A stretch of DNA of 64,000 bases from an archaeon (GTDB taxonomy: Archaea; Nanobdellota; Nanobdellia; Pacearchaeales; GW2011-AR1). Below the pieces are notes generated by a model. It ran no database searches, was not told where the DNA came from, and saw only the letters and a program-made list of their open reading frames with translations. The DNA is taken from positions 97,049 to 161,048 of the forward strand of contig JABHLR010000005.1 of assembly GCA_018693315.1 (NCBI GenBank). Direction: 5' to 3'. Shown piece by piece: positions 1 to 64,000 of the stretch (positions are counted from its first letter, which is position 1; every line of letters begins with the position of its first letter). The translations under genes were made by a program, and so were the position numbers.

Positions 1-78
1 CATGCTGTGAATGAGCAAGAGGCACAAAATGTGATAGAGGCTTATAATGAAGAGACTGATGCTTGCTTTAGTTTGTGA
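1..78 (+). CDS. C-terminal fragment of a CDS entering from the left edge (hypothetical)
   Basis: Frame 1 is open from position 1 to TGA at 76-78 (HAVNEQEAQNVIEAYNEETDACFSL*). No recognisable domain. Confidence 0.25.
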   Translation, partial: HAVNEQEAQNVIEAYNEETDACFSL

Positions 79-136
79 TTTCGAGGTTGTTGTTTAGTAT
101 ACTAATTCTTATAAAGTTGGGTTGGAACGAAAAAGG

Positions 137-478
137 ATGCCAAGGAGAAATATAGCGCCGCTTGATTCTATGGGTAATCCGCTTAGAGTTGGTAGGAGGT
201 ATGTAGATGGGGCTACGCAAGTGGCGCCTTTTAATCTTAGGATTACTGCCATTCGGGAGGGTTATATTTCATGGCAGTATGATGCAGTTGGAGATAATCT
301 TGGAGATTGTGATAATTCGGATAATTGGTGTGAAACCGTTGAAGAACTTGCTGCTGAGTTTACTCCGTTGACTAGGAAGGATATTCATGATGAGGTTGCT
401 GAGTTGACGCGTAAGATAAAGTGGTATGCGGCTGGGTTTGATCTTGCTCCAGCCTCTAGTTCCAGAAGGGTAGGTTGA
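137..478 (+). CDS. hypothetical protein
   Basis: ORF 122..478. First ATG at 137 follows AAAAGG. No recognisable motif. Confidence 0.45.
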   Translation: MPRRNIAPLDSMGNPLRVGRRYVDGATQVAPFNLRITAIREGYISWQYDAVGDNLGDCDNSDNWCETVEELAAEFTPLTRKDIHDEVAELTRKIKWYAAGFDLAPASSSRRVG

Positions 479-958
479 TTATTTTTTGATTATTTTTTCT
501 GTGATTTTTTCTGTGATTGTTGGTTTTCTGTCTTGGAATACTGCTGGTTTTTGTTTTAGTTGTTCTTTGGTTTTTGCTAAAGGATTTTTCATGACTAGGT
601 TCATTATGACGTCGATTGCGTAGGCTAGGATTAGGTATAGGAGTAGATCGAGAATTAGGCCGATTGGTTTTGCTGTGCTGTCTCCTGTTAGCGCGAACTC
701 AATGAATGTCCAAGGGTAGCCGATTTTTACTACGATATCTGTATTCCCCGACATTAGTGAACCGAATGGGAATTGGAATACTGCGAGGATCATGACTGCG
801 AGAATTATTAGCCCGAATATTGATCCGGTTTTTTTTGTTGGGATGAATTGTTTTGGTATTACTTTGCCGAGATTTCCACCTGCTGTTTCTTTGCCGCCGG
901 CGTATTCATAATTTATTTTTTGTGGAGTTGGTTTTGCTGGAGTCACTTCTTTTTTCAT
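479..958 (-). CDS. hypothetical membrane protein
   Basis: 159 aa ORF with hydrophobic segments (SIFGLIILAVMILAVFQFPF, IGLILDLLLYLILAYAIDVIMNLV). Confidence 0.6.
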   Translation of the reverse strand: MKKEVTPAKPTPQKINYEYAGGKETAGGNLGKVIPKQFIPTKKTGSIFGLIILAVMILAVFQFPFGSLMSGNTDIVVKIGYPWTFIEFALTGDSTAKPIGLILDLLLYLILAYAIDVIMNLVMKNPLAKTKEQLKQKPAVFQDRKPTITEKITEKIIKK

Positions 959-980
959 GAGAGAGAATGGTGAATTGGCT

Positions 981-2246
981 TTAAATAATTTCTGCGAATC
1001 CGATTAGTCGCCAGTGGCTGTTTAGGTTTCTTGCGATTCCGATTGATTCGCCTTTAAGTGGGACGACTGGGATTTTTAGAGATAAGTCAACTTGATCTTT
1101 TCCTGTTTTTGTAACTTGACCGACGGTGATAGAAGTGTTTAGACTTAGCATTAGCATTTCGTTTGGTTTTAATGGTTGGACTGGTTCATGTTTTCCTGTT
1201 CCGAATACTTCGTCAAACAAAGTGTATTTTATTGTGATTTGCTCTTGAATTTCTGGAAGTGTTCCTTCGGTTGAAGCTACTCCGCCGGATAGAGAATCCG
1301 CTTTTGTTAGTGATGGGTCGAGTTCTGTTTCGATTGCTAGAGATCCGCCTGGCATTGCTTCGGTGATTGGGTATTCACCTTTTTGCATAGATACGATTTT
1401 TGATTTTACGGTTTTGTAATGATATGTGTTTTGTTTTTTGTAGGAGTAGCCTGGTTTGATTTCGATTGTGTCTCCGATTTTCAATGTCCCTTTTTTCAAA
1501 GCTCCGCCCAATACTCCGCCGTGTAGATTTTCTAGTTTTGTTCCTGGCTTGTTGATGTCGAAACTTCGTGCTACTAGGAATAATGGTTTTTCATCTTTGG
1601 CTGGTTTCGATGTTTCGATGTTGCATAAAACTTCTAGGACTTTGTCGATGTTTACTCCCTGTAGTGCTGAGACTGGAATGATTGGTGCGTTTTCAGCTAC
1701 GGTTCCTTTTACGAATTCTTTGATTGCTTTGAAATTTTCAACTGCTCGTTCTTTTGAGACTAGATCGATTTTGTTTTGGACGATGATTATGTTTTTGATT
1801 TTTTTTGCTTTAAGCGCCACAAGATGTTCTTGTGTTTGCGGTTTGATTCCTTCATTTGCTCCGACAACTAGAATTGCCGCGTCCATGATTGCTGCTCCCG
1901 AAAGCATTGTTGCCATTAGCATTTCGTGGCCTGGAGCGTCGACGAATGTGATGTATCTTTTTGGTTTTCCTTTCGCGTCTTTTTCTACGGATAATTTTCC
2001 GCCATCATCTTTTACGATTGCGTCTGCGTATCCGAGCTTGATTGTGATTCCTCTTTTGAGTTCTTCAGAGTGTGTGTCTGCCCATTTGCCTGATAGTCTT
2101 TGTAGGAGTGTTGTTTTTCCGTGGTCTATGTGCCCGACTATTCCTACGTTTATTGTGTCTAATTTTGATATGTCTTCCGACGGAACTAACAGTTCCCTGC
2201 AGGTAGCCTCCCTTGAGGTAGTCGACTTTGTCGTATCTTTTTCCAT
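981..2246 (-). CDS. eif2g: translation initiation factor aIF2 gamma subunit
   Basis: GTPase motifs GHIDHGKTT (G1), DAPGHE (G3), NKID (G4). Length and domain II/III-like C-terminus are typical of a/eIF2-gamma. Confidence 0.93.
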   Translation of the reverse strand: MEKDTTKSTTSREATCRELLVPSEDISKLDTINVGIVGHIDHGKTTLLQRLSGKWADTHSEELKRGITIKLGYADAIVKDDGGKLSVEKDAKGKPKRYITFVDAPGHEMLMATMLSGAAIMDAAILVVGANEGIKPQTQEHLVALKAKKIKNIIIVQNKIDLVSKERAVENFKAIKEFVKGTVAENAPIIPVSALQGVNIDKVLEVLCNIETSKPAKDEKPLFLVARSFDINKPGTKLENLHGGVLGGALKKGTLKIGDTIEIKPGYSYKKQNTYHYKTVKSKIVSMQKGEYPITEAMPGGSLAIETELDPSLTKADSLSGGVASTEGTLPEIQEQITIKYTLFDEVFGTGKHEPVQPLKPNEMLMLSLNTSITVGQVTKTGKDQVDLSLKIPVVPLKGESIGIARNLNSHWRLIGFAEII

Positions 2247-2275
2247 GTTAATAATTAAGAAAGTGGGTTTTTAGG

Positions 2276-2905
2276 TTATTCGGTTGGGCTTGGGGCCTCT
2301 AATATTTCTCCGTCGGTTGCGCCTGCCGAGCTGATTGCCGATTGGGCGAAGTCGCCGATTCTCATGATTAGTTCAATGGCTACGATGAATAGCAGGTAAT
2401 ATGGGACGTGTGAGAATAGTGACGGCACTTCTTTGATTCTTAAGAATAGCGCGCTGATGTCGAAGAAGCCTGCTGTTGTGATTGCGATTGCTAGGAGTGT
2501 GAATGGGAGCATTTTTGCCAGGTCTCTTGATAGGTCTTCGCTGACGTATGATGTGATTCGGACTGCTGCGACTAGAGCTGCTGATATTAGTAGAATTGTT
2601 GATGCGTCGAGTCCCTTTGATAGGACTAAAATTAGGATTGCTAGGACGGCGAACCAGAAGAATGTTAGAACTGGGAGGATTACTAGGTATTCGATGATGT
2701 AGAAAATTGTGGCTAGGAATTTTACTGTTGCTGGGTTTTCGTATTGGTTGTATTTGCTTAGGTTGAGTTCGATTAGGTTTTTCTTTGCGAGGAATCTGTA
2801 GAAGTAAAATACGAAGACGGCGTAGACGACGATTACGGCTGTGAAGAAAAGTAAGATTGGGGTTGTTCCCGATCCCGCTGCAAATATTCCTGCTAAGTCT
2901 ACCAT
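2276..2905 (-). CDS. polytopic membrane protein (hypothetical)
   Basis: 209 aa with at least 5 hydrophobic helices. Preferred over the overlapping low-complexity frame 2373..2912. Confidence 0.6.
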   Translation of the reverse strand: MVDLAGIFAAGSGTTPILLFFTAVIVVYAVFVFYFYRFLAKKNLIELNLSKYNQYENPATVKFLATIFYIIEYLVILPVLTFFWFAVLAILILVLSKGLDASTILLISAALVAAVRITSYVSEDLSRDLAKMLPFTLLAIAITTAGFFDISALFLRIKEVPSLFSHVPYYLLFIVAIELIMRIGDFAQSAISSAGATDGEILEAPSPTE

Positions 2906-2956
2906 GTATCACCTTATGGATTTAGGGGATGGTAGTTTATAAGAGTTTTGTGAGAA

Positions 2957-3403
2957 TTATTCTTTCTTTTCTTCTGCTGGAGCTTCTGCTGGTGTCTCTT
3001 CTGCTGGAGCTTCGAATAGGTCGTCGAATTTCTTTGAGCCTTCTTTGGCAACTTTTGAGTTAATCTGAACTGTGAATAGAGAAATTTCTTTTCCTCGAAC
3101 TGTTTTTCTTAATCTCAAACCTTTTGGTCTTTTGTTGGTTTTCTTTTCGCCTTTCGGTTTTTTGTGCATACCTTTTCCGTAGCTTAGTAAAACTTTGTGT
3201 AGGTTTGGTCCGTCGATGTTTGGCATTCCCATGAAGCCTGATTTGTCGGATGTTCCTGTGATTTCGATTTCGTAGCCTGTTAGATCTTCTGAGAATTCTT
3301 TGCCATCGATCTTGTCGCCGATTGAGTAGCCAGCTAGTGCTTCGCTTTCAGTCTCGACTTTGAATGTCTTTCCTTTGTGGGATACGTTTATTTTGAATAC
3401 CAT
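2957..3403 (-). CDS. rps6e: 30S ribosomal protein S6e
   Basis: N-terminus MVFKINVSHKGKTFKVE..., GFMGMP, and the basic RLRKTVRG region are typical of S6e. Has an acidic/Pro-Ala tail. Confidence 0.85.
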   Translation of the reverse strand: MVFKINVSHKGKTFKVETESEALAGYSIGDKIDGKEFSEDLTGYEIEITGTSDKSGFMGMPNIDGPNLHKVLLSYGKGMHKKPKGEKKTNKRPKGLRLRKTVRGKEISLFTVQINSKVAKEGSKKFDDLFEAPAEETPAEAPAEEKKE

Positions 3404-3483
3404 TTGTTTGTAATCTTTCCGAGGAGTTTTTCGTCCTCAGCTTAGATGATATTTGTTGTGTTTTTGGGTTTTTAAGTTTATTG

Positions 3484-4029
3484 CTAGAGGTTTAGCATCT
3501 TGTGATAGACTTTTGCTGTGATGTGGCAGTCGGCTAGTGCGTCGTGAGCTTTGCTGTAGTCTAGGTTGAAATGTTCTGAAAGAGTTTGGAGGTTACTTCT
3601 TCCATAGGGAACTATTCCTTTTTTTTGTAGGTTTCTCCAGATGTACATTGTGTCTTCGTGTTCGTGATGGAATATTGGGTCTTGGTCTTCTTTGACATAG
3701 AGAGCTGAGAGGAATCCTCTATCGAAGTGGAGGTTGTGCCCGACAAGGAGGGTTTTGTGAAGAGAATTTTTATCTATGAATTGGTTTATTTGTTTACATG
3801 CTGAGTTTGGAGTTATTGCAGTTTTGTTGTGTTCTTCTATATTTATTTTGTTTACTTTGAGGGCTTGAGGGTTTACTGAACCGCTGAGATGTCTTATGAA
3901 AATATGGCTTGAGTCTAGAATTTTTAGGAAGTCTTTTTCGACATCTATGTGTAACATTCCGACTGTTAGAAGGCTGTTGAATCTTGGCGAAAGTCCTGTC
4001 GTTTCTGTATCTATCACCAATCTTTCCAT
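3484..4029 (-). CDS. DEDDh 3'-5' exonuclease (DnaQ/RNase T-like)
   Basis: Exo I VIDTETTGL, Exo II GHNLHFDRGFL, Exo III HDALAD (H-x4-D). Confidence 0.85.
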   Translation of the reverse strand: MERLVIDTETTGLSPRFNSLLTVGMLHIDVEKDFLKILDSSHIFIRHLSGSVNPQALKVNKINIEEHNKTAITPNSACKQINQFIDKNSLHKTLLVGHNLHFDRGFLSALYVKEDQDPIFHHEHEDTMYIWRNLQKKGIVPYGRSNLQTLSEHFNLDYSKAHDALADCHITAKVYHKMLNL

Positions 4030-4060
4030 TTTGTAGAATGTTGAAGAGGGTTTATATTGA

Positions 4061-5110
4061 TTATTGTTCCCCGATGATTGAGAATTCTAGGCGGTCTTGT
4101 CCGAATGTTGGGTGCTCTTCTACTCTGGCCACCTTTATTTTATCATAGAGATTAATTACTTCGTTCATATCTAGGATTATTCTTTTGTTTTGTTTGTCGA
4201 TGTGAAATTTTTTAGTTAGTTTTTTGATTTGTTTCTTTGCTGTTGTTAGTTTTTCATAGTAGTGGGCGAAGTATACTACGGTTCCTTCATCTGTTTGGTT
4301 TCCTAACGGTAGGATGTTGTGTTTTAGCAATCGGTTAATGTATTGGTAGCAGTCTTTTGTTCTGGCCGTGCAGAGATGGACCTTGACTTTTAATTTTTCT
4401 TTTGTTGCTTTTTGGATTATTGATTTTCCGGCTGTTATCGAATTTCTTATTGTATATGTGTCTTCGTTGAATGTGTGCTTTTTTGTCATGATGTCGAAAT
4501 TTGTTTCTGAGAGTTCGAATTCATTTAGGTTTGCGAAACTGATGTAGTTTTTTAGTTCTTTAATAGTGTTGTAGATTTCCTTTTTCTTGTCTGGAATCAT
4601 TGGGACTTCTATTCCTGTGTTTGTTTTTCCGAATATTTTTGATGCTAATTTTATTTTATTTAATTCTTCTTCGTGTTTTGAGTTGTCGATTAGGAATGAT
4701 GGGTGGAATCTTATTTCGTCTATGTATTTGTTTAATTTTAGAAGTTTTTTCTCTGTGACTAGATTCAGTGGGAGGTAGATGTGGATGTGGAATTTCTTTC
4801 CGAACTTTTTCTTTAGAGCCTTTGCGTATTTCATTGTTTTTTTGAAGTATACTAGAGGGTCGCCGCCAGTTATTCCGGCGCCTTTTGCGTTGGATTCTAT
4901 TGCTTCTTTAATCATTTCTTTAGAATTTTTTATTGGTCTTTCGTTTGCGTATGCTTTTGGGGAGTTTTTTCTGTTTTTAGATAGTGAGCAGTACCAGCAG
5001 TTTCTTGAGCATTTGCCGCCTATGAATAGGACTAGTTTTTCACCCTTTACGCAGAACTTGCAGCCTTTGCACACATCTGGACTACAGAATGATTCGAATT
5101 TGGTTTTCAT
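4061..5110 (-). CDS. radical SAM domain protein (PFL-activase-related family)
   Basis: CX3CX2C cluster motif CSRNCWYC, followed by the GGDPL glycine-rich SAM motif. Confidence 0.8.
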   Translation of the reverse strand: MKTKFESFCSPDVCKGCKFCVKGEKLVLFIGGKCSRNCWYCSLSKNRKNSPKAYANERPIKNSKEMIKEAIESNAKGAGITGGDPLVYFKKTMKYAKALKKKFGKKFHIHIYLPLNLVTEKKLLKLNKYIDEIRFHPSFLIDNSKHEEELNKIKLASKIFGKTNTGIEVPMIPDKKKEIYNTIKELKNYISFANLNEFELSETNFDIMTKKHTFNEDTYTIRNSITAGKSIIQKATKEKLKVKVHLCTARTKDCYQYINRLLKHNILPLGNQTDEGTVVYFAHYYEKLTTAKKQIKKLTKKFHIDKQNKRIILDMNEVINLYDKIKVARVEEHPTFGQDRLEFSIIGEQ

Positions 5111-6853
5111 TTAAATTCCCCAAGTTGGATTTTCTCGTCTCTTGATTTGTGCGATTTCTTGCAAAATAGATTTTTCCTCACTTGAAAGTAAATTTTTGTG
5201 TTCTTTGAATTTTCTGAATTCTGTTTCTGATAGGTTTGTGTAAAGTGGTTCGCCTACAGTTAGTTGTCTTTCGAAATTTACTCCTGGCATTGAGATTGCT
5301 AATTCTTGTCCTTTTTTTCCTTCTTGAACATTGTTTCTTTCGTGTTGTATTTCTTTTATCTGTCCGATTTTTGTGTCATCTTTATTTATGAATCGTTCTC
5401 TATTTTTTAGTAGGCCGCCGTTTACAATTACGCCAAAAACTGCAGGGGATGAATTTCTGAAAACGAAATCTAGAGTTGTTAGTTTACAGATCCTTGGGAG
5501 TTCTTCTAATTTCTTTCTTTCGATTTCTTGAATTTTTTCGGCTTTCCATTTTTCGAGGTTTTCGATTAATTTGTAGACTACTGGATCTGTTAGGACTTTG
5601 ATATTTTTTAGTTCTTCTAGTTCTTCTAGTTCTTCGGCAAGATTTACGTTGAAGCCGAGTAGAACTTTATCTTCTTCTGGTAGTGTGTTTGTCATGTAGA
5701 TATCTTTTTTCGTTATTGGTCCGATTCCTGCTTTCATTACTGGGATTTGGTTTTGTCTTAGTAAAACAAGTAGCGCTTCTAGGGATCCTAGTGAGTCTGC
5801 TTTTACAACTATCCCGTGTCCGTCAGTTTGGATTTCTTCTTCCATTTCTTCTGTGAATTCTTCGGATATTTTTTCGAATGTGTTTTCTTTGGTGATTACT
5901 TGAAAAGGCATGCCGGGTAAGATTTCTTCTTTGGATGTTATTTGTACTTTGAGTCCCGTCGCTGCTTCGACTTTTGTTTCTGTTTTGTATCCTTTGTTCA
6001 ATGGCTGTGCTTCTTGGATGTTTCGTATTTTTGTTTGGATTGCGCCTTCTTCTATTGATGCGATTGCGATTTCATCTGTGCTTGATAGTTTCCCGTCGTA
6101 TAGTATGCATTCTAGGAAGTTCATTGCCTTGTCTTTTTTGACTTCTAAGACTACTCCTTTTCCCTGTTCTCGAACTTCGATTCTGTCTTTTAGGAATTTT
6201 TGCGATAGGGCTGTTAGCATTGCGAGGATTTCTGAGATTCCTTCGCCTGTTTGTGCTGAGCATGGGACGATTGCTACGTTTTGAGTGAAGTCGTCGATTT
6301 TTGAGTACATTTCTGCTGTGATTCCGTGAGAATGTAGCGCTCCGATTATTGTGTAGAATTTTTCGTCGAAGTTTTGTTTTACGTTTGTTGCTTGGTTTTC
6401 GATTGATTCTAGTGAGAGTAAAGATTCTGATGACTTCCAGCCTGATATGTTGTCTAGTTTGTTTAGGGCGATTATGAAGGGAGTTTTGTTTGCTTTTAGG
6501 ATTGATAAGACTTCGGCTGTTTGCGGTTTTATTCCGTCGTTGATGTCGATTACTAGGACTGCGATGTCAGCTAGGGAGCCGCCTCGTTTTCTTAGGTTTG
6601 TAAATGCTGCGTGGCCAGGCGTGTCGATGAAAAGTAGTCCTGGGATTTCTACTGGGATTTTGAATTTCTCTAGAGTTGTTCCAGCTCTTTGTTCGATGTT
6701 TTTTTGAGGTAATGTTGTGAACGAGATTTTTTGTGTGATTCCGCCCGCTTCCCCTTCTTGTATAGAGGTTCCTCTAATTTTGTCGAGGATGCTTGTTTTT
6801 CCGTGATCGACGTGTCCTGCTACTGTGACGATTGGTTGTCGTATGTTTGTCAT
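5111..6853 (-). CDS. infB: translation initiation factor aIF5B (IF2 homologue)
   Basis: VAGHVDHGKTSILDKIRGT, DTPGHAAF, NKLD. About 580 aa, the usual archaeal aIF5B length. Confidence 0.93.
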   Translation of the reverse strand: MTNIRQPIVTVAGHVDHGKTSILDKIRGTSIQEGEAGGITQKISFTTLPQKNIEQRAGTTLEKFKIPVEIPGLLFIDTPGHAAFTNLRKRGGSLADIAVLVIDINDGIKPQTAEVLSILKANKTPFIIALNKLDNISGWKSSESLLSLESIENQATNVKQNFDEKFYTIIGALHSHGITAEMYSKIDDFTQNVAIVPCSAQTGEGISEILAMLTALSQKFLKDRIEVREQGKGVVLEVKKDKAMNFLECILYDGKLSSTDEIAIASIEEGAIQTKIRNIQEAQPLNKGYKTETKVEAATGLKVQITSKEEILPGMPFQVITKENTFEKISEEFTEEMEEEIQTDGHGIVVKADSLGSLEALLVLLRQNQIPVMKAGIGPITKKDIYMTNTLPEEDKVLLGFNVNLAEELEELEELKNIKVLTDPVVYKLIENLEKWKAEKIQEIERKKLEELPRICKLTTLDFVFRNSSPAVFGVIVNGGLLKNRERFINKDDTKIGQIKEIQHERNNVQEGKKGQELAISMPGVNFERQLTVGEPLYTNLSETEFRKFKEHKNLLSSEEKSILQEIAQIKRRENPTWGI

Positions 6854-6903
6854 GTATTATGGAGTATAGATTTATTTTTAAAGGTTGATGTTGAGTTGTT
6901 CTT

Positions 6904-7332
6904 ATGCCAAACGGATCTGACAGAGAGACTAGTGTAGAAACGGGATTAGGTGTAGCTCTTGGGGGCATGGTTATTTGTGATCATTATATTGTTGGAGCGG
7001 ATCCTAACTTGGTTTCGGTTGCAATGCCTATGTCGCAGAATGATTATGATTCAATTAAGGAGGGGCTGGAGGTTCAGGCTGGAGCTCCCTGTGAGCGGCA
7101 TATCGGGCAGGTGGTTGATAGAAAGGATAAGCCACTCGGGACAGGCCCGACGCATTATAATTTTAGGGGTGACTGTTATCTTATGAGAAATGGTGTTGCT
7201 CAGATTGGAACTGCTGAAACGACTGCGAATATGGAAGGATTTGGTATGGTAAGGTTGTTTTCGGGAACGACAGAGCAGCAGCATGCTTTGCGAGAAGAAA
7301 TTTCTTCGGCTTGTAGTTTGGGGCGAATTTAG
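6904..7332 (+). CDS. hypothetical protein
   Basis: 142 aa ORF, locally GC-richer. No recognisable motif. Confidence 0.45.
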   Translation: MPNGSDRETSVETGLGVALGGMVICDHYIVGADPNLVSVAMPMSQNDYDSIKEGLEVQAGAPCERHIGQVVDRKDKPLGTGPTHYNFRGDCYLMRNGVAQIGTAETTANMEGFGMVRLFSGTTEQQHALREEISSACSLGRI

Positions 7333-7385
7333 AGTTTGTGATTTTTGGGTAATAGGTTTTTAAAGGTTGATAATTTTTGGTTTTT

Positions 7386-7652
7386 ATGAGATATAGTATT
7401 GATGATTTGGAGAAGGATTATGAGCTGGAGCTGGATCGGATTGTTAAGGAGATTGAGAAAGAAAAGGCTGAGAGTGTTTTGTTGCAGTTGCCGGATGGGT
7501 TGAAGCCGTATGTTTTGGCGATTAGTGATTATTTGGAAGAGAAGACTTCTGCGAAAGTTAGTATTTGGCTAGGTGCTTGTTTTGGTGCTTGTGATTTGCC
7601 CGATAGTGATGCCGATTTGGTGATTCAGTTTGGGCATTCGCCGTGGAAGTAA
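7386..7652 (+). pseudogene. dph2: N-terminal fragment (~88 aa) of diphthamide synthase Dph2
   Basis: SVLLQLPDGLKPY...GACFGACDLPDSDADLVIQFGHS matches the N-terminal domain of archaeal Dph2 (normally ~330 aa). The ORF stops at TAA and no continuation is visible in any frame. Confidence 0.55.
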
Positions 7653-7721
7653 TATTAAGTAGTGTTTAAATTTAAGTAGGAAGTTTTAAATAGTGTTATG
7701 AATATATATGCATAACTAAAT

Positions 7722-7883
7722 ATGGAGAAAAATAAGATGGCGAACAAAGACGGAACTGGACCAGAAGGAAAGGGTCCAAAAACTGGAAGGCAAATGGGAA
7801 GCTGCGAAGGGGCAGAACCTGTTGTTGGGCGAGAACGAAGACCGAGGTGTGGTTGCGGGCAAGGCCGAAGAGCCAGGGGCTAA
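7722..7883 (+). CDS. DUF5320-like small protein (53 aa)
   Basis: Hand translation: MEKNKMANKDGTGPEGKGPKTGRQMGSCEG...RCGCGQGRRARG. It has the DGTGP-x-G-x-GP-x-TGR signature and sits directly before a DUF134 gene. Absent from the ORF track because it is under 60 aa. Confidence 0.6.
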   Translation: MEKNKMANKDGTGPEGKGPKTGRQMGSCEGAEPVVGRERRPRCGCGQGRRARG

Positions 7884-7884
7884 A

Positions 7885-8163
7885 ATGGTTAGGCCTTGTG
7901 TCCGAAGAAGAGTTAGGGGAAAACCTAATTCTTCTTATTTTAAACCTGCGGGAATTAGAATGATCGATTTGAAAGAATCGGTTTTAGATATGTCTGAATT
8001 TGAGGCGATTCGCTTAGTTGATTCTTTGGGTATTTCACAGGAAGAAGCTGGAGCTAAAATGAAAATTTCTCAGTCTACTTTGTCTAGGGTTTTGAAGAAT
8101 GGCAGGAAGAAAATTTCTGATGCTATTGTGGGTGGAATGGCTATTCGGATAGAAGGAAACTAG
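7885..8163 (+). CDS. DUF134/UPF0251 family putative DNA-binding protein
   Basis: MVRPCVRRRVRGKPNSSYFKPAG...EFEAIRLVD...SQEEAGAKMKISQSTLSRVL (C-terminal HTH). ATG at 7885 lies 1 nt after the upstream stop. Confidence 0.75.
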   Translation: MVRPCVRRRVRGKPNSSYFKPAGIRMIDLKESVLDMSEFEAIRLVDSLGISQEEAGAKMKISQSTLSRVLKNGRKKISDAIVGGMAIRIEGN

Positions 8164-8205
8164 TTTCATCTTAATGTTTTTAAAGTTGGTTTTATAGTGG
8201 TTTTT

Positions 8206-9276
8206 ATGAAGAAGTTTAATTTGTTGCTTGTTGGGTTGCTTGTTGTTTTGACTTTGGTTAGTTTTGCTTCGGCGGGAGATGTTAGCGTTAATTATTTTTA
8301 TGGTGAGGGTTGTCATGTTTGTGCGGCTGTTGCGGAATCTGGGTTGATCGATAGGGTTGATGGTTTGGAAGGCGTTAGCGTCGAGAAGTTTGAGGTTTAT
8401 CATGATGATTCGGGTAGGGAAAAGTATATTGAAACTGTTAGTGGTTTTGGTATTTCTCAGTATGATTGGGGCGTTCCTTTTGTTGCGATTGAGTGTGAAA
8501 ATGATTCTACCTATATTATGGGTGGTTCTATGATTGATAGTCTTGAAGAAAAAATTGTGACCTGTGAGCAGAATGGTGGGGACGGAAACGTTTCTCCGAT
8601 TGATCCGAATGCACATAAAATTACATTGTGGTCTTTGATTGTTGCTGCGCTTATTGATTCTATTAATCCTTGTGCTTTTGGTGTTTTGATTTTTTTGATG
8701 TTGAGTTTGTTGAATATGGGTTCTGCCAAGAGGGCTTTGCGTGCTGGTCTTCTTTACACTTTTGTTGTTTTTGTTGTTTATTTCTTTGCTGGGTTTGGTA
8801 TTTTTTCTGCGATTCAGCAATTTACTTCTGTGACTTATTATATCTATATGTTTTCTGGTGTTTTGGTTTTGGTGCTTGGTTTGTGGCAGTTTAAGGATGT
8901 GTTTTTTCCTAAGATTGGTCCGACTTTGCAAATTTCATCTAAGGCTAAGCCGTTGATGGAGAAAATTATTCGGAAGGGAACTTTGCCTGCGATGGTTCTT
9001 TTGGGAATTGTTGTTTCTTTGTTTGAGTTGCCGTGTACTGGTGGAATTTATTTGGGAATTTTGACGATGATGTCGATTAACAAGACTTTTGCAGTTTCAT
9101 ATTTATTGATTTATAATTTGATTTTTGTTTTGCCTTTGGTGATTTTGACGTTTTTGATTTATCGCGGTATGTCTCCTAGGGTTTTGCAGAAATGGACTCA
9201 GGGTGAGAGGAAGTGGATGAAGCTTGGAGCGGGTGTTGTTTTGGTTTTGCTTGGGTTGTATATACTTTTATTTTAG
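8206..9276 (+). CDS. thioredoxin-like domain fused to a CcdA/DsbD-type thiol-disulfide transporter
   Basis: Signal/TM segment, CxxC (GCHVCAAV), then a membrane domain with SINPCAFGVL and ELPCTGGIY, the paired Cys motifs of the DsbD_2/CcdA family. Confidence 0.75.
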   Translation: MKKFNLLLVGLLVVLTLVSFASAGDVSVNYFYGEGCHVCAAVAESGLIDRVDGLEGVSVEKFEVYHDDSGREKYIETVSGFGISQYDWGVPFVAIECENDSTYIMGGSMIDSLEEKIVTCEQNGGDGNVSPIDPNAHKITLWSLIVAALIDSINPCAFGVLIFLMLSLLNMGSAKRALRAGLLYTFVVFVVYFFAGFGIFSAIQQFTSVTYYIYMFSGVLVLVLGLWQFKDVFFPKIGPTLQISSKAKPLMEKIIRKGTLPAMVLLGIVVSLFELPCTGGIYLGILTMMSINKTFAVSYLLIYNLIFVLPLVILTFLIYRGMSPRVLQKWTQGERKWMKLGAGVVLVLLGLYILLF

Positions 9277-9315
9277 GATGATAAATTTTAAGTAGTTAGA
9301 ATTGTTTGATGTTGT

Positions 9316-9933
9316 ATGATAAGGGCTGTTGTTGTTGATATTGGGAATGTTTTGATTTATGAAAATGGGGATAGGGCGCGGGATTTTTTGGCGAAGAAAT
9401 ATGGTTTTGATGCTGAGGATTTTTGGAAGTATGCGAAAAAGAATTTGAGTAAGTCTTATTGTGGAAAGTTGGATGCGAAGGATTTTTTTGCTGGATTGAT
9501 TTCTGAGTTGGATATTAAGAACGTTAGTGCTGAGGATATGATCGATGGTTGGTTGGAGATTCGTGGTGGGACGTCGAGGGTTGATGAGGTTGTACGAGAG
9601 ACTTTGGAGAATTTGAAAGGGAAGGTTTTGCTTGGGGCTTTGACGAATAGCACGGTTTTGAATGATAGGGTTGGGGTTAGGAAGAATTGTTATGGGCTGT
9701 TTGATTTTAAGATTATTTCGCATGAGGTTGGAGTGAGTAAGCCAGAGAAAATGATTTATAAGATTTTTTTGGAAAAATTGAAAGAGAATGGAGTGAAACC
9801 AGATGAATGTGTTTTTATTGACGATAGGAAAGAGAATTTGAATGCTGTTGAGGAGTTTGGGATTGAGGGCATTTTGTTTGAGGATAGTGAGCAGATGATT
9901 AGGGAATTGAGGGAGCTTGGGGTTTCGTGTTAG
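9316..9933 (+). CDS. HAD-superfamily hydrolase-like protein
   Basis: VVVDIGNVL (motif I, second Asp replaced by Gly), LTNS (motif II), FIDDRKENL (motif IV). Confidence 0.6.
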   Translation: MIRAVVVDIGNVLIYENGDRARDFLAKKYGFDAEDFWKYAKKNLSKSYCGKLDAKDFFAGLISELDIKNVSAEDMIDGWLEIRGGTSRVDEVVRETLENLKGKVLLGALTNSTVLNDRVGVRKNCYGLFDFKIISHEVGVSKPEKMIYKIFLEKLKENGVKPDECVFIDDRKENLNAVEEFGIEGILFEDSEQMIRELRELGVSC

Positions 9934-9972
9934 TATAATAAATTTTAAGTAGTGTGGTTGAGGCGTTATAAT

Positions 9973-10707
9973 ATGGGAATTTTTGGATTTGGTAAGGGAA
10001 AGACTTTGTATTATCCGGGATGCTTGACGAAGGGGGTTTTGAAGGAGCAGTTTGAGAATTATAAGGAAATTTTTAATCGATTGGGAATTGATTTTGTTTT
10101 ATTGAGGGATGATGAGGTTTGTTGCGGTTTGCCTATTTTGAATGGTGGGTACAAGAAGGATGCGAGGAAGTTGGCGGCGAAGAATTTTGATGTTTTTAGG
10201 AAGTATGGGATCAAGAGGATTGTTACGAATTGCCCGTCGTGTTATCATATGTTTGGTGAGGTTTATCCGAGTTTGGTTAGGGATTGGGATATAACTGTTG
10301 AACATGCGACTGGTGTGATTTTGAATGCTTTGAAGAGGAAGCGTATTAGATTTAAGGGGAGCGATGAGGATAGGGAGTTGGTTGCTTATCATGATCCGTG
10401 TCATCTTGGTCGGTATAGCGGGATTTTTGAAGAGCCTAGGGAAGTGATTGAGATTTTGGGTGGGAAGATTTTTGAGTCGAAATATAATCGTGAGAATGCG
10501 ATTTGTTGTGGCGGCGGCGGCGGAGTGCGCGCGAATTTTCCTGAGATTGCTAAGGCGGTTGCGAAAAAGAAATCTAGTTTTATTCCAGAGCATGTTGGCA
10601 AGGTGATTAGTCCTTGTGGTTTGTGTTATGCTAATATTAAATCTGCGACTGAGAGGTCTGTTGAGTTTAGTGATTTTGTTGTGCGGAAGTTGAGGGGGAT
10701 GAGATGA
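9973..10707 (+). CDS. CCG-domain Fe-S oxidoreductase (GlcF C-terminal/HdrB/LutA-like)
   Basis: Two cysteine-rich CCG-type repeats: YYPGC...CCG...NCPSC and YHDPCHLGR...CCGGGGG...PCGLC. Confidence 0.8.
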   Translation: MGIFGFGKGKTLYYPGCLTKGVLKEQFENYKEIFNRLGIDFVLLRDDEVCCGLPILNGGYKKDARKLAAKNFDVFRKYGIKRIVTNCPSCYHMFGEVYPSLVRDWDITVEHATGVILNALKRKRIRFKGSDEDRELVAYHDPCHLGRYSGIFEEPREVIEILGGKIFESKYNRENAICCGGGGGVRANFPEIAKAVAKKKSSFIPEHVGKVISPCGLCYANIKSATERSVEFSDFVVRKLRGMR

Positions 10708-11855
10708 AGTTGAATAAAAATTTAATAAAAATTTATGAGAGTGATGCGTCGCGATTGAAAGGGAATGCGAAAGAGGTTGTACATCCGAGGAATGTTGCGG
10801 AGGTTCGTGGGGCTGTTGCTAATTCTGCTAGGGTTGTTGTGCGTGGAGCGGGGACTGGTTTAGCTGGGGGTGCGGTTCCGCAGAATGGGATGGATGTTGT
10901 TTTGGATATGTCGAAAATGGATGGGATTCATGGTTTTGATAAGGAGCGAAATACTGTTGAGGTTGAGGCTGGTGTAATTTTGGATGAGCTGCAGGGATAT
11001 CTTGCGAGATTTGGTTTGGAGTTTCCTGTGAATCCTTCGAGTCATGCGGTTGCTACGATTGGTGGGATGATTGCTACCGACGCTGTTGGGAGCCGTGCGA
11101 TAAAATATGGGAAGACTTCGAATTGGGTGAAGTGGGTTGAGATTGTTGATGGCTATGGGGAGGTTCATAAGAAAGGGATTACTGAGTTGAGTGATTATTC
11201 TGGGATGGAGGGAATTACTGGGGTTATTGTTCGGGCTTGTTTGAAGTTGGCACCGAGGAAAGATAGGAGTGCGACTTTGGTTAAGGTTGAGAGTTTAGAG
11301 GATGTTGTTTCTGTTGTTCGGGAGTTGAAAAGGAATTCTGCTGTTTCGATGATTGAGTTTTTTGATAAAGGGATTAGTAAGGAGTTGGAGCTTGGCGAGG
11401 GTTATCATTTGATTGTTGAGTATGAGTCCCCAAGGGATGACCCTGCTGGCCCCGATGGTGCTGGTGCTTTGACAGGGAAGGAGTATGAGGATTTGATTAA
11501 GTTGCGGGATAGGGTTTATCCGTTTGTTGCGGGCGAGGGGTATACCAGGATTGAGGATCCGAAGATTATGATTGATAGGTTTGTGAAGTTGATGACTTGG
11601 TTGGAGGCGAGGAAGATTCCGGTTTTTGGGCATGTTGGGGTTGGTATACTTCATCCGTGTTTTAATCATGATCAGGAGAAGTTGGTTCCGGAGATGATGG
11701 CTTTGGTGAAGAGGCTTGGGGGGCAGGTTTCGGGGGAGCATGGGATTGGGGTTTTGAAGAAGGGGTTTGTCGAGATTAATGATCAGAAGATTTTGAGGAA
11801 TGTGAAGAAGCGGACTGATCCTTTGAATAAATTTAATGTTGGGAAGGTTGTATGA
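10704..11855 (+). CDS. FAD-linked oxidase (GlcD/D-lactate dehydrogenase-like)
   Basis: FAD-binding PCMH-type motif VVVRGAGTGLAGGAVP. C-terminus GEHGIG. 4-nt start/stop overlap with the upstream CCG gene. Confidence 0.85.
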   Translation: MKLNKNLIKIYESDASRLKGNAKEVVHPRNVAEVRGAVANSARVVVRGAGTGLAGGAVPQNGMDVVLDMSKMDGIHGFDKERNTVEVEAGVILDELQGYLARFGLEFPVNPSSHAVATIGGMIATDAVGSRAIKYGKTSNWVKWVEIVDGYGEVHKKGITELSDYSGMEGITGVIVRACLKLAPRKDRSATLVKVESLEDVVSVVRELKRNSAVSMIEFFDKGISKELELGEGYHLIVEYESPRDDPAGPDGAGALTGKEYEDLIKLRDRVYPFVAGEGYTRIEDPKIMIDRFVKLMTWLEARKIPVFGHVGVGILHPCFNHDQEKLVPEMMALVKRLGGQVSGEHGIGVLKKGFVEINDQKILRNVKKRTDPLNKFNVGKVV

Positions 11856-11940
11856 TGGAAAGATTTAAATATAATGGGAGGCTTTGTTAAACATAACCTC
11901 CCCGGTATGACGCAAGGAATGCCGGGAGTCTTTATTTTCT

Positions 11941-12501
11941 ATGGTAATTAAAAAGAAAGCTATTGTGTTTGTCGACGGTAATAATTGGTATCATAATGTG
12001 AAGTCTGTTGTTGCGAAGCCGAGGGGACTTGATTTTAGAAAGTTGGCCGACATGGTTGCGGAGCATTTTGATTTAGATATTGTTGGGATTAGGTATTATA
12101 ATTCTGTGCCGGATATTGAGTTGGGTGAGGAGAATTATTACAAGCATATGGTTTTTTTGGCTGGGCTGAAGCAGAAGGGGCTTGATGTGAATACGGCGAA
12201 GTTAAAGAAGATTCGGACTAATGGGAAGACGTTGAGGGTTGAGAAGGGGATTGATGTTATGATTGCGACTGATATGATTAGTAAGACTTTGCTCGAGAGC
12301 GAGTGTGATTGCTGTGTTTTGATTTCTGGGGATAGCGACTTTGTTCCTGCGATGAGGTTGGTTAAGACTGCGGGGAAGGAAGTTTTGACGACTTCGGTTT
12401 TGAGGGGATATGCGAGGGAGTTGTTGCAGGGCGAGTTTAGATTTTGGATTTTGAAGAAGGCTGATGTGAATAAATGTTTTGGGGGTTCAAATGCCAAGTG
12501 A
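11941..12501 (+). CDS. NYN/LabA-like domain protein
   Basis: AIVFVDGNNWYH...VLISGDSDFVPAM is the NYN (DUF88) acidic signature. Confidence 0.75.
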   Translation: MVIKKKAIVFVDGNNWYHNVKSVVAKPRGLDFRKLADMVAEHFDLDIVGIRYYNSVPDIELGEENYYKHMVFLAGLKQKGLDVNTAKLKKIRTNGKTLRVEKGIDVMIATDMISKTLLESECDCCVLISGDSDFVPAMRLVKTAGKEVLTTSVLRGYARELLQGEFRFWILKKADVNKCFGGSNAK

Positions 12502-12898
12502 TAAGCCGAGTAAGGCAGACAGAATAGCTGCTGCGAATTTAATGGAAGAAGCGAGCGAGGTTTTTGATAATTGTATTAGTTGTGGGATGTGCAAGTCGCT
12601 TTGTCCTGTGTTTAAGATTTTGAAGGAGGAGCGGGTTTCGCCGAGGGGAAAGGGGATTGTTTTGTCTGATAAGGTGATGGACAAGATTTTGTTTGAGTGT
12701 ACTATGTGTAAGGCTTGTGAGGAAAAGTGTCCGTTGAATATTAAGGTTTGTGAGGCTGTAATGAAGGGTCGAGAGGCGATGGTTTTGAAGGGGAGGGGTT
12801 TGAAGTCGAATGAGGAAATGATTGAGAATGTTCGGAAGTGTGGGAATCCGTTTGGAGATAAGGATGTTAAGGATCCTGAGAAGTTATATTGTTGTTAA
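12491..12898 (+). CDS. 2x[4Fe-4S] ferredoxin-domain protein (GlcF N-terminal-like)
   Basis: CISCGMCKSLCP and CTMCKACEEKCP (CxxCxxCxxxCP twice). Confidence 0.8.
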   Translation: MPSDKPSKADRIAAANLMEEASEVFDNCISCGMCKSLCPVFKILKEERVSPRGKGIVLSDKVMDKILFECTMCKACEEKCPLNIKVCEAVMKGREAMVLKGRGLKSNEEMIENVRKCGNPFGDKDVKDPEKLYCC

Positions 12899-14583
12899 TT
12901 ATGTGTGAACCAGAATTCTAGCTTATCTTTTGATTTTTTGTGGAGTTTGACGAAGCCGAATCTTTCGAATTGGATTGTTGTTCCGAGCTTTAGGTCTTTT
13001 AGTTTTGGTTCGCCTTTACCCTTTATTGTTGAGCCGTCTGGCATTATGATTTCTACATTGATGTTGTCGACGTTTGCGGGGAGCCATTGGATGAATTTTG
13101 TTTTGATGTCGTTGTCTGGTTCTGATGATAGGAATGAGAATGTTCTCGGCTTCATTCTTTCTACGTTGTCTGATTTGAAGTTTAGTAGGTGCATTAATCT
13201 GTAATTTCCGTTTTGCATTATGTCGTAGTCTATTTTTGAGATTAGAAATTCTTGTGATGTTTTGTATTCTCGTGTGCCTAACTTTTTGGATGGATGCAAT
13301 GGGATTTTTGCTGTGAGTTCTGGGGTGCCTGAAATTTTTATTTTCTCTGGCTGTTCGACGAAGAAATATCTTGGTGCGTCTTCTAGGAGTTTTTTGTTTA
13401 GGATATAGAGAGATTCGACAGGAATTGTTGAGTTTGATTTTTTTATTCCCATGCTCAGAATGAAATCTCTTATTGCTTTTGGCTGGATGCCTCGGTCTTC
13501 TAGGGATTGTAGTGACCATGTTCGTGGATCGTTCCAGCCGATGAAAGATCCTTCGTTGACTTCTTTGGCTCCTTTCGATTTTGATATTTTTATTCCTTCG
13601 ATTGCGAAGTGTCCGTTGTAGATTGATTCGGGATTTGACCAGTTGAATATTTTTCGAATGAAGTCTTGTACTCGCGTTGACATTTGATGGTCAATTCCTC
13701 TTAGGACGTGAGTTACGCCGAGGATGTGGTCGTCGATTCCCCAAGAGAATTCCATTGATGGGTATACTCGGAATTTGTTTTTTGTTCTTGGGTGTGGGAG
13801 GTCTGAGATTTTGAACATTACTCTGTCTCGGAATGCTGGGTCTGGATCTTGCATATTTGTTTTTAGTCGAACTGTCATTGATCCCATTTTTGCTTTGAAC
13901 ATTTCTTTCCATCTTTCCATCTGTCTTTCTGGGGGGAATTCTCTGCAAGCACATGCGATTCCTTTTTGTTTTAGGTCGTGCATGGTTTCTTGATCGCAGT
14001 CGCAAACGTACATATAGCCTTTTTTCAAGAGTTCTTCTGCGTATGCGTAATATTTTTCGGTTCGGTCAGATTTGTAGATTATGTTTTTGTCGTAGTTTAT
14101 ATCGAGCCATTTGGTTCCTTCTTCGATTAGTTTGTACGCTTGTGGTTCGATTTTTTTTGCTGCCGAGCCGATTGTGTCATCCATGACTAAGAGTAATTTT
14201 CCGTCGTACATTTTTACATATTCGTCGTTGAGGATAAATGGTCTTGCGTTCCCGATGTGGAGTGGGCCTGAGGGGAATGGCGCGAGTCTCATTACCACTT
14301 TTCCTTTTTCGGCATTTGGCAATTCTTTGAGTCCTTCTCGGATTTCCCTTTTTGATGTTGCGGCGTTTAGTTTTGAGTATTCTTCTAGTTGTGTTTCTGG
14401 GGATAGTTTGTTGACTTCTTTTATGACTTTCTGAATTGTGGGCATTATGTCTTTTATTTTTGATTTTTCTAGGCCTTCTGCGAATAGGCCGGCTAGGACT
14501 GCGCCCTGATTTGCTTCGCCTTTGTATTTGATTGCGTTTTCGAGGGCGTAAGCTTTGATCACTTCTTTTGATATTTCTGTCAT
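12895..14583 (-). CDS. gltX: glutamyl-tRNA synthetase, archaeal/eukaryal GlxRS type
   Basis: Class I signatures PSGPLHIGNARP (HIGH) and KISKSKG (KMSKS). 562 aa. Confidence 0.9.
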   Translation of the reverse strand: MTEISKEVIKAYALENAIKYKGEANQGAVLAGLFAEGLEKSKIKDIMPTIQKVIKEVNKLSPETQLEEYSKLNAATSKREIREGLKELPNAEKGKVVMRLAPFPSGPLHIGNARPFILNDEYVKMYDGKLLLVMDDTIGSAAKKIEPQAYKLIEEGTKWLDINYDKNIIYKSDRTEKYYAYAEELLKKGYMYVCDCDQETMHDLKQKGIACACREFPPERQMERWKEMFKAKMGSMTVRLKTNMQDPDPAFRDRVMFKISDLPHPRTKNKFRVYPSMEFSWGIDDHILGVTHVLRGIDHQMSTRVQDFIRKIFNWSNPESIYNGHFAIEGIKISKSKGAKEVNEGSFIGWNDPRTWSLQSLEDRGIQPKAIRDFILSMGIKKSNSTIPVESLYILNKKLLEDAPRYFFVEQPEKIKISGTPELTAKIPLHPSKKLGTREYKTSQEFLISKIDYDIMQNGNYRLMHLLNFKSDNVERMKPRTFSFLSSEPDNDIKTKFIQWLPANVDNINVEIIMPDGSTIKGKGEPKLKDLKLGTTIQFERFGFVKLHKKSKDKLEFWFTHN

Positions 14584-14732
14584 GCTATATAGAAGGAATA
14601 TGGGTTTTTAATTTGTTTGGAAGGGACAAGATATGCTGTTTATAATGATAATAGACAACTGGGGTTTATATAGTTTATGGAGGTTTGTCGACGGGGAGAT
14701 AGATTTTTAAAGAATCTGGAGTTTTATTATTT

Positions 14733-16478
14733 GTGGGATCGAAAGATATTGATTATTCAAATTGGCAGTTGGTAAAAGATTTGTGGCATTTTTTGAAGTT
14801 TCGTAAATGGAGATTTATTTTTTTTAGTGTGGTTTTGCTTATTGCGTTTTCGACTAGTCTGGTTACTCCGGTAATTCTTGCTATGATAATTGATTTCTTT
14901 GTTTCTGGTGGAAAAGATATTGGGGTTTTTTATTCTTACTTGTGGATACTTTTGGGTGTTGGGATGGTTGGAAATTTTATGAGACAGTATGGGAAATATA
15001 ATTTGAATCTGTATAGTTCTGAAGCTGAAAGGCACGCGAAGATAGAATCTTTTGATAAAATATTGCAGGGGGATTTGGTTTGGCACGAGGGGATTAGTAC
15101 CGGTGAGAAGATGCAAAAAGTTAATGATGGGATTAATATGATAAGGGCGTTTATGGATTTTTATATCAATAATGGAATTAGGTTGGTTGTGAGCATTGTT
15201 GGGGTTATCAGTGTGTTTTTCTATTTTAATATCAAATATGCTTTGATCGCGGTTGTTTTCATAGTGGTTTATTTATTTGCTGAATTTAAATTAAATAAAA
15301 GTTTGGCTAAAAATAGCCTGATTGTTAAGAAAGCTAGGGAATTGGCTTCGGGAAAAGCTTATGAATTTTCTTCAAATATTAGTACAATTAAATCTTTGGG
15401 AATTGAGAAGTCTTCTGGTGAAAAAATTGTAAATGTCGAGGATTCGGTTTTAAGGGCTCAGTCGGCTAGAAAAAAGGCTAGTGCAATTAAGTGGAATGTT
15501 TTGAATTTTATAGTGTTGATTAGTTTGACTTTGTTTATCTTTTTGGTTGGTAATGATATTTTGATTGGGGTTTTGACTGTGGGGGCTATTGTTATTTATG
15601 TTCAATATTTTAACAAATTAAGAGAAGGGTTGAGTACTATATCTGTTCAGATAAATAGATTGATTGACATTAAGTTCGGGATTTTTCGGATGATGGGGAT
15701 TTATAGAATGATACCAGATATTGACGAGAGCGGAGCGGGTAATTTGAAGAAATGGAAGCATATTCGAGTGAAGGATTTGAGTTTTAAATATAAGTCGGAT
15801 TTTATTTTAGATAATTTGAATTTGGATATTAGGAAGGGTGAGAAAATTGGAATTGTTGGAATGTCTGGAAGTGGAAAGTCAACTTTGTTTAAATTGTTGT
15901 TGAAGTTGCATTTGGCCAAAAAAGGAGAAATATGTTTTGATGATAAATCTATTGAAAAAATAAAAAGAGATTCTATTTTAAAGAAGATTTCGGTTGTGCC
16001 GCAGGAAACTGAATTGTTTAATTTGACATTGAGAGATAATATTACGATTTCTGGGGGGAGATTTAATCTGGCTAGATATAAGAAGGCCTTGGAGATTAGT
16101 CAGGTTTCGAGCTATTTATCTAAGCTCAAAAATAGGGATTTGACTTTTATTGGAGAGAAAGGGGTTCGTTTGTCTGGTGGCGAAAGGCAGAGGCTTGGAA
16201 TTGCCAGAGCGATTTATAAGAATAGTGATGTGATTATTTTTGATGAGTCTACTTCTAATTTGGATTACGTTAATGAAGGAAAGATTTTGGGTGCTATTGA
16301 TAAGAAACTGAAAAATAAAACCCTGATTGTCGCTGCACATAGGTTAACTACTTTGGAGAGTATGGATAGGATTTTGTTTATCGAAAAGGGGCGTGTTGTT
16401 GAGGAGGGTTCATATGACGAGCTTTTGAAAATGCGGGGAAAATTTTACAGGTTATGGAAGTCGCAAGGTAGAAAATAA
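14733..16478 (+). CDS. ABC exporter, fused permease/ATPase (MsbA-like)
   Basis: Six-TM N-terminal half. Walker A GMSGSGKST, signature LSGGERQR, Walker B VIIFDEST. GTG start. Confidence 0.9.
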   Translation: MGSKDIDYSNWQLVKDLWHFLKFRKWRFIFFSVVLLIAFSTSLVTPVILAMIIDFFVSGGKDIGVFYSYLWILLGVGMVGNFMRQYGKYNLNLYSSEAERHAKIESFDKILQGDLVWHEGISTGEKMQKVNDGINMIRAFMDFYINNGIRLVVSIVGVISVFFYFNIKYALIAVVFIVVYLFAEFKLNKSLAKNSLIVKKARELASGKAYEFSSNISTIKSLGIEKSSGEKIVNVEDSVLRAQSARKKASAIKWNVLNFIVLISLTLFIFLVGNDILIGVLTVGAIVIYVQYFNKLREGLSTISVQINRLIDIKFGIFRMMGIYRMIPDIDESGAGNLKKWKHIRVKDLSFKYKSDFILDNLNLDIRKGEKIGIVGMSGSGKSTLFKLLLKLHLAKKGEICFDDKSIEKIKRDSILKKISVVPQETELFNLTLRDNITISGGRFNLARYKKALEISQVSSYLSKLKNRDLTFIGEKGVRLSGGERQRLGIARAIYKNSDVIIFDESTSNLDYVNEGKILGAIDKKLKNKTLIVAAHRLTTLESMDRILFIEKGRVVEEGSYDELLKMRGKFYRLWKSQGRK

Positions 16479-16481
16479 TTA

Positions 16482-16865
16482 CTAGCCCATGACGCCGACG
16501 TTTGGACTTGGGGAAGAATTGATGTCGAGTTTTTTTTCGAGGACTTCGATTCTGTTTTCTAGTTTGTATATTTTGTTATCTAGGTTTGTGATTTTTTCGT
16601 CGACTTCTCTTTTGTCGTAGCCGTCTGTTGAGTTTGAGAAATTTGATGAGCTTGATGATGTTGTGTCCATGAAGCCGAATAGTTCTGAGTTTGATGTGGG
16701 GGCTGAAGAAGTTGTGGTTGATGACGTTGGTGTTGTTTTGGATCCGAATTCTACGAAGCCGTCACGATTTGTTGGGACTACGATATCTCTTTTTGGGATT
16801 CTTACTACGCCGCGTCTTTGGAGCTCGCGGACGTCGATCATCTTTTTCTTTTTTTTGAAGAGCAT
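16482..16865 (-). CDS. hypothetical protein (Ser/Thr-rich linker plus C-terminal coiled coil)
   Basis: 127 aa. TTSSSSSNFSNS linker, then a heptad-like segment EKITNLDNKIYKLENRIEVLEKKL. Confidence 0.5.
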   Translation of the reverse strand: MLFKKKKKMIDVRELQRRGVVRIPKRDIVVPTNRDGFVEFGSKTTPTSSTTTSSAPTSNSELFGFMDTTSSSSSNFSNSTDGYDKREVDEKITNLDNKIYKLENRIEVLEKKLDINSSPSPNVGVMG

Positions 16866-16939
16866 GTTGATATGTGGTATTTGTTGTATATAAAAGTTTG
16901 GAGTGAAACGTTTATATATTCTTGATTCTGTGTTAGGTT

Positions 16940-18505
16940 ATGGGTGACGATGGTCCTGTAAAAGATGTGGCGGAAGCGATAGAGCGTGTTATGACGAAGG
17001 CGCATAAAAAAAGTGAGTTGCGGAAGATGGGGATGTATGATCCTGTTGACGGGAAGTTTAAACCGATTTCTTCTTATCAGTTGTCGTTTGATTCGCAGCA
17101 AAATCAGTTGGAGCCGTCGTATTATTGGCTGTTGGATTTTATTGGGGAAAAGGGTTGGAAGTGGGAAAAGTTGATTGATAATTTTATGGCGTCGCCGGGG
17201 TCTGGGCAATTTTCCGAATTGAATATGAAGGCGACAAAGATGCAGGAGGAGGGAATGAAGATTCTTGGGGGGATGAATCAGGTGATTAAATCGGTTTTGA
17301 ATTTGGTTTATGATTTGAAGGAATTTGAGTTGAGGTTGGCGCATTATGATGATGCAGATGGCAAAAATGGTAAAGAGAAAGTTTCCGAGGGTATGTTGGC
17401 GTTGAAGCAGATTTGGCTGGATAATGTTGATTTGAAAAGAGGTCGTGGCTCGATTCATCAGATGTCGGCGGAGCTTGGTTATTCGACTTTGCGAGAGGCG
17501 TTTATGATGGCAAATTCGCAGGAGGATCTGAAGAAGATAAATAAGGATGAGCATGGGGGTTTGATTAATGATCAGGTTTTGAGAATTTTGATTCCGAGGT
17601 TGAGTGAGTTTTTGAAGTGGGTTGATTATTCGGAGAAGGAGTTGAGGAAGAGGTTTAGCATTGAGAGGAATTATTTGAAGTCGCAGGTTGAGACCATAAA
17701 ACTTTATTCGGGGTGGATGAAGCCTTATTTGATTGCGGCGGAGAAGTTGAGGCAGCAGGGTTTTGAAAAGGATGCGGCCTTGGTTAATGCGTTTTCGACT
17801 ACGATGTTTCATTTAGAATTGTTTACGCAGAAAGGTGTTGACAGTCCTGATAGTAAGTATAAGCCGAAGCGGGATTATAAGAGCGTGATGGTTATTGATT
17901 TTAAATTTCGTGGGCATGTTTCGCAGAGGGTGACGCAGAAAGGGGATTATGGTTATGGAATGGGTGGGAAGATAAATATTATTTACAAATCTTATGCTTT
18001 GAATGATGAGGAGATTGCGGCGGCGAAGGAGCTGCTGGATAAGGCTGATAGGGATTCTAGCTTGGTGTTTTCTGCTGATGTCGCGAGTGATGCGTTGGCG
18101 GATTTGAAAGAGGATTTGGATTATTTTTTAATGAGTGATGATGAGAAAAAAGAGGAAGAGGCGAAGATGAAAAAGACCGAGGCGAAAAAAGAAGATATTA
18201 ATCCGTTTTCTGCTTTGTTTGGTTTTGGGAAAAAGAAGAAGGAAAAGAAGAAGGAAAAGAAAGGCCCTGTTGCGATTGAGGATATTAAGAAAGATAATTT
18301 TCTTGAGAAAAAAATGAGGGGTGATGCTGGAGAGTCTGCGGCTAGTTGGTTGTATTTGGCTTATGATATTTACAAGAAGGCTCATAGGATGGCTTCGGCC
18401 GCTGGTGAGGGTTTCGATACGCATGATGATGATGCGGTGAGCAAATATGCTGAAGGCGGGGATGTTAGTTTTGGTGGGTCGTTTAAGGGCGCTAAGAGTA
18501 ATTAG
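16940..18505 (+). CDS. hypothetical protein, 521 aa, Lys/Glu-rich C-terminal region
   Basis: Long ORF in host-like composition. No motif recognised. KKEEEAKMKKTEAKKED...KKKEKKKEKK low-complexity tract. Confidence 0.7.
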   Translation: MGDDGPVKDVAEAIERVMTKAHKKSELRKMGMYDPVDGKFKPISSYQLSFDSQQNQLEPSYYWLLDFIGEKGWKWEKLIDNFMASPGSGQFSELNMKATKMQEEGMKILGGMNQVIKSVLNLVYDLKEFELRLAHYDDADGKNGKEKVSEGMLALKQIWLDNVDLKRGRGSIHQMSAELGYSTLREAFMMANSQEDLKKINKDEHGGLINDQVLRILIPRLSEFLKWVDYSEKELRKRFSIERNYLKSQVETIKLYSGWMKPYLIAAEKLRQQGFEKDAALVNAFSTTMFHLELFTQKGVDSPDSKYKPKRDYKSVMVIDFKFRGHVSQRVTQKGDYGYGMGGKINIIYKSYALNDEEIAAAKELLDKADRDSSLVFSADVASDALADLKEDLDYFLMSDDEKKEEEAKMKKTEAKKEDINPFSALFGFGKKKKEKKKEKKGPVAIEDIKKDNFLEKKMRGDAGESAASWLYLAYDIYKKAHRMASAAGEGFDTHDDDAVSKYAEGGDVSFGGSFKGAKSN

Positions 18506-18538
18506 AAAAATAAATAAAGCTGGTTTCTGTGTAATTTT

Positions 18539-19171
18539 ATGGCTAAGAAGAAGAAAATTAAGGAAAAGATCAAGGAAGGAGTTAGAGAGATCAAGAAGAA
18601 AGTTGAGGAGCTTGAGGAGCTTGAGGAGGCGCTTGACGATGCTGATGAGGGTGGCATTTTTGATGAGGATTTAGAGGACGTTGATGAAACTCTTGAGGTT
18701 AGTGATTTTGATATTGGTAGTACGATTTTGACGTCTGCACCATCTGTTGATAATTGGTCTGGGCAAGATTTAGAGGAAGCTGTTCGTGATGAGAAGAGGG
18801 GGAGGGATAGAGATTGGGAGCCTGCTGATGAATTTGCTGGTGGCGATGTTTATACTCCTAATTCTGGCGGCGGCGATGCTTATATTGGGGCGGGTTCTAG
18901 CGATGTTTATTCTGCTGGTGGCGCGGGTGGTGGGAGTGATGTTTATTCTGCGAGCGGCGATAGCGCGTATCAAGCTGGGAAGGAGAATGGGAAATATGAT
19001 GCTAATGTTAAAGATCGTGGTGATGGAATGAAGACTTATGATCAGCTTCGTGATGAGCGTAGGAGTGGGCCTTCTATGTTGGAGATTACTGGGCTTAAGA
19101 ACGATAGTAAGAAAAAGGATCGGGATAATATTGATGCTAATCAGAAGTATCAAGGGAAGATGGCGGCTTAG
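18539..19171 (+). CDS. hypothetical acidic protein with repeated G-G-x-D-[VA]-Y motifs
   Basis: GGDVYTPNSGGGDAYIGAGSSDVYSAGGAGGGSDVYSASGDSAY gives five D-[VA]-Y units. N-terminus is coiled-coil-like. Confidence 0.6.
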   Translation: MAKKKKIKEKIKEGVREIKKKVEELEELEEALDDADEGGIFDEDLEDVDETLEVSDFDIGSTILTSAPSVDNWSGQDLEEAVRDEKRGRDRDWEPADEFAGGDVYTPNSGGGDAYIGAGSSDVYSAGGAGGGSDVYSASGDSAYQAGKENGKYDANVKDRGDGMKTYDQLRDERRSGPSMLEITGLKNDSKKKDRDNIDANQKYQGKMAA

Positions 19172-19214
19172 TTAGTTTTAAATAATAAGATGAGTTTGTT
19201 TTTTTAGGTGATGC

Positions 19215-21122
19215 ATGGATTATAATACGACTAGTTTCGAGAGTTTTTATGGTGGCGGTGCGAGTTCGCTTAGTCCTGAGTATGGGAATTTTACTGGATA
19301 TCGGATGAGTGCATCGCAACTTGGGTTCCCGGGTTCTCCCCAGACTGCCAATCAGTTGGGTGAGGCGATTAATGCGGCGAAACAGGGCGTTAAGGCTTTT
19401 GAGGTTCAGATGTTGCAGCCTGATGCAGCGGAGACGATTCCTAAGCAGCATTTTAAGGAGATGAGGGCGTTGATGAAGTTGAGTGGGGTTAAGCCTTCTG
19501 TGCATGGGCCGATGATTGATGCGGCTGGATTTGATGATAAAGGGAATTGGGGACAGGAGTTTGGTCGTGCTAGTAATGAAAGAAGAATGTTTGATACTTT
19601 GGAGAAGGCTTATGCGCTTGGTCCTGAGGGGAATATTCCAGTTGTGTTTCATTCTTCGGCTGGTACTCCCGGGGCTGAATTTAGACCTGGTGGGAAGGAG
19701 GAAGGCAGAGGAGATGTAATTATGGAAAAGGGGGCGATGATTAATAGGGAGACTGGGCAGGCTTCTCAGGTGAAGGATCGTAGAAGTTATTTTTTGAGTA
19801 CCTCGGAGAAGGATTTTAAGTTGGGAAAAGATGATCTTGAAAAAGGTGGTACGTTAATGACGGTTGAGCGTTCTGTTGATAATAGTAATGCTGTTGATTG
19901 GGATGAGAAGTTGAAGGGTGTTATTATTGAGAAAGGCAAGGTTGATAGGGCTCTTGGTCAGTTGTGGCAAAATGCGGAGGCTTTGAATTTGTCTAATATT
20001 GATATTAATAATGGTGATGAAAGAAAAGTGTTTAATCAGGCCATTAAAAATAATCCGACAGTGCAGAATGAGATGGTCAAGGCGGAAGTTTTGTTGGAGA
20101 ATAATAATTTGACTTTTAGGTCGTTGTTTAATACGGCGTATAAGTATGGTACTGATGAGCAGAGGAAGTTGCTGAAGGAGTTGTCTAGCGATTGGAAAAA
20201 AGATTCTGAGGAAAAAAGTTCTAATCCTTTTAGGGAGCAAATGGATGCTTCAGAGCTTCAGGATACTTATTTTAATAAGTTTAAAGATATCACTTCGAGG
20301 AAGTTGATTGAAAAAGGTGGACTGCTTGTTTCTGATGAAAGGTTCGGGGCGCCAAAGATTTATCAGGAAGCTAATGAATTTGCTATGGATAAGGCGGCGA
20401 CTACTTTTGGGAATTTGGCTATGAAATCTTATGATAAGCTTGGTGCGGATAAATCGCCTATGCTTGCGATTGAGCCGTTTCATCCTGGGGCTGGATTGTC
20501 TAGTACTGATGATATGGTTCAGTTGGTTAAGGCGTCGCGGAAGAATTTTGCGAAACAGTTGGTTGAGGAGAAGGGTTTTAGTAAGGGGGAGGCGAAGGAT
20601 GTTGCTGCTAAAAAGATTGGGGTGACGTGGGATGTTGGGCATATTAATATGATTAAGAAGTATGGGTTTACTGATAAGGATATTGTTAAGCAGACGAAGA
20701 AGATTGCGCCGATGGTTAAGCATGTTCATTTGACTGATAACTTTGGGTTTGCTGATACGCATTTGGCTCCGGGAATGGGGAATGTTCCGATGAAGAAAAT
20801 TTTGGAGCAGCTGGAGAAGACTGGGCGATTTGGTGAGATGAGGAAGATTGTTGAGGCTGGAGCGTTTGTGCAGCATTTTAAGAAGTCGCCGCATGGGTTG
20901 ACGATGGCTGCGTTTGGTTCGCCGCTTTATGCTATGTCTGGGGATTCGATGGGATGGAATCGGGCGATGGATGTTCAAGGTGCATATTTTGGTGGGTATG
21001 GGACGACTAGTCCTTCGACGCATCATCAGTATTTCGGCGCTGGGTTTACTACGATGCCGGTTGAGCTTGGTGGGCAGCAGCCTGGTGGCAATTCGAGATT
21101 CGGTGGGACGCCGATGGCTTGA
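19215..21122 (+). CDS. large protein with xylose-isomerase-like TIM-barrel (AP endonuclease 2 family) features
   Basis: KHVHLTDNFGFADTHLAPGMGNVPMKKILEQL resembles the metal-binding H-x-H-x-D...H...G-x-G motif of this fold. The middle of the protein is a large unrecognised insertion. Confidence 0.6.
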   Translation: MDYNTTSFESFYGGGASSLSPEYGNFTGYRMSASQLGFPGSPQTANQLGEAINAAKQGVKAFEVQMLQPDAAETIPKQHFKEMRALMKLSGVKPSVHGPMIDAAGFDDKGNWGQEFGRASNERRMFDTLEKAYALGPEGNIPVVFHSSAGTPGAEFRPGGKEEGRGDVIMEKGAMINRETGQASQVKDRRSYFLSTSEKDFKLGKDDLEKGGTLMTVERSVDNSNAVDWDEKLKGVIIEKGKVDRALGQLWQNAEALNLSNIDINNGDERKVFNQAIKNNPTVQNEMVKAEVLLENNNLTFRSLFNTAYKYGTDEQRKLLKELSSDWKKDSEEKSSNPFREQMDASELQDTYFNKFKDITSRKLIEKGGLLVSDERFGAPKIYQEANEFAMDKAATTFGNLAMKSYDKLGADKSPMLAIEPFHPGAGLSSTDDMVQLVKASRKNFAKQLVEEKGFSKGEAKDVAAKKIGVTWDVGHINMIKKYGFTDKDIVKQTKKIAPMVKHVHLTDNFGFADTHLAPGMGNVPMKKILEQLEKTGRFGEMRKIVEAGAFVQHFKKSPHGLTMAAFGSPLYAMSGDSMGWNRAMDVQGAYFGGYGTTSPSTHHQYFGAGFTTMPVELGGQQPGGNSRFGGTPMA

Positions 21123-21159
21123 GAAGCTTTATAAAATATGATTACTAGATATTAGTGAA

Positions 21160-22047
21160 ATGGTGAAGGAAAAAAAAGAGAAGGTGAAGCGAGGTATTCG
21201 CGCTTCGCAAGTACCCCACAAGGGGGCAAAAAAGATGAAAGATGTGTCTCCGACTTTGATGCTTGCTGGCGAGAGGGAGATTGCTTCGGATTTTGCGATG
21301 AAGGTTTATCAGGAATTTGATCAGATGATTAAATCGATTGTTTTGTTTGGATCTTCGGCGAAGCAGGTTTCGACCCCGGATTCTGATATTGATGTTATAA
21401 TTATTATTGATGATGTTTCGGTTAAATGGGATAATGAGTTGATCGGCTGGTATCGTGATGAGTTGGGGAAAATTATTCAGAACAATCCTTATGCGAAGGC
21501 TTTGCATATTAATACTGTGAAATTGTCGACGTGGTGGGATGATATGATGAGGGGAGATCCTGTTGTTCTGAATGTTTTGAGATATGGTGATGCTTTGGTT
21601 GATTTTGGGGGATTTTTTAATCCGTTGAAGGTTTTGTTGAAAGAAGGGAAAATTAGGTCTACGCCTGAGTCGATTTATACTTTGTTGCAGAGAGCGCCTG
21701 GACATATGACTCGTGCTAAGCAGTCGATGTTGGCTGTTGTTGATGGGCTTTATTGGACGATGGTTGATGCGGCTCATGCTGCTTTGATTGCTGCTGATGT
21801 TATGCCTTCATCTCCTGAAGATGTTCCGAAATCTTTGAGTGATACTTTTGTTAGAAATAAAAAATTGCATAAAAAGTTTGTTGGTTATTATGAGGAAGTC
21901 CATGGGGTTGCGAAGGAAATTGTGCATGGTAGTTTGACTTCTATTAGGGGTAAAGATTTGGATAATTGGTTTGCCATTACGGATGAATTTCTTGGGGAAA
22001 TGGCTAGGCTGGTAGATGAGATTATAGATAATAAATCTACGAAATAA
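21160..22047 (+). CDS. nucleotidyltransferase (Pol-beta superfamily) domain protein
   Basis: VLFGSSAKQVSTPDSDIDVIIIIDD (GS...DxD). Its C-terminal helical region is homologous to that of the 46450..48306 protein. Confidence 0.75.
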   Translation: MVKEKKEKVKRGIRASQVPHKGAKKMKDVSPTLMLAGEREIASDFAMKVYQEFDQMIKSIVLFGSSAKQVSTPDSDIDVIIIIDDVSVKWDNELIGWYRDELGKIIQNNPYAKALHINTVKLSTWWDDMMRGDPVVLNVLRYGDALVDFGGFFNPLKVLLKEGKIRSTPESIYTLLQRAPGHMTRAKQSMLAVVDGLYWTMVDAAHAALIAADVMPSSPEDVPKSLSDTFVRNKKLHKKFVGYYEEVHGVAKEIVHGSLTSIRGKDLDNWFAITDEFLGEMARLVDEIIDNKSTK

Positions 22048-22169
22048 TTTTTATTTTTAATGACAACTTCTTGATAAAAGATTTTCTTATGTGCGCTTGC
22101 ACGCAGCGAAAATTTTTATAATACGAATTTATCTACTAAAAATAAAAAATATCTAAAAATAAAAAATAA

Positions 22170-23195
22170 TTAATCTGATGTTTGGTTTGCAACTATGTAT
22201 TCTATTGCTTCACTTGCTTTTCTTGGGATATCTCTAGCTAGGTGATTTGTTGCAGCCTCTGCATCGCCGTATGTGGCTTTAAGCTGAGCTCTATCATTTT
22301 CTCTGCTAGCGTATAAGAATTCTCTGTTAGTATTTGCTTCTTCTCTTGTTATGTTTCCAGCATCTCTTTCCTTATCTACGTGTTCTAATCCAGCTTCATA
22401 TGCTTCTTCCATTCTTTCTCCTTTCTCCTTTTGTGCTTGGCCTATGCTGTTTGCCCTGTAGAGATTTCTTCCTACAAAATTTGCTATTCCTCCAGCGTCT
22501 TTTGTTGCATCCATTGCATTCTCTGAGAAAAGTGTTTTATATGCTCTTACGACTTTACTATCGTCTCCAGGTCTGCTTCCTGTAGCGGCTCTAATTACTG
22601 CACGTTGCATATCTGTTAAATGATCTAATTTTCCATCTACATATGCTTGTTCGTCTGTTTCAATCTGTGTAACTTCTTCATGGTATGCTCTTATGTGTTC
22701 AACTGCTGTGTTGTGTTTTAGTGCAGAATCTCTTTCTGGGTCGCCCTCTGCTGGGACCTCTACCTCAAAGGCAGTTGTTTCAAGATCTTTTGGTTTGTTT
22801 AGAACTATTCTTTCTGCTTGTTCTGTATCAACACCATTAACGATTGCTGTTAGTTGTGTTGCGAATTTGACTACATAATCCATAAATTGAGGTCGAATAA
22901 CATCTCTTTCAAGATTTTTTCTTAAAGAATTAAATTCTTGGTCGCTTGCGCTACCCAGTACATTATTATCTGCTCCATATAATACGCTGTTAAGTTCTTG
23001 CCTGTTAAGATCTCTAAAATTTTGAGCTAATTCGTTATGGCTCATAAAATCTCCAGAATTAAAATCTCCTTCAGTGCTTATTCCCCCGAAAATTACTTCA
23101 TGGGAATCTCCATTATCTTGGAGTACCGCTGGCCTTCTTTTCTTTTGTCTTTGTGTGTTTATCATTTTATTATTTGTTTTAGCATGTAGTGTCAT
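22170..23195 (-). CDS. hypothetical protein (341 aa)
   Basis: Long ORF flanked by very AT-rich spacers. No motif recognised. Confidence 0.55.
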   Translation of the reverse strand: MTLHAKTNNKMINTQRQKKRRPAVLQDNGDSHEVIFGGISTEGDFNSGDFMSHNELAQNFRDLNRQELNSVLYGADNNVLGSASDQEFNSLRKNLERDVIRPQFMDYVVKFATQLTAIVNGVDTEQAERIVLNKPKDLETTAFEVEVPAEGDPERDSALKHNTAVEHIRAYHEEVTQIETDEQAYVDGKLDHLTDMQRAVIRAATGSRPGDDSKVVRAYKTLFSENAMDATKDAGGIANFVGRNLYRANSIGQAQKEKGERMEEAYEAGLEHVDKERDAGNITREEANTNREFLYASRENDRAQLKATYGDAEAATNHLARDIPRKASEAIEYIVANQTSD

Positions 23196-23296
23196 TTTAT
23201 AATGATAACCTTTTGCTATGATATATCTAGATAATTATGGTTTATAAACCTTTCGGTTTTGTCGTGTCTGTGTGGTAGTTACAAAAAGTGGAAATT

Positions 23297-25777
23297 CTAG
23301 TTAAAAATGTCTTCTTTTCTTGGCTTGTCTTCTTTTGGCTCTTCGACAACTTCTATATCACTAATTGGTTCTGGATTTTGGAGGGCTTTTTTTGCTTTGT
23401 CGTCGTCGATTTTTCGTTCTTGAATCTCTTCTTTTATTTCTTCTTTGTTGTTGATTGGCTCAATTTTGCTTTCTGGTTTTGGTTGTTCTGTTGCTGGTTT
23501 TTGTTCTTGTGTTTTTGGCTGCGCTCCTGTTTCTAGTTTGTGGACTAGTTCTGAAATTTCTTTTGCCACATCTGCGTTTACTGAAATTGAGTCGATGCCT
23601 TGTTTTACTAGGAATTTTACCATCTCTGGTTTTGATCCGGCTTGTCCGCAGATTGAAGTTTCGACGCCTTGTTTTTTACATTCTCGGATTACTCTTGATA
23701 TTTGTTTTAGGACTGCCCAGTTCATTTCGTCGTAGATGTCTTGGACGTCTTCGTTGCCTCGATCGATTGCTAGTGTGTATTGTGTTAGGTCGTTTGTTCC
23801 GAAAGATATGAAATCGATTTTTTGTTCGCAGATATCTTTGATTAGAATTGATGCTGCTGGCGTCTCTATCATGACTCCGAATTGGACGTTGTTTATTTTT
23901 AACTCGTTGAATATTGTTCTTGCTTTTTTCACTTCGTCGATGGAGATTATTTGTGGAAACATTACTCCGAATTTGTGGCCTTTGTCTGCGAGTTCTTTGC
24001 ATGCCATTAGTTCGGCTTTGAAAATTTCTGGGTGTTTTAGTGAGTATCTGATTCCGTGATCTCCGAGCATTGGATTTTTCTCTGTTTCTTCTGGTGCTCC
24101 TTCTAGGTTCGCGTATTCGTCGTTTCGAATATCTGAGCTTCTTATCCAGATTGGTTTTCCTGGGAATGTTGTTGCGATTTTTTCTAATCCTTCCTTCAGC
24201 ATGTTTTTGTATTCGTCTAGCTTTCCCTCTTTTTCGTATGCGACTGGATGTTTGCCTGAAGTTGCGATTAATCCTTCGAGTCTTACTAATCCGACACCGT
24301 CTGCTTTTGTTTTTGCTGCCCTTTCTGCGAACTTAGGGAGATCGACCATTACTTTGATTTTTGTTTTTGTTTCAACTACAGGTAGGATTTCGACTGCTTT
24401 GTTTTGGGCTTTTCCTGCGAATACTTTTCCGTGGAATCCGTCTACCGTGATTTCGTCTCCGTCTTTTAGGACATCTAGTGCGTTTTGCGCTCCGACGATT
24501 GCTGGTATACCCATTTCTCGTGAGACGATTGCTGCGTGTGCTGTGACTCCGCCTTCTGATGTTAGGATTGCTGCGGCTTTTTGCATTGTGACGACCATAT
24601 CTGGGTTTGTCATTTTTGTTACTAAGATGTCGCCTTGCTTTATTTTTCCAAGGTCGTCCATTGAGTAGATTATTTTGACTGTTCCTGACGCGACTCCTGG
24701 TGACGCTGCCATTCCTTCTGTTAATACTTGGCCGTCGAGGTCAGCCTCTTTTTCATCTGATTCGGATTTTTTCTTTAGTGTTGTTATTGGTCGCGTTTGT
24801 AGAATATAGATATCTTCGTTCTCGATTGCGAATTCGATGTCTTGTGGGTTTTCGTAGTGTTCTTCTAATTTGATCGCGAAATCTGCTAATTGTTTTAACT
24901 CGTAAGTTTTCAAAACTCGTTGTGTGGATTTTTCTGGGGTTAGTTGGATTGTTTTTGTTTGGCCACCCGATGTTCTTATGATTGCTACTTTTTTGTCTGC
25001 AATCTTTTCCTCGATTAGCTCCATTTCTCTTGTTAGTGTGTGCTGATCTGGTTTTATTTTCCCCGACACAATTCCTTCGCCTTGTCCGAAGACCGCTTCG
25101 ACTAAAATTTCTTCATTGTTTTTTACAGGATTTCTGGAGAACATTACTCCTGATTTATCTGAGTTGATCATTTTTTGGACGATTGCTGCGATGCCGACTA
25201 ATCCTTCGAATCCTTTTTTCTTTCGGTAGTAGATTGATCGGGCTGTGAAAATTGAGGCGAAGCATTCTTTGACTTTTTGGATTAGCTCTGGGTTTCCTTT
25301 TACGTTTATGAAAGATGATTGTTGGCCTGCGAAAGATGCGTCTCCGAGGTCTTCTGCTGTTGCCGAGGAACGGACTGATACGAAGATTGGTTCTCGTGCG
25401 GATTTTAGGATTGCTAGTGCGCCTGGTGAGCTTTTGAGGCCGTCTAAGTCTACATTGAAGTTGTCGTATGCTTCTAGGATTTCGGATTCGAGTTTTTGTG
25501 GCATTTCGGCGTTTGTTACAAGTTCTCGGATTTGTTTTGCTTTTTCTGTCAAGTCGTCTGTGTTGTTGACGTCGATTTTGTTTAGGAGGTCTTTAATCGG
25601 CTGTTCTAGCTTGGCTTCTTTGAGAAATAGGTAAAATGCGTCTGTTGTGACGACGAATGCTGGGGGGACTGGGAATTTTGCGTTGAACATTTCGCCGAGG
25701 TTCGCTCCTTTGCCGCCTGCGAGTTTTATGTCATCTCTAGAAAGATTTGATAGCCATGCGACATATTTATCACCCAT
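23297..25777 (-). CDS. ppsA: phosphoenolpyruvate synthase (PEP/pyruvate-utilising enzyme)
   Basis: GGKGANLGEM, phosphohistidine motif TSEGGVTAHAAIVSREMGIPAIVG, GTNDLTQYTLAIDR. Start set at MGDKYVAW (25777). Low-complexity K/E/P-rich C-terminal tail. Confidence 0.92.
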   Translation of the reverse strand: MGDKYVAWLSNLSRDDIKLAGGKGANLGEMFNAKFPVPPAFVVTTDAFYLFLKEAKLEQPIKDLLNKIDVNNTDDLTEKAKQIRELVTNAEMPQKLESEILEAYDNFNVDLDGLKSSPGALAILKSAREPIFVSVRSSATAEDLGDASFAGQQSSFINVKGNPELIQKVKECFASIFTARSIYYRKKKGFEGLVGIAAIVQKMINSDKSGVMFSRNPVKNNEEILVEAVFGQGEGIVSGKIKPDQHTLTREMELIEEKIADKKVAIIRTSGGQTKTIQLTPEKSTQRVLKTYELKQLADFAIKLEEHYENPQDIEFAIENEDIYILQTRPITTLKKKSESDEKEADLDGQVLTEGMAASPGVASGTVKIIYSMDDLGKIKQGDILVTKMTNPDMVVTMQKAAAILTSEGGVTAHAAIVSREMGIPAIVGAQNALDVLKDGDEITVDGFHGKVFAGKAQNKAVEILPVVETKTKIKVMVDLPKFAERAAKTKADGVGLVRLEGLIATSGKHPVAYEKEGKLDEYKNMLKEGLEKIATTFPGKPIWIRSSDIRNDEYANLEGAPEETEKNPMLGDHGIRYSLKHPEIFKAELMACKELADKGHKFGVMFPQIISIDEVKKARTIFNELKINNVQFGVMIETPAASILIKDICEQKIDFISFGTNDLTQYTLAIDRGNEDVQDIYDEMNWAVLKQISRVIRECKKQGVETSICGQAGSKPEMVKFLVKQGIDSISVNADVAKEISELVHKLETGAQPKTQEQKPATEQPKPESKIEPINNKEEIKEEIQERKIDDDKAKKALQNPEPISDIEVVEEPKEDKPRKEDIFN

Positions 25778-25984
25778 GTTAACTTCTGGTATGGATATTA
25801 TATAAAGTTTGTTGTGAGTTGGTATATGTGTTGGGCGGCTGCCCGTTTGGTCCATTGGAAGTATATAGTGTAATATATATGTTGGAGTATATAGGTTTTG
25901 AGAAATAAAAAAGATGGTTTGTAAGTGTGTGGTTGAATATAGTATATTGTAGTATATAGGTTGTTTGAAATTTTTTTGTTTGGT

Positions 25985-26055
25985 AAAAATTAGGCGGCCA
26001 GCTCATTGCTAGGAATCCCGGGGCAAAGATTCTTTCGCGATGGTGAGCTGGCCGC
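25985..26055 (-). terminator. stem-loop plus U-tract terminator at the left island edge
   Basis: 12-bp perfect stem GCGGCCAGCTCA/TGAGCTGGCCGC (25994-26005 and 26044-26055). On the minus strand it is followed by CCUAAUUUUUACC. Lies 19 nt after the stop of 26074..26547. Confidence 0.6.
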
Positions 26056-26073
26056 TGTTCGGTCGTTTGTCTG

Positions 26074-26547
26074 TCAAGATTCGCAGGACTGGTCGAAGAT
26101 TGAAATTTTTCCTTCGCCGCTATCGTCTTTCTTCGCGGAGTTGTCAGATTTCTGTGGATAAGGAGCGTCCATGATTTGGACATTTTCGTTGCCATCTTGC
26201 CAAGACCAGTTTCCCTCCTCGTTCGTGTCGTCACCGGCTTCATTCGGTTTTGGCGGAGATGCAAGTGCAGCGCCAAGCATAACTGCTAATCCGATCAGGA
26301 GCACTACTGCGCCGCAGGTAAATTCACCCCACGAAGCACTATTGTAGAGATAGTCAGGAACTTCTTTTTGGGAGTCAAAAGCATTTACTCCGTAAGCTGC
26401 TAAGAGAGCTCCTCCCAGTGTTAGAAAGATTCCTACAACCATCCCAATAGTACACAACATTTCTTTGTTTTTCCTTGTCATCGTCTTGCCTGCCTTTCTT
26501 GCTCGATCGCTAGTGGTTCGTTGTTTTATGTAATCCACCAAGACCAT
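26074..26547 (-). CDS. small membrane protein (2 TM), acidic C-terminus
   Basis: TM segments MLCTIGMVVGIFLTLGGALLAAY and CGAVVLLIGLAVMLGAALA. An alternative start at MTRKNKEM (26481) is preceded by GAAAGG. Confidence 0.6.
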   Translation of the reverse strand: MVLVDYIKQRTTSDRARKAGKTMTRKNKEMLCTIGMVVGIFLTLGGALLAAYGVNAFDSQKEVPDYLYNSASWGEFTCGAVVLLIGLAVMLGAALASPPKPNEAGDDTNEEGNWSWQDGNENVQIMDAPYPQKSDNSAKKDDSGEGKISIFDQSCES

Positions 26548-26661
26548 TGTGCGTTGATGGGTTGCTTTCTAATTGTAGAAGATGGCGGCCAACTCTTGTG
26601 AATGGAAGGGTTCGGGGGGGCTTCCGTCCTACAGAGGGGCTGACCGCCAATCTTCGTTAGT

Positions 26662-26817
26662 CTAATTCGATTTGGTTGTTTCGCTGCTTGACATTTCTAT
26701 GCTAACAGCTGGTTTCGTTTCGGCGAATTTTCGTCTTGCGTTTTGCCTGATACAATCTTCGACCAGGGCTATCGCGATACAGACTGCTACGAGTAGAAGA
26801 AGGTGTCGGATCTTCAT
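26662..26817 (-). CDS. small secreted/anchored peptide (51 aa)
   Basis: MKIRHLLLLVAVCIAIALVEDC signal-like N-terminus. AAAGGAG lies 8 nt upstream of the ATG. Overlaps the 3' part of the 26702..27001 frame. Confidence 0.4.
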   Translation of the reverse strand: MKIRHLLLLVAVCIAIALVEDCIRQNARRKFAETKPAVSIEMSSSETTKSN

Positions 26818-27001
26818 GTAGGATCTCCTTTGTCCCGGGTTGGCTTGCCGGAGTTTTTTCTTCTGTTTGCACTTCGGCTTTCGGCGGCGGCGGTTTGGCT
26901 GGTCTTGATGACCGGCATCCATCTTCTGCGACGAAAGTTACAGAGAGAATGGCGAAGGCAATAAGCGATGCGACTACGGTGTGGTTTTCCAAGTCCTTCA
27001 T
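26702..27001 (-). CDS. small secreted/lipoprotein-like protein, Pro/Lys-rich
   Basis: MKDLENHTVVASLIAFAILSVTFVAEDGC. AAGGAG lies 7 nt upstream of the ATG at 27001. The 3' end is uncertain because the frame runs through the next gene. Confidence 0.4.
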   Translation of the reverse strand: MKDLENHTVVASLIAFAILSVTFVAEDGCRSSRPAKPPPPKAEVQTEEKTPASQPGTKEILHEDPTPSSTRSSLYRDSPGRRLYQAKRKTKIRRNETSC

Positions 27002-27194
27002 GGACAACTCCTTTCGATCCATCTTGGCGACGAGCTACTTATTTTTCTTTGCTGCTTTTAGCCTTTTTCTGTGCGCGTCTCTTTTTTCTTGTTCTTTCTT
27101 CTTCTTGTTCTTCTTCATGCGACATTACCTCTTGCTAGTGTAACGAATGGGTTGATGTACTATGTTATCGAGTTTTCACTCGCTGTTTTCTTGT

Positions 27195-27238
27195 TAATAT
27201 AAGAACAAGGCCCCGTTGCGATTGTTCGCGCGGGGGCC
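27195..27238 (-). terminator. hairpin plus U-rich tract downstream of the PEP-CTERM gene
   Basis: Stem GGCCCC/GGGGCC (27209-27214 and 27233-27238), followed on the minus strand by UUGUUCUUAUAUU. Confidence 0.5.
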
Positions 27239-27301
27239 TCATCCCTTCGGCAGTCACCAGGTAGCGAGCGCTTCGTCAAGTTGTCCGCTGCTCACCGGTG
27301 A

Positions 27302-28204
27302 CTAGTTGCGGCGTCTACGTCTCAGTGCTGCCAGTCCGCCGAGTGCCAAGAGTGACATTGTGGCGGGTTCGGGTACGGCTGTGGGACTAAGCGGTATTGC
27401 GGAGTTAAACGCGGCGAGAAAATCCGGGTCGCTATCTACTAGCGTGAGGTCGAAATATGCGTTGATCTCCATGCCGTCCCAAACGGTCTTGTTGCTGTTT
27501 TCGTCCCAGACCGTGTGGGTATAGTCGTCTACCCACAGGCGTGCGTTGTCGATTTCGGCCAGGGCGAACCAGAAGTCGGCGTTGCCGCGGATATCACCAC
27601 TTATCGTGATTATTGGCTCTTCGTCGTATCCGCCGGGCCACGAGTAGGTTCTGTCGTGTTCCATTGAGCTGTCTGCGCTGAATCGGAGACCGGTGTCGAG
27701 CGGGTCGTTCCAGTTGAGACTACTGTGAGGGTACTCTGTCCAATCGTCGACGTTCTGGTCTACGAAAAGGAATCTGGCTGTGATTTCGACTTGGAATTGA
27801 CCGGTGTTGTTGCGACGCTCGATGTCTACCGAGATTCTTCTAGGCAGGATGTTGGTGTCCATCGCGCCCTGTTCGAGTTCGAATCGGAGCGAGCCGCTAC
27901 ATGACTGTTCGTTGACGTATGTCTTGATGTTGCCGAACTGGTCGATGTACTGCTCTGTTGTTTCCGGCCGGTTTGTCGCGGTCATGCCGATCTCCCATCC
28001 AGGTATAAAGTTAATTTCCTGGTAGATTCGAGCTTCCTCGAAGTAGTGAGGAATAGGTATCGGGCTGCCGGTTGATCCGCCGCCTCCACCGGTGCTGCCG
28101 GAGGGGATGGGGATGATCGGATCGGCCTGCGCGTTGTTTGTAATCGCGAGTGCGATGAGAGTGATGGCGATAGTGGATACGATAGTGCGATTGATTTTCA
28201 ACAT
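27302..28204 (-). CDS. PEP-CTERM-anchored secreted protein
   Basis: N-terminal signal peptide ...ITNNAQA/DP. C-terminus is VPEPATMSLLALGGLAALRRRRRN (PEP motif, TM helix, Arg cluster). Confidence 0.85.
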   Translation of the reverse strand: MLKINRTIVSTIAITLIALAITNNAQADPIIPIPSGSTGGGGGSTGSPIPIPHYFEEARIYQEINFIPGWEIGMTATNRPETTEQYIDQFGNIKTYVNEQSCSGSLRFELEQGAMDTNILPRRISVDIERRNNTGQFQVEITARFLFVDQNVDDWTEYPHSSLNWNDPLDTGLRFSADSSMEHDRTYSWPGGYDEEPIITISGDIRGNADFWFALAEIDNARLWVDDYTHTVWDENSNKTVWDGMEINAYFDLTLVDSDPDFLAAFNSAIPLSPTAVPEPATMSLLALGGLAALRRRRRN

Positions 28205-28448
28205 TTGTTTTCCCTTTCAGGGAGGCTTGATTGACTTTCGACCGTTTTGTTATTTATCGACTTACGTTGTTCGACGGGTTTCCCACCTTCTCCTTTGCGT
28301 TTTTCCTTTCACCTCGCGTGGTTTCGTAATAACAGGAGTAGCCGGCCCTTTCGGTTTCTTTTGCCTTCTAAGCGCCTGGTGAGTATGGCGGAAGGCATGG
28401 ACCGGCTACATCCTGCGCGTCTAGGCTCCTCTTGTCAGTTCGGCTCTG

Positions 28449-29030
28449 TTAGCCGTAGAGGGTTGAGACATCGCCATCGTCATCGCCATCATCGTTGTCT
28501 TCGCCGGACATGAAGTTCCATACAATGTTTATCCTGCCTCTGATGAACATCGGCATGCCGGTTACGGCCCACACTAAAGTGATCAGGATGTAGGCTGATA
28601 TCGATATGCTACTTCCGAAGAGGCTCCAGATTACGTCGACGAATACTGCCGGTCCCAAGAGTATTCCTGCGGCGATTAAGCAGACTACTCCGGAAAGGAC
28701 GACTGTGACGATTGTTGTAGTCGCGACGAAGATGTTCCCAGGGAGCGCCTTCCAGCCCTTTTTGACTGATGACGCGAATGGTCCGCAAAGCCAACTGGCT
28801 GCTCTTTTGCTCCAGGGCTTTCTTTCGTCTTCGGCTTCCGGCTGTTCGGCGGGCTCGGGCTCTTCTGCTCCGATCTGATCGGGAGGCGTGAGCTCGATCT
28901 CTTCTCTTGGCGGTTCGTCTGTCTGCGGCGCGGGGCTTGGTGCTACTATCTGTTCCGGCGCCTGTGTTTGTGCGGAATCCGGTGCTTGGTCGTCGCCCGG
29001 TGTTTGACCAGTATTGTCGTTGTCTGCCAA
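28449..29030 (-). CDS. membrane protein with acidic Pro-rich N-terminal region
   Basis: TTG start 6 nt after AAAGGAG. 3-4 TM segments in the C-terminal half. Ends with an Asp-rich tail. Confidence 0.6.
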   Translation of the reverse strand: MADNDNTGQTPGDDQAPDSAQTQAPEQIVAPSPAPQTDEPPREEIELTPPDQIGAEEPEPAEQPEAEDERKPWSKRAASWLCGPFASSVKKGWKALPGNIFVATTTIVTVVLSGVVCLIAAGILLGPAVFVDVIWSLFGSSISISAYILITLVWAVTGMPMFIRGRINIVWNFMSGEDNDDGDDDGDVSTLYG

Positions 29031-29450
29031 TATAGACTCCTTTCAGTCATATGTTTTGGCGCGTCTTTCCACCACATACAATGGCGGTTTGTTTCGTTTT
29101 TCGGCTAGTCGTCTTCTTCGTCGGGGCTATCTTCGCTTGTTCCGACGTTTCTGAGGCTTTCTTCTCTCCGTCTTTGTGCTTCCCTTCTTTCGATGCTGAA
29201 ATTTCCGTGTGCCATACACACCTCTGTTTCGTTAGGTTGATTCGGACGAGTTGAAGGAAGAGATCCGCTCGAGTAATGCGCCGAACGTCTGATGGGCGGC
29301 TCGAGCGGATACTCAACCTTGTCGATAGTTAATAGACTGGGATCCTGAAGCTTCGCCGTTAGCTTGTAACGTCTGGCAGAATCCCAGGTGAGACAGTATA
29401 CCGATAATTGACTGTGCGCGTGTTGTTGCGGCGGGCGAGTCGCTATACTG

Positions 29451-29894
29451 TTACTGCGTTTGTGTCTGCGGACTTTTTGTTGTGGCCAGCTTCCAGATTA
29501 AGCAGAGGAAGAGGACTACGCAGAAAGCCCCGGAGAGCGCGTAGCCGATTTTGAAGTCAGCTGCTCGTTCTCCCCAGTTTGCGATGACCTTTATCTGGCC
29601 GAAGCATTCCAATGCATAGTGTTTCAGGAAGGCTCCGACTTTCTCCACCGTGTTGCGCTTGAGAACGCCGGACATCTCAGCTGTGAAAAGCCTGGCGAGC
29701 ATAAACGTTGCGAACGGTGCGATTGCGGCTACGAACTTTCCTGCTAGACTTTCGGACGTTTGCCACAACATGTAGGCGGCGTAGAGTCCGAGCAAGGCGG
29801 CGCCAACAACTCTCCAATCTTTTGGGACCTCGATTGACATCATGACCAGGAAGATCAGGAGTAACGCATTGAATTTTATGTCTTTTCGCTGCAT
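29451..29894 (-). CDS. membrane protein (about 4 TM)
   Basis: GAAAGGAG 7 nt before the ATG. Hydrophobic helices throughout. Confidence 0.65.
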   Translation of the reverse strand: MQRKDIKFNALLLIFLVMMSIEVPKDWRVVGAALLGLYAAYMLWQTSESLAGKFVAAIAPFATFMLARLFTAEMSGVLKRNTVEKVGAFLKHYALECFGQIKVIANWGERAADFKIGYALSGAFCVVLFLCLIWKLATTKSPQTQTQ

Positions 29895-29907
29895 AATAAT
29901 CTCCTTT

Positions 29908-30162
29908 CTAGTCCATGATGTTTTCGACTCCGCCGGGCTTCTGTGTCTTCTCGGCGAAGGGGGTCATGAGAGTGGTTTCGCTGCCTTTAGCACTTTTGTG
30001 CCGGAGGTCGCCGAGGGAAGTCCTGATTCTTCCGAACCGAAGACTTGTTTTGTATTCGGCGTCCCTGACATCGACGCATCCACTTGTCATCATCGTCATT
30101 GCGGATACAAGCACCAGTACGATTACGGTTACGATCTGAGCTGTTCTTCTGTGAGCGTTCAT
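29908..30162 (-). CDS. small lipoprotein (84 aa)
   Basis: MNAHRRTAQIVTVIVLVLVSAMTMMTSGC has a lipobox-like TSGC. AGGAG upstream of the ATG at 30162. Confidence 0.6.
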   Translation of the reverse strand: MNAHRRTAQIVTVIVLVLVSAMTMMTSGCVDVRDAEYKTSLRFGRIRTSLGDLRHKSAKGSETTLMTPFAEKTQKPGGVENIMD

Positions 30163-30429
30163 CGCTTTTTCTCCTGCACCCAAGTGCATTTGGAAAAGCA
30201 TCCGTGCTTTGGTTTGTCAATCCATTTTGAACAAAAGCTTACCCAGCGTCTTGTTCTTGAAGATCGAGAGCTCCTTCCGGTTACAATCTCTCAACCCTTT
30301 CGGATTTCGGCGTGTGTGACTTCGCGATTTCTCCTTTCGCTGTGTCGTTTATCGTGAACACCTTGTGGTGTGTTAGTGTTTGTCTAAGGTTTGCCGTGAT
30401 AAGCTCTCGTGGAGCGTATCAGATCAGAC

Positions 30430-30492
30430 CCTAAAACAACGCCGACCGCGAGATCGTTTGTGGCTTTTATCTTACAAGGATCTCGCGGTCGG
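30430..30492 (-). terminator. rho-independent-type terminator
   Basis: 14-bp perfect stem CCGACCGCGAGATC/GATCTCGCGGTCGG (30442-30455 and 30479-30492), followed on the minus strand by CGUUGUUUUAGGG. Lies just downstream of 30510..31370. Confidence 0.7.
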
Positions 30493-30509
30493 GCTGGCTG
30501 GCTTTGATG

Positions 30510-31370
30510 CTAACGGATTTCTGGCACGTTGAGCGGCCGCTTGCTTGCCGTCCATTTTTCTGAAATCAGCTTGATGGCTGCTTCAACGTCAGGATCTCCC
30601 TTGGTCAATTCTAGGGCTTCTCGCAGCTTTGGTATCATCGGCTTGGCTTGTGCGCCGATTATTCCGAGGATCTGTGCGGCGTTTGCGGTATCCTTCCCTC
30701 CCTGTTCCAGTTTTTTGCTAAGTACTGGGAAGGTGAATGTTCCGAACTGCTCTAGCATCCGGGTGGCCTTTTCGCTTCTCTTCCCGGTTTTTTCAGAATA
30801 CGCCTCGAACAACTGTTCGGTGAGGCGGTCCTTGTGCCAGTAGGTTACCTCTCCTTCATCATTCTTAACGCCCGAGATTGCGAAGTCGCCTTGCATTAGC
30901 CCTATCAACTTTTCTCTGGTCTCGTTGATTATGTCTCTAGGGGGGCCGGCGACGTCTCGCTTGTTGGAGAGAACGCACGTTATTCTGGAGCAGTTTTCTT
31001 TTTCGACTTTGGCAATTAGCTCAATGCCGGGTTCGTAGGTGAGCCTTAGACTGACGCAGTCGGGTACTGCCTTGAGGAGTTCCGCACTGGCGTTCCTCAT
31101 GCTCTCGATTGCAACCTTCTCTCGTTCTTCATCTGTTTGTGTCGCTTTGTTGACCTTTTGACTTTCGGGCGTCAGGTGGTCGTAGATGAAGAAGTTGATA
31201 GATTGACCCAGAAATCCCCAGGCTGTGGCACCCGAGTAGACTCCAATGAGAATCAGCAGAATTTCTGGGAACCACAGTCTTTTGCGCTTGACCATCTTAC
31301 GACCCGCGATGATAAAACTCGCTATGCATACTACGCACAGCCCGATACCGACTAATTCTAGAAACGACAT
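30510..31370 (-). CDS. N-terminally anchored protein with C-terminal HEAT-like repeats
   Basis: AAAGGAG 6 nt before the ATG at 31370. 2 N-terminal TM segments. C-terminus AAQILGIIGAQAKPMIPKLREALELTKGDPDVEAAIKLI resembles HEAT/PBS-lyase repeats. Confidence 0.65.
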   Translation of the reverse strand: MSFLELVGIGLCVVCIASFIIAGRKMVKRKRLWFPEILLILIGVYSGATAWGFLGQSINFFIYDHLTPESQKVNKATQTDEEREKVAIESMRNASAELLKAVPDCVSLRLTYEPGIELIAKVEKENCSRITCVLSNKRDVAGPPRDIINETREKLIGLMQGDFAISGVKNDEGEVTYWHKDRLTEQLFEAYSEKTGKRSEKATRMLEQFGTFTFPVLSKKLEQGGKDTANAAQILGIIGAQAKPMIPKLREALELTKGDPDVEAAIKLISEKWTASKRPLNVPEIR

Positions 31371-31393
31371 GTGAGTCTCCTTTTCTTCTCTGG

Positions 31394-31411
31394 GCACCCT
31401 TTGCTAGGTGC
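31394..31411 (-). promoter_or_regulatory. conserved hairpin box GCACC-N8-GGTGC in a 5' leader (copy 1)
   Basis: gcaccctttgctaggtgc is identical to 31936..31953. It sits about 24 nt upstream of the start of 30510..31370. Confidence 0.5.
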
Positions 31412-31539
31412 TTAATAATAGGCATACTGCGATATTGCAGTAAGTTTTTGTAAAATAGGCCCGACCGCGGAAGGGGTTGTTCGTCCATCTTTAGTAAGAC
31501 AAAGGGGATTTTCCACGGCCAGGCAGTTTCGGCGTTGGA

Positions 31540-31917
31540 CTAGTCTCGATGGGAGTTTTTTATGATCTCTGGCAGAAGAACCGTTTCGCCTGTTCTTGGA
31601 TGGATTGGTCCTCCGAGAGCTGGGCCTACCCATTGTGCCATCGCGCTTTTGAAGCTGCGGTGGTTGGCTTTAATGTTCTTCCATAGAGATCTGATTCCCA
31701 GTATCGCGACTGAAGCGAGGGTTGTGACTAGAAGCAATATGTAGAGATAGATTCTTATTCTGCTCTCTTCTATGTGCGTTCTTGCTCGCAATTCGTCGCT
31801 TGTTCCGGTCATCTGCGTGGTTGCCGTGTCTTTGTTTGCGTAACCATAAATGTGTCCGGCTACGTATACAACTAACAACACGGTTAATACCAATACTGCT
31901 GCTTTTACGAATTTCAT
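31540..31917 (-). CDS. small membrane protein (2 TM)
   Basis: AAAGGAG 7 nt before the ATG at 31917. MKFVKAAVLVLTVLLVVYVAG plus a second TM segment. Confidence 0.65.
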   Translation of the reverse strand: MKFVKAAVLVLTVLLVVYVAGHIYGYANKDTATTQMTGTSDELRARTHIEESRIRIYLYILLLVTTLASVAILGIRSLWKNIKANHRSFKSAMAQWVGPALGGPIHPRTGETVLLPEIIKNSHRD

Positions 31918-31935
31918 CTTGCGGCTCCTTTCTAT

Positions 31936-31953
31936 GCACCCTTTGCTAGGTGC
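31936..31953 (-). promoter_or_regulatory. conserved hairpin box GCACC-N8-GGTGC in a 5' leader (copy 2)
   Basis: Identical 18-mer to 31394..31411, about 19 nt upstream of the start of 31540..31917. Confidence 0.5.
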
Positions 31954-32377
31954 GACTAAGATATACAACGATAAGTCCCGTGGGGCGTATCGCAGTAGTT
32001 CTTAGTAAAAGGGACCGGGCCTGGTCACGCGGTAATTGCCGGGATGCTAATGACGTCTAGCATATGGGACATAAGATTTTTCGCGACCAGGCCCAGCGTA
32101 TAATAAAAGAGCTCATGCAGGCTTTGGGGCGGCAGGTGAATGCCCGGTAACCTTTACCCGTAGTTATCGGTGGAGGTAGATCCGATATCGAGTTAACATG
32201 AGCTCCGCGGGTTTGTAAATTGGAAGGCCTGTTTAAACATGGATCTCACCCATGTCGATCTCACTTGTAGGCTGAACTCGCAGGGGAATCCCCAGCGACC
32301 TACTTGTGGTCATTCGCTTGTTGTGGTGGAATATATTGTCTATTCCTGAAGCGATCAGACCTTCCGAGTTCGGAGAG

Positions 32378-32911
32378 CTACCTGTTGTGCGGGCCGTTAG
32401 ATAGGCCGGTTGCGACTTCCTTTGATAGCGCCAGGACCACTATCGCGACAATTACTGTTACGGCTAGCGAGAGCAAGAGTTTTCCTGCAACTATACAAGT
32501 TGCTGCCGTTATGATCACCAGGGCGATAGCTATCCATGCTTTGGGGTCGTTCCTGATTGCCCTGATTTTTCTTGTTGTCGCGGACCAGATTCTTTGGCAG
32601 GTATCAGCTGCTATTATCAGGGTCACGAATACTACAAGCAGGGTTGTGAGCATTGTGAAACTTTCTTTTGGAGGGTCCCTTCGTTTCTTTTTCGGCCAGA
32701 CTTTTTTGTATACTTTATACGTCCAGATGACGGTTAAGTAGTAGACTAGGAATGCCGCTACGAAGACGCCGAGGAACGTCTTGACGGAGAGATAGAGAGC
32801 GCTCCGCTCGAAGACATTTTCTGGTATCTCGATTGTGGTTTCCGAATTTGTCAACGCCTTGATTGGGAACCTGAAGAGGCCTTCCCACGAACCGCTCTGC
32901 CCTTTTCTCAT
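32378..32911 (-). CDS. membrane protein (4 TM)
   Basis: GAAAGGAG 5 nt before the ATG at 32911. Four hydrophobic helices and a KKKRRDPPKE loop. Confidence 0.65.
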   Translation of the reverse strand: MRKGQSGSWEGLFRFPIKALTNSETTIEIPENVFERSALYLSVKTFLGVFVAAFLVYYLTVIWTYKVYKKVWPKKKRRDPPKESFTMLTTLLVVFVTLIIAADTCQRIWSATTRKIRAIRNDPKAWIAIALVIITAATCIVAGKLLLSLAVTVIVAIVVLALSKEVATGLSNGPHNR

Positions 32912-33622
32912 AATGGCTCCTTTCATGGCGCCTTAGTTTGTATATGCGAAGGAACCCGGCCTGCACGAACCACCCACATTTGGTGTTCCGGGTTCCTTCT
33001 GTGTAACGAGTGATCTTGCCGAAACAATCAGCGTTGCACTCGGGACATTTTGCGGCGGCGTGGCACTATTAATGGCGAACCGGGAAAGGAGAGAAACCGG
33101 TTCACCAAAGCCCACGCCGCCTTGTTTTGTTTGTGCGTCTCCTTTTCGTAAAAATTACAAAGGGAACTCGAGATCGCTGCAAGGATGGCGAGTCCAAATC
33201 TCGAGCCCCTTTGCGTGCAGTGAATGCTATCTTCAGCAGCCACTTCTTGTGTTGTCGAGTGGGGCGGCCGGGATCACAGTGAGTGCGGCACTGTGGCAAA
33301 TATCCCGGACCGCCAAAGCGAGCTTGGAACATGACAGCAGCAACCTGTCACGGATCATCAGAATCGCAGGAGCCGGTCAAAACCTACTTATCGTGATCTC
33401 CTTCTGGGAAGGTCAAGCTGGCACCACTCAACTTATAATAATCGAGAAATCAGGTAGACACTTTGCTTTTTAGTGTCAAGCCAGGATTTACTTCATCTTC
33501 CTGAACCCTGCACAAATACCTGATCTTTTTTTACCTGATTCTCGATGTTGGTAATTAAGGAATCCTGATGGCGGAGTTTTATTTCCTTGTCAGGATCCCT
33601 TGGAGAAAACCATGGCGAATGG

Positions 33623-33772
33623 TTACTTTGTTATTCTCCGTACTGGAATGAACATTGTCCAGCTAGAACTTTTTCGTCTGTGGAGAGTGGCGGCGTTTAT
33701 GATGATGCATACTAAAGTAATGATCACCATTGCTACCATTTCGAATAAAACTTTTGCGCACTTCTTTGCCAT
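33623..33772 (-). CDS. small single-TM protein (49 aa)
   Basis: Hand translation: MAKKCAKVLFEMVAMVIITLVCIIINAATLHRRKSSSWTMFIPVRRITK. AGAAAGGAA lies 7 nt upstream. A GGATCCTGA/TCAGGATTCC hairpin follows the stop. Confidence 0.45.
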   Translation of the reverse strand: MAKKCAKVLFEMVAMVIITLVCIIINAATLHRRKSSSWTMFIPVRRITK

Positions 33773-33881
33773 TTCAGAATTCCTTTCTTAGTTGGCGTTG
33801 TTTCGACTAAAGAGTTCTATCGCGTACACTTGCCAAGGTGTACAGGACAGAACTCTCCTATGCGAGCGAGAGTTTGCGGGG

Positions 33882-34127
33882 TTACTCCAGAATTCCTGGG
33901 ATTCCTGGAGCGGCTTTCGGCTCTTCTTTTAGCTGTGCGAACGACCATCCTTTTTTAAGGCCGTCGTTTATGAACACGGCAGATGCTGTTCCAAGTAAGA
34001 TCGAAGCAATTATGCAAAATATTCCGCCCCAGAAATAGTTTCGCATTAGTTTCGGTGCTACTCGAATCATGAGGAGTACTGCGATGGCTGCGAGAACGAC
34101 GCCGATAAGTAGTTCGATTATACCCAT
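33882..34127 (-). CDS. small membrane protein (2 TM)
   Basis: GAAAGGAG 7 nt before the ATG. MGIIELLIGVVLAAIAVLLMI and FWGGIFCIIASILLGTASAVF. Confidence 0.65.
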   Translation of the reverse strand: MGIIELLIGVVLAAIAVLLMIRVAPKLMRNYFWGGIFCIIASILLGTASAVFINDGLKKGWSFAQLKEEPKAAPGIPGILE

Positions 34128-34147
34128 TATTGGGCTCCTTTCTGCGT

Positions 34148-34354
34148 TTAGTCGGTTGTCGAGAGTTTGCCCATTTCATCGTAGAGCATTTGCGTTGTGA
34201 TTCCTTCTCTTGTACGGAAGGTTTTTACAAATGCTGCTAGAATGTCTTGCATTTCTCGGCAGTTCGATGATTGAGGGAGGCCGCCCTCGTCTAGACGTGC
34301 CTTTAGGAACGTTGCTTCTGCTGGCATTATTCCAACGGTTGCGAAGTCGTCCAT
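34148..34354 (-). CDS. small soluble hypothetical protein (68 aa)
   Basis: AAAAGGAT 7 nt before the ATG. Tightly packed with its neighbours. Confidence 0.55.
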   Translation of the reverse strand: MDDFATVGIMPAEATFLKARLDEGGLPQSSNCREMQDILAAFVKTFRTREGITTQMLYDEMGKLSTTD

Positions 34355-34391
34355 ACGCTTTATCCTTTTCTTCTAGAGTTTCTGATACAGG

Positions 34392-34454
34392 GGCATGCGG
34401 CAGGGTGCACCAGCTAATGGAACCGGTGCAGCCTACTTCGTGTCTCTGCGTGGG
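34392..34454 (-). repeat. 63-bp intergenic repeat, copy 1
   Basis: ggcatgcggcagggtgcaccagctaatggaaccggtgcagcctacttcgtgtctctgcgtggg. Differs at 1 nt from 34728..34790. Ends just before the stop codon of 34456..34686 (1 nt between). Confidence 0.85.
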
Positions 34455-34455
34455 G

Positions 34456-34686
34456 TTAATTTGATGGGCCCCTCTTCTTGACTTCCGTCAGTATTTTGCG
34501 GAAGGTTTCAATATTCAAGCTTCCCCATACTCGGAAGGTGGCTTTGAAACTCCTTAGGGCTTCCGTTATTATTGCGTCATCTACTTCTGGAAAGCCCTTG
34601 TTTCGTATCAAGAAGATCCTTAAGTGACCTTCTTCGCTCGGGCCTATTCGTTTCATTATGTCGGAAATAGTATCGACTTTTGCCAT
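34456..34686 (-). CDS. small soluble hypothetical protein (76 aa)
   Basis: GAAAGGAG 8 nt before the ATG at 34686 (MAKVDTISD...). Confidence 0.6.
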   Translation of the reverse strand: MAKVDTISDIMKRIGPSEEGHLRIFLIRNKGFPEVDDAIITEALRSFKATFRVWGSLNIETFRKILTEVKKRGPSN

Positions 34687-34727
34687 CGCGCTTGCTCCTT
34701 TCGAGCTTAGAATTTTCGGTTTACAAA

Positions 34728-34790
34728 GGCATGCGGCAGGGTGCACCAGCTAATGGAACCGGTGCAGCCTACTTCGTGTCTCTGTGTGGG
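34728..34790 (-). repeat. 63-bp intergenic repeat, copy 2
   Basis: Same 63-mer (c->t at one position). Directly abuts the stop codon of 34791..35168. Confidence 0.85.
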
Positions 34791-35168
34791 TTACTTCTGC
34801 ACTTCGAACTCTCGTGTTCGTTCCGGCGCGCGTATTGTTCCGGCGCGGAGCCATCCCGTATCGCTATGGGAGTTTTCCACGAATATTATGAATTCTTGGC
34901 CGTCTCGAATTACACAATATTTTGTTTGGAAGCTGACGATTCCGGTTGGTTCCTCATTTGAGGGTTCGTTTTCGTTGCGCGCGGTCTCGATTCGTATGAA
35001 CCGGCCCTTAAGATTGTGGATCTCGCCTTCTTCTTGCCCTTCGTGTCTGACAATCTCTACTCCTAGATGGGCATCTTTTCTTGAGTAGGATCTTCGTTCC
35101 CGGCATCCGGCGAGCGTTGTTATCATTACAAGGCTTGCACACACAATAAATCGGGTTGCCTGTTTCAT
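34791..35168 (-). CDS. lipoprotein (125 aa)
   Basis: MKQATRFIVCASLVMITTLAGC has the lipobox LAGC. GAAAGGAG 4 nt before the ATG. Confidence 0.7.
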   Translation of the reverse strand: MKQATRFIVCASLVMITTLAGCRERRSYSRKDAHLGVEIVRHEGQEEGEIHNLKGRFIRIETARNENEPSNEEPTGIVSFQTKYCVIRDGQEFIIFVENSHSDTGWLRAGTIRAPERTREFEVQK

Positions 35169-35206
35169 GAGTCTCCTTTCAGGCGTTAGTACAATTGTCT
35201 TGCGAC

Positions 35207-35281
35207 TGGGAGAGGCAGGATTCGAACCGTTGCAACCGGGTCATTTGAGGTGACCTGCTCTGCCAATTGAGCTACTCTCCC
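35207..35281 (-). tRNA. tRNA-like gene, anticodon UCA (opal-reading, Trp-tRNA-like body); irregular, possibly a pseudo-tRNA
   Basis: Hand fold of the minus strand: acceptor GGGAGAG/CTCTCCC, D arm GCTC-AATTGGCA-GAGC, anticodon arm GGTCA-CCTCAAA-TGACC, T loop TTCGAAT. C at position 33 and a 2-nt bulge in the T stem (GCA-AC-GG vs CCTGC) are atypical. No encoded CCA. Confidence 0.55.
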
Positions 35282-35404
35282 GGTTGGCCAGGCGCTCCTG
35301 TGGGGGGAGACAGGATGGAGGCGGGGGGGACCTCTGCCCGACCGGGTAGTTCATCATTGCAGGTGATGCTATGACTAGCTACCGTTTGATTTCGACGGGT
35401 TGGA

Positions 35405-35644
35405 CTAGGCTTTGATGTCGGACTTTATGATGCATTCTCTGCAGGGGTTGCTGCTGCGGCTATTATCTGCTGCGAAAACTTCATGGCCCTTGCTGCATCT
35501 GGCGACAGCTTCGATGGTGCTTTTTCTGGCTGTGACTTTTTCGTTCGCTTCTTGGTCGGTTTTGTTATGACCAGTACAACGACGGTCGGCTTTTCGGATC
35601 CAGTTCTTAAATCCATTCGTGAGATCATAGCACAATCCTTTCAT
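35405..35644 (-). CDS. small Cys-containing hypothetical protein (frame ambiguous)
   Basis: The ATG at 35644 lies 1 nt after the upstream stop (coupling). The alternative overlapping frame 35425..35628 has AAAGGA 7 nt upstream of its ATG. I cannot choose between them from sequence. Confidence 0.35.
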   Translation of the reverse strand: MKGLCYDLTNGFKNWIRKADRRCTGHNKTDQEANEKVTARKSTIEAVARCSKGHEVFAADNSRSSNPCRECIIKSDIKA

Positions 35645-35645
35645 G

Positions 35646-35987
35646 CTAACGGGGTTTCTTCTTTGCGGGGGCGAGGATTGCGCCGGTCTTTCTGTTGACT
35701 CGGTATCCTGCCTTGGAGTAACCTATCGTGGCGATGTCGCTTTGCGCGGCAGTTGGTTCGCCTATTTTGTAGACATTTCCATCTTCATCGATGTCGTATA
35801 TATCTGACCATGCTGACGGGTCGTTGATATTTTTGTGTGTCAGCTTTGGCTTCTGTGGTGCGGCGTTTGTAGTCGGAACGCTTTTATCTGTTCCGGCGGG
35901 GTTAGCGATGATGTCCTTGCTTGCGAACTGCACGAATGCGGCTGCGATTGCAAGGAATATGAGCACTGCTGCGAATTTTCGGTTCAC
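35646..35987 (-). CDS. secreted hypothetical protein (113 aa)
   Basis: GTG start 6 nt after GAAAGGAG. Signal-like MNRKFAAVLIFLAIAAAFVQFAS. Confidence 0.6.
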   Translation of the reverse strand: MNRKFAAVLIFLAIAAAFVQFASKDIIANPAGTDKSVPTTNAAPQKPKLTHKNINDPSAWSDIYDIDEDGNVYKIGEPTAAQSDIATIGYSKAGYRVNRKTGAILAPAKKKPR

Positions 35988-36255
35988 TGTGAGCTCCTTT
36001 CATTTAGCCTGAGCACATTGCGGCGAAGGATAGTAGTGTGAAAAACAATACTTTTCTTCTGTGCTTTGCTTCTTCTGATGTACCGAACATTTGTTTCTCC
36101 TCCGGCTGTGAGCGTTAGGGGTTTTAACGGTTACTGAATATTACCTCTCTTGGAGGGCATATCCTGGAATCGTTGTTAATAGTAGACCCCGGGGCACTGG
36201 CGGGTTCGGACAGTGGGAAAAGTGCGCCCGGGGTCTCTGGTTCGTGTTGCGACTG

Positions 36256-36444
36256 TTAGGCTTCGTCCGGCTTTTTCTTCCCTGTTCCCTTGAGTGCTTC
36301 GCTACATACCTTTCTGCACTCTGGACATTCCATATTATCTCTAACCAGATTATGGAATTCGTTGAGATCTCTCTCTTTCGCTGCCTGTAGCTGTTTGGCC
36401 GTCAGGTGCGAATGCTCTGCCTTTGCTTCTTGCGTCTGTTGCAT
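36256..36444 (-). CDS. small protein with a CxxC motif (62 aa)
   Basis: MQQTQEAKAEH...MECPECRKVCSE. GGAG upstream. A GACCCCGGG/CCCGGGGTC hairpin lies downstream. Confidence 0.5.
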   Translation of the reverse strand: MQQTQEAKAEHSHLTAKQLQAAKERDLNEFHNLVRDNMECPECRKVCSEALKGTGKKKPDEA

Positions 36445-36616
36445 CTTTACGCTCCATCTGAGGTTTTCGAATTAACGACTTGTTGCTAGGATCCTTTCGC
36501 ATAAAGCTTCGCACTTTTCGCAGCCAATTATTGACATGGCTACTACGAGAAGGGTCCCGTCTTTGTGGAAGGCGATAGCATCGTCCTCCGTGAGGCATTC
36601 GTGATCAAGCAATGGT

Positions 36617-36964
36617 CTAGATCTCCTTATCTAGGGGTTGTGGCGATTCGGCTACGCGGTTCGTTGTTGCGCTCGCCGAGCTGGTATATCTTTTTGCGTC
36701 ATAGGACAGATATGATTTTCCTGCCCAGATGACTGCTACGAGCGCTAGGGTTGATATTACTCCTAAGGCTGTGTACTGGACGCGCTCTCTGCCCAGGACG
36801 ATTACGTGGCGGAAACATGCGACTGCGAGTGCGGCCATAATGAGACCCAGTGTGACGATTGCCGCGAATTGTACAGATCCGCAAGGGCCCGATATACAGA
36901 GCACAAAGAAGAAAAGGAATACGGCAATCCCGGCGAGTACTGCGGTTGTTTTGAAGCTATTCAT
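36617..36964 (-). CDS. membrane protein (3-4 TM)
   Basis: GAAAGGAG 6 nt before the ATG. The 28-nt translation-initiation region is nearly identical to that of 40948..41382. Confidence 0.65.
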   Translation of the reverse strand: MNSFKTTAVLAGIAVFLFFFVLCISGPCGSVQFAAIVTLGLIMAALAVACFRHVIVLGRERVQYTALGVISTLALVAVIWAGKSYLSYDAKRYTSSASATTNRVAESPQPLDKEI

Positions 36965-37011
36965 GGCATTCTCCTTTCATGAGGTTGCCAATTTTAGTGA
37001 TTGTAGCACAT

Positions 37012-37055
37012 GGGTACCCCAACGGTGAGTTGTTGAGGTACCCATCTGCGGTGCG
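37012..37055 (-). repeat. partial copy (distal hairpin only) of the ~140-bp leader element
   Basis: gggtaccccaacggtgagttgttgaggtacccatctgcggtgcg. 12-bp stem with 1 mismatch. Shares the GTTGAGGTACCCATCTGCGGT core with copies A-E. Confidence 0.7.
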
Positions 37056-37071
37056 ACCAGGACTAGTCAGG

Positions 37072-37863
37072 TTACTGGAGACTAACGGACCTTTCCGTAA
37101 CCTTGTCGATTTCTTCGACTATCTGCTCTAGAGACTTGATTGTCCTGCGAGGCATTCTCATTGCCTTCAGGCTTTTCTCTAAAACTTTTACTTCTTTTAG
37201 AAGCTCGATATCTTCTTTTTCGTTAACCAGAGCTTCTTCGGCAGCTTCGAGCAGGTTGACCTTGAGGTTTCTGCCGTTCTTGAGGATTTTTAGCGTCTCC
37301 TCGTCGGTGGTCTTTGCTATCTTGATGTTGTGCTTCTTCAGGTCTTCTTTTTGAGACTTAATGATAGCTTCTCGTTCTTTGACTACTGCTTCGCAGCTTT
37401 CGATTATTTCGTCGTAGATGGAAGTTGTATCGTTTTTGTCGATTTTCGGCTGGGTTGTTGCCGGGGGCCTGGTGCCTTTTATTGTTTTCCCGGTAAGTTC
37501 CATCGGAACGACGATTTCCATGATGGGTTCTTGAAACGACTTGGGGTCGGGGTTGTCGCTGACGTCGAAGATTCGGATTGTTTTCCCTCTTAGCTCTTTG
37601 TAGTGACCGAAGGTGTCCAGTGGCATGACCTTGAAGTACCAGTCTTTTACTTCTCCTTTGCCGTCGTTGCTCCATGCTTCGATCATTAAGGTGGATTTTC
37701 CGAAGTTTACGATTCGTCCTCCGTGACCGTAATTGAGGCTGGTGAGGGTGATGCCGATTTGGTCATCTCTGAAAACTTCCTGGTCTGCGCTGTCAGTTCT
37801 GTTGCATCCGGCGAACGCTGCTACGAGGCTCACACACACGATAAGTGTTGTTAGATTCTTCAT
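37072..37863 (-). CDS. lipoprotein with C-terminal coiled-coil region (263 aa)
   Basis: MKNLTTLIVCVSLVAAFAGC (lipobox FAGC). GAAAGGAC 6 nt before the ATG at 37863. K/E-rich helical C-terminus. Confidence 0.7.
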   Translation of the reverse strand: MKNLTTLIVCVSLVAAFAGCNRTDSADQEVFRDDQIGITLTSLNYGHGGRIVNFGKSTLMIEAWSNDGKGEVKDWYFKVMPLDTFGHYKELRGKTIRIFDVSDNPDPKSFQEPIMEIVVPMELTGKTIKGTRPPATTQPKIDKNDTTSIYDEIIESCEAVVKEREAIIKSQKEDLKKHNIKIAKTTDEETLKILKNGRNLKVNLLEAAEEALVNEKEDIELLKEVKVLEKSLKAMRMPRRTIKSLEQIVEEIDKVTERSVSLQ

Positions 37864-38010
37864 GGGTTTGTCCTTTCTGGACATTAAATATAGAGAGGGC
37901 CCGGGGCACCTAGCGGGAGGCTAGTATGAATGTGCGTCTGAGCCATCTCTGTTTGGGTGAGTTAATTCTTTCACGAGAGAGAATGTTTTGAAAACTGCTG
38001 GGGTTGTGGT

Positions 38011-39096
38011 TTAGATGTCGGTCATGATACATTCGGCGGGGGCCAAGAGCATGTATGAGAACTCATAATCCATGCTATCGGAAGTGTTGTCAAGGACTAC
38101 GAACGATTTCCCGTTGATTTCGACCGTGTTGCCGAATTCTACTTCTTTGTCTATTCTTTCTGGAAGCATAGGAATCTTTTTTGCTGTTGCGCAGTCAATA
38201 TGCTTTGCATATTTGAACACCGGAATTTCGAACACTTTGGGAACGTCGATTACCAGTGAGACTCCTGTGTTATGCGGCGGGGCGAGCTCGGGTTCCTCTT
38301 CTTGTGCTGCTCTGACGATTGAGGAGAGCGGGACAGGGCCGTTTTTTACGGGTGCAGCGGTAAAGCATTCGGTGAAAGCGGCGGCCAGTGCCTTTCCTTC
38401 ATCTGTTTCCAGATTGGCAAAACAGAGCGCCAAGCGGAGAAAGAAGTCTTTTACCGTTGCAATTAGAGGCCAATTACGATATAACATGATATTGTCCTTT
38501 GCGAAAGATTGTCTGTTTTTTGTGGAAGTGCCGGCGCTGAATACTGCCATTATGATGCGCTCTAATGCTTGACAGATGGAATCTGTATCTTCATCAGAGA
38601 CACTCAGTAAGGCATCAATCGCGTTCATCCCACTCGTGTCTATTGGAATTTGAATGAATTTTACAAGTTCTTCGCCGCCTTCGCTTTTGAAGTATTCTCT
38701 TGTTAGTTCTTCGTCATCGCATGCACATGTGGCATAAACTTCGCCATTCTTTGTTTCCAGTATTGCAACGTTGATCGTTTCGCATTTCTGAGGTTCTTGT
38801 TGATTGTTTGGTTCGTTACGTTTCGGAACTTCCTGTTCCACATCTTCCTGTTTGCTGGTGTCGTTCATGACATCCGTTGCCCTTGTCACAGTTCTACCTC
38901 TCTCTTGTGTTGTGCCTAAGAGAAAGGTGACATTCTGTCCTTGGAAGAGCTCAATATTATCATGAGTGGATCCTACCTCAACTCTCTTGTCATTGAGTTC
39001 TTCCTGCCTAGAGTCTTTGATTCTAACTTTCCAGACCCATTTACCGCCTTTTTTGTCTTTGCCTAGTACGAAGCCTTTTATTCTTGCCTGTTCCAT
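38011..39096 (-). CDS. hypothetical protein (361 aa), largest island ORF
   Basis: Preceded by leader copy A with AGGAG 8 nt before the ATG. No motif recognised. Confidence 0.65.
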   Translation of the reverse strand: MEQARIKGFVLGKDKKGGKWVWKVRIKDSRQEELNDKRVEVGSTHDNIELFQGQNVTFLLGTTQERGRTVTRATDVMNDTSKQEDVEQEVPKRNEPNNQQEPQKCETINVAILETKNGEVYATCACDDEELTREYFKSEGGEELVKFIQIPIDTSGMNAIDALLSVSDEDTDSICQALERIIMAVFSAGTSTKNRQSFAKDNIMLYRNWPLIATVKDFFLRLALCFANLETDEGKALAAAFTECFTAAPVKNGPVPLSSIVRAAQEEEPELAPPHNTGVSLVIDVPKVFEIPVFKYAKHIDCATAKKIPMLPERIDKEVEFGNTVEINGKSFVVLDNTSDSMDYEFSYMLLAPAECIMTDI

Positions 39097-39238
39097 TGCC
39101 TTTTCTCCTGTCTTGGGATCCTACCTGGATCCGGCCTTCCATGTGCTTTTCTCCGGACTTTGGACCGGTACATCCAAACATATGGACGTAGTGCATTAAT
39201 ACCCCAACTATGAGAGCTGTTGAGGTACCCATCTGCGG
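39097..39238 (-). repeat. ~140-bp hairpin-rich leader element, copy A
   Basis: Spans from the start codon of 38011..39096 to the stop codon of 39239..39526. Contains the GGATCC-N5-GGATCC, ACGTCCA/TGGATGT and TACCTCAAC/GTTGGGGTA stems (minus strand). Confidence 0.9.
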
Positions 39239-39526
39239 TTATTCTATGTCTATCTCTTGGGCGACTTTTCGTGTTCCACATTTGAAGAGAATTCTTGCAT
39301 CATCTTCACTGAACATCTTAATAAGCTCTTGCTTGTCTCCTGCTCCTTCGACGAATAGGAGACCTGTTTCTTCGTTTTTCCCGTCTGTGCCGAATGCTAT
39401 TTCCACGCCGGCAGGGTTGATGAAGCGGATACTACGGGCTTCACCAGGATTATCGTTCTCTTCTATTCTGATGCAATCCGCTAGGCGCATTTGTGCTGTT
39501 TCGACTGTCAGTTCGCTCGTTTTCAT
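39239..39526 (-). CDS. hypothetical protein (95 aa), paralogue of 40515..40796
   Basis: Start set at MKTSELTVE (GAAGGA upstream). The longer ORF-track N-terminus only translates the repeat. Core ADCIRIEE..NPGEARSIRFINPAGVEIAFGTDG is shared with the paralogue. Confidence 0.65.
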   Translation of the reverse strand: MKTSELTVETAQMRLADCIRIEENDNPGEARSIRFINPAGVEIAFGTDGKNEETGLLFVEGAGDKQELIKMFSEDDARILFKCGTRKVAQEIDIE

Positions 39527-39668
39527 GATTAAATCCTTCATTTTGGAATCCTTCCTGGATTCGGCCTTCCATGTGTCTTTTATCCGGACTTTGGACCGGT
39601 ACATCCAAACATATGGACGTAGTGCATTAATACCCCAACTATGAGTTGTTGAGGTACCCATCTGCGGT
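39527..39668 (-). repeat. ~140-bp leader element, copy B
   Basis: Same element. The proximal stem carries a compensatory pair change (GAATCC/GGATTC instead of GGATCC/GGATCC). Confidence 0.9.
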
Positions 39669-39783
39669 GCGGCGAATGAGGTTGCAGATCTAAAGGAGTT
39701 GGTTTCTTTGAGATACAATGCGGACCGAGCTTCCTTAGCAAGCGTTACTCACTATTGTAGCTCGGTTCTAAGAACTCATGAAC

Positions 39784-39939
39784 CTAGTAGCTGCACCGGT
39801 TCATTGCAATTCCTAGATCATGTGTGAATGATTTTGTTGATTTGTAGTAAAGTATGACTGCTGCAATCGCAATGCCAGTCAAACCAAAAATTGCTACAAA
39901 TACCAAACCATTCATAACCGGCGTAACCCATTTAATCAT
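39784..39939 (-). CDS. small single-TM protein (51 aa)
   Basis: Hand translation: MIKWVTPVMNGLVFVAIFGLTGIAIAAVILYYKSTKSFTHDLGIAMNRCSY. CAGGAG lies 6 nt upstream, inside leader copy C. An ACCGAGCT/AGCTCGGT hairpin follows the stop. Confidence 0.5.
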   Translation of the reverse strand: MIKWVTPVMNGLVFVAIFGLTGIAIAAVILYYKSTKSFTHDLGIAMNRCSY

Positions 39940-40079
39940 TTTTGACTCCTGTCTTGGGATCCTTCCTGGATCCAGCCTTCCATGTGCTTTTCTCCGGACT
40001 GTGGACCGGTATAGCTACACAAGTAACTATAGTGCATTAATACCCCAACTATGAGAGCTGTTGAGGTACCCATCTGCGA
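39940..40079 (-). repeat. ~140-bp leader element, copy C
   Basis: Same flanks. The central stem is replaced by TATAGTTA/TAGCTATA, still base-paired (one G.U on the minus strand). Confidence 0.9.
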
Positions 40080-40367
40080 TTATGCTGCTTCTGACATTAG
40101 CGAATGAAATGCGAATTCGTTGGACATCTTTCCAATAAGTCTTTTAACGACCAAGGCTTCTTCGCGTTCGAGTTCGCCTGTCATTTTGTCGATGAGTCTT
40201 CGAACGGCTAAGGCGTCTTTGTAGAAAGAGAAGGTGATTTGTATAAGACCATCGACTTCTTCTACTCTGTGAATCTTACTTCTGATTTCTTCGTTAATCT
40301 TATCAATTGTTCCTTCTGTGCAGAACAGTTTGATTCCGACTGATACGGTGTTTGTGCTAATTAACAT
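40080..40367 (-). CDS. hypothetical protein (95 aa)
   Basis: AAAGGAAAG upstream of the ATG. Has an internal repeat ALAVRRLIDKMTGE / ALVVKRLIGKMSNE. Confidence 0.6.
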   Translation of the reverse strand: MLISTNTVSVGIKLFCTEGTIDKINEEIRSKIHRVEEVDGLIQITFSFYKDALAVRRLIDKMTGELEREEALVVKRLIGKMSNEFAFHSLMSEAA

Positions 40368-40510
40368 GATACTTTCCTTTTTCTTTGGATCCTACCTGGA
40401 TCCAGCCTTCCATGTGCCTTTTATCCGGACTGTGGACCGGTACAATTACACAAGTAATCGTAGTGCATTAATACCCCAATAAGAGTCTATTGGGATATCC
40501 ATCTGCGGTT
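40368..40510 (-). repeat. ~140-bp leader element, copy D
   Basis: Central stem ACGATTAC/GTAATTGT and distal stem CCCAATA/TATTGGG both differ in sequence from the other copies but stay complementary. Confidence 0.9.
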
Positions 40511-40514
40511 ATAT

Positions 40515-40796
40515 TTAGTCTACTTCTTGGACGACTTTTTTCGTTCCATATCCGAAGAGAATCCTGGCCTCATCACAATGGAAATCCCCGACGAGCTCTT
40601 CTTTCTCTCCTGTGCCTTGGACGAACAAGAGACCTGTGTCTTTGTCTTCCCCATCTGTGCCGAATGCTATTTCCACTCCGGCAGGGTTGATGAAGCGGAT
40701 ACTACGGGCTTCACCAGGATTACCATCTTCTTCTATTCTGATGCAATCTGCGAGGAGTTTTTGTGCTGTTTCTAGTGTTAGTTCTTTCGTTTTCAT
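40515..40796 (-). CDS. hypothetical protein (93 aa), paralogue of 39239..39526
   Basis: MKTKELTLETAQKLLADCIRIEEDGNPGEARSIRFINPAGVEIAFGTDG... The ATG at 40796 is preferred over the TTG at 40802. Confidence 0.65.
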   Translation of the reverse strand: MKTKELTLETAQKLLADCIRIEEDGNPGEARSIRFINPAGVEIAFGTDGEDKDTGLLFVQGTGEKEELVGDFHCDEARILFGYGTKKVVQEVD

Positions 40797-40941
40797 AATC
40801 AAATCTTTCTTTTTGGGATCCTACCTGGATCCAGCCTTCCATGTGCCTTTTATCCGGACTGTGGACCGGTACAACCAAACATATGGTTGTAGTGCATTAA
40901 TACCCCAACTATGAGAGCTGTTGAGGTACCCATCTGCGGTT
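40797..40941 (-). repeat. ~140-bp leader element, copy E
   Basis: Central stem ACAACCA/TGGTTGT is perfect and differs from copy A by a compensated pair. Confidence 0.9.
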
Positions 40942-40947
40942 TGGCGA

Positions 40948-41382
40948 TTAGGACTCGGTGGATACGTCATCGGGCTTTTCGGCGGGGGGGAAGCAGGTCG
41001 CACCAATTAAGGCTTCCATCGTATTGTCTCTGAACAGGGCTTTTACGATGACACTAGCGAGCGCTGTTGCTGCGTTCGGAGTGGGAAGGCAGTTGCTTGC
41101 CACGAGTGCTTCGGGCACGATTTCGCCGATGCTTTCGAGCATTTCCTTATCGGAGGGTACTGATGCCTCTCGTCCTTTTTTCGGAGAGGTGGATGCAAGT
41201 GCTGAGACAAGGTGCGAACTCCAGCCCGTGAGCATTTCTGCCAAGAAAGGCGCGGCTTTTTCTGCAATGGCCAGGGATATGTCTTCATTGAAGGGGTTGT
41301 CTCCGTCCGCGTTTTCTTCCTTGATTCCTTGTTGCAGCGATACGATAGTGAAGCTTGTCAGAATTTTTCGATCGTTTGTCAT
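40948..41382 (-). CDS. hypothetical protein (144 aa), first gene of the island
   Basis: GAAAGGAG 6 nt before the ATG. No motif recognised. Confidence 0.6.
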   Translation of the reverse strand: MTNDRKILTSFTIVSLQQGIKEENADGDNPFNEDISLAIAEKAAPFLAEMLTGWSSHLVSALASTSPKKGREASVPSDKEMLESIGEIVPEALVASNCLPTPNAATALASVIVKALFRDNTMEALIGATCFPPAEKPDDVSTES

Positions 41383-41649
41383 GGCGTTCTCCTTTCAAGA
41401 GGTTGCCGGGTTTTTGTCAATAGAACACCATATATGGGTATTCCGGTTTGTTTTTGTTAATAAGACAGTAGCGGAGCTATAGAATTTTTGTTTAATGGAA
41501 ACCTATTCCGTGAAAACTTGTGGTTCTCATAGGGTATTCCTTTGTATTTGTATATCCACGATGTGTTTTTGGTGTGTCAATAAAATTCGGCGTGATGTCG
41601 AATTTGTTGTCTATGTATTCTGTGGATAAAGGGTTATTTGTGAATGTGA

Positions 41650-43614
41650 TTAGTTGGATAGTCGTATTAGTTTCTTCCAACCTTTGTCGTATTTTACTTC
41701 TTCAATTTTGATTAGTCCTTTTTCGTTTAGACCCTTTTTCGCGTTCGTTCCTTTTCTTGCTGAAAGACCGATTTGTCGGTATACCTCAGTTGTACTTAGG
41801 GTGTGATTTGGGTTTTTTTGCAAGAATTCCATGAAGACTTGCTCATCAGTATTTAGCTCTGAATGTACTCCCTTTTTAGTGACATCATTCCTTTTAAATG
41901 TTACTACTAGTTGGTTCTCAAACGCCTTGTTGATAGCTGTCATAATATCTGAGGATGTGTAATTTCCTTGCGCCTTACTCTTTTCTAATGTGTTTTCAAT
42001 GTCTTTCAGATCTATTCCTGCCTTTGTGTGGTCGACGATAAAGTCGTGTAGTGTTTGCTGGACTTCTGTTAGATTGATCTCTGGCTTGGATTCGATGATT
42101 GGATTCTCAGTTGGCTTAGATTCAAATATATCTTGCTTTGTTTTTATTGTTTTTGGTTCGACTGGTTTTGCCACTACCTCTTTGGGTTTTTCGATTGCTT
42201 TGTTGAATTCTGGGTCTATTTCCTTCTCGTACTCTTGGTTCATTATCATTGCTTGCATTCTTGATTTGATGTCTTCGTCTGTTATGTCTTTTTTTCGTGT
42301 TTCTACGTAAGGGACTTCGATTAAGAAAGGAGAGGTATACCGCTCTGATAGCTTTACGATCGCTGTTCCTACTTGTAGTGCGGAGAAGTAGTGTTTATTT
42401 TCTCTTAGACTCATAATTTCGCTTATGTCGTAAATATCTTGAGGTAGCTGTTGCTGGAATGCGATGTGACATGCGGAGTTACCTTTAACTGTGTCGGAGA
42501 TTTTTGAGATATGTTGGTCTAGACAGACTAAACTTGTTCCATACTCTCGCATCTCTCGGTAAATCATGTCGGTTGTGGACTCGTTTGTAAAGTTTGTTGG
42601 CTTATTTAGGAAGATATTATGCGCCTCGTCGACGATGATTGCGTGATCAAAACCGTTGCTTGCATAGTTTTGTCGTGCCTTTTTCATCTTATAGATATAT
42701 GTTAAAACAAATTCACAGAAGAATTTCTTTTCGATTCCACCGAGTGAGTTCAGTTCCATAACTACTTTTTTGTCTAATAGTTCTTCGACTGAAACACTAT
42801 TTTCACCTTTGTAGTTTACAGTTTTACCAAATTCACCAAATGTCATAACTGTTGCGATTCTTATTGCGGATTCCAACCATCCTGCTTCTCGTCCGCCCAC
42901 CTTGTCAACTTTCTCTTCTAGTCTCCATTTGATATGGTTCCATGTTGGGTAGTTTTCTGATCCGTTGTAGATTCCCCATTCTTTGAAGGACTGGTCTAGT
43001 GTTTCTAGGATTACTTTATGGACACCGAACGATGCGGAAAAACTTTCAGTTAGTAAATCTGCTAGAACGTTGATCCATTCTTTTGGGGCTACACCTTTTG
43101 GGGGTTGGTTTATGTTTGTTTTAAATAGGTTGGATACTTTGTCCTCACCGACGGTAAAAGTCATGATTGAGTTGTCGTCTGCTGAAAGTGGCCGGAATGA
43201 TTTCTTCCAATCGAAGATCAGGTACGGTTTATTTTTCTTATTTAGCGCTTCGACTATTTTGAAGGCGAAAGTTGTTTTACCGGAACCGGACATTCCTGTG
43301 ATACAGATATGTCGTGGCCAATCTTTTTCTCTTAGGTTGAAGTCGAACATTTTTCTTTGTGCGTAACTGATTGTTGCAAGTGTGTAATCTCCGTCAATTA
43401 CGCCTGCTCTTGGGGGTTCTAGTAAAACTCCTTTGTCTAGTAATTGATTTAGATGTTTTTGGTATAATGCGTTTAGAATGTGTTCGATTTCTTCTCGTTC
43501 TTCTCGGCCGTCTGCTACGGTATACTGGAAATACATCTGATCTACTTTCTCGCCGAAAACAGGTCTAAGTTTGTTACAGATTTCTTCTACGGTTAGGGGT
43601 TTTTGGAATACCAT
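41650..43614 (-). CDS. HerA/FtsK-superfamily P-loop ATPase (DUF87-like) with C-terminal winged-helix-like domain
   Basis: Walker A GMSGSGKTT, Walker B AIIVDEAHN. C-terminus LSTTEVYRQIGLSARKGTNAKKGLNEKGLIKIE. Host-like AT-rich composition. Confidence 0.8.
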   Translation of the reverse strand: MVFQKPLTVEEICNKLRPVFGEKVDQMYFQYTVADGREEREEIEHILNALYQKHLNQLLDKGVLLEPPRAGVIDGDYTLATISYAQRKMFDFNLREKDWPRHICITGMSGSGKTTFAFKIVEALNKKNKPYLIFDWKKSFRPLSADDNSIMTFTVGEDKVSNLFKTNINQPPKGVAPKEWINVLADLLTESFSASFGVHKVILETLDQSFKEWGIYNGSENYPTWNHIKWRLEEKVDKVGGREAGWLESAIRIATVMTFGEFGKTVNYKGENSVSVEELLDKKVVMELNSLGGIEKKFFCEFVLTYIYKMKKARQNYASNGFDHAIIVDEAHNIFLNKPTNFTNESTTDMIYREMREYGTSLVCLDQHISKISDTVKGNSACHIAFQQQLPQDIYDISEIMSLRENKHYFSALQVGTAIVKLSERYTSPFLIEVPYVETRKKDITDEDIKSRMQAMIMNQEYEKEIDPEFNKAIEKPKEVVAKPVEPKTIKTKQDIFESKPTENPIIESKPEINLTEVQQTLHDFIVDHTKAGIDLKDIENTLEKSKAQGNYTSSDIMTAINKAFENQLVVTFKRNDVTKKGVHSELNTDEQVFMEFLQKNPNHTLSTTEVYRQIGLSARKGTNAKKGLNEKGLIKIEEVKYDKGWKKLIRLSN

Positions 43615-43616
43615 GT

Positions 43617-44051
43617 TTAATCAGATAGAATTTTTCCAAGCATTTCTGCACGGCTTTCTTTTTCATTTAGCTCTTTGGAATTTTCTCGGAGCTCTTTTTT
43701 TAGTAATGCAATATCTCTCCAACATCCAATTTTTTCGTTAAGCTGTAGTTCTGAGATTTCGATTTGTTTCTTTCTTAACTCTGCCCTTTCTCGTGCAAAT
43801 TCTGAGTCATCCTCTCCTTTTGGTGCGTTTTCTAATAGAAAATTATGAATTTTATTTTTCATACCCTCGCCTTCTTTTACAAATTTCTTGCTTAGAATTT
43901 TTCGTTCGGTGATCATTTCATCTACTTCTACGATAAGATCTTTAAGGGAATCTACCTTTGCTTTTCCTACTGAATCGAATCCTTCAGACGTATTCCAGGT
44001 ATTCTCTGCGTCGTATTTCTGAGGTATTCCATTTTTATTCGGGTTTTCCAT
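43617..44051 (-). CDS. coiled-coil hypothetical protein (144 aa)
   Basis: Heptad-rich sequence. Its stop lies 2 nt before the ATPase start, so the two are probably co-transcribed. Confidence 0.6.
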   Translation of the reverse strand: MENPNKNGIPQKYDAENTWNTSEGFDSVGKAKVDSLKDLIVEVDEMITERKILSKKFVKEGEGMKNKIHNFLLENAPKGEDDSEFARERAELRKKQIEISELQLNEKIGCWRDIALLKKELRENSKELNEKESRAEMLGKILSD

Positions 44052-44169
44052 CTAGAATGGTGCTATTTTTGGTTTATAAATCTTTCTATTGTTGTTACTT
44101 TGTAGTTGAGACAGAATTGGCTGTTTGATTGAGCGAAAAGGTTATAACTGCGTTTTTATTCTTTTGGTG

Positions 44170-44472
44170 ATGGAACTTGATGATTTGAGGGGGAGGATTG
44201 ATGTGCTTGATGAAGGGATTATTGAGTTGCTTGCTGAGCGGGCCAAGGTTGTTTGTGAGATTAAGGGGTATAAGGATAGTAACGGTTTGGGGATTTTGGA
44301 TGAGGACAGGGAGAATAATGTTTTTGAGGGTGTGAGGAATTTAGCGAGGGAGAATGGATTGGATGAGGATTTTATTGAGAGGGTTTTTCGTGAGGTGGTT
44401 GCTGAGTCTAAGAAGATGCAGTGCTCATTGAAGGACGAGGATGTCTCTGGAGATGAATTGATCCTTTCGTGA
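44170..44472 (+). CDS. chorismate mutase (AroQ class)
   Basis: LDDLRGRIDVLDEGIIELLAERAKVVCEIKGYK...FIERVFREVVAESKKMQ fits the AroQ helical bundle. Start set at MELDDL. Confidence 0.75.
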   Translation: MELDDLRGRIDVLDEGIIELLAERAKVVCEIKGYKDSNGLGILDEDRENNVFEGVRNLARENGLDEDFIERVFREVVAESKKMQCSLKDEDVSGDELILS

Positions 44473-45504
44473 TTCTAAAATTGGTTTCATGTAAATTTTA
44501 AGTCCTGTTTTTTCGGCTATTTTTTGTGCGTTTACGTGATGTTCTCGTATTGCTGGGAATGTTATTGCGATTTTTGCATCGGGTTTTTTGGATTTTTTAA
44601 TACGTGCTAGAATTGGAATTATATAGGCTTCGAAATTTTGAATAATTTGTTTTGCTTCTTTTTCTGATGGTTTTTGCCGCAAAATTTTTCCTAGTGGGGT
44701 TTCTGTCGCAATTGCTGCAAATTGTAAATCTGGTGCTTTCCGCGAATCGATGTTTTGGATGGTATACTTTGAGTTTATTTTGTATTCTGATGTGAGCCAT
44801 TTTAGATTTTGTTCTGCGCCGATTGTTGCTTGCTTATCTTTATCGATTCCGTGAACGTTTATGTTTTTTATTAGAGCTTCTTGGAGGATTCCACCTATGC
44901 CGCAGAATGGATCTAGCAATAAGTTGCCTGGCTTTGCTCCAGAAATGTTAATTAAAATCTTTGACAGCCTCGGTGAAATCGCTAAAGATTCTCTTCTTGC
45001 TGGTTTTTTCATATCTCGTTTTTTGACCTCTGTGTTGTCGTAATTTTGTGTTGATGTTCCGAGGTATACTACGCCTTTGTGTTTGTGGTAGAAAATATAG
45101 AACTCTGCTGAGGGTAATCCTTGTTTCTCTTGATTTTGAAATTTGATTTGCTTGCCGCCGTGTTTTATCATTGCTTTTTTCTTTCGTTCTTTGAATTTAT
45201 CCTTTAGGATTTCTGGATCTTGGTTTCCGAAAGTTGCATATGAAAATTTATCTGCTGGAATTATTTCGGTTTTATTGAGGTATTCCGCGAGATTTTCATT
45301 ATTCCCTTCGAAATTAATTTTTCCGAGCCACATTGTACCACCGAATTCTTGGATGTTGAATTTTACTTTGTCGTTTGTTTCTATTACTAAGATGTTTTCT
45401 TCGAATAAGATTTCTGTGTGCTCTTGGTTTCTTGCTCTTAGAAATTCAATTATCTCTGCTCTTGATAATTCGGGGTTTCTTCCTAGGATAAAAAATGTTT
45501 TCAT
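44425..45504 (-). CDS. Trm11/TrmG10-like SAM-dependent RNA methyltransferase
   Basis: SLAISPRLSKILINISG...LLDPFCGIGGILQEA (motif I). Motif IV is the deviant TETPLG rather than DPPYG. Confidence 0.65.
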   Translation of the reverse strand: MKTFFILGRNPELSRAEIIEFLRARNQEHTEILFEENILVIETNDKVKFNIQEFGGTMWLGKINFEGNNENLAEYLNKTEIIPADKFSYATFGNQDPEILKDKFKERKKKAMIKHGGKQIKFQNQEKQGLPSAEFYIFYHKHKGVVYLGTSTQNYDNTEVKKRDMKKPARRESLAISPRLSKILINISGAKPGNLLLDPFCGIGGILQEALIKNINVHGIDKDKQATIGAEQNLKWLTSEYKINSKYTIQNIDSRKAPDLQFAAIATETPLGKILRQKPSEKEAKQIIQNFEAYIIPILARIKKSKKPDAKIAITFPAIREHHVNAQKIAEKTGLKIYMKPILESRKDQFISRDILVLQ

Positions 45505-45534
45505 GAGAATAAATGTGCTGGTAACTTTATAAGA

Positions 45535-46080
45535 TTACGCTTTGATTTTGGCTCGGATCGTTTCGGTTGTTGTTTTGCAGGCCAGTCTTGCCTTTACTGA
45601 TCGAATTAGTTTTCGTGCCTCTGCCTCTGCCTTTGTGTTTTTTACGCCGATTATGTAGAGAACTTGGCCTGGTTTTACGATTGCGGATCGGCCCATTGTT
45701 TTTCCGAAGGCCCGGCTCATACCAGTCTGCATACGGTCGGCTCCTGCACCAGTAAGCATTTTGTTTTCTCTCAGAATGTGATGTGGGTAGATTTGTACGC
45801 CGAGGTAGAATTCTTTTCCTACTTTGATTTGAAGGAAACGGTTTAGAAACTGTCGAACAGCCTCGATAGAGTTGTCTCGGATCTGGCAGTTTTCTTTTGA
45901 GATTATGTGGATTTGGATTGGGAGTTCGCCTTTGTCGAAGCCTTTGATGTCACCCATTTTGAATTTTACGATTCTTGAATTTGGTACTGTTTTGATGTAG
46001 GATTTTGTTCGCTTTTTGGACGTACGAGTGTATGGGGTTACTTTCCTTTTCGAGTATGCTGATCCTTTTCTTAGTGCCAT
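45535..46080 (-). CDS. rpl10e: 50S ribosomal protein L10e (uL16)
   Basis: MALRKGSAYSKRKVTPYTRTSKK...RMQTGMSRAFGK is typical of L10e. Confidence 0.9.
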   Translation of the reverse strand: MALRKGSAYSKRKVTPYTRTSKKRTKSYIKTVPNSRIVKFKMGDIKGFDKGELPIQIHIISKENCQIRDNSIEAVRQFLNRFLQIKVGKEFYLGVQIYPHHILRENKMLTGAGADRMQTGMSRAFGKTMGRSAIVKPGQVLYIIGVKNTKAEAEARKLIRSVKARLACKTTTETIRAKIKA

Positions 46081-46081
46081 T

Positions 46082-46348
46082 TTAGTTGATTTCTACGTCT
46101 GTTCCGATTGCTTGGCCTGGCAAACCTTTCTCGAAGATTGCTCGGACCACGCCGTTGCCGCCGTGAGCAGATGATATTTTACCTTTGATTGTTGTTTGTA
46201 TTTTTCCTGTGGATTTCCATTCGGCTGTTTTACCGACGAATTTAGAAGCGTCCTCTCTTGTTTTAATTTCTGGAATCTCGATTAGGAAGTGTCTAGGTTT
46301 GAATGTTTTTCTTCCTCTTCGGAACTGGATTACTTTTGCTGTTACCAT
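46082..46348 (-). CDS. rpl35ae: 50S ribosomal protein L35Ae
   Basis: 88 aa. FRRGRKTFKPRHFLIEI...GKISSAHGGNGVVRAIFEKGLPGQAIG. Confidence 0.85.
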   Translation of the reverse strand: MVTAKVIQFRRGRKTFKPRHFLIEIPEIKTREDASKFVGKTAEWKSTGKIQTTIKGKISSAHGGNGVVRAIFEKGLPGQAIGTDVEIN

Positions 46349-46449
46349 TTGATATGTGTCTTAAAAATATACTCACTTCAGGGCATTTCTCCGTAAAGAT
46401 ACTATTAAGAGTAGTTATATTGTGGAATTTGGGTATTTAAAGATTGGGG

Positions 46450-48306
46450 TTAGTAGACTAGATCGAATTCGCCGAAGATTTTTTTTAGGGTTTTGATGGC
46501 GTTGAAATCGATTTTTGTTTCTTTGTTTCTTTGTTCTGTTAGTTGTTCTTGGAGTTCTTTTGGTGTTGCGTTTACTAGCTTTTCTCCTGAGATTTTTTGG
46601 ATCTTTTGATTTTGGATTATGAAAGTGTTTGGGAGGAAGAAAACTTCGGCTTCCATTGTTTTGCCTTTGATTATGAATCGTGATTTTTCCATTGATGCTA
46701 ATTCGCATCTTTGTGTGTATTCTACTAGTGCGTCTGTGATTTCAACTGCTAGTTTTCTTGCATTGTCTACGTCTCGGCTTTGCTTTGTTGTGAGATTGTC
46801 CTTCTTTTTTCCTTTATTCCCTTTCGCCTTTTCTACAGCTGTTTTTGTCTTAGAGATTTGTTTTAAGTTATCTAGGAATCTTGGAGGGAATCTTCCTTCT
46901 TGAATTATTTTCTCGTCGAACTCTTTTATGATTGCGGCTTCGGATTTTTTCTTTAGTAGTGCTCCGAGCATTCCGAATACGTCGTTATAAATTTGTATGA
47001 TTGATTTTTCTTGGACCCGTTTTTCGATTTGTTCTCTTAGTTCGTTTAGTCTTTTGATGTAGTCAAGTGCGTTTTTTGTTAGCCTGTCTAATTCTTTCCC
47101 ATCGATGTCGCCAGGTTTTAGTTTTCCGTGTTCATATGCCTTCCATACCTTTAGTACTATTTCGTCGAGGATATCGGCGTACTTTGCTTCGACTAACTTT
47201 TCTTTTTCTACGAAGACTTCTCGGAATTGTTTTATTGTTTCGTAAACATTTGGTGGTGCTAAACCGTAGAGCATTAGTAGTCCTTGAGTTGGTGTGTTGA
47301 TGTTCCAAAATAAATCTAGGGTTGCGATGTCGAAGATTCTTTTTTCGACTGTTTCTTTTAGCTTGTTTCCTGGGGCCATGAACATGTCGATTGCTTCAGG
47401 AGATGGTTTGATTTTCCCCATTTTCAATAATGATTTCCATGGCAGGAAAGTTCCTCTGTCATAAAGTGGGACGCCGTCTCGGATGAATGTGAACATTACA
47501 GGGTGTGCGTCTTTTACTGCTTCCCAGAAGTCGGTCATTAGGTAGATTTGAACGTTAAGTGTGTTTTTTGGTACGCCTGCAATTGCTTCGGCTTCTTGTA
47601 TATAGGACATAATTATTCCTCTTAGTTTTTCTTTAAGTTCTAGTCTTGGCATTCGTTTTACGTCGGTGTCGTCGATGATTACGATTGTGTCAACGTCTGA
47701 GTCTTTCTTTGTTGTTCCTGTTGTTATTGATCCACCTACTACGTATGATGTTACGTATTTCTCGAATTTCTTTAGGACTAAAGATTTGTGGATTTGCGCG
47801 ACTCGGATGTGGCTTAGAAATGTTTTGTCCATGATTGGGTATGACATTGCGATTGCTTCCATGACTTCGAATTTTGAGTCGAGACCAAGGTTCCAGAAGT
47901 CGACTGGTGTCATTACGTGGACCCAGAATTTTTCGTTTATTTTTTTTGCGGTTTCGATTGCATCGAGCCGGACTTGTCCGATGTTTTTGAAGTGTTTTTC
48001 TGGAATGATTGCTAGGATATGAATTAGTTCTTTTTTTGCATCTTCTTCTGAGATTTCGTATTCTTCTTCGATTTTTTTAGCGGCTTGTGCTGGCATGATA
48101 CCCATAGCCTCGATGTATTTGTATTTTTTTGTAAGTTCGTCTTTTAATTTTTCTAACTCTTTTTGAGTTTTGTCCATCTTTTCTTTTAGAGCGTCGTCGA
48201 TTTGGTTTGCGATAGGGAGATTTCCTAGTTTTGATTTTGGGACGTAATCTTTTGCTAAGTTTTGTTCGACTGAATTTTCGGAAGAATTACTTTTGTGGTC
48301 TGTCAT
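46450..48306 (-). CDS. large nucleotidyltransferase-domain protein (618 aa)
   Basis: VVGGSITTGTTKKDSDVDTIVIIDD (GS...DxD). The downstream helical region is homologous to 21160..22047. Confidence 0.75.
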   Translation of the reverse strand: MTDHKSNSSENSVEQNLAKDYVPKSKLGNLPIANQIDDALKEKMDKTQKELEKLKDELTKKYKYIEAMGIMPAQAAKKIEEEYEISEEDAKKELIHILAIIPEKHFKNIGQVRLDAIETAKKINEKFWVHVMTPVDFWNLGLDSKFEVMEAIAMSYPIMDKTFLSHIRVAQIHKSLVLKKFEKYVTSYVVGGSITTGTTKKDSDVDTIVIIDDTDVKRMPRLELKEKLRGIIMSYIQEAEAIAGVPKNTLNVQIYLMTDFWEAVKDAHPVMFTFIRDGVPLYDRGTFLPWKSLLKMGKIKPSPEAIDMFMAPGNKLKETVEKRIFDIATLDLFWNINTPTQGLLMLYGLAPPNVYETIKQFREVFVEKEKLVEAKYADILDEIVLKVWKAYEHGKLKPGDIDGKELDRLTKNALDYIKRLNELREQIEKRVQEKSIIQIYNDVFGMLGALLKKKSEAAIIKEFDEKIIQEGRFPPRFLDNLKQISKTKTAVEKAKGNKGKKKDNLTTKQSRDVDNARKLAVEITDALVEYTQRCELASMEKSRFIIKGKTMEAEVFFLPNTFIIQNQKIQKISGEKLVNATPKELQEQLTEQRNKETKIDFNAIKTLKKIFGEFDLVY

Positions 48307-48330
48307 GGTTTTATATTGTAGTTTTAGTTT

Positions 48331-48804
48331 TTAAAGGTTGTCTTCAACAAGAAAAGAATCGATGTCGACTTGGGGAATGTCTGACGTGTAGTCTGCGTTT
48401 TTTGCTTCTATGAATTTTCCGACTATTTTTTGTCCCAATTCTGTCAATTGGACTTCTGGTGTACCTTCGAATCTTTCTAAGAGGGTTAGTTCTACTGCAG
48501 CAGCTATGGTTTCTCCTTCGTCTGGGTGTGGTAAATATACTGTGCGATCTTCCCACTGGGCTGTATTTGTTAGAGTGTCTAGTGTTTCAATTATATGAGT
48601 ATACACTCTGTCGTTTATCCCTATGTGTCCTTTCGGGTCGACTTTTTCTATCATCATTTCATAGAGCGGACGAATTACTGATTTTATTGCGTCTATTCTT
48701 CTAATATTTGCGTAATGTGCTTCGAGGCCTTTTTTCTTGGCGTTCGCTGCACACACCTCCAAAGAATCCCAATGTGGAGTTGCTGAACCTCGGTCGGTTC
48801 TCAT
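48331..48804 (-). CDS. hypothetical protein
   Basis: 157 aa ORF starting 2 nt downstream of tRNA-Val. The true start may be an internal Met. Confidence 0.5.
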   Translation of the reverse strand: MRTDRGSATPHWDSLEVCAANAKKKGLEAHYANIRRIDAIKSVIRPLYEMMIEKVDPKGHIGINDRVYTHIIETLDTLTNTAQWEDRTVYLPHPDEGETIAAAVELTLLERFEGTPEVQLTELGQKIVGKFIEAKNADYTSDIPQVDIDSFLVEDNL

Positions 48805-48805
48805 A

Positions 48806-48876
48806 TGACCCCACCAAGAATCGAACTTGGGACTACTCGGTGTAAACGAGTCGTTTTGCCACTAGACTATGGGGTC
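48806..48876 (-). tRNA. tRNA-Val (anticodon UAC)
   Basis: Hand fold: acceptor GACCCCA/TGGGGTC, anticodon arm ACTCG-TTTACAC-CGAGT, T arm CCAAG-TTCGATT-CTTGG. One C.A mismatch in the D stem. Confidence 0.85.
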
Positions 48877-48952
48877 GTAAAAGATAAAGAAAGAATCGGC
48901 TTTTAAAACTTACTATAGAAATTTTTATAAAGGAAAGGTGTTTTTGGTTTGC

Positions 48953-49702
48953 ATGAAAAAAGTTGTGATTGCTTTGATGTTTTTATTGTTGGTTGGTGGA
49001 GCTTTGGCTATGACCGAGCCTGTTAGTGTTAAAGCGACTGCTGGTGATGAGGTTAAGATTTATGCTTGGCCTGCTGATGGTGGACCACTTTTGACAATGA
49101 AGAAAGGTGTTGCTAATAGTGCTGGAAATTTTAATGCTACGTTTTTTTCCTTGAGTGTTCCTGCGAGGTTTAATATTTTTGTGATTCGAGATGGTGAAAA
49201 GGTTCGAGATGCAAATTTCCCAGGACATAATCTTAGTGAGGCTTTGAATATTGATTGTACTGATTCTGAGTGTAAAGTTGTCGAGGAACTTGTCGATGAT
49301 GTGGTGAATGAAACGGTTGTTGTTAATGAGACTGTTAATGATAGCGTTGTCACGAATGAATCTACAAATGTTGCGCCGACGGGAAATGCGATTTTTACGA
49401 ATGAGGATGGTTCAATTAAGTGGATATATTCTCTTGGTGGTGGGGTCGTTGTTTTGGTTTTGATTGTTTTTCTTGCTCTGATGTTTCATAGCAAGAAAGA
49501 AAAAAAGGTTGTTGAGGGTGATGATGATAAAGAGCTGAAGGATGTTAATGATCGAGTTAGGCAAGCGTCTGATAAGATTAAGCAAATTAAGGACGATAGA
49601 GATAAGAAAGAGAATCTTGAAAAGGCTAGAGCGAAGTTGGCTGAAGAAGAGGCTGAACTGAAGAGGCTTGAGGGTGGGGATGACGCTAGGACTGAGGATT
49701 AA
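48953..49702 (+). CDS. secreted, C-terminally anchored protein with cytoplasmic coiled-coil tail
   Basis: Signal peptide MKKVVIALMFLLLVGGALA, TM segment GGGVVVLVLIVFLALMF, then a K/E/D-rich tail. Confidence 0.7.
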   Translation: MKKVVIALMFLLLVGGALAMTEPVSVKATAGDEVKIYAWPADGGPLLTMKKGVANSAGNFNATFFSLSVPARFNIFVIRDGEKVRDANFPGHNLSEALNIDCTDSECKVVEELVDDVVNETVVVNETVNDSVVTNESTNVAPTGNAIFTNEDGSIKWIYSLGGGVVVLVLIVFLALMFHSKKEKKVVEGDDDKELKDVNDRVRQASDKIKQIKDDRDKKENLEKARAKLAEEEAELKRLEGGDDARTED

Positions 49703-49823
49703 TTTCTAGATCTTTGTTTAGGTTTTCTGTTGATTTGTTTATGAAGCCGCATCGTGCACATTTGAAATCTCCTTCGATGTTTTCGTAGCGAGTTGAGTTG
49801 CAGGCGGGGCATTTTTTTGGCAT
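49686..49823 (-). CDS. small zinc-ribbon protein (45 aa)
   Basis: Hand translation: MPKKCPACNSTRYENIEGDFKCARCGFINKSTENLNKDLEINPQS (CPxC...CxxC). Overlaps the convergent gene by 17 nt. Confidence 0.45.
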   Translation of the reverse strand: MPKKCPACNSTRYENIEGDFKCARCGFINKSTENLNKDLEINPQS

Positions 49824-49947
49824 GAGGTAATTAGGATGCAAAGCTTTATAAGTTTATTTTTGGGTTTGATGATATAAGTTAGAGTCCTTAGACCTTTGTC
49901 ATGGGGATTCAGGTCTGAGAAAAATTCTTGGAAATTTATAATAGAAC

Positions 49948-51273
49948 ATGGAACAATTTGAAAAATTGGGCCTTTGCGAGCATGTTTTGAAAGTGATTTC
50001 GAATAAGAAGTTCGAGAAGCCCTCAGAGATTCAAGAGAAAACGATACCGTTAATTCTTGAAGGAAAGGATGTTATAGCTGGCTCAGCAACGGGGTCTGGG
50101 AAAACTTTGGCGTTTGGTGCTGGGATGATTAAGAATGTTGTTAAGGGAAATGGTGTGCAGGGTTTGATTTTGACACCGACTCGAGAATTGGCTGAGCAGG
50201 TTGCTTGTGCTTTGGAAGAGTTTGCTTATTATAAGGAATTGACGGTTGCTGCGATTTATGGTGGTGTTGGGATGGGTCCCCAGATTAAGAAATTGGCTTA
50301 TGCTGATATTGTTGTTGCGACTCCTGGACGTTTGCTGGATCATATGCAGAATAATAATATTACTTTGGCTAAGGTTGATTACTTGGTTTTGGACGAGGCT
50401 GATCGGATGTGGGATATGGGTTTCAAGGATGATGTTGGTAGGATTGTTAAGAATTGTCCTAAGGATAAGCAGACGCTTTTGTTTTCGGCTACGATAAGTC
50501 ATGACCTTGCTGGGTTTGCTGATATGTATATGAAGGCTCCTGTTGAGATTTCTGTTGAGAGTTATGTTGATACGTCGAAGCTGAAGCAGATTTATTACGA
50601 TGTTCGTGATAATGAGAAGTTTGGTTTGATGGTTCATTTGTTGAAGGGAGAGGGGACTAAGTTGGCTATGGTTTTTTGTAATACTCGGAGGAATGCTGAT
50701 TTTGTTGCTAAGAATTTGATTAATAATGGTGTTCATGCTCGGGCGATTCATGGTGGGATGGATCAGAGTAAGAGGATTCGTGTTTTGAAGGAATTTGCTG
50801 ATGGGAAGATGAATATTATTGTTTGTACTGATGTTGCGGCTCGAGGTTTAGATATTACTGGAGTGACTCATGTCTACAATTATGATTTGCCGAAGGACCA
50901 TCGAGATTATATTCATAGGATTGGTCGGACTGCTAGGGCTGGTGAGTCTGGGATGGCTGTTAATATTTTGGCGAGTCGGGATTATGATAATTTTTCTAAT
51001 ATACAGAGGCATAATGAGGGTTTAGTTGTTAAGAGAGAGAATACTCCGCGGTTTCCTAGGGTTGCTGTTAAGTTTGATGAGCCTAGAGCTAGTAAGTATG
51101 GAGGAGTTCATGGTAGGGCTTCAAGAGGTCGGGGTCGTAATATTGGCGGTAGAAGGCCTGAAGATAGGAAGGGTGATAGTAGGGGAAGAGAGCAGAGGGG
51201 GGAGAGGAATAAGCGTTCTAAGGATGGATTTAGGGGTGGGGGAAGGAATGTTAGGCAAAAAAGTAGGCGGTAA
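49948..51273 (+). CDS. DEAD-box ATP-dependent RNA helicase with RGG-rich tail
   Basis: Q-motif region, GSATGSGKTLAF, LDEADRM, SAT, HRIGRTARAG. The C-terminus is Arg/Gly-rich. Confidence 0.92.
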   Translation: MEQFEKLGLCEHVLKVISNKKFEKPSEIQEKTIPLILEGKDVIAGSATGSGKTLAFGAGMIKNVVKGNGVQGLILTPTRELAEQVACALEEFAYYKELTVAAIYGGVGMGPQIKKLAYADIVVATPGRLLDHMQNNNITLAKVDYLVLDEADRMWDMGFKDDVGRIVKNCPKDKQTLLFSATISHDLAGFADMYMKAPVEISVESYVDTSKLKQIYYDVRDNEKFGLMVHLLKGEGTKLAMVFCNTRRNADFVAKNLINNGVHARAIHGGMDQSKRIRVLKEFADGKMNIIVCTDVAARGLDITGVTHVYNYDLPKDHRDYIHRIGRTARAGESGMAVNILASRDYDNFSNIQRHNEGLVVKRENTPRFPRVAVKFDEPRASKYGGVHGRASRGRGRNIGGRRPEDRKGDSRGREQRGERNKRSKDGFRGGGRNVRQKSRR

Positions 51274-51314
51274 AGTGTAGTAATTTTTATAAGGGGTTTT
51301 GTTGTGGCTATTGG

Positions 51315-52151
51315 ATGCCATCTGTTAATAGAGATGCTTTAAAGGGAAGGGAGCTTTCTGCTGTTTGGAAGGATTATCGAGCTGGCAAAAGGAAAGGTGA
51401 TGGAGTTCATTTTAGGAATGTTTTGCTTATGTTTTATTCGCCCTATATTGACTATACAGCTGAGAGGCTTAAGTCCAGATTGCCGGATTCCATAGATGTT
51501 AATGACTTGAAGGTTGCTGGGTCATTTGGAATGATGGATGCGTTGAAGAAGTATAACTCCAAAAAGGGAGTTAGGTTTTGGACATATGCTAATCCAAAAG
51601 TGAAGGGGGCCATGATTGATGAGCTTAGGCGTTTTGATTATGTTCCAAGGTTGGCGCGAGAGAGGAAGAATCATTTTAACGAAGCGGAGACTTTGTTGAG
51701 GTTTAAGTTGGGGAGAAATCCTAGCAGGAGCGAATTAAAAAGAGAATTAACTAAGAAAGTTTATTCCACCACCGGTAAGGCTGGCTGGAAGAATGCCGAT
51801 AAGATTTTGGGGGAGGCTGATCGCTTTTTTGGTATTCATAGTTTGAGTAGGAAGAAACATGATGGGGACAATAAGGAAATTTTGGAAATTGATAGTATTA
51901 ATAATGGTTCTGATCATGTCGGTGATTTTGGAAGTTCTGATTTATTTAGGGCGATGTTGAGAGGATGTTCTCATGATGAAGAGTTGTTGTTGAGGTTGCG
52001 CTACCAGGAAGGATTTAACAATAGGGAAATTTCTGATGTTATCGGTGTTGCTCCGAGTCGGGTGAGTCAGGTTCATACTGATCTTATGAGGCGATTGAAG
52101 GGAATTGCTCTGAGACATAAAGATGCTGGGGCGATTGAAAGATTATTCTAG
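51315..52151 (+). CDS. sigma-70 family sigma factor (group 3, FliA/sigma-28-like)
   Basis: Region 2: DLKVAGSFGMMDALKKYNSKKGVRFWTYANPKVKGAMIDELRR. Region 4 HTH: EELLLRLRYQEGFNNREISDVIGVAPSRVSQVHTDLMRRLK. Confidence 0.8.
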   Translation: MPSVNRDALKGRELSAVWKDYRAGKRKGDGVHFRNVLLMFYSPYIDYTAERLKSRLPDSIDVNDLKVAGSFGMMDALKKYNSKKGVRFWTYANPKVKGAMIDELRRFDYVPRLARERKNHFNEAETLLRFKLGRNPSRSELKRELTKKVYSTTGKAGWKNADKILGEADRFFGIHSLSRKKHDGDNKEILEIDSINNGSDHVGDFGSSDLFRAMLRGCSHDEELLLRLRYQEGFNNREISDVIGVAPSRVSQVHTDLMRRLKGIALRHKDAGAIERLF

Positions 52152-52421
52152 GAGTTTGTTGTAGAGCCAGGCGAAGATGAATACGATTATGAATGCGTCG
52201 ACGAAGCTGAATATTGCGCCTAGAATTGCGCCGAGGAATGTGATTGAGTAGCCGACTGAGCCGTAGATGTCTGCGATCATTGCTGTGAACATTGGGAATG
52301 AGCCGAGGACGCCCCAGATTGATACGAGTGTTGTTAGGAATACTATTGCTGCTACGATTATCGCTGCGGCTAGTGCGAATTTCCATGCGATTAGTTTTGG
52401 GTTTTTGGTTTTCTTTTCCAT
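52143..52421 (-). CDS. small membrane protein (3 TM)
   Basis: 92 aa, almost entirely hydrophobic helices. Confidence 0.65.
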   Translation of the reverse strand: MEKKTKNPKLIAWKFALAAAIIVAAIVFLTTLVSIWGVLGSFPMFTAMIADIYGSVGYSITFLGAILGAIFSFVDAFIIVFIFAWLYNKLLE

Positions 52422-52469
52422 TTTTCTTTGTAAGACTATATTTATTATCCTCTAAGGGTCTTTAAATAT

Positions 52470-52553
52470 TTATTTGCCGCAAGTGCATGTTTTGCATTCT
52501 TTGCATCCGCCGCATGAACATTTCTCTTTGCCGCATGAACATTTCTCTTCCAT
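52470..52553 (-). CDS. Cys-rich micro-protein (27 aa), metallothionein-like
   Basis: Hand translation: MEEKCSCGKEKCSCGGCKECKTCTCGK (9 Cys in 27 residues). The DNA contains a direct repeat gccgcatgaacatttctct. Confidence 0.4.
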   Translation of the reverse strand: MEEKCSCGKEKCSCGGCKECKTCTCGK

Positions 52554-52649
52554 TGTTGTTAGAAGTGTTTTGGGGATATAAATGTGTGTTGAAACTTGTG
52601 AATGGTAAAGTTTATTATGTTGTGTTTCTTTGATTTATTGAGGAGTAAG

Positions 52650-53345
52650 ATGGTTGATGTTGAGTATACTATTGAAGTTCCTAGGCAGGCGCTTGAAGTT
52701 TTGAGAAGGGTTCATGGACCGAGTAGAGAGGAATGTCGTGCGGATGATCCTGCGTTTTTTTATAAGGCGACAACTTTTGATGGGGTTGATGGTTATTCTG
52801 CTGCTGAAATTAAGGATTTTGTGAGAAATGATTTGATTGGCTTGGTTGGCGTTGTGTTGCGACCGGATGTGCCGTTGGTTATATCGGAGGGTGAAGATAA
52901 AAGTGTTTCGATTGTTGGTCATAATTACCAGGCTTGCGGGGATCATCGAGGAGGTGGGGGTGTTCTTAGGGGCGGGGGGATTTATGTTCCGCCTCATATT
53001 GGGGCAGCGGTTCGGGGGGCTGAGCAGGATGAGGATGATAGTAATTATTATAATGTTTCTCTGGAGTTTGATAGGTGTGCGTTGCCGGCGCTTCAATATC
53101 TTGTTAATTTGACTGCTACGTTTTTTAGAAATGGTGGTAGTAATTATCCCCAGTTTAGTATGGAGCACCTTGCGGAGGAGTTGACCAATGGGAGGCCGGG
53201 AGCTCGGGAGTTTGATCTTGTTCGTAGTTTGACGGGTGTTGTCGCGGAGGGTATTCATCCGATGGGTGTGGGGGGATTTAGGAAGACTTTGTTTTTGCCG
53301 CCGAAGAGGATTGCTCTTGCTGAGTTGATACTTAGGGTAGCGTAG
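52650..53345 (+). CDS. hypothetical protein (231 aa)
   Basis: GAGGAG upstream of the ATG at 52650. No motif recognised. Locally GC-richer. Confidence 0.55.
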   Translation: MVDVEYTIEVPRQALEVLRRVHGPSREECRADDPAFFYKATTFDGVDGYSAAEIKDFVRNDLIGLVGVVLRPDVPLVISEGEDKSVSIVGHNYQACGDHRGGGGVLRGGGIYVPPHIGAAVRGAEQDEDDSNYYNVSLEFDRCALPALQYLVNLTATFFRNGGSNYPQFSMEHLAEELTNGRPGAREFDLVRSLTGVVAEGIHPMGVGGFRKTLFLPPKRIALAELILRVA

Positions 53346-53384
53346 TGTATAAATGTTTAAATAATCTGGAGGGATTTTGATTTA

Positions 53385-53654
53385 ATGAGAAGATTGCGGA
53401 ATGCTTTAATTGGGTTGTTTATTCTTGGAGTGAGTGTTACTGCTGCTAGTGGTTTTAGTGGGTATTGTACTGGATATGCGGTTGAGCAAAATAAGGCGAA
53501 GAAGGAGCTTGCTCAGAAAAGGAGTGATGTTGAGATGTATGATGAGAGGATGCGGGACGCGAGGGCGCAGCAGGAGAATACTTATGCGGTTGCTGGTTTT
53601 GCAGGGATTGCGGCAGCGGTTGGGCTTTCTGGATTTGCTATGAAGAGGGATTAG
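53385..53654 (+). CDS. small 2-TM protein
   Basis: TM - charged helix - TM architecture, the same as the next gene. Confidence 0.55.
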   Translation: MRRLRNALIGLFILGVSVTAASGFSGYCTGYAVEQNKAKKELAQKRSDVEMYDERMRDARAQQENTYAVAGFAGIAAAVGLSGFAMKRD

Positions 53655-53683
53655 GTTTAAGTAGCGTTGATCTGTGGAATTTT

Positions 53684-53968
53684 ATGGGAACTTTGCGGGA
53701 TATTGTTCGGTCGGGATTTCTGGCGGCGTGTTTTGGGTGTGCGGCCATGGGGATTGTTAGTTTGAAAGATAGAGCGGATAATTTTGCGGTGATTGAATTA
53801 ATAGCTAAGAAAAAGGCGGATGCTTTGGCGGAGAGTCGGCCTGTTGGATGGTATGATAAAATGACTGAGAATTTGGAGGATACTGATTATAGCGGGCGTT
53901 GGGCTGCGGGGTATTTTGTTGCGGCTGGTTTAGCTTTGGCTGCTAGGTATTCGATTAAGAGGAAGTAG
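53684..53968 (+). CDS. small 2-TM protein (same architecture as 53385..53654)
   Basis: TM - charged helix - TM. Tandem with the previous gene. Confidence 0.55.
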   Translation: MGTLRDIVRSGFLAACFGCAAMGIVSLKDRADNFAVIELIAKKKADALAESRPVGWYDKMTENLEDTDYSGRWAAGYFVAAGLALAARYSIKRK

Positions 53969-53970
53969 GC

Positions 53971-54189
53971 TTACCAGTCGCGTTTGCCGGCTTCGAAGAG
54001 AGCTCTGTTTCGATCTACTATCGCGTGTCTTATGACCATGCATTTTATGGTTCTATCTTTTTCGTAGGCGCAGGTTTTATCTAATCCTAAACTTTCGCAA
54101 TGCATTCCTTGGTTTTCGGTTAATTGGCGGCTGTCTGCATATGGGGTGTATTTGCATAAGTATTTTCTGGCTTGGGCTGTTTCTGTCAT
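53971..54189 (-). CDS. small Cys-containing hypothetical protein
   Basis: 72 aa ORF with 4 Cys. No motif recognised. Confidence 0.4.
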   Translation of the reverse strand: MTETAQARKYLCKYTPYADSRQLTENQGMHCESLGLDKTCAYEKDRTIKCMVIRHAIVDRNRALFEAGKRDW

Positions 54190-54266
54190 GTATAGAGTTG
54201 AGAAATGATGCTTATAAGAATTATCGTGATGGTTAAGTCTATAAATCGTTTTGGCGTCTTCTGAGA

Positions 54267-55283
54267 ATGGTAAGAGTGCGTTATAGTTTCGGGTCTAGGC
54301 ATACTGGTAGGATTAGTAATATTAAGAAGCAGCGGGGCAAGTATCCGGCTGTGATGAGGGATGTGGTTAGGATTTCGGATATTGTGCTTGAGATTTTGGA
54401 TGCGCGTTATGTTGAGGAGACTAGGAACTTGGAAGTTGAGGCGGATGTTTTGCGGCAGGGGAAGAAGTTGATTTTTGTTTTGAATAAATCGGATTTGGTT
54501 GATGAGAAGGATGTTAAGTTGCCTAAGGATATGCGGCCGTTTGTTTTTATTTCGGCGACTAAGGGGAAGGGGAGTAGGGATTTGAAGGGGAAGATACAGA
54601 TGGAAGCTAAGCGGATTCTTAAGGCGTTTTCTGAGGGGACTCAGAAAATGGGGGCGGATAAGAAATCTGGCAAGTTTAGTAAGATTAAGGATAAGGAGAA
54701 GCGGGATGCGTTGGCTAAGGCTGAGAAGGGGAAGGTCGTGAAGAGTGTGCGTTCTGAGAGGCGGGTTCATGTTGGGGTGATTGGGTATCCGAATGCGGGG
54801 AAGAGTTCTGTGATTAATATGATAACGAAGCGTGCTGTGGCTAAGACGGCGAAACAGGCGGGTTTTACGAAGGGGATGCAGAAGATTCGGATGTCGGAAG
54901 GAATACTTATTTTGGATACGCCTGGGGTGATTCCTGCTTCGGAGTATTCGACTGAGGTTGGTTCGTTTGCTAAGGATGTGAAGGTTGGAGGGCGGACTTA
55001 TAGTGATGTTAAGGATCCTGAGGATGTTGTGTTTTATTTGATCAGTGCTCCTGAGCCTGAGGATGCGGATAGTGTGACTAAGGAAGAGCAGGCTAAGATT
55101 GATGAGGCGGCGCGGAACGCGGCGGCGATTGCTGCTTTCTATGATATTGATAACGAGGGAGTTAATGAGATGATAGAGGAGTTGGGTAAGAAGAAAGGGT
55201 TTTTGGGGAAGGGTGGTAAGGTTGATGTTGATAGGACTGCTAGGATTATTTTGAGGGATTGGCAGTTGGGGGAGATTAAGTAG
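54267..55283 (+). CDS. circularly permuted GTPase (YlqF/RbgA/Nug-type ribosome-biogenesis GTPase)
   Basis: Motif order is G4 (NKSDLV), G1 (GYPNAGKSS), G3 (DTPGV). Confidence 0.85.
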   Translation: MVRVRYSFGSRHTGRISNIKKQRGKYPAVMRDVVRISDIVLEILDARYVEETRNLEVEADVLRQGKKLIFVLNKSDLVDEKDVKLPKDMRPFVFISATKGKGSRDLKGKIQMEAKRILKAFSEGTQKMGADKKSGKFSKIKDKEKRDALAKAEKGKVVKSVRSERRVHVGVIGYPNAGKSSVINMITKRAVAKTAKQAGFTKGMQKIRMSEGILILDTPGVIPASEYSTEVGSFAKDVKVGGRTYSDVKDPEDVVFYLISAPEPEDADSVTKEEQAKIDEAARNAAAIAAFYDIDNEGVNEMIEELGKKKGFLGKGGKVDVDRTARIILRDWQLGEIK

Positions 55284-55284
55284 G

Positions 55285-58032
55285 ATGGCAGAAAAAATGA
55301 CTGAAGCTAAGACTCGGAAAGATCTTATTGATCCAATTCTTTTTGATCGAGTTGGATGGAGGAAGGAGTATGTTATTGAGGAACCTAATGCGGTTAAATC
55401 AAATTTCAAGACAAAGGAATTCAAATATATTGGTGATGAGACTGAAGATGGAGAGAATAGGTTCATAGATTATTTGTTATTAGATGAACAAAGAAATCCT
55501 GTTGCGATTATTGAAGCAAAGAAAACTTCTGTTGATATTGAGAAGGGAGAGATTCAAGGAAGGACTTATCGGGAAGATGTAGAGAAACAGGTGGGATTTA
55601 AGGTTCCTGTTTTCTTGACTAATGGCAAAACTTGGTACTATGTTGACATTGATGATACGAGAAGGAAGATCTTGTTGCCTTTTTCTCAGAAAGATCTACA
55701 GAGGATTGTCAGTTTGCAGAAGAAAAGAAAGGATCCTTCAAAGGTTAAGATTAATTCTAAGATTGTTGATAGACATAGAAGTATTGAGGCAGTTAAGCAA
55801 GTTCTGGAGCATTTTGGGAATGGGAAAAGGTCGGCTCTGATAAATATGGCGACTGGTACGGGAAAGACTCGTGTTGCTATGGGGATTATTGATGGACTTC
55901 GAAAAGCTGATTATGTTCAAAAGATATTATTTGTGGTTGATCGGACTGCGTTATCAAATCAAGCGAAAGAAAAAGGGTTCAAGAAATTTTTCCCTAATGA
56001 CCCAGTTGTAGAATTGAATGAAGAAGGTTTTAGTGATACTGCCCGAATCTATGTTTCAACGATTCAGACGCTGATGGCTAACATGAAACCTAGAGGTAAA
56101 GTTTATGAGAAATTTGGGGCTGGTGCTTTTGATTTGATTATCTTTGACGAGGCGCATCGTTCGATTTACGATAAGAATCATTCGGTTATGAAATATTTTG
56201 ATGCGCTTAAGATCGGGTTGACGGCTACGCCATTGACTGCGGATATGAGAGATACCACAACGTTTGATTTGTTTGATTGTGACGAAGGGAAGCCTACTGT
56301 TAGATACGATTATGATCAGGCCGTGAGAGATGAGGTTTTGGCTCCTTATGTTGCGGAAGTTATTGAGACAAAGGTGTTATCTTTGGGAATTGAAGGAAAG
56401 ACGTTGAGCAAAGAGCTTCAAGATAGATTAAAGAAACAGGAGGAAGATCCTGAGCATTTTGAGACTCCGGGTTCTAAGTTTGAAAAGTTATTTACTGATG
56501 AGAAGACAAACGAATTGATTGTTCGAGAGTTTATGGATAGATGTTATATGTCTGGAGGGAGACCATGTAAAACTATTTTCTTTTGTGCTAGTGTTAAACA
56601 TGCGGAATCCTTAGAGTTGATTTTTCAGAGATTGTATCCGGGATTGGCGAAGGACGTTAAGGTTATTGTTTCTAATCGGGCTCGCTATATGGACGAGGTT
56701 AAAAGATTTGAGAAACGTGATTCTCCGCGGATTGCTTTGTCTGTTGGAGTTTTGGATACTGGAGTTGACGTTCCTGAGATTATGAACTTGGTTTTTGTAA
56801 AGCCGGTGATGTCTAAGGTTCGGTTTTGGCAAATGCTTGGTCGGGGGACTAGGAATTTTGAGGCATGTGACCATAAGGATTGGCTTCCGAATAAAGATGG
56901 CGTTTCTGCTAAGAATGATTTTTATATTATGGATTTTATGTTTGGGAGTTTTTCGAATATTCATTATCATGGATTGGATCCGGCTATGAAGAAGGCTAGT
57001 GGGCAGGATGTGAAGACGCGGGTTTTTTTGGATAGGGTTGATTTATTGAAGAAAGATTTGGACGATAAGGAGAAGGGAATTGTTGAGAAGCAGATTCGGG
57101 AAACGATTAAGGAGATTGATGTAGATTCGCCATTGATTCTTGAGAAGAAGGAGATGATCAAGAAAGTTGTTTCTATTAAATTTGACTTGGCGAAACATAT
57201 TGACAAGTTGAAGAATGAGATTGCGCCGCTTTTGATTTATTCGAAGAGTGAGAACTCGAAGGTTTATGCTTTTGTTGGTAAGTGTGTTAAGTTGTTTGAT
57301 TATACGAAGGAGGGTGACTTGGAGAAAGTTGAGAAGGTGAAGAAGTTTGTTGTTGAGCGGGCGGAGACTATTTGGGATAAGAATCTTGAGGCGATCTTGG
57401 CGAAGCGGGATGATTTGATTGAGATCCAGAAGGATGAGTATTGGGAAGATTTGACATATGATGATATTGATTTTATGATTCGGGAAATTGCCCCTTTGAT
57501 GATTTATTATGAGAAGCCTAGGAGAGGGATGTTGAAAGTTAATGCGCCCGATGCTGTTATTGGGGTTGAAGAGGTTAAGAAGAAGCTGAAAGAAGATCCT
57601 GAATATGAAGAGTTTGTAACTGATCCTTTGATGTTGAAAATTAAGAATGGCGATGGGGTTACTTCGAAGGAGCTTTTGGAGATTGAGGCAGCTTTGAGGG
57701 CGAAGAATTCACGGCTTACTATTGAGAATATTCAGGAGAGGGAGGATTTTGTTTTGTTTTTGAGGGCGCTTATTGATGTTAAGGATTTGCCTGATCCCAA
57801 GGAGATGATTAAGTGGGAGTTTGATAAGCACGTGATTGATCGGAATGAGCATTATAATTCTGAGCAGTTGAAGTTTTTGAGGAATCTTGAGGAGGTTTTT
57901 GTTCGGGCGAAGCATATTGAATTGAAGAGTTTCGCAGAGCATCCTTTGGCTGATGGAAGACCCCTTGATTTATTTAGTCGGGAGCAATTAGAGAAGGTTG
58001 TTGAGAAGTGCAATGGGTTGAAGTGGAAATAG
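55285..58032 (+). CDS. hsdR: type I restriction enzyme R subunit
   Basis: HSDR_N-like N-terminus (TRKDLIDPILFDRVGW), helicase motif I MATGTGKTRVA, motif II FDEAHRS. 915 aa. Confidence 0.9.
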   Translation: MAEKMTEAKTRKDLIDPILFDRVGWRKEYVIEEPNAVKSNFKTKEFKYIGDETEDGENRFIDYLLLDEQRNPVAIIEAKKTSVDIEKGEIQGRTYREDVEKQVGFKVPVFLTNGKTWYYVDIDDTRRKILLPFSQKDLQRIVSLQKKRKDPSKVKINSKIVDRHRSIEAVKQVLEHFGNGKRSALINMATGTGKTRVAMGIIDGLRKADYVQKILFVVDRTALSNQAKEKGFKKFFPNDPVVELNEEGFSDTARIYVSTIQTLMANMKPRGKVYEKFGAGAFDLIIFDEAHRSIYDKNHSVMKYFDALKIGLTATPLTADMRDTTTFDLFDCDEGKPTVRYDYDQAVRDEVLAPYVAEVIETKVLSLGIEGKTLSKELQDRLKKQEEDPEHFETPGSKFEKLFTDEKTNELIVREFMDRCYMSGGRPCKTIFFCASVKHAESLELIFQRLYPGLAKDVKVIVSNRARYMDEVKRFEKRDSPRIALSVGVLDTGVDVPEIMNLVFVKPVMSKVRFWQMLGRGTRNFEACDHKDWLPNKDGVSAKNDFYIMDFMFGSFSNIHYHGLDPAMKKASGQDVKTRVFLDRVDLLKKDLDDKEKGIVEKQIRETIKEIDVDSPLILEKKEMIKKVVSIKFDLAKHIDKLKNEIAPLLIYSKSENSKVYAFVGKCVKLFDYTKEGDLEKVEKVKKFVVERAETIWDKNLEAILAKRDDLIEIQKDEYWEDLTYDDIDFMIREIAPLMIYYEKPRRGMLKVNAPDAVIGVEEVKKKLKEDPEYEEFVTDPLMLKIKNGDGVTSKELLEIEAALRAKNSRLTIENIQEREDFVLFLRALIDVKDLPDPKEMIKWEFDKHVIDRNEHYNSEQLKFLRNLEEVFVRAKHIELKSFAEHPLADGRPLDLFSREQLEKVVEKCNGLKWK

Positions 58033-58117
58033 TTCCGTAATTTAGCAGAATTGTGCAAAAAAGGTGTTTACATGTTTTCATGGGAATATTTATATAGTGA
58101 GGTATTATAGTTACGTT

Positions 58118-58303
58118 ATGAAAGATCAAAATGATTTGTGGGGCGAGGAGAGGAAGGTTGTTTCTAGTAGGCTTTACCGTCCTGAGTTTGCTAATTTTAC
58201 TAAGATATGTGAGAGTGAGGGGAAGAGTGTGAATGCAAAGCTGAGGGAAATGATTCGGAAAGAAGTTAATGAAAAGATGGGGGATGTGTTGCAGAATGGA
58301 TAA
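58118..58303 (+). CDS. ribbon-helix-helix (CopG-like) small protein
   Basis: KVVSSRLYRPEFANFTKICESEGKSVNAKLREMIRKEV fits a beta-strand/helix/helix pattern. Its stop overlaps the hsdS start (ATGGATAA). Confidence 0.55.
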   Translation: MKDQNDLWGEERKVVSSRLYRPEFANFTKICESEGKSVNAKLREMIRKEVNEKMGDVLQNG

Positions 58304-59420
58304 TTGGAAAGAATTTGAATTGGGGGAAATAATTGAATTTATTCGTAATGGCGCAAACATGAAACAATCTAAGGAAGGAAAGTTTCCCATAACTCGTATA
58401 GAAACTATCTGGAATGCTAAGATTGATGAAAAAAGGGTAAAATTCTGTGATCCTTCGAATGAAGCTATTAAAAAATATTCTTTAATTTATGGAGATATAT
58501 TATTCAGTCATATTAATAGCCCCTCACACATAGGGAAAACTGCAATTTATCTAGGAAGTCCAGAAGTCTTAATCCATGGAATAAATTTACTTCTTATTCG
58601 GCCAAATAAAGAATTTGTTGATCCAAAGTATTTGGAGAGATTTCTTAAAACAAGGGATGTGAGAAGGTTTTTTGAGCTTAGATGTAAAAAGGCTGTTAAT
58701 CAGGCTAGTCTTAATCAAGGAGCTATTCTCCCAACTAAAGTTCCAATTCCATTACTTAAAGATGGAACTCCTGATTTAGAGAAGCAAAAGCAGATTGTTG
58801 CGATATTGGAAAAGGCGGAGGGGTTGAAGGATAAGCGGAAGGGGTTGGATGAATTGTTTGATGAATATTCGAAGAGTATTTTTTATGAGATGTTTTTGAA
58901 GGAGAAGGGTAAATTTGAAGAGGTCTTCGGGAAAGATCTTTTTGATTTAGCTTACGGAAAAGGATTATCTGGAAAAGATAGGTCTGGTTTGGGATTTGCA
59001 GTCTATGGTTCGAACGGTGTTGTCGGCTATCATGAGAAAGCTTTAGTGAATGGTCCAGGTATTATTGTTGGAAGGAAGGGATCGATAGGAGAGATAAACT
59101 TTTCTAAGGAAGATTTTTGGCCGATAGACACAACATACTATCTTATTCCAAAGAAAGATCTTGACTGGACTTTTTTGTTTTATTTGTTAATGTTTACCAG
59201 ACTTAAACATCTCAATAAATCCGCAGCGGTTCCTGGATTAAATCGTAACGACGTATACACTATAAAGTTTAGTTATCCGCCAATGGAACTTCAGGGAAAA
59301 TTTGCTTCGATTGTTGAGCAGGCTGAGAAGATTAAGGATAAATTAAAAGATGAAAAGAAGGATTCTGATGAGTTGTTTAATGCTTTGATGCAGAAGGCTT
59401 TTTCGGGGGAGTTGATATGA
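58296..59420 (+). CDS. hsdS: type I R-M specificity subunit
   Basis: Two target-recognition halves, separated by and ending in conserved helices (QKQIVAILEKAEGLKDKRKG; QGKFASIVEQAEKIKDKLK...MQKAFSGEL). Confidence 0.85.
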   Translation: MDNWKEFELGEIIEFIRNGANMKQSKEGKFPITRIETIWNAKIDEKRVKFCDPSNEAIKKYSLIYGDILFSHINSPSHIGKTAIYLGSPEVLIHGINLLLIRPNKEFVDPKYLERFLKTRDVRRFFELRCKKAVNQASLNQGAILPTKVPIPLLKDGTPDLEKQKQIVAILEKAEGLKDKRKGLDELFDEYSKSIFYEMFLKEKGKFEEVFGKDLFDLAYGKGLSGKDRSGLGFAVYGSNGVVGYHEKALVNGPGIIVGRKGSIGEINFSKEDFWPIDTTYYLIPKKDLDWTFLFYLLMFTRLKHLNKSAAVPGLNRNDVYTIKFSYPPMELQGKFASIVEQAEKIKDKLKDEKKDSDELFNALMQKAFSGELI

Positions 59421-60061
59421 ACAAACTATTTTTTATTTTATTAATTGGATTGGTTTTGATTGGTTTTGTTAGTGCGGGAGACGATATGAAAAAATATCTT
59501 GCGCAGACAATTTATGAGGATTGTCAAGGTCATGACATTGATGTTCGTCCATTGGGTTGGCATTATACAACCACAAACGAATCCATCCCTTTCTTAGAAT
59601 GGCCGAATTATGACTTAAATTATCTCTATCAGATAACAAGTTTTATTGTTGACCGTGAACCCTTTTCACTTACTCTTTCTAGTGGGGCGGAAGGTATAAC
59701 TCTTCTATCGTGTAATGGAAAGAATCTTGCCGTTAATCTTTATACTTACAGGTGGGGAGGGGAGAGGGTTGACCCTTTTAGTTACAATGTACAAAATTTT
59801 GAAAATTATGTAGACAACCGTATACTGCAATATGCTAATATGAATGGGAGCTATAAGTCTCAAAATTACCAATGTACAAATGGGAATTGTACTGGAGGTA
59901 ACTACCAATATAATTTATTTTCAGACAATAACTTTTATATTACAATTGCCTTTTCAATAGGACTTTCATTAATCTCTATAACTTTTTTTGAGCTCGGATT
60001 AAGATTTTATAAAAAACGAAAGAAGAAAACAACTAAAAAGAAGAAAGGTGATAAAGAATAA
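59417..60061 (+). CDS. secreted, C-terminally anchored protein embedded in the hsd operon
   Basis: Signal peptide MNKLFFILLIGLVLIGFVSAG, Asn/Tyr-rich ectodomain, TM segment ITIAFSIGLSLISITFF, and a KKRKKKTTKKKKG tail. Start and stop overlap hsdS and hsdM. Confidence 0.7.
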   Translation: MNKLFFILLIGLVLIGFVSAGDDMKKYLAQTIYEDCQGHDIDVRPLGWHYTTTNESIPFLEWPNYDLNYLYQITSFIVDREPFSLTLSSGAEGITLLSCNGKNLAVNLYTYRWGGERVDPFSYNVQNFENYVDNRILQYANMNGSYKSQNYQCTNGNCTGGNYQYNLFSDNNFYITIAFSIGLSLISITFFELGLRFYKKRKKKTTKKKKGDKE

Positions 60062-61515
60062 TGGTAGGACTTGAACAAGAATTAAAATCGAAAGTTAGAG
60101 GGCTTTGGGATAAGTTTTGGAGTGGTGGAATTTCTAATCCGCTTCAGGCTATTGAGCAGATTTCTTATTTGATTTACATGAAGAAGCTTGAGGATAAGGA
60201 TGTTCTGGAAGAGCAGAATGCTATTTTGAAGGGTGAAACTTTCAAGTCTATTTTTGAGAAACACAAAGATTGTCGATGGAGTGAGTGGTCGCAGTATTCT
60301 TCTGATAAGATCCTGGATCATGTTCGGGATGTTGTGTTTAAGTTTATGAGGGAATTGGGAGAGGAAGATACTCTTTATTCTGAATATATGAAGGATGCTA
60401 GTTTTTCTTTGCCGACGGCTTCACTTTTGATTGAGTCTATGAATATAATTAATGATATGCATATTAAGGAGCAGAATCAGGATACCCAGGGAGATATTTA
60501 TGAGTATTTGCTTTCGGAATTATCTACTGCTGGGAAAAATGGGCAGTTTAGGACGCCTAGACATATTATTCAGATGATGGTTGAGCTTGCTAATCCGGAG
60601 TATGGTGACAGGGTTATGGATCCGGCTTGTGGGACTGCGGGGTTTTTGGTTAGTGCGTATGAGCATATATTGAAGGCGAACAGGAAGGATGGAGTTAGTG
60701 TTTTGACGCCGGCTAAGAAGAAGATTTTGGATGAAGATACTTTTTACGGATATGATATTGATCGGACAATGGTTAGGATTGCTTTGATGAATTTGATGAT
60801 GCATGGAATAACAAATCCGAAGATTTCTCGGACAGATACTTTATCTAAGAGATATAATGAGAATGGAACTTATGATATAATTTTAGCTAATCCTCCGTTT
60901 AAAGGGTCCATTGATGTTAGTGAGCAGAGTGATGAGTTTACTGTTAAGACTAAGAAGACAGAGTTGTTGTTTTTGGAGTTGATGCATAATTCTTTATCTA
61001 ATGGGGGGCGGTGTGCTGTGATTATTCCGGACGGAGTTTTGTTTGGTAATTCTAAGGCACATCAGGGAATTAGAAAGATGTTGTTGGAAGAATGCCGATT
61101 AGATGCTGTTATCTCAATGCCTTCGGGAGTGTTTAAGCCATATGCTGGAGTTTCTACTGCGGTTTTATATTTTACAAAGGGTGAGCCGACAAAGGAAGTT
61201 TGGTTTTATGACATGCAGGCTGATGGGTTTAGTTTGGATGATAAGAGGAATCCTATTGAAGCGAATGATGTTCCAGATATTCTGACGAGTTTTAATAAAA
61301 GGAAAGATGAAGATAATACTGATCGGAAGGCTAAACATTTTATGGTTCCTGTGGAAGAGATTAGGGAGAATAATTTTGATTTGAGTTTGTCTAAGTACAA
61401 GGAGCATGTTTATGAGGAAGAGGTTTATCGGGAGCCTAAAGTTATATTGAAAGAGATTGGGAAAGTTCATTCTGAATTGAGTAAGGATATTGAAGAGTTG
61501 AAGAAGTTGGTTTAG
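60061..61515 (+). CDS. hsdM: type I R-M N6-adenine DNA methyltransferase subunit
   Basis: Motif I DPACGTAGFL, motif IV NPPF, HsdM N-terminal helical domain. Confidence 0.92.
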   Translation: MVGLEQELKSKVRGLWDKFWSGGISNPLQAIEQISYLIYMKKLEDKDVLEEQNAILKGETFKSIFEKHKDCRWSEWSQYSSDKILDHVRDVVFKFMRELGEEDTLYSEYMKDASFSLPTASLLIESMNIINDMHIKEQNQDTQGDIYEYLLSELSTAGKNGQFRTPRHIIQMMVELANPEYGDRVMDPACGTAGFLVSAYEHILKANRKDGVSVLTPAKKKILDEDTFYGYDIDRTMVRIALMNLMMHGITNPKISRTDTLSKRYNENGTYDIILANPPFKGSIDVSEQSDEFTVKTKKTELLFLELMHNSLSNGGRCAVIIPDGVLFGNSKAHQGIRKMLLEECRLDAVISMPSGVFKPYAGVSTAVLYFTKGEPTKEVWFYDMQADGFSLDDKRNPIEANDVPDILTSFNKRKDEDNTDRKAKHFMVPVEEIRENNFDLSLSKYKEHVYEEEVYREPKVILKEIGKVHSELSKDIEELKKLV

Positions 61516-61635
61516 ATATTTTTTGGAACGTAGTGATTCTGTGAATAAGATAGGCAGTTAGACTGGGCGAAAAGATCCATATATCTTGACTGTTATCCCG
61601 CCCGTCTGCTCGTTAGTTGAACAAGTTACACAAGA

Positions 61636-61663
61636 TTAGTTGAATAATTTACGGGAGACGAAG
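61636..61663 (+). repeat. 27-28 bp direct repeat with TATA-like core, copy 1
   Basis: ttagttgaataatttacgggagacgaag. Matches 62114..62140 except for a 1-nt indel. Confidence 0.75.
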
Positions 61664-61856
61664 TCGATTGTGGAGCGAATGCGATATGGATGGAGATGTG
61701 GGGTGTGGCGATTGTGGCGTCTGGGGGTGCGGATTGTTACGACGGGGGGTCGCGCTGCGGCAAGTACCTTCTGTGGAAGGCAGATTGTTTTTTCAAGGCA
61801 GGGGATGGGAACTGGGGCACGATAATTTTTAAATAACTTAATTCGCTTTTTTTGGG

Positions 61857-62117
61857 ATGTCAAAAGATATGCCGTTGTTTGAAAATATAGAAACGCCTGA
61901 TGCGATTTGTGAGCCCTGTCCTGAATGTAGAGGTTCTGGTTATGAGGCTATTATTGATGATAGCGATAGGAAAAATCCGGTGACCTATGTTCCTTGTGAG
62001 TTTTGTTCAGGGTATCAGTGTTTTGAGAAGAATGGTACTGAGCTTTATCGTGGGCCTTGTCCTGAAACTTGTGGGATTAATCGGGAAAGTTACAAAGAGA
62101 ATTATCCGAATATTTAG
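61857..62117 (+). CDS. small Cys-rich zinc-finger protein (DnaJ-type CxxCxGxG-like)
   Basis: CEPCPECRGSGYE...VPCEFCSGYQC. 86 aa. Confidence 0.55.
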   Translation: MSKDMPLFENIETPDAICEPCPECRGSGYEAIIDDSDRKNPVTYVPCEFCSGYQCFEKNGTELYRGPCPETCGINRESYKENYPNI

Positions 62118-62140
62118 TTGAATAATTTACGGGAGCGAAG
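62114..62140 (+). repeat. 27-28 bp direct repeat with TATA-like core, copy 2
   Basis: ttagttgaataatttacgggagcgaag. Overlaps the stop of 61857..62117. Confidence 0.75.
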
Positions 62141-62156
62141 CGATGGTGAGAAGTGA

Positions 62157-62450
62157 TTAAAGGCTGCATGTCCCAGCGGAATAGTGGCACCTGGTTCTTG
62201 ATACGGTAGAGTGATAAGGGCAGTCGGATCCTCTTTCGAAATATTTTCCTAGCATGCTGCAATATTTTCGTTCTGGCGGCGCTTGTCTTGTTTGATTTTG
62301 TCTTCTGTCTCTTGCGACAAGTTCTGCGGCTCTTTCTTCTGCTCGGCTTTGCTTTGCGTATTTGTTTACGTGGACTGCGCCTCCTGCGACCTGTCCGTCT
62401 TTTCTAAGTCTTTTTCCGCCTTTCCCTTTTCTTCTGCTTTTTCCGCTCAT
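62157..62450 (-). CDS. basic hypothetical protein (uncertain)
   Basis: MSGKSRRKGKGGKRLRKDG... No motif recognised and an alternative frame exists on the opposite strand. Confidence 0.3.
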   Translation of the reverse strand: MSGKSRRKGKGGKRLRKDGQVAGGAVHVNKYAKQSRAEERAAELVARDRRQNQTRQAPPERKYCSMLGKYFERGSDCPYHSTVSRTRCHYSAGTCSL

Positions 62451-62538
62451 GGGTTTTTTATGGAGGTTTTGTTTTATAAGGATTGTTGTGGTGGTGTGGA
62501 ACAATGAAATTTATAAAGTTGAATTTGTGCTTAATTGT

Positions 62539-62868
62539 ATGATAAGTGTTGGAGGAATGGATATAACATTGATGACTTTTCAGACAGTTCCGGATTCTGA
62601 ATGTCCTATGAGGCAAGCGGTTAGAAAGGCCCTCGCTGCTACTTTGGATGGGAAGGTTGAATGGAAAAAAACTGATGCGAATCGTTATGAGGCTGAGGTT
62701 CCTATGGGTTCAGATTCTAAACATGTTGTTGTTGTTAGAGAAGAGATTGCGAGTCTTGGTTCCCCAAATGGTAAGTATAATTTTAGGGCTGGTGATATGT
62801 TACCTGTTCTTCGTAATACTCAGTATGCTCCTGTTGCTGATTTGGGTCAGCTTGTTTGTGACGATTAG
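62539..62868 (+). CDS. hypothetical protein
   Basis: Two candidate ATGs (62539, or 62557 after GGAGGA). No motif recognised. Confidence 0.45.
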   Translation: MISVGGMDITLMTFQTVPDSECPMRQAVRKALAATLDGKVEWKKTDANRYEAEVPMGSDSKHVVVVREEIASLGSPNGKYNFRAGDMLPVLRNTQYAPVADLGQLVCDD

Positions 62869-62933
62869 ATATCGTCACTATTTAGTAATTACATAATGCA
62901 TAGACTTATAAGGCTACTTTTGGGTTTTTAGTT

Positions 62934-64000
62934 ATGAAATTTGAATCATTAGATATTATCGATCCGATTTTGCGTGCGCTTAAAACTAAGGGTTATGTGA
63001 AACCGTCGCCGATACAAGAGAAAACTATTCCTTTGCTTTTGGAAGATAGGGATGTAATTGGAATTGCGCAGACTGGGACTGGGAAGACTGCGGCGTTTGT
63101 TGTTCCGGTTTTGCAGAAGTTGCATGAGCGAAGTAATGGACCGCGAGGTAAGAATCCGCGAGCTTTGATTTTGGCACCGACGAGAGAATTGGCTGCGCAG
63201 ATTTCTGAGAGTTTTGATGAATATGGTAAGTTTTTGAATTTGAAACATTTGGCGGTTTATGGTGGTGTTGGGATTATTCCGCAGGTTAGAGCTTTGCAGC
63301 ATGGGGTTGATATTTTGATTGCTACTCCTGGGAGATTGATGGATTTGATGAATCAGAGGAAGATTACTTTGAGGGATGTTGAGTTTTTTGTTTTGGATGA
63401 GGCTGATAGAATGTTGGATATGGGATTTGTTCATGATGTTAAGAAAATTGCGTCTTCGCTTTCTGTTGAGAGGCAGAATTTGTTTTTCTCAGCGACGATG
63501 AATAAGGCTGTTAGTGATTTGAGTATGAACTTTTTGAGAAATCCGGTTAGGATTGATATTACTCCGGAATCGACTCCTGTTGATAAGATTGAGCAGTGTG
63601 TTTTTTTCGTTGATCAGTATGATAAGAATGAGTTGTTGTTGGATCTGATTAAGCAACAGAATATGACGAAGGTTTTGGTTTTTGTTGGGATGAAATATAA
63701 GGCTGATAGGGTCGTTGATATGTTGGGGAAGGCGGGAATTAGTGCCGAGGCGATTCATGGTAATAAGTCTCAGTATCAGAGGACGCGAGCTTTGAATAAT
63801 TTTAAGAGTGGTCGGGCTAGAGTTTTGGTTGCGACTGATATTGCTGCGCGAGGAATTGATATTAAGGATATTGGGCATGTGATTAATTTTGATTTGCCGA
63901 ACGAGCCTGAGAATTATGTTCATAGGATTGGTCGAACTGCTAGAGCTGGGAAGGATGGGACTGCTTATTCTTTTTGTGCGGCTTGTGATAGGAATTTTTT
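62934..64000 (+). CDS. DEAD-box ATP-dependent RNA helicase (RhlE-like), 3' end beyond the window
   Basis: Hand translation: MKFESLDIIDPILRALKTKGYVKPSPIQEKTIP...AQTGTGKTAAF, VLDEADRMLDMGF, SAT, ARGIDI, HRIGRTARAG. Open to position 64000. Confidence 0.9.
   Translation, partial: MKFESLDIIDPILRALKTKGYVKPSPIQEKTIPLLLEDRDVIGIAQTGTGKTAAFVVPVLQKLHERSNGPRGKNPRALILAPTRELAAQISESFDEYGKFLNLKHLAVYGGVGIIPQVRALQHGVDILIATPGRLMDLMNQRKITLRDVEFFVLDEADRMLDMGFVHDVKKIASSLSVERQNLFFSATMNKAVSDLSMNFLRNPVRIDITPESTPVDKIEQCVFFVDQYDKNELLLDLIKQQNMTKVLVFVGMKYKADRVVDMLGKAGISAEAIHGNKSQYQRTRALNNFKSGRARVLVATDIAARGIDIKDIGHVINFDLPNEPENYVHRIGRTARAGKDGTAYSFCAACDRNF

What the first reader, a model, noticed from the sequence alone, without database searches (positions are those of the whole stretch)
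39097..40941. Five ~140-bp structured leader elements, each fused to a different small ORF, with compensatory stem changes
Copies A-E (39097, 39527, 39940, 40368, 40797) fill the whole gap between the stop codon of one minus-strand gene and the start codon of the next. The cassette period is about 415-435 bp. A sixth, partial copy lies at 37012-37055.

Read on the minus strand, each element is: AACCGCAGATGG, distal hairpin, TATTAATGCACT, central hairpin, ACCGGTCCAnAGTCCGGAnAAAAGnCACATGGAAGGC, proximal hairpin GGATCC-N5-GGATCC, then SD and ATG. The flanking blocks are almost invariant, while the stems vary and stay paired.
- Central stem: ACGTCCA/TGGATGT (A, B), ACAACCA/TGGTTGT (E), TATAGTTA/TAGCTATA (C), ACGATTAC/GTAATTGT (D).
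- Proximal stem: GGATCC/GGATCC versus GAATCC/GGATTC (B).
- Distal stem: CCTCAAC/GTTGGGG versus CCCAATA/TATTGGG (D).

The imperfect pairs in A, C and D are G.U on the minus strand but A.C on the plus strand. That points to selection on a minus-sense RNA or single strand.

The cargo genes are unrelated to one another, except for one paralogue pair. Possible roles:
- A portable promoter (TATTAAT is -10-like) plus 5'-terminal stabilising hairpin plus translational-control hairpin.
- A single-strand-active promoter, like the Frpo elements upstream of small anti-defence genes in plasmid leading regions.
- An attC-like recombination site of an integrase-less cassette array.
Basis: seen in the sequence. 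Interest (0 to 1): 0.8.

Follow-up and report, generated by a model that had tools for sequence, protein, structure and literature searches.

The report
Twister ribozyme array in DPANN archaeon
The five repeated "leaders" are copies of a known self-cutting RNA, the type-P5 twister ribozyme, sitting between small genes of an uncultured DPANN archaeon; this layout is common in viral contigs, but the archaeal host and an extra, apparently inactive second strand in each copy are unusual.

Summary
In detail: there are five ~145-nt minus-strand repeats plus one relic, each between small ORFs. They are not promoters, Frpo elements or attC sites. All five match Rfam Twister-P5 (RF02684) over the full model, two of them above the gathering score.

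- "Distal hairpin" is P1.
- "TATTAATGCAC" is the U^A cleavage site plus P2 and T2.
- "Central hairpin" is the optional P3.
- "CCGGTCCAnAGTCCGG" is P4/L4.

Across nine distinct copies, 98% of cells pair and eight pairs (in P1 and P3) change on both sides. The catalytic core never varies.

The host is a Woesearchaeota-like DPANN archaeon. The array lies in a chromosomal, hypervariable small-ORF region downstream of a conserved HerA/FtsK-like ATPase. A sister lineage has four copies with different cargo genes.

Same-strand arrays of 4–7 type-P5 twisters just upstream of gene ribosome-binding sites are routine in viral contigs, so the architecture is ordinary.

The unusual part is the 3' extension. 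It duplicates the P2/T1 strand in type-P1 order, with the active-site G replaced by C. None of 54 viral copies, and none of the sister-lineage copies, has it.

The likely function is self-cleavage of a polycistronic transcript. The extension may refold onto the 5' end of the downstream product.

The parts
40854..40938 (-). Twister-P5 ribozyme copy E (5' strand 40930-40938, P1 40900-40929, P3 40871-40890, P4/L4 40854-40869). Predicted cleavage is between U40899 and A40898.
   Evidence: RF02684 32.4 bits, model 1-58. Own model R1 103.2 bits. Coordinates.
40425..40507 (-). Twister-P5 ribozyme copy D. Predicted cleavage is at U40470|A40469.
   Evidence: RF02684 31.4 bits, full length. R1 96.9 bits. 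P1 and P3 differ from the other copies by compensatory changes.
39994..40078 (-). Twister-P5 ribozyme copy C. Predicted cleavage is at U40039|A40038.
   Evidence: RF02684 32.7 bits, full length. R1 98.8 bits.
39584..39666 (-). Twister-P5 ribozyme copy B. Predicted cleavage is at U39629|A39628.
   Evidence: RF02684 39.0 bits, above the gathering score of 37.6.
39153..39237 (-). Twister-P5 ribozyme copy A. Predicted cleavage is at U39198|A39197.
   Evidence: RF02684 38.5 bits, above the gathering score of 37.6.
40816..40853 (-). 3' extension of copy E: linker AUAAAAG, second P2/T1 strand GCA-C-AUGG, AAGGC, then hairpin GGAUCC-AGGUA-GGAUCC.
   Evidence: With the 5' strand removed, this stretch plus the core matches Rfam twister-P1 (RF03160) over model 1-68 at 30 bits. 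An L004 copy without the extension gives no such match.
40387..40424 (-). 3' extension of copy D (same modules).
   Evidence: Alignment. Coordinates.
39957..39993 (-). 3' extension of copy C (linker one base shorter).
39546..39583 (-). 3' extension of copy B. The second P2 strand is weakened (ACA instead of GCA). The hairpin GAAUCC/GGAUUC carries one compensatory change.
39116..39152 (-). 3' extension of copy A.
36988..37050 (-). Degenerate sixth copy. It has the 5' strand and P1, but the cleavage-site region is mutated (UACCCAUGUGC), so it pairs with the 5' strand as one long hairpin. There is no P3/P4 core, so it cannot form the pseudoknots.
   Evidence: R1 29.7 bits, E 3e-4. Sequence.
40948..41382 (-). 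First gene of the unit (144 aa, no family), upstream of copy E.
   Evidence: ORF list. No Pfam or PHROG hit. Called as a gene in public contigs.
40515..40796 (-). Cargo gene after copy E (93 aa, orphan). Paralogue of the gene after copy B.
   Evidence: Only itself and its paralogue were found among 5.8e9 protein clusters.
40080..40367 (-). Cargo gene after copy D (95 aa, no family).
39784..39939 (-). Cargo gene after copy C (51 aa, predicted membrane peptide).
39239..39526 (-). Cargo gene after copy B (95 aa from ATG 39526; 100 aa if ATG 39541 is used).
38011..39096 (-). Cargo gene after copy A (361 aa, no family).
41650..43614 (-). Conserved HerA/FtsK/CedD-like ATPase (654 aa) that marks the upstream border of the variable small-ORF region.
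   Evidence: DUF87 37 bits. 774 homologues, 65-79% identical in Woese-/Pacearchaeota MAGs. Conserved synteny with L35Ae, L10e and a methyltransferase.

Best explanation
Each repeat is a type-P5 twister self-cleaving ribozyme, with P1 closed by a loop, an optional P3 hairpin and no P5 stem. It is transcribed as part of a long minus-strand polycistronic RNA that runs through a string of small orphan genes in the chromosome of a Woesearchaeota-like DPANN archaeon.

Once P4/L4 has been transcribed, the 5' strand (CGCA-G-AUGG), P1, the U^AAUGC-AC junction and L4 assemble through pseudoknots T1 (UGG.CCA) and T2 (AC.GU). The RNA then cuts itself between U and A.

The upstream mRNA is left ending in the 10-bp P1 hairpin with a 2',3'-cyclic phosphate. 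The downstream mRNA begins with a 5'-OH followed by P3, P4, the leader and the gene. The array thereby converts one transcript into separately stable, separately translated monocistronic units.

In this genome only, every copy also carries a 3' extension that repeats the P2/T1 strand in type-P1 order (AUAAAAG-GCA-C-AUGG), with the active-site guanine replaced by C. I infer that it takes the place of the departed 5' strand after cleavage. That would fold the 5' end of the downstream mRNA into an inactive twister-like knot, which could protect the end, block re-ligation, or tune the cleavage rate.

Shown here: family identity, fold, covariation, context, and the rarity of the extension. Inferred: actual cleavage, co-transcription, and the role of the extension.
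For: Family match:
- All five copies match RF02684 over model positions 1-58. Two score above the gathering score, the others 31-33 bits.
- The loss of score comes from the P3 insertion, and pseudoknots are not scored by the model.

Fold:
- On nine distinct copies from two lineages, 98.1% of cells pair, against 23-37% when partners are slid.
- Eight pairs change on both sides, four in P1 and four in P3.
- P2, P4, T1 and T2 are invariant.

Pseudoknots:
- T2 AC.GU is a standard family variant. In 52 viral type-P5 cores, AC goes with GU (20), GC with GC (16), GG with CC (3) and AG with CU (2).
- T1 UGG.CCA is compensatory relative to the usual GGG.CCC (51 of 52 viral cores).

Active site:
- The active-site guanine (O. 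sativa G45, directly 3' of P2; PMC5408937 Table 1) and the scissile U-A are present in all five copies.

Transcription:
- G.U pairs fit only the minus-strand RNA.
- The sense strand has three T>=5 runs in 10 kb, against about 50 on the other strand, so few archaeal-type terminators interrupt the unit.

Precedent for the layout:
- Viral contigs carry same-strand arrays of 4-7 type-P5 twisters, mostly 350-1,800 nt apart. P4 is typically followed within 5-25 nt by an SD and ATG.
- Reviews describe ribozymes clustered around small non-conserved ORFs and propose polycistronic processing (PMC6155905, PMC6765202, PMC10085705).

Extension:
- With the 5' strand removed, the window copy still gives a full-length twister-P1 match at 30 bits.
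- The L004 control does not.
- 0 of 54 viral copies and none of the sister-lineage copies have it.
- CACAUGGAAGGC is invariant across the five copies, while stems, loops and the SD spacer have diverged.
- P1 is dispensable for twister catalysis, and a type-P1 3' fragment keeps both pseudoknots and buries its 5' end (PMC5408937, PMC8782182).
Against: - No cleavage assay or transcript data are available. Activity, co-transcription and promoter position are all inferred.
- Three of the five copies score below the Rfam gathering score.
- P2 is only 3 Watson-Crick pairs, although most viral type-P5 copies share this.
- No P5 stem is detectable.
- Some copies in the sister lineage are decaying: an active-site G to A change in L037, and core mutations in the fourth copy of L003 and L004. 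Selection is therefore not uniform.
- The five window copies are recent duplicates of one another. Invariance of the extension could partly reflect gene conversion.
- Copy B's second P2 strand is weakened (ACA).
- Nested MFE folding forms the second-strand P2 in only one of the five 3' products. The pseudoknots cannot be modelled with the tools available.
- The extension could instead be a decaying relic of an ancestral type-P1 strand.
Confidence: 0.8

Rival explanations
1. The repeats matter mainly as DNA. As about 145 bp of near-identical sequence at every gene boundary, they serve as homologous-recombination substrates that shuffle, duplicate and delete small-gene cassettes, in the way promoter/stem-loop cassettes do in T4-type phages. 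The ribozyme is only what the repeat happens to encode. This could hold alongside the ribozyme function.
For: - Cargo genes are unrelated apart from one duplicated gene-plus-twister unit (D3, 300 nt at 86% identity).
- The sister lineage, whose ATPase is 91% identical, has entirely different cargo between its twisters.
- The region is hypervariable among relatives.
- The cargo is an orphan.
Against: - Compensatory changes in P1 and P3, invariant catalytic nucleotides and G.U-only pairing show selection on the RNA fold, not merely on DNA identity.
- The copies have diverged in their stems, which reduces recombination efficiency.
- No recombination junctions were observed.
Confidence: 0.2
2. The twister pairs excise each gene as an RNA with a 5'-OH and a 2',3'-cyclic phosphate. 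The archaeal RtcB ligase, or the ribozyme's own reverse reaction, then joins these ends to give circular mRNAs.
For: - Each cargo gene is flanked by two twisters in the same orientation.
- The end chemistry produced by twister cleavage is that of RtcB substrates (established knowledge of RtcB and of nucleolytic ribozymes; PMC8782182 for the ends).
- Ribozyme-flanked units give circular RNAs in eukaryotic retrozymes (PMC7761336, PMC5680766).
Against: - There is no evidence for circles here.
- No RtcB gene was seen in the window.
- The same arrays occur in viral contigs, presumably mostly bacteriophage (hosts not determined here), where no such pathway is known.
- The dead second strand would, if anything, oppose re-ligation.
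Confidence: 0.07
3. The elements are relics of a horizontally acquired virus-type or bacterial-type module and no longer cleave or serve any function. The extension is a decaying remnant of an older type-P1 strand.
For: - The family is confined to one species and one sister lineage. Relatives with 75-79% identical ATPase lack it.
- There is one relic copy in the window, and decaying copies in the sister lineage.
- Bacterial-type genes (sigma-70, PEP-CTERM) are present in the same genome (PMC8204110).
Against: - All five window copies keep every catalytic and pseudoknot nucleotide, while P1, P3, the loops and the spacers have diverged with compensation.
- The array is identical in all same-species contigs retrieved with DNA, which come from several independent samples.
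Confidence: 0.08
4. One reading: a portable promoter with TATTAAT as the -10 box, an Frpo-like single-strand promoter of a plasmid leading region, or an attC-like recombination site of an integrase-less cassette array.
For: TATTAAT resembles a -10 or TATA hexamer. The elements form hairpins and separate small unrelated ORFs.
Against: - TATTAAT is the conserved twister junction, shared with viral twisters that lie mid-operon.
- The host is archaeal (aIF-2 and archaeal GluRS equivalogs above cut-off; aIF5B 86-89% identical to Woesearchaeota MAGs).
- The locus is chromosomal and syntenic next to ribosomal protein genes.
- No integrase, relaxase or conjugation gene was found among about 40 ORFs scanned.
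- The pairing includes two pseudoknots, and G.U pairs that would be A.C on the other strand.
Confidence: 0.03

Closest known systems
Type-P5 twister ribozymes (Rfam RF02684), as found in arrays in viral contigs
   Same: - Same order of elements: P2/T1 strand, closed P1, U^AAUGC junction, T2 dinucleotide, P4 with L4 (CCGGUCC.AAG.CCGG).
- Same position just upstream of a gene.
- Same-strand arrays of 4-7 copies, mostly 350-1,800 nt apart.
   Different: - The host is a DPANN archaeon rather than a bacterium or phage.
- T1 is UGG.CCA rather than GGG.CCC.
- A 20-nt P3 hairpin is present.
- The window copies carry a 37-38 nt 3' extension with a second P2/T1 strand and a hairpin, which pushes the SD to roughly 45-55 nt beyond P4. 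This extension is absent from 54 viral copies.
Type-P1 twister ribozymes (Rfam RF03160; O. sativa Osa-1-4, env22)
   Same: The core plus the 3' extension reproduces the type-P1 order: P4, UAAA linker, P2 3' strand, N-A, T1 strand. It gives a full-length match to the model.
   Different: - The score (30 bits) is far below the gathering score of 67.2.
- The P1 3' strand does not pair.
- The active-site G is replaced by C in all five copies. This strand should therefore be inactive (role of G45 from PMC5408937).
Clustered hammerhead ribozymes flanking small non-conserved ORFs in bacteria, phages and some archaea
   Same: Several self-cleaving ribozymes lie close together between small orphan genes. 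The proposed role is processing of polycistronic RNA (PMC6155905, PMC6765202).
   Different: This is a different ribozyme class. No hammerhead or any other class was detected in this window, even at permissive thresholds.
Promoter-early stem-loop (PeSL) cassettes of T4-type phages (recalled from memory, not tested here)
   Same: Repeated regulatory intergenic modules flank small, fast-evolving genes and probably promote modular shuffling.
   Different: PeSLs are a promoter plus a terminator-like stem-loop acting at the DNA/transcription level. The elements here are catalytic RNAs with pseudoknots.

Membership tests
Twister ribozyme (Rfam clan CL00120) | Covariance-model match at or above the curated gathering score | tested here: met
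   Copies B (39.0 bits) and A (38.5 bits) exceed the RF02684 gathering score of 37.6. C, E and D score 32.7, 32.4 and 31.4 bits, all full length with E <= 8e-4 in a 4.2-kb search. Sister-lineage copies score 38.8-45.4 bits.
Twister ribozyme (Rfam clan CL00120) | Essential stems P1, P2 and P4, supported by covariation | tested here: met
   98.1% of cells paired. P1 has four pairs changed on both sides. P2 and P4 are invariant, so they are uninformative but always paired. The slid controls give 23-37%.
Twister ribozyme (Rfam clan CL00120) | Two pseudoknots: T1 (L4 with L1, 3 bp) and T2 (L2 dinucleotide with L4, 2 bp) | tested here: met
   T1 UGG.CCA and T2 AC.GU pair in all nine copies. Both are compensatory relative to the GGG.CCC and GC.GC forms. 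T2 covaries across 52 viral cores. Definitions are from PMC5408937.
Twister ribozyme (Rfam clan CL00120) | Conserved catalytic nucleotides: scissile U-A with the A as general acid, and an active-site guanine directly 3' of P2 | tested here: met
   U^AAUGC and GCA-G-A are present in all five window copies. Roles are taken from PMC5408937 Table 1 (G45 and A7 in O. sativa).
Twister ribozyme (Rfam clan CL00120) | Site-specific self-cleavage giving 2',3'-cyclic phosphate and 5'-OH ends | not testable with these tools
   Requires an in vitro cleavage assay or end-specific RNA-seq.
Type-P5 permutation of twister | P1 closed by a loop; chain enters at the P2/T1 strand and leaves after P4 | tested here: met
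   The order of elements is shown in the cmscan alignments.
Type-P5 permutation of twister | A P5 stem formed by the sequences flanking the 5' and 3' ends | tested here: not met
   There is no complementarity between the bases upstream of CGCAG and those downstream of P4, in the window or in L004. Rfam's model does not include P5. Functionally this is an open P5.
Integron attC site | An integron integrase (IntI) nearby, and an imperfect palindrome with R''/L''-L'/R' boxes and extrahelical bases | tested here: not met
   No tyrosine recombinase was found among about 40 ORFs scanned with Pfam or NCBIfam. The fold is a multi-stem pseudoknot, not a single bottom-strand hairpin.
Frpo-type single-strand promoter of plasmid leading regions | Location in the leading region next to oriT/relaxase of a conjugative plasmid; a long hairpin that mimics a double-stranded -35/-10 promoter | tested here: not met
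   The locus is an archaeal chromosome, syntenic with ribosomal protein genes. There is no relaxase.

The most novel reading that the evidence does not exclude
The window copies are two-state twisters. A catalytically competent 5' strand performs the cut. A built-in dead mimic of that strand (active-site G replaced by C, placed in type-P1 order after P4) then captures the core. The downstream mRNA would be born with its 5'-OH end locked inside an inactive twister-like double pseudoknot.

That would make this a natural example of a ribozyme carrying its own product-trapping or end-capping strand. It would also be a possible first documented twister array in an archaeon.
Probability: 0.35. Interest if true: 0.65.

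Novelty: new variant of a known kind. Interest (0 to 1): 0.42.

Why it matters
The biological purpose of the thousands of twister and hammerhead ribozymes in prokaryotes and their viruses is still unsettled (PMC6765202).

This locus adds three things:
- It shows the virus-type "ribozyme before every small gene" architecture inside the chromosome of a DPANN archaeon. My searches turned up no report of self-cleaving ribozymes in that group.
- It provides two sister lineages with the same ribozyme and different cargo. That gives a natural comparison for cassette turnover.
- It provides a natural variant in which a second, apparently inactive copy of the catalytic strand has been added and conserved.

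If the added strand shapes the 5' end of the cleaved mRNA, the structure of the cleavage products, rather than the cut alone, may be what selection acts on. That is an experimentally testable idea about why these ribozymes exist.

Tried and rejected
1. Integrated mobile element bounded by tRNA-Val (48806-48876) and a UCA-anticodon tRNA (35207-35281). Rejected. The ATPase, L35Ae, L10e and methyltransferase block is conserved and syntenic in many Woese-/Pacearchaeota genomes. No integrase was found.

2. Exact-pattern searches for this twister subtype. There were 0 hits in IMG/VR and 0 in GTDB representative genomes. Only two metagenome contigs matched, both from one sister lineage.

3. Relatives with 75-79% identical ATPase (L035, L038-L040). 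These have no twister or other ribozyme at gathering score. They have tRNAs among the small ORFs instead.

4. Other ribozyme classes in the variable region (25.8-38.1 kb) at E <= 5. None found.

5. Function of the cargo genes. There were no Pfam, PHROG or NCBIfam hits. The 93-aa protein is an orphan.

6. Nested MFE folding as a test of the second strand. Inconclusive. P2' forms in one of five 3' products, and the pseudoknots cannot be modelled.

7. My initial T1/T2 labels were swapped. I corrected them from PMC5408937.

8. The original twister paper (PMC3867598) is not held. Its statement on phylogenetic distribution could therefore not be checked. I do not claim the absence of earlier archaeal reports as fact.
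Full report
OBSERVATION. Reading 36.8-41.4 kb on the minus strand shows five near-identical intergenic elements of about 145 nt. Their 5' ends are at 40938, 40507, 40078, 39666 and 39237, giving spacings of 431, 429, 412 and 429 nt. Each ends at the ATG of a small minus-strand ORF. Four of the five start within a few bases of the preceding stop codon. Copy B is preceded by about 115 nt of unrelated, hairpin-forming sequence. A sixth, degenerate copy lies at 36988-37050.

IDENTITY. Rfam cmscan of the whole window returns two Twister-P5 (RF02684) matches above the gathering score: B at 39.0 bits and A at 38.5 bits, against 37.6. A permissive scan returns all five copies as full-length matches (model 1-58), with C, E and D at 32.7, 32.4 and 31.4 bits.
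- "AACCGCAGATGG" contains the P2 3' strand (GCA), the active-site G-A, and the T1 strand (UGG).
- The "distal hairpin" is P1, closed by a loop, which is the hallmark of the P5 permutation.
- "TATTAATGCACT" is the end of P1, the scissile U^A, the P2 5' strand (UGC) and the T2 dinucleotide (AC).
- The "central hairpin" is the optional P3.
- "ACCGGTCCAnAGTCCGG" is P4 with loop L4.

I took the pseudoknot names and the catalytic assignments from the twister review PMC5408937. These are the O. sativa G45 directly 3' of P2, and the cleavage site U6-A7.

FOLD AND COVARIATION. A metagenome pattern scan found a sister lineage (L003, L004; later L036, L037) with four more copies. On the nine distinct cores, the twister structure including both pseudoknots pairs in 98.1% of cells, against 23-37% for slid controls. 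Eight pairs change on both sides, four in P1 and four in P3. P2, P4, T1 and T2 never vary. The G.U pairs are compatible only with the minus-strand RNA.

Relative to the family consensus, T1 (UGG.CCA instead of GGG.CCC) and T2 (AC.GU instead of GC.GC) are each double, compensatory changes. In 52 distinct viral type-P5 cores, T2 covaries: AC with GU 20 times, GC with GC 16, GG with CC 3, AG with CU 2. T1 is GGG.CCC in 51 of them and CGG.CCG in one. The dinucleotide directly follows UGC in most of these, so the 3-bp P2 seen here is normal for this permutation. I conclude with high confidence that these are genuine twister ribozymes. Self-cleavage itself was not tested.

CONTEXT. The window is a public metagenome contig, JGI 3300004111 Ga0008651_10000054. 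It encodes archaeal aIF-2 and archaeal GluRS, both above the NCBIfam equivalog cut-offs, plus aIF2-gamma and other housekeeping genes. Its aIF5B is 86-89% identical to that of Candidatus Woesearchaeota MAGs and 74-82% identical to Pacearchaeota/Nanoarchaeota MAGs. The host is therefore a DPANN archaeon.

I first suspected a tRNA-flanked integrated element. That is wrong. The 654-aa HerA/FtsK/CedD-like ATPase upstream of the array has 774 homologues, the closest of them 65-79% identical and found in these archaea. It always follows the genes for L35Ae, L10e and a methyltransferase. What varies is the stretch downstream of the ATPase. That stretch holds small, mostly membrane, secreted or orphan ORFs on one strand. 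It spans about 16 kb here and under 5 kb in L039. No integrase, relaxase or conjugation gene is present in the window.

All contigs of the same species retrieved with DNA carry an identical array. The sister lineage, whose ATPase is 91% identical, has twisters between different genes, one of them a sigma-70 family protein. Relatives at 75-79% ATPase identity have none.

HOW ORDINARY IS THE ARRAY? A consensus type-P5 pattern matched 47 stretches of IMG/VR contigs. Rfam scanning of ten of those loci gave 40 Twister-P5 hits above the gathering score. They form same-strand arrays of four to seven copies, mostly 350-1,800 nt apart: seven each in L069 and L075, six in L068, five in L051 and L079. 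In nearly all of them, P4 is followed within about 5-25 nt by a Shine-Dalgarno sequence and a start codon. This is the same layout as the sister-lineage copies.

Reviews already note that prokaryotic self-cleaving ribozymes cluster with each other, near phage-like genes, and around small non-conserved ORFs. Processing of polycistronic RNA has been proposed but not proven (PMC6155905, PMC6765202, PMC10085705). The architecture is therefore known. The host lineage is the new element. My literature searches found no report of self-cleaving ribozymes in DPANN archaea. The original twister paper could not be read, so I do not claim priority.

THE 3' EXTENSION. Only the window's copies continue after P4 with A(U/G)AAAAG(G/A)-CACAUGGAAGGC, followed by a 6-bp hairpin (GGAUCC-N5-GGAUCC, with one compensatory change in copy B). 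With the 5' strand cut away, the rest of copy E gives a full-length match to the type-P1 twister model at 30 bits. AUAAAA aligns to the type-P1 linker, GGCA to the P2 3' strand, CAUGG to the L1/T1 strand, and AAGG to P1. The same experiment on an L004 copy gives only a 17-bit local hit on P4.

Each window copy therefore holds two alternative strands that can complete the core. The 5' strand (GCA-G-AUGG) has the active-site guanine. The 3' strand (GCA-C-AUGG) has C at that position in all five copies.

None of 54 viral type-P5 copies has such a motif. A GCA-N-A-UGG motif within a few allowed offsets is expected by chance about 2e-4 times per element (my estimate). The 12-nt block CACAUGGAAGGC is invariant, while P1, P3, their loops and the SD spacer have diverged.

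Because the 5' strand and the whole core are transcribed first, and because the sister lineage manages without the 3' strand, I take the 5' strand to be the catalytic one. I take the 3' strand to be an inactive mimic. After cleavage, the 5' product is held only by 3+3 base pairs. The mimic can replace it and fold the 5'-OH end of the downstream mRNA into a twister-like knot. The literature notes that the type-P1 3' fragment keeps both pseudoknots and buries its 5' end (PMC8782182), and that P1 is dispensable (PMC5408937).

This part is inference. Nested MFE folding neither supports nor refutes it. Copy B's mimic is weakened. Gene conversion among recent duplicates could inflate the apparent conservation.

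MECHANISM. The sense strand is almost devoid of T>=5 runs, with three in 10 kb against about 50 on the other strand. Read-through from a start in the 267-nt gap after the ATPase gene across the whole array is therefore plausible. Each twister would cut at U|A (coordinates). The upstream mRNA would keep a 3'-terminal P1 hairpin with a cyclic phosphate. The downstream mRNA would have a 5'-OH leader containing P3, P4 and, in this genome, the mimic strand and hairpin ahead of the SD. The sixth copy has lost its core and has become a plain long hairpin.

RIVALS.
- A DNA-level role of the repeats in cassette shuffling is compatible with the data and may coexist with the ribozyme function.
- Circular mRNAs made by ligation of the ribozyme ends are possible but unsupported.
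- Non-functional relics are unlikely, given the pattern of constraint.
- The promoter, Frpo and attC readings fail on host, context and fold.

VERDICT. This is a real feature that is now explained: a tandem array of known type-P5 twister ribozymes. The architecture is ordinary for viral genomes. What is new is the occurrence in a DPANN archaeal chromosome and a conserved second, catalytically dead strand. That makes it a modest variant of a known kind, with one testable mechanistic idea.

Noticed in passing
window 35207-35281 (-): A canonical-type tRNA (RF00005, 57.5 bits) with anticodon UCA, which reads UGA, and C instead of U at position 33. It sits among the small ORFs of the variable region. 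ARAGORN labels it tRNA-SeC, but it is 75 nt long and matches the general tRNA model. It may be an opal suppressor. Relatives L035, L038 and L039 also have tRNA genes among the small ORFs downstream of the ATPase.
   Followed up: partly
window 34386-34454 and 34722-34790: A 69-nt direct repeat (96% identical). Each copy lies directly after the stop codon of a minus-strand ORF. The minus-strand RNA folds into a long imperfect hairpin (z -3.0 and -4.3), with compensatory differences in the outer stem. There is no Rfam match. It could be another intergenic processing or termination element.
   Followed up: partly
window 37885-37985 (-); L004 6140-6240 (-): Intergenic regions upstream of genes in both lineages fold into strong hairpins (z -3.2 and -5.1). 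They share a similar layout (AACAGAGA, long GC-rich stem, CUCU, UAUUAA). There is no Rfam match.
   Followed up: partly
window 51315-52151 (+); L004 6803-7726 (-): Sigma-70 family genes in an archaeal genome. The L004 gene (307 aa, TIGR02937 above cut-off) lies between two twisters. Sigma-70 genes in Woesearchaeota have been reported before (PMC8204110). A PEP-CTERM motif protein lies at window 27302-28204.
   Followed up: partly
L037 3630-3713; L004 3577-3658; L003 4084-4165: Strain-level decay of twister copies in the sister lineage. One copy has the active-site G mutated to A (UGCAAAUGG). The fourth copy carries different core mutations in two strains (UAAUACAC in L004, CCGGGCC in L003).
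   Followed up: yes
window 34000-44000: Extreme strand asymmetry of T-runs. There are three runs of T>=5 on the minus (sense) strand against about 50 on the plus strand. This is consistent with avoidance of oligo-T termination signals in one long transcription unit.
   Followed up: partly
window 39668-39790 (-): The roughly 115-nt spacer between the 51-aa ORF and twister B contains a long, nearly perfect hairpin (ACCGAGCU...AGCUCGGU; z -2.1 for the whole stretch). It shares the motif GAACCGGTGCAGC with the 69-nt repeat at 34.4/34.7 kb, in the opposite orientation.
   Followed up: no
L069, L075, L068, L051, L079, L047 (IMG/VR contigs): Same-strand arrays of 4-7 type-P5 twister ribozymes above the Rfam gathering score, mostly 350-1,800 nt apart. 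Each lies just upstream of an SD and start codon. These make a useful comparison set for the biology of ribozyme-punctuated operons.
   Followed up: partly

What the first reader, a model, noticed from the sequence alone, without database searches (positions are those of the whole stretch)
51315..52151. Bacterial sigma-70 (FliA-like) factor gene in host-like archaeal DNA
The 278-aa product shows clear region 2 (FWTYANPKVKGAMIDELRR) and region 4 HTH (REISDVIGVAPSRVSQVHTDLMRRLK) signatures of group-3 sigma factors. Archaeal transcription uses TBP/TFB, and sigma factors need a bacterial core RNAP. The gene has the AT-rich composition of the host, sits between a DEAD-box helicase and archaeal-style small genes, and is not inside the GC-rich island. 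It is therefore an older acquisition or a family resident in this lineage. Its presence near an island with bacterial-style signals is notable, but I cannot show any functional link.
Basis: partly seen in the sequence, partly recalled or inferred. Interest (0 to 1): 0.6.

Follow-up and report, generated by a model that had tools for sequence, protein, structure and literature searches.

The report
Bacterial FliA-type sigma gene in archaeon
A tiny symbiont-type (DPANN) archaeon really does carry an intact, long-resident bacterial-style FliA/sigma-28 gene behind a typical archaeal promoter, but such sigma genes in these archaea are already in print and their function without a bacterial RNA polymerase remains unknown.

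Summary
ORF 51315-52151 (+) encodes a 278-aa sigma-70-family protein whose best family match is FliA/WhiG (group 3). It has confidently predicted sigma2, sigma3 and sigma4 domains.

The surrounding DNA is archaeal (aIF2-gamma, aIF5B, L10e). The 674-kb genome has a single archaeal RNA polymerase and TFB, and no FlgM. The gene is not an assembly artefact: the identical gene and neighbours were assembled on 23 contigs from four sources. It carries the host's strand-specific codon bias. Its upstream TATA box scores in the 94th percentile of host promoters.

The nearest named relatives are Planctomycetota FliA (up to 39% identity). The nearest context-verified relatives lie in related DPANN genomes, in one case in a similar gene order (a DEAD-box paralogue, sigma, then the orthologous GTPase). 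These copies evolve much faster than their neighbours.

Sigma-70 domains occur in about a third of genomes of the order. The FliA-like type is rare, and I found it in none of the ~45-60 other species of the genus sampled.

Sigma-70 genes in DPANN archaea were reported by Castelle et al. 2021, so this is a new member of a known, unexplained kind. My working explanation is a domesticated DNA-binding regulator. This is inferred, not shown.

The parts
51280..51293 (+). Host-type archaeal promoter. An A-rich BRE-like stretch is followed by the TATA box TTTATAAG, starting 29 bp before the ATG. This implies a leaderless mRNA.
   Evidence: Genome-wide, TATA-like hexamers pile up at -29 to -27 from start codons: 337 hits at those three positions for 648 genes. 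The PWM score of this site is 8.16. That is the 94th percentile of all genes, and 0 of 5000 random positions reach it. Sequence read.
51315..52151 (+). Gene for a 278-aa FliA/WhiG-like (group 3) sigma-70-family protein.
51342..51644 (+). Sigma2 domain (residues about 10-110; regions 1.2/2.1-2.4). It includes DLKVAGSFGMMDALKKYN (region 2.2-like) and RFWTYANPKVKGAMIDELRRFDYVPR (regions 2.3-2.4-like).
   Evidence: Pfam Sigma70_r2 covers residues 52-106. pLDDT is 89-98. Most invariant columns of the subfamily alignment lie here: D64 L65 G69 G72 A76 F88 G98 D102 R105 D108.
51648..51827 (+). Sigma3-like helical domain (residues 112-171). It carries a roughly 10-residue insertion relative to most bacterial FliA.
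   Evidence: Helices 112-132, 138-149 and 155-171 have pLDDT 80-95. Pfam r3 was not detected. This interval is 31 residues long against a modal 21 in 290 FliA-family proteins.
51837..51929 (+). Disordered linker (residues 175-205), at the position of region 3.2 and the sigma3-sigma4 linker.
   Evidence: pLDDT below 50 for residues 175-205.
51927..52115 (+). Sigma4 domain (residues 205-267) with the region 4.2 helix-turn-helix REISDVIGVAPSRVSQVH. Pro247 stands where nearly all relatives have Glu.
   Evidence: Pfam Sigma70_r4 covers residues 221-262 at 22.8 bits. pLDDT is 80-91. R249, Q252 and H254 are invariant, and E247 is at least 90% conserved, in the 44-sequence alignment.
51274..54266 (.). 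Variable interval between the conserved DEAD-box helicase gene and the conserved GTPase gene. In this species it holds the sigma gene and five small genes with no assigned function.
   Evidence: In three other species of the genus, the same interval is 2.6-8.3 kb and holds unrelated genes: MutS-like, SGNH hydrolase-like and a 1018-aa surface protein. None of the window's interval genes is found there.

Best explanation
Shown: this is a genuine, intact gene for a bacterial-type group-3 (FliA/sigma-28-like) sigma factor, resident in the chromosome of a small DPANN archaeon (674 kb assembled). It entered the archaeal lineage by horizontal transfer, most likely from Planctomycetota-like bacteria. 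It belongs to a rare, patchily distributed and fast-evolving set of FliA-like genes in this archaeal family.

The gene has taken on the host's mutational strand bias. It sits behind a strong host-type TATA promoter that predicts a leaderless mRNA made by the archaeal TBP/TFB/RNA polymerase machinery.

Inferred: the cell encodes only an archaeal RNA polymerase, no FlgM, and no excess of sigma-28-type promoters. The protein therefore cannot act as a canonical flagellar sigma factor. I think it most likely survives as a domesticated DNA-binding transcription regulator. It would use its conserved sigma4 helix-turn-helix, and possibly sigma2, to recognise a few sites in the archaeon's own genome. 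Its targets and its mode of action (repressor, activator or polymerase-associated) are unknown.
For: Identity:
- Family, solved-structure and fold matches all point to FliA/WhiG/SigD.

Archaeal host and real linkage:
- Archaeal translation and ribosomal genes lie on the same contig.
- The genome has one Rpo2/Rpo1 pair with the archaeal DFDGDEMNIH motif, and TFB.
- The identical gene and neighbours occur on 23 contigs from JGI, ENA, NCBI and Logan.

Residency:
- GC is 0.41. Third-position GC skew is +0.55 and TA skew +0.44. Host + strand genes show 0.52-0.95, and the island's + strand genes about 0.

Expression signal:
- A TATA box lies at exactly the genome's modal -29 position. Its promoter score is in the 94th percentile of host genes.

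Origin:
- 76 of the 80 best named genomic relatives are Planctomycetota, with up to 39% identity. The named hits agree.

Archaeal relatives:
- P0142 lies between a DEAD-box helicase gene and the orthologous GTPase gene.
- P0015, P0018, P0054 and genes in eight other genomes of the family lie among genes with orthologues in this genome.
- They share two insertions that are rare in 290 FliA-family proteins.

Maintenance:
- Every archaeal hit is an open frame without internal stops.
- 17 columns stay invariant in the subfamily despite about 30% overall identity.
- The gene is kept at similar or identical positions across genera.

Not a canonical sigma:
- No second RNA polymerase.
- No FlgM.
- GCCGATAA and composite sigma-28 promoter patterns occur at chance level.
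Against: - No expression, protein or binding data exist.
- No candidate target sites were found.
- Free sigma-28 in bacteria hides its DNA-binding surfaces (own knowledge: the Aquifex sigma-28/FlgM structure), so stand-alone DNA binding is not a given.
- The gene is dispensable at genus level. I found it in none of the 36 congeners searched with the protein, nor in the congeners included in the profile search. The FliA-like type is present in only about 2% of genomes of the order.
- It evolves far faster than its neighbours: 33% identity against 61% for the GTPase, and 37% against 66-79% in another pair. This could mean relaxed constraint.
- Its sigma4 scores below the Pfam cut-off, and a nearly invariant Glu of the recognition helix is replaced by Pro.
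- The best-conserved residues lie in sigma2, the polymerase-docking and DNA-melting module. That fits polymerase-linked roles at least as well as a free regulator.
Confidence: 0.5

Rival explanations
1. Near-neutral passenger. The gene was acquired from bacteria and is still intact and transcribed, but it has no function in the archaeon and is slowly decaying.
For: - The branch is very long: 1.71 substitutions per site against a median of 0.63.
- The gene diverges far faster than its neighbours.
- It is found in none of the sampled congeners and is rare in the order.
- It sits in a variable interval.
- Sigma4 and the FliA model score below their cut-offs.
- No partner, target or anti-sigma factor was found.
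Against: - In a streamlined genome (674 kb assembled), an 837-bp open frame has persisted long enough to acquire the host's third-position strand bias without a single stop.
- All archaeal homologues are open frames.
- The hallmark sigma2 and sigma4 residues stay invariant at about 30% overall identity.
- The promoter is among the best 6% in the genome.
- A copy is kept next to the orthologous GTPase gene in another lineage.
Confidence: 0.2
2. The protein works with the archaeal RNA polymerase. Sigma2 docks on the universally conserved clamp coiled-coil of Rpo1. The protein then helps or redirects initiation at a subset of promoters, beside or instead of TFB/TFE.
For: - The strongest conservation in the archaeal subfamily is in regions 2.2-2.4. 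In bacteria this module binds the beta-prime clamp helices and melts DNA (the role is established knowledge of sigma-70 factors).
- Sigma genes of several classes persist in a third of the genomes of the order.
- The only polymerase available in the cell is archaeal.
Against: - There is no direct evidence, and no archaeal polymerase is known to use a sigma factor.
- No excess of sigma-28-like promoter elements was found.
- The gene is dispensable in all sampled congeners.
- An earlier check in this scan priced the same idea for a related case at 8 in 100 (e1-2566095; this is a lead, not evidence).
Confidence: 0.1
3. Cross-domain effector. The archaeon is an episymbiont of a bacterium, possibly a planctomycete. 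It delivers the sigma factor into the host, where the protein binds the bacterial core polymerase and redirects host transcription, as phage-encoded sigma factors do.
For: - The full sigma2-sigma3-sigma4 architecture needed for a bacterial core enzyme is retained.
- The closest bacterial relatives are concentrated in one phylum.
- Fast evolution is typical of host-interaction proteins.
- Castelle et al. 2021 argue that some small Pacearchaeota and Woesearchaeota may be episymbionts of bacteria.
Against: - The N-terminus is hydrophilic and has no signal peptide.
- This genome has no murein transglycosylase (SLT) domain.
- No secretion or delivery genes lie next to the gene.
- No bacterial host is known for any DPANN archaeon (own knowledge).
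- Affinity to a donor phylum points to the donor, not to a host.
Confidence: 0.07
4. Artefact: a bacterial fragment mis-assembled or mis-binned into an archaeal contig.
For: The product is of bacterial type, and metagenome bins can be chimeric.
Against: - Identical DNA over 12.8 kb, including archaeal ribosomal protein genes on one side and the GTPase and HsdR genes on the other, was recovered in independent assemblies.
- The gene has host GC content, host strand bias and a host promoter.
- The best bacterial identity is only 39%.
Confidence: 0.01

Closest known systems
Sigma-70 homologues of DPANN archaea (fam00359 of Castelle et al. 2021, PMC8204110). Own knowledge, paper not held here: 'complete sigma factors in Archaea' in Rinke et al. 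2013, Nature 499:431.
   Same: It is a bacterial-type sigma-70-family gene in a verified archaeal context in a small DPANN genome. No anti-sigma factor is present, TBP/TFB-type machinery is present, and the function is unknown.
   Different: - This copy is of the FliA/WhiG (group 3) type. Most sigma genes I recovered in the same order look RpoD-like: about 280 aa with region 1.2 and TRERIRQIE-type region 4.2. They match this protein only weakly, at 51 bits or less.
- The paper gives no promoter, synteny, rate or donor analysis in the passages I read.
Bacterial FliA / sigma-28 / SigD / WhiG (TIGR02479; PDB 6PMI, 9WSM, 1RP3, 6PFV)
   Same: The match covers the full length, with the same sigma2-sigma3-linker-sigma4 architecture. 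Conserved motifs include DL..G..G...A (region 2.2), F.TYA...G...D.LR (region 2.3) and SRVSQ.H (region 4.2).
   Different: - It scores below the family cut-off (159.7 against 189.6 bits).
- It has two insertions.
- Pro replaces the conserved Glu before the recognition helix.
- There is no bacterial core polymerase, no FlgM and no sigma-28 promoters in the genome.
- It is expressed from an archaeal TATA promoter.
Planctomycetota FliA (Phycisphaerae, Pirellulales, Planctomycetales)
   Same: These are the closest named relatives: 76 of the 80 best genomic hits, at 31-39% identity over residues about 3-263. The shared SLSRK...EID motif after region 3 is visible in the alignment.
   Different: - Those genes are GC-rich (63-65%) and sit in bacterial contexts.
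- The tree does not resolve the archaeal genes as a single offshoot of them.
Phage-encoded sigma factors
   Same: Both are sigma-family genes carried by something other than the bacterium whose polymerase they would serve.
   Different: The best phage matches are only 22-27% identical. No viral genes lie nearby.

Membership tests
Sigma-70 family (Pfam Sigma70_r2 and Sigma70_r4; NCBIfam TIGR02937) | Region 2 domain scoring above the curated threshold | tested here: met
   PF04542 scores 32.3 bits against a cut-off of 24. pLDDT is 89-98 for residues 10-110.
Sigma-70 family (Pfam Sigma70_r2 and Sigma70_r4; NCBIfam TIGR02937) | Region 4 helix-turn-helix domain | tested here: inconclusive
   PF04545 scores 22.8 bits, just under the 24.1 cut-off. 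However, the whole-protein model TIGR02937 scores 64.3 against 42.9. The SRVSQ.H motif is present. A sigma4 fold is predicted at pLDDT 80-91 and aligns to sigma factors.
FliA/WhiG subfamily (TIGR02479, group 3 sigma factors) | Whole-protein score at or above the curated subfamily cut-off | tested here: not met
   159.7 bits against a 189.6 cut-off. It is still the best-scoring family, at E 8.7e-47.
FliA/WhiG subfamily (TIGR02479, group 3 sigma factors) | Three-domain sigma2-sigma3-sigma4 architecture without region 1.1, with closest structures being sigma-28/SigD/WhiG | tested here: met
   Top Foldseek and sequence hits are SigD, WhiG and sigma-28.
FliA/WhiG subfamily (TIGR02479, group 3 sigma factors) | Works with a bacterial core RNA polymerase encoded in the same cell | tested here: not met
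   Only one Rpb1-type and one Rpb2-type gene are present, both archaeal (DFDGDEMNIH motif; the order rpoB, rpoA, then EF-2). The assembly is 87% complete, so absence is not absolute.
FliA/WhiG subfamily (TIGR02479, group 3 sigma factors) | Cognate anti-sigma factor FlgM and a regulon with TAAA-N15-GCCGATAA-type promoters | tested here: not met
   No FlgM match even at E <= 1. GCCGATAA occurs 16 times against 11.9 +- 3.9 expected. Composite patterns occur at or below expectation.
DPANN archaeal sigma-70 homologues (Castelle et al. 2021, fam00359) | Sigma-70-domain protein encoded in a verified DPANN archaeal context, not mis-binned | tested here: met
DPANN archaeal sigma-70 homologues (Castelle et al. 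2021, fam00359) | Membership in the published protein cluster fam00359 itself | not testable with these tools
   The family's model and member list are not available here. Only the text passage was read.

The most novel reading that the evidence does not exclude
A bacterial sigma-28-type factor has been recruited as a working partner of an archaeal RNA polymerase. Sigma2 would dock on the Rpo1 clamp coiled-coil, and the protein would select or open a small set of promoters beside TBP/TFB. An equally unexcluded variant is that the protein is delivered into a bacterial (planctomycete-like) host to reprogramme the host's polymerase. Either would be the first functional sigma factor use by an archaeon.
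Probability: 0.1. Interest if true: 0.9.

Novelty: new member of a known kind. Interest (0 to 1): 0.35.

Why it matters
Sigma factors define bacterial transcription initiation. Archaea use TBP, TFB and TFE instead. Intact sigma genes have now been seen repeatedly in DPANN archaea, which is an unexplained breach of that divide.

This case adds no new principle, but it gives a clean and well-controlled example:
- The genome's extreme strand bias shows that the gene is an old resident.
- The gene has one of the strongest archaeal promoters in the genome.
- It has a probable donor phylum (Planctomycetota).
- It has related copies in other DPANN genomes that evolve much faster than their neighbours.

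The protein is small (278 aa) and has a clear bacterial counterpart. That makes it a practical candidate for the missing experiment: does it bind DNA, an archaeal polymerase or a bacterial polymerase?

Tried and rejected
- **Contamination or chimera.** Rejected. Independent assemblies are identical, and the gene has the host's strand bias and promoter.
- **Phage origin.** Rejected. The best phage matches are 22-27% identical.
- **Link to the GC-rich island.** Not supported. No sigma-28-like promoters occur in contig C6 apart from single chance-level octamers.
- **A shared 654-aa neighbour in L050 and the window.** This is a coincidence of length. There is no similarity.
- **A conserved partner or anti-sigma gene next to archaeal FliA-like genes.** None recurs across 13 loci. 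The one exception is a roughly 600-aa gene overlapping the 400-aa sigma variants of G386 and G071.
- **Population dN/dS.** Not possible. All assemblies are identical, or differ by 4 bases in a 2.9x-coverage contig.
- **Phylogeny.** FastTree groups the query with AT-rich, archaeal-context sequences (support 0.86). IQ-TREE leaves it in an unresolved polytomy of long branches. A single archaeal clade is therefore neither shown nor excluded. Shared indels favour kinship with P0015, P0018 and P0054.
- **A degenerate second sigma copy in this genome.** None found.
- **Murein transglycosylase, as a hint of a bacterial host.** Absent.
- **Rinke et al. 2013.** The paper could not be retrieved, so I cite it from memory only.

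Full report
**Observation.**
- Pfam finds Sigma70_r2 above threshold (32.3 bits against 24) and Sigma70_r4 just below (22.8 against 24.1).
- NCBIfam ranks FliA/WhiG first (TIGR02479, 159.7 bits, E 8.7e-47, nearly full model coverage). This is below that subfamily's curated cut-off of 189.6.
- The general sigma-70 model TIGR02937 is passed (64.3 against 42.9).
- The best solved relatives are WhiG (6PFV) and sigma-28 holoenzyme chains (6PMI, 9WSM), aligned over residues 14-262.
- An AlphaFold2 model from a 44-sequence alignment has mean pLDDT 81.8. It shows a confident sigma2 (10-110), a helical sigma3 (112-171), a disordered linker (175-205) and sigma4 (205-267).
- Foldseek returns only sigma factors, led by B. 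subtilis SigD, WhiG and sigma-28.

**The host is an archaeon and the linkage is real.**
- The window encodes aIF2-gamma, aIF5B, archaeal GluRS and ribosomal protein L10e. L35Ae appears in the gene calls of identical contigs.
- The assembly is 674 kb in 8 contigs, 87% complete.
- It has exactly one Rpb2-type and one Rpb1-type gene, adjacent, followed by EF-2. The Rpo1 active site reads DFDGDEMNIH, the archaeal/eukaryotic form.
- TFB is present. FlgM is absent.
- A protein identical to this one is encoded on 23 contigs from JGI, ENA, NCBI and Logan. In four of them that I compared base by base, up to 12.8 kb around the gene is identical to the window. A chimeric assembly is excluded.

**Residency.** This genome has an extraordinary strand asymmetry. 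On the window's + strand, third codon positions are almost all G or T whichever way the gene points. Whole contigs run at a GC skew of 0.3-0.5.
- The sigma gene carries this signature: third-position GC skew +0.55 and TA skew +0.44.
- Neighbouring + strand genes show 0.52-0.95.
- The + strand genes of the GC-rich island at 26-41.5 kb show about 0.

The sigma gene has therefore been in this chromosome long enough to be remodelled by the host's mutation bias. It is older than the island, though it sits at the low end of the host range.

**Promoter.** Across 648 crudely called genes, TATA-like hexamers pile up at -29 to -27 from the ATG (337 hits at those three positions). Most mRNAs are therefore probably leaderless. 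The sigma gene has TTTATA exactly at -29 (51286). Its promoter-matrix score is 8.16, the 94th percentile of all genes, and 0 of 5000 random positions reach it. The gene is thus equipped to be transcribed as its own unit by the archaeal machinery.

**Origin and relatives.**
- No protein above 50% identity exists among 1.84 billion cluster representatives. The best hits are 36-40% identical.
- Named relatives are overwhelmingly Planctomycetota FliA. They make up 76 of the 80 best genomic loci, with up to 39% identity. The named hits agree.
- Those genes are GC-rich and sit in bacterial contexts.

Several of the nearest unnamed relatives turn out to be archaeal.
- P0015 lies on AT-rich marine contigs. 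Its small genes include a protein 78% identical to one in this genome.
- P0142 lies between a DEAD-box helicase gene (a paralogue of the window's adjacent one) and a GTPase gene 61% identical to the window's. The gene order thus resembles the window's.
- P0018 and P0054 lie beside orthologues of genes on contig C5.
- A profile of this group finds further FliA-like genes in eight other genomes of the same family. Each is embedded among orthologues of this genome's genes, at different chromosomal positions.

Part of the group shares two insertions that are rare in FliA proteins. One interval has 13 residues instead of a modal 9 between Y21 and N35. Another has 31 instead of a modal 21 in region 3. 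Trees are poorly resolved because the archaeal branches are very long: the query's is 1.71 substitutions per site against a median of 0.63. One archaeal clade is neither shown nor excluded.

**Distribution.**
- Sigma70_r2 genes occur in 103 of 301 genomes and 53 of 122 genera of the order. This agrees with Castelle et al. 2021, who report sigma-70 genes (fam00359) as prevalent in Woesearchaeota, rule out mis-binning and find no anti-sigma factors (PMC8204110).
- Most of the sigma genes I recovered in the order look RpoD-like and match this protein only weakly.
- The FliA-like type is rare. Nine of 401 genomes in the order score at least 116 bits. Six of 401 genomes in a phylum-wide sample pass E 1e-25.
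- I found it in none of the congeners sampled: 36 in the protein search, plus those in the profile search.
- In three congeners, the interval between the DEAD-box helicase and GTPase genes holds unrelated genes. The gene therefore sits in a variable slot.

**Rate.** Where neighbouring genes can be compared across lineages, the sigma genes diverge far faster.
- Window against L062: sigma 33% identical, GTPase 61%.
- G349 against G413: sigma 37% identical, flanking genes 66% and 79%.

All archaeal copies are nevertheless uninterrupted open frames. Seventeen columns stay invariant in the subfamily alignment, mostly in regions 2.2-2.4 plus R249 in region 4.2. The window's copy is among the more derived. 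Its sigma4 scores under threshold, and Pro stands where at least 90% of relatives have Glu, just before the recognition helix.

**Mechanism.** A canonical role is excluded as far as sequence can tell.
- There is no bacterial core enzyme and no FlgM.
- There is no excess of GCCGATAA (16 observed against 11.9 +- 3.9 expected) or of composite -35/-10 patterns.
- There is no such site in the island.
- No conserved partner gene accompanies the archaeal FliA-like genes.

I commit, at about even odds, to a domesticated DNA-binding regulator expressed by the archaeal machinery. The steps from 'intact and promoter-equipped' to 'binds DNA and regulates' are inference.

The rivals are:
- a near-neutral passenger (0.2);
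- a real partner of the archaeal polymerase through the conserved clamp coiled-coil (0.1);
- an effector acting on a bacterial host's polymerase (0.07). This last idea is made thinkable by the suggestion that some small Pacearchaeota may be episymbionts of bacteria. Here it lacks any signal peptide, delivery gene or murein hydrolase.

**Novelty.** Sigma-70 homologues in DPANN archaea are in print (also Rinke et al. 2013, from memory). Earlier notes of this scan describe several similar cases with the same open question. This is a new, FliA-type member of that known kind. It is documented with promoter, amelioration, gene-order, rate and donor evidence.

Noticed in passing
whole window 1-64000, and all contigs of the genome: Extreme strand asymmetry. 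GC skew is 0.3-0.5 and TA skew 0.1-0.3 over whole contigs. Third codon positions are almost all G or T on one DNA strand, whichever way the gene points. The sign flips on contig C3 near 30 kb, a candidate replication origin or terminus. This is unusually strong for any prokaryote, and more so for an archaeon.
   Followed up: partly
genome-wide; example at window 51286: TATA-like hexamers peak sharply at -29 to -27 from start codons, with an A-rich stretch at -35 to -32. Nearly all mRNAs of this organism therefore appear to be leaderless.
   Followed up: partly
G000 contig C4:45688-49110 (outside the window): The largest RNA polymerase subunit is a single 1140-aa ORF. In most archaea (own knowledge) it is split into the A' and A'' genes, and their usual combined length is greater.
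   Followed up: no
window 51274-54266, and L052, L055, L056: The interval between the DEAD-box helicase and GTPase genes is a variable slot in this genus. It is 2.6-8.3 kb and holds different cargo in each species: a MutS-like ATPase, an SGNH hydrolase-like gene, or a 1018-aa surface protein. Here it holds sigma plus small membrane proteins.
   Followed up: partly
window 53385-53968: Two adjacent genes (89 and 94 aa) encode proteins of the same layout: two hydrophobic helices flanking a charged helical loop. The adjacent 247-aa product (52602-53345) has no Pfam match.
   Followed up: no
L018, L031, L072, L088, L091 and other loci of related genomes: Sigma genes in this archaeal order often come as tandem pairs, for example G127:C22, G041:C64, G263:C8, G342:C64 and G289:C8. 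Most recovered copies look RpoD-like, about 280 aa, with region 1.2 but no region 1.1.
   Followed up: partly
L092:5489-8582 and L093:7306-10258: In two genomes (G386 and G071) the FliA-like sigma has an N-terminal extension (about 400 aa in total). It overlaps a conserved 591-633-aa gene (43% identical between the two genomes). This may be a two-gene operon.
   Followed up: no
window 35207-35281 and 39153-39666: A tRNA-like gene with a UCA anticodon and two type-P5 twister ribozymes lie inside the GC-rich island. Other findings of this scan already cover them.
   Followed up: no
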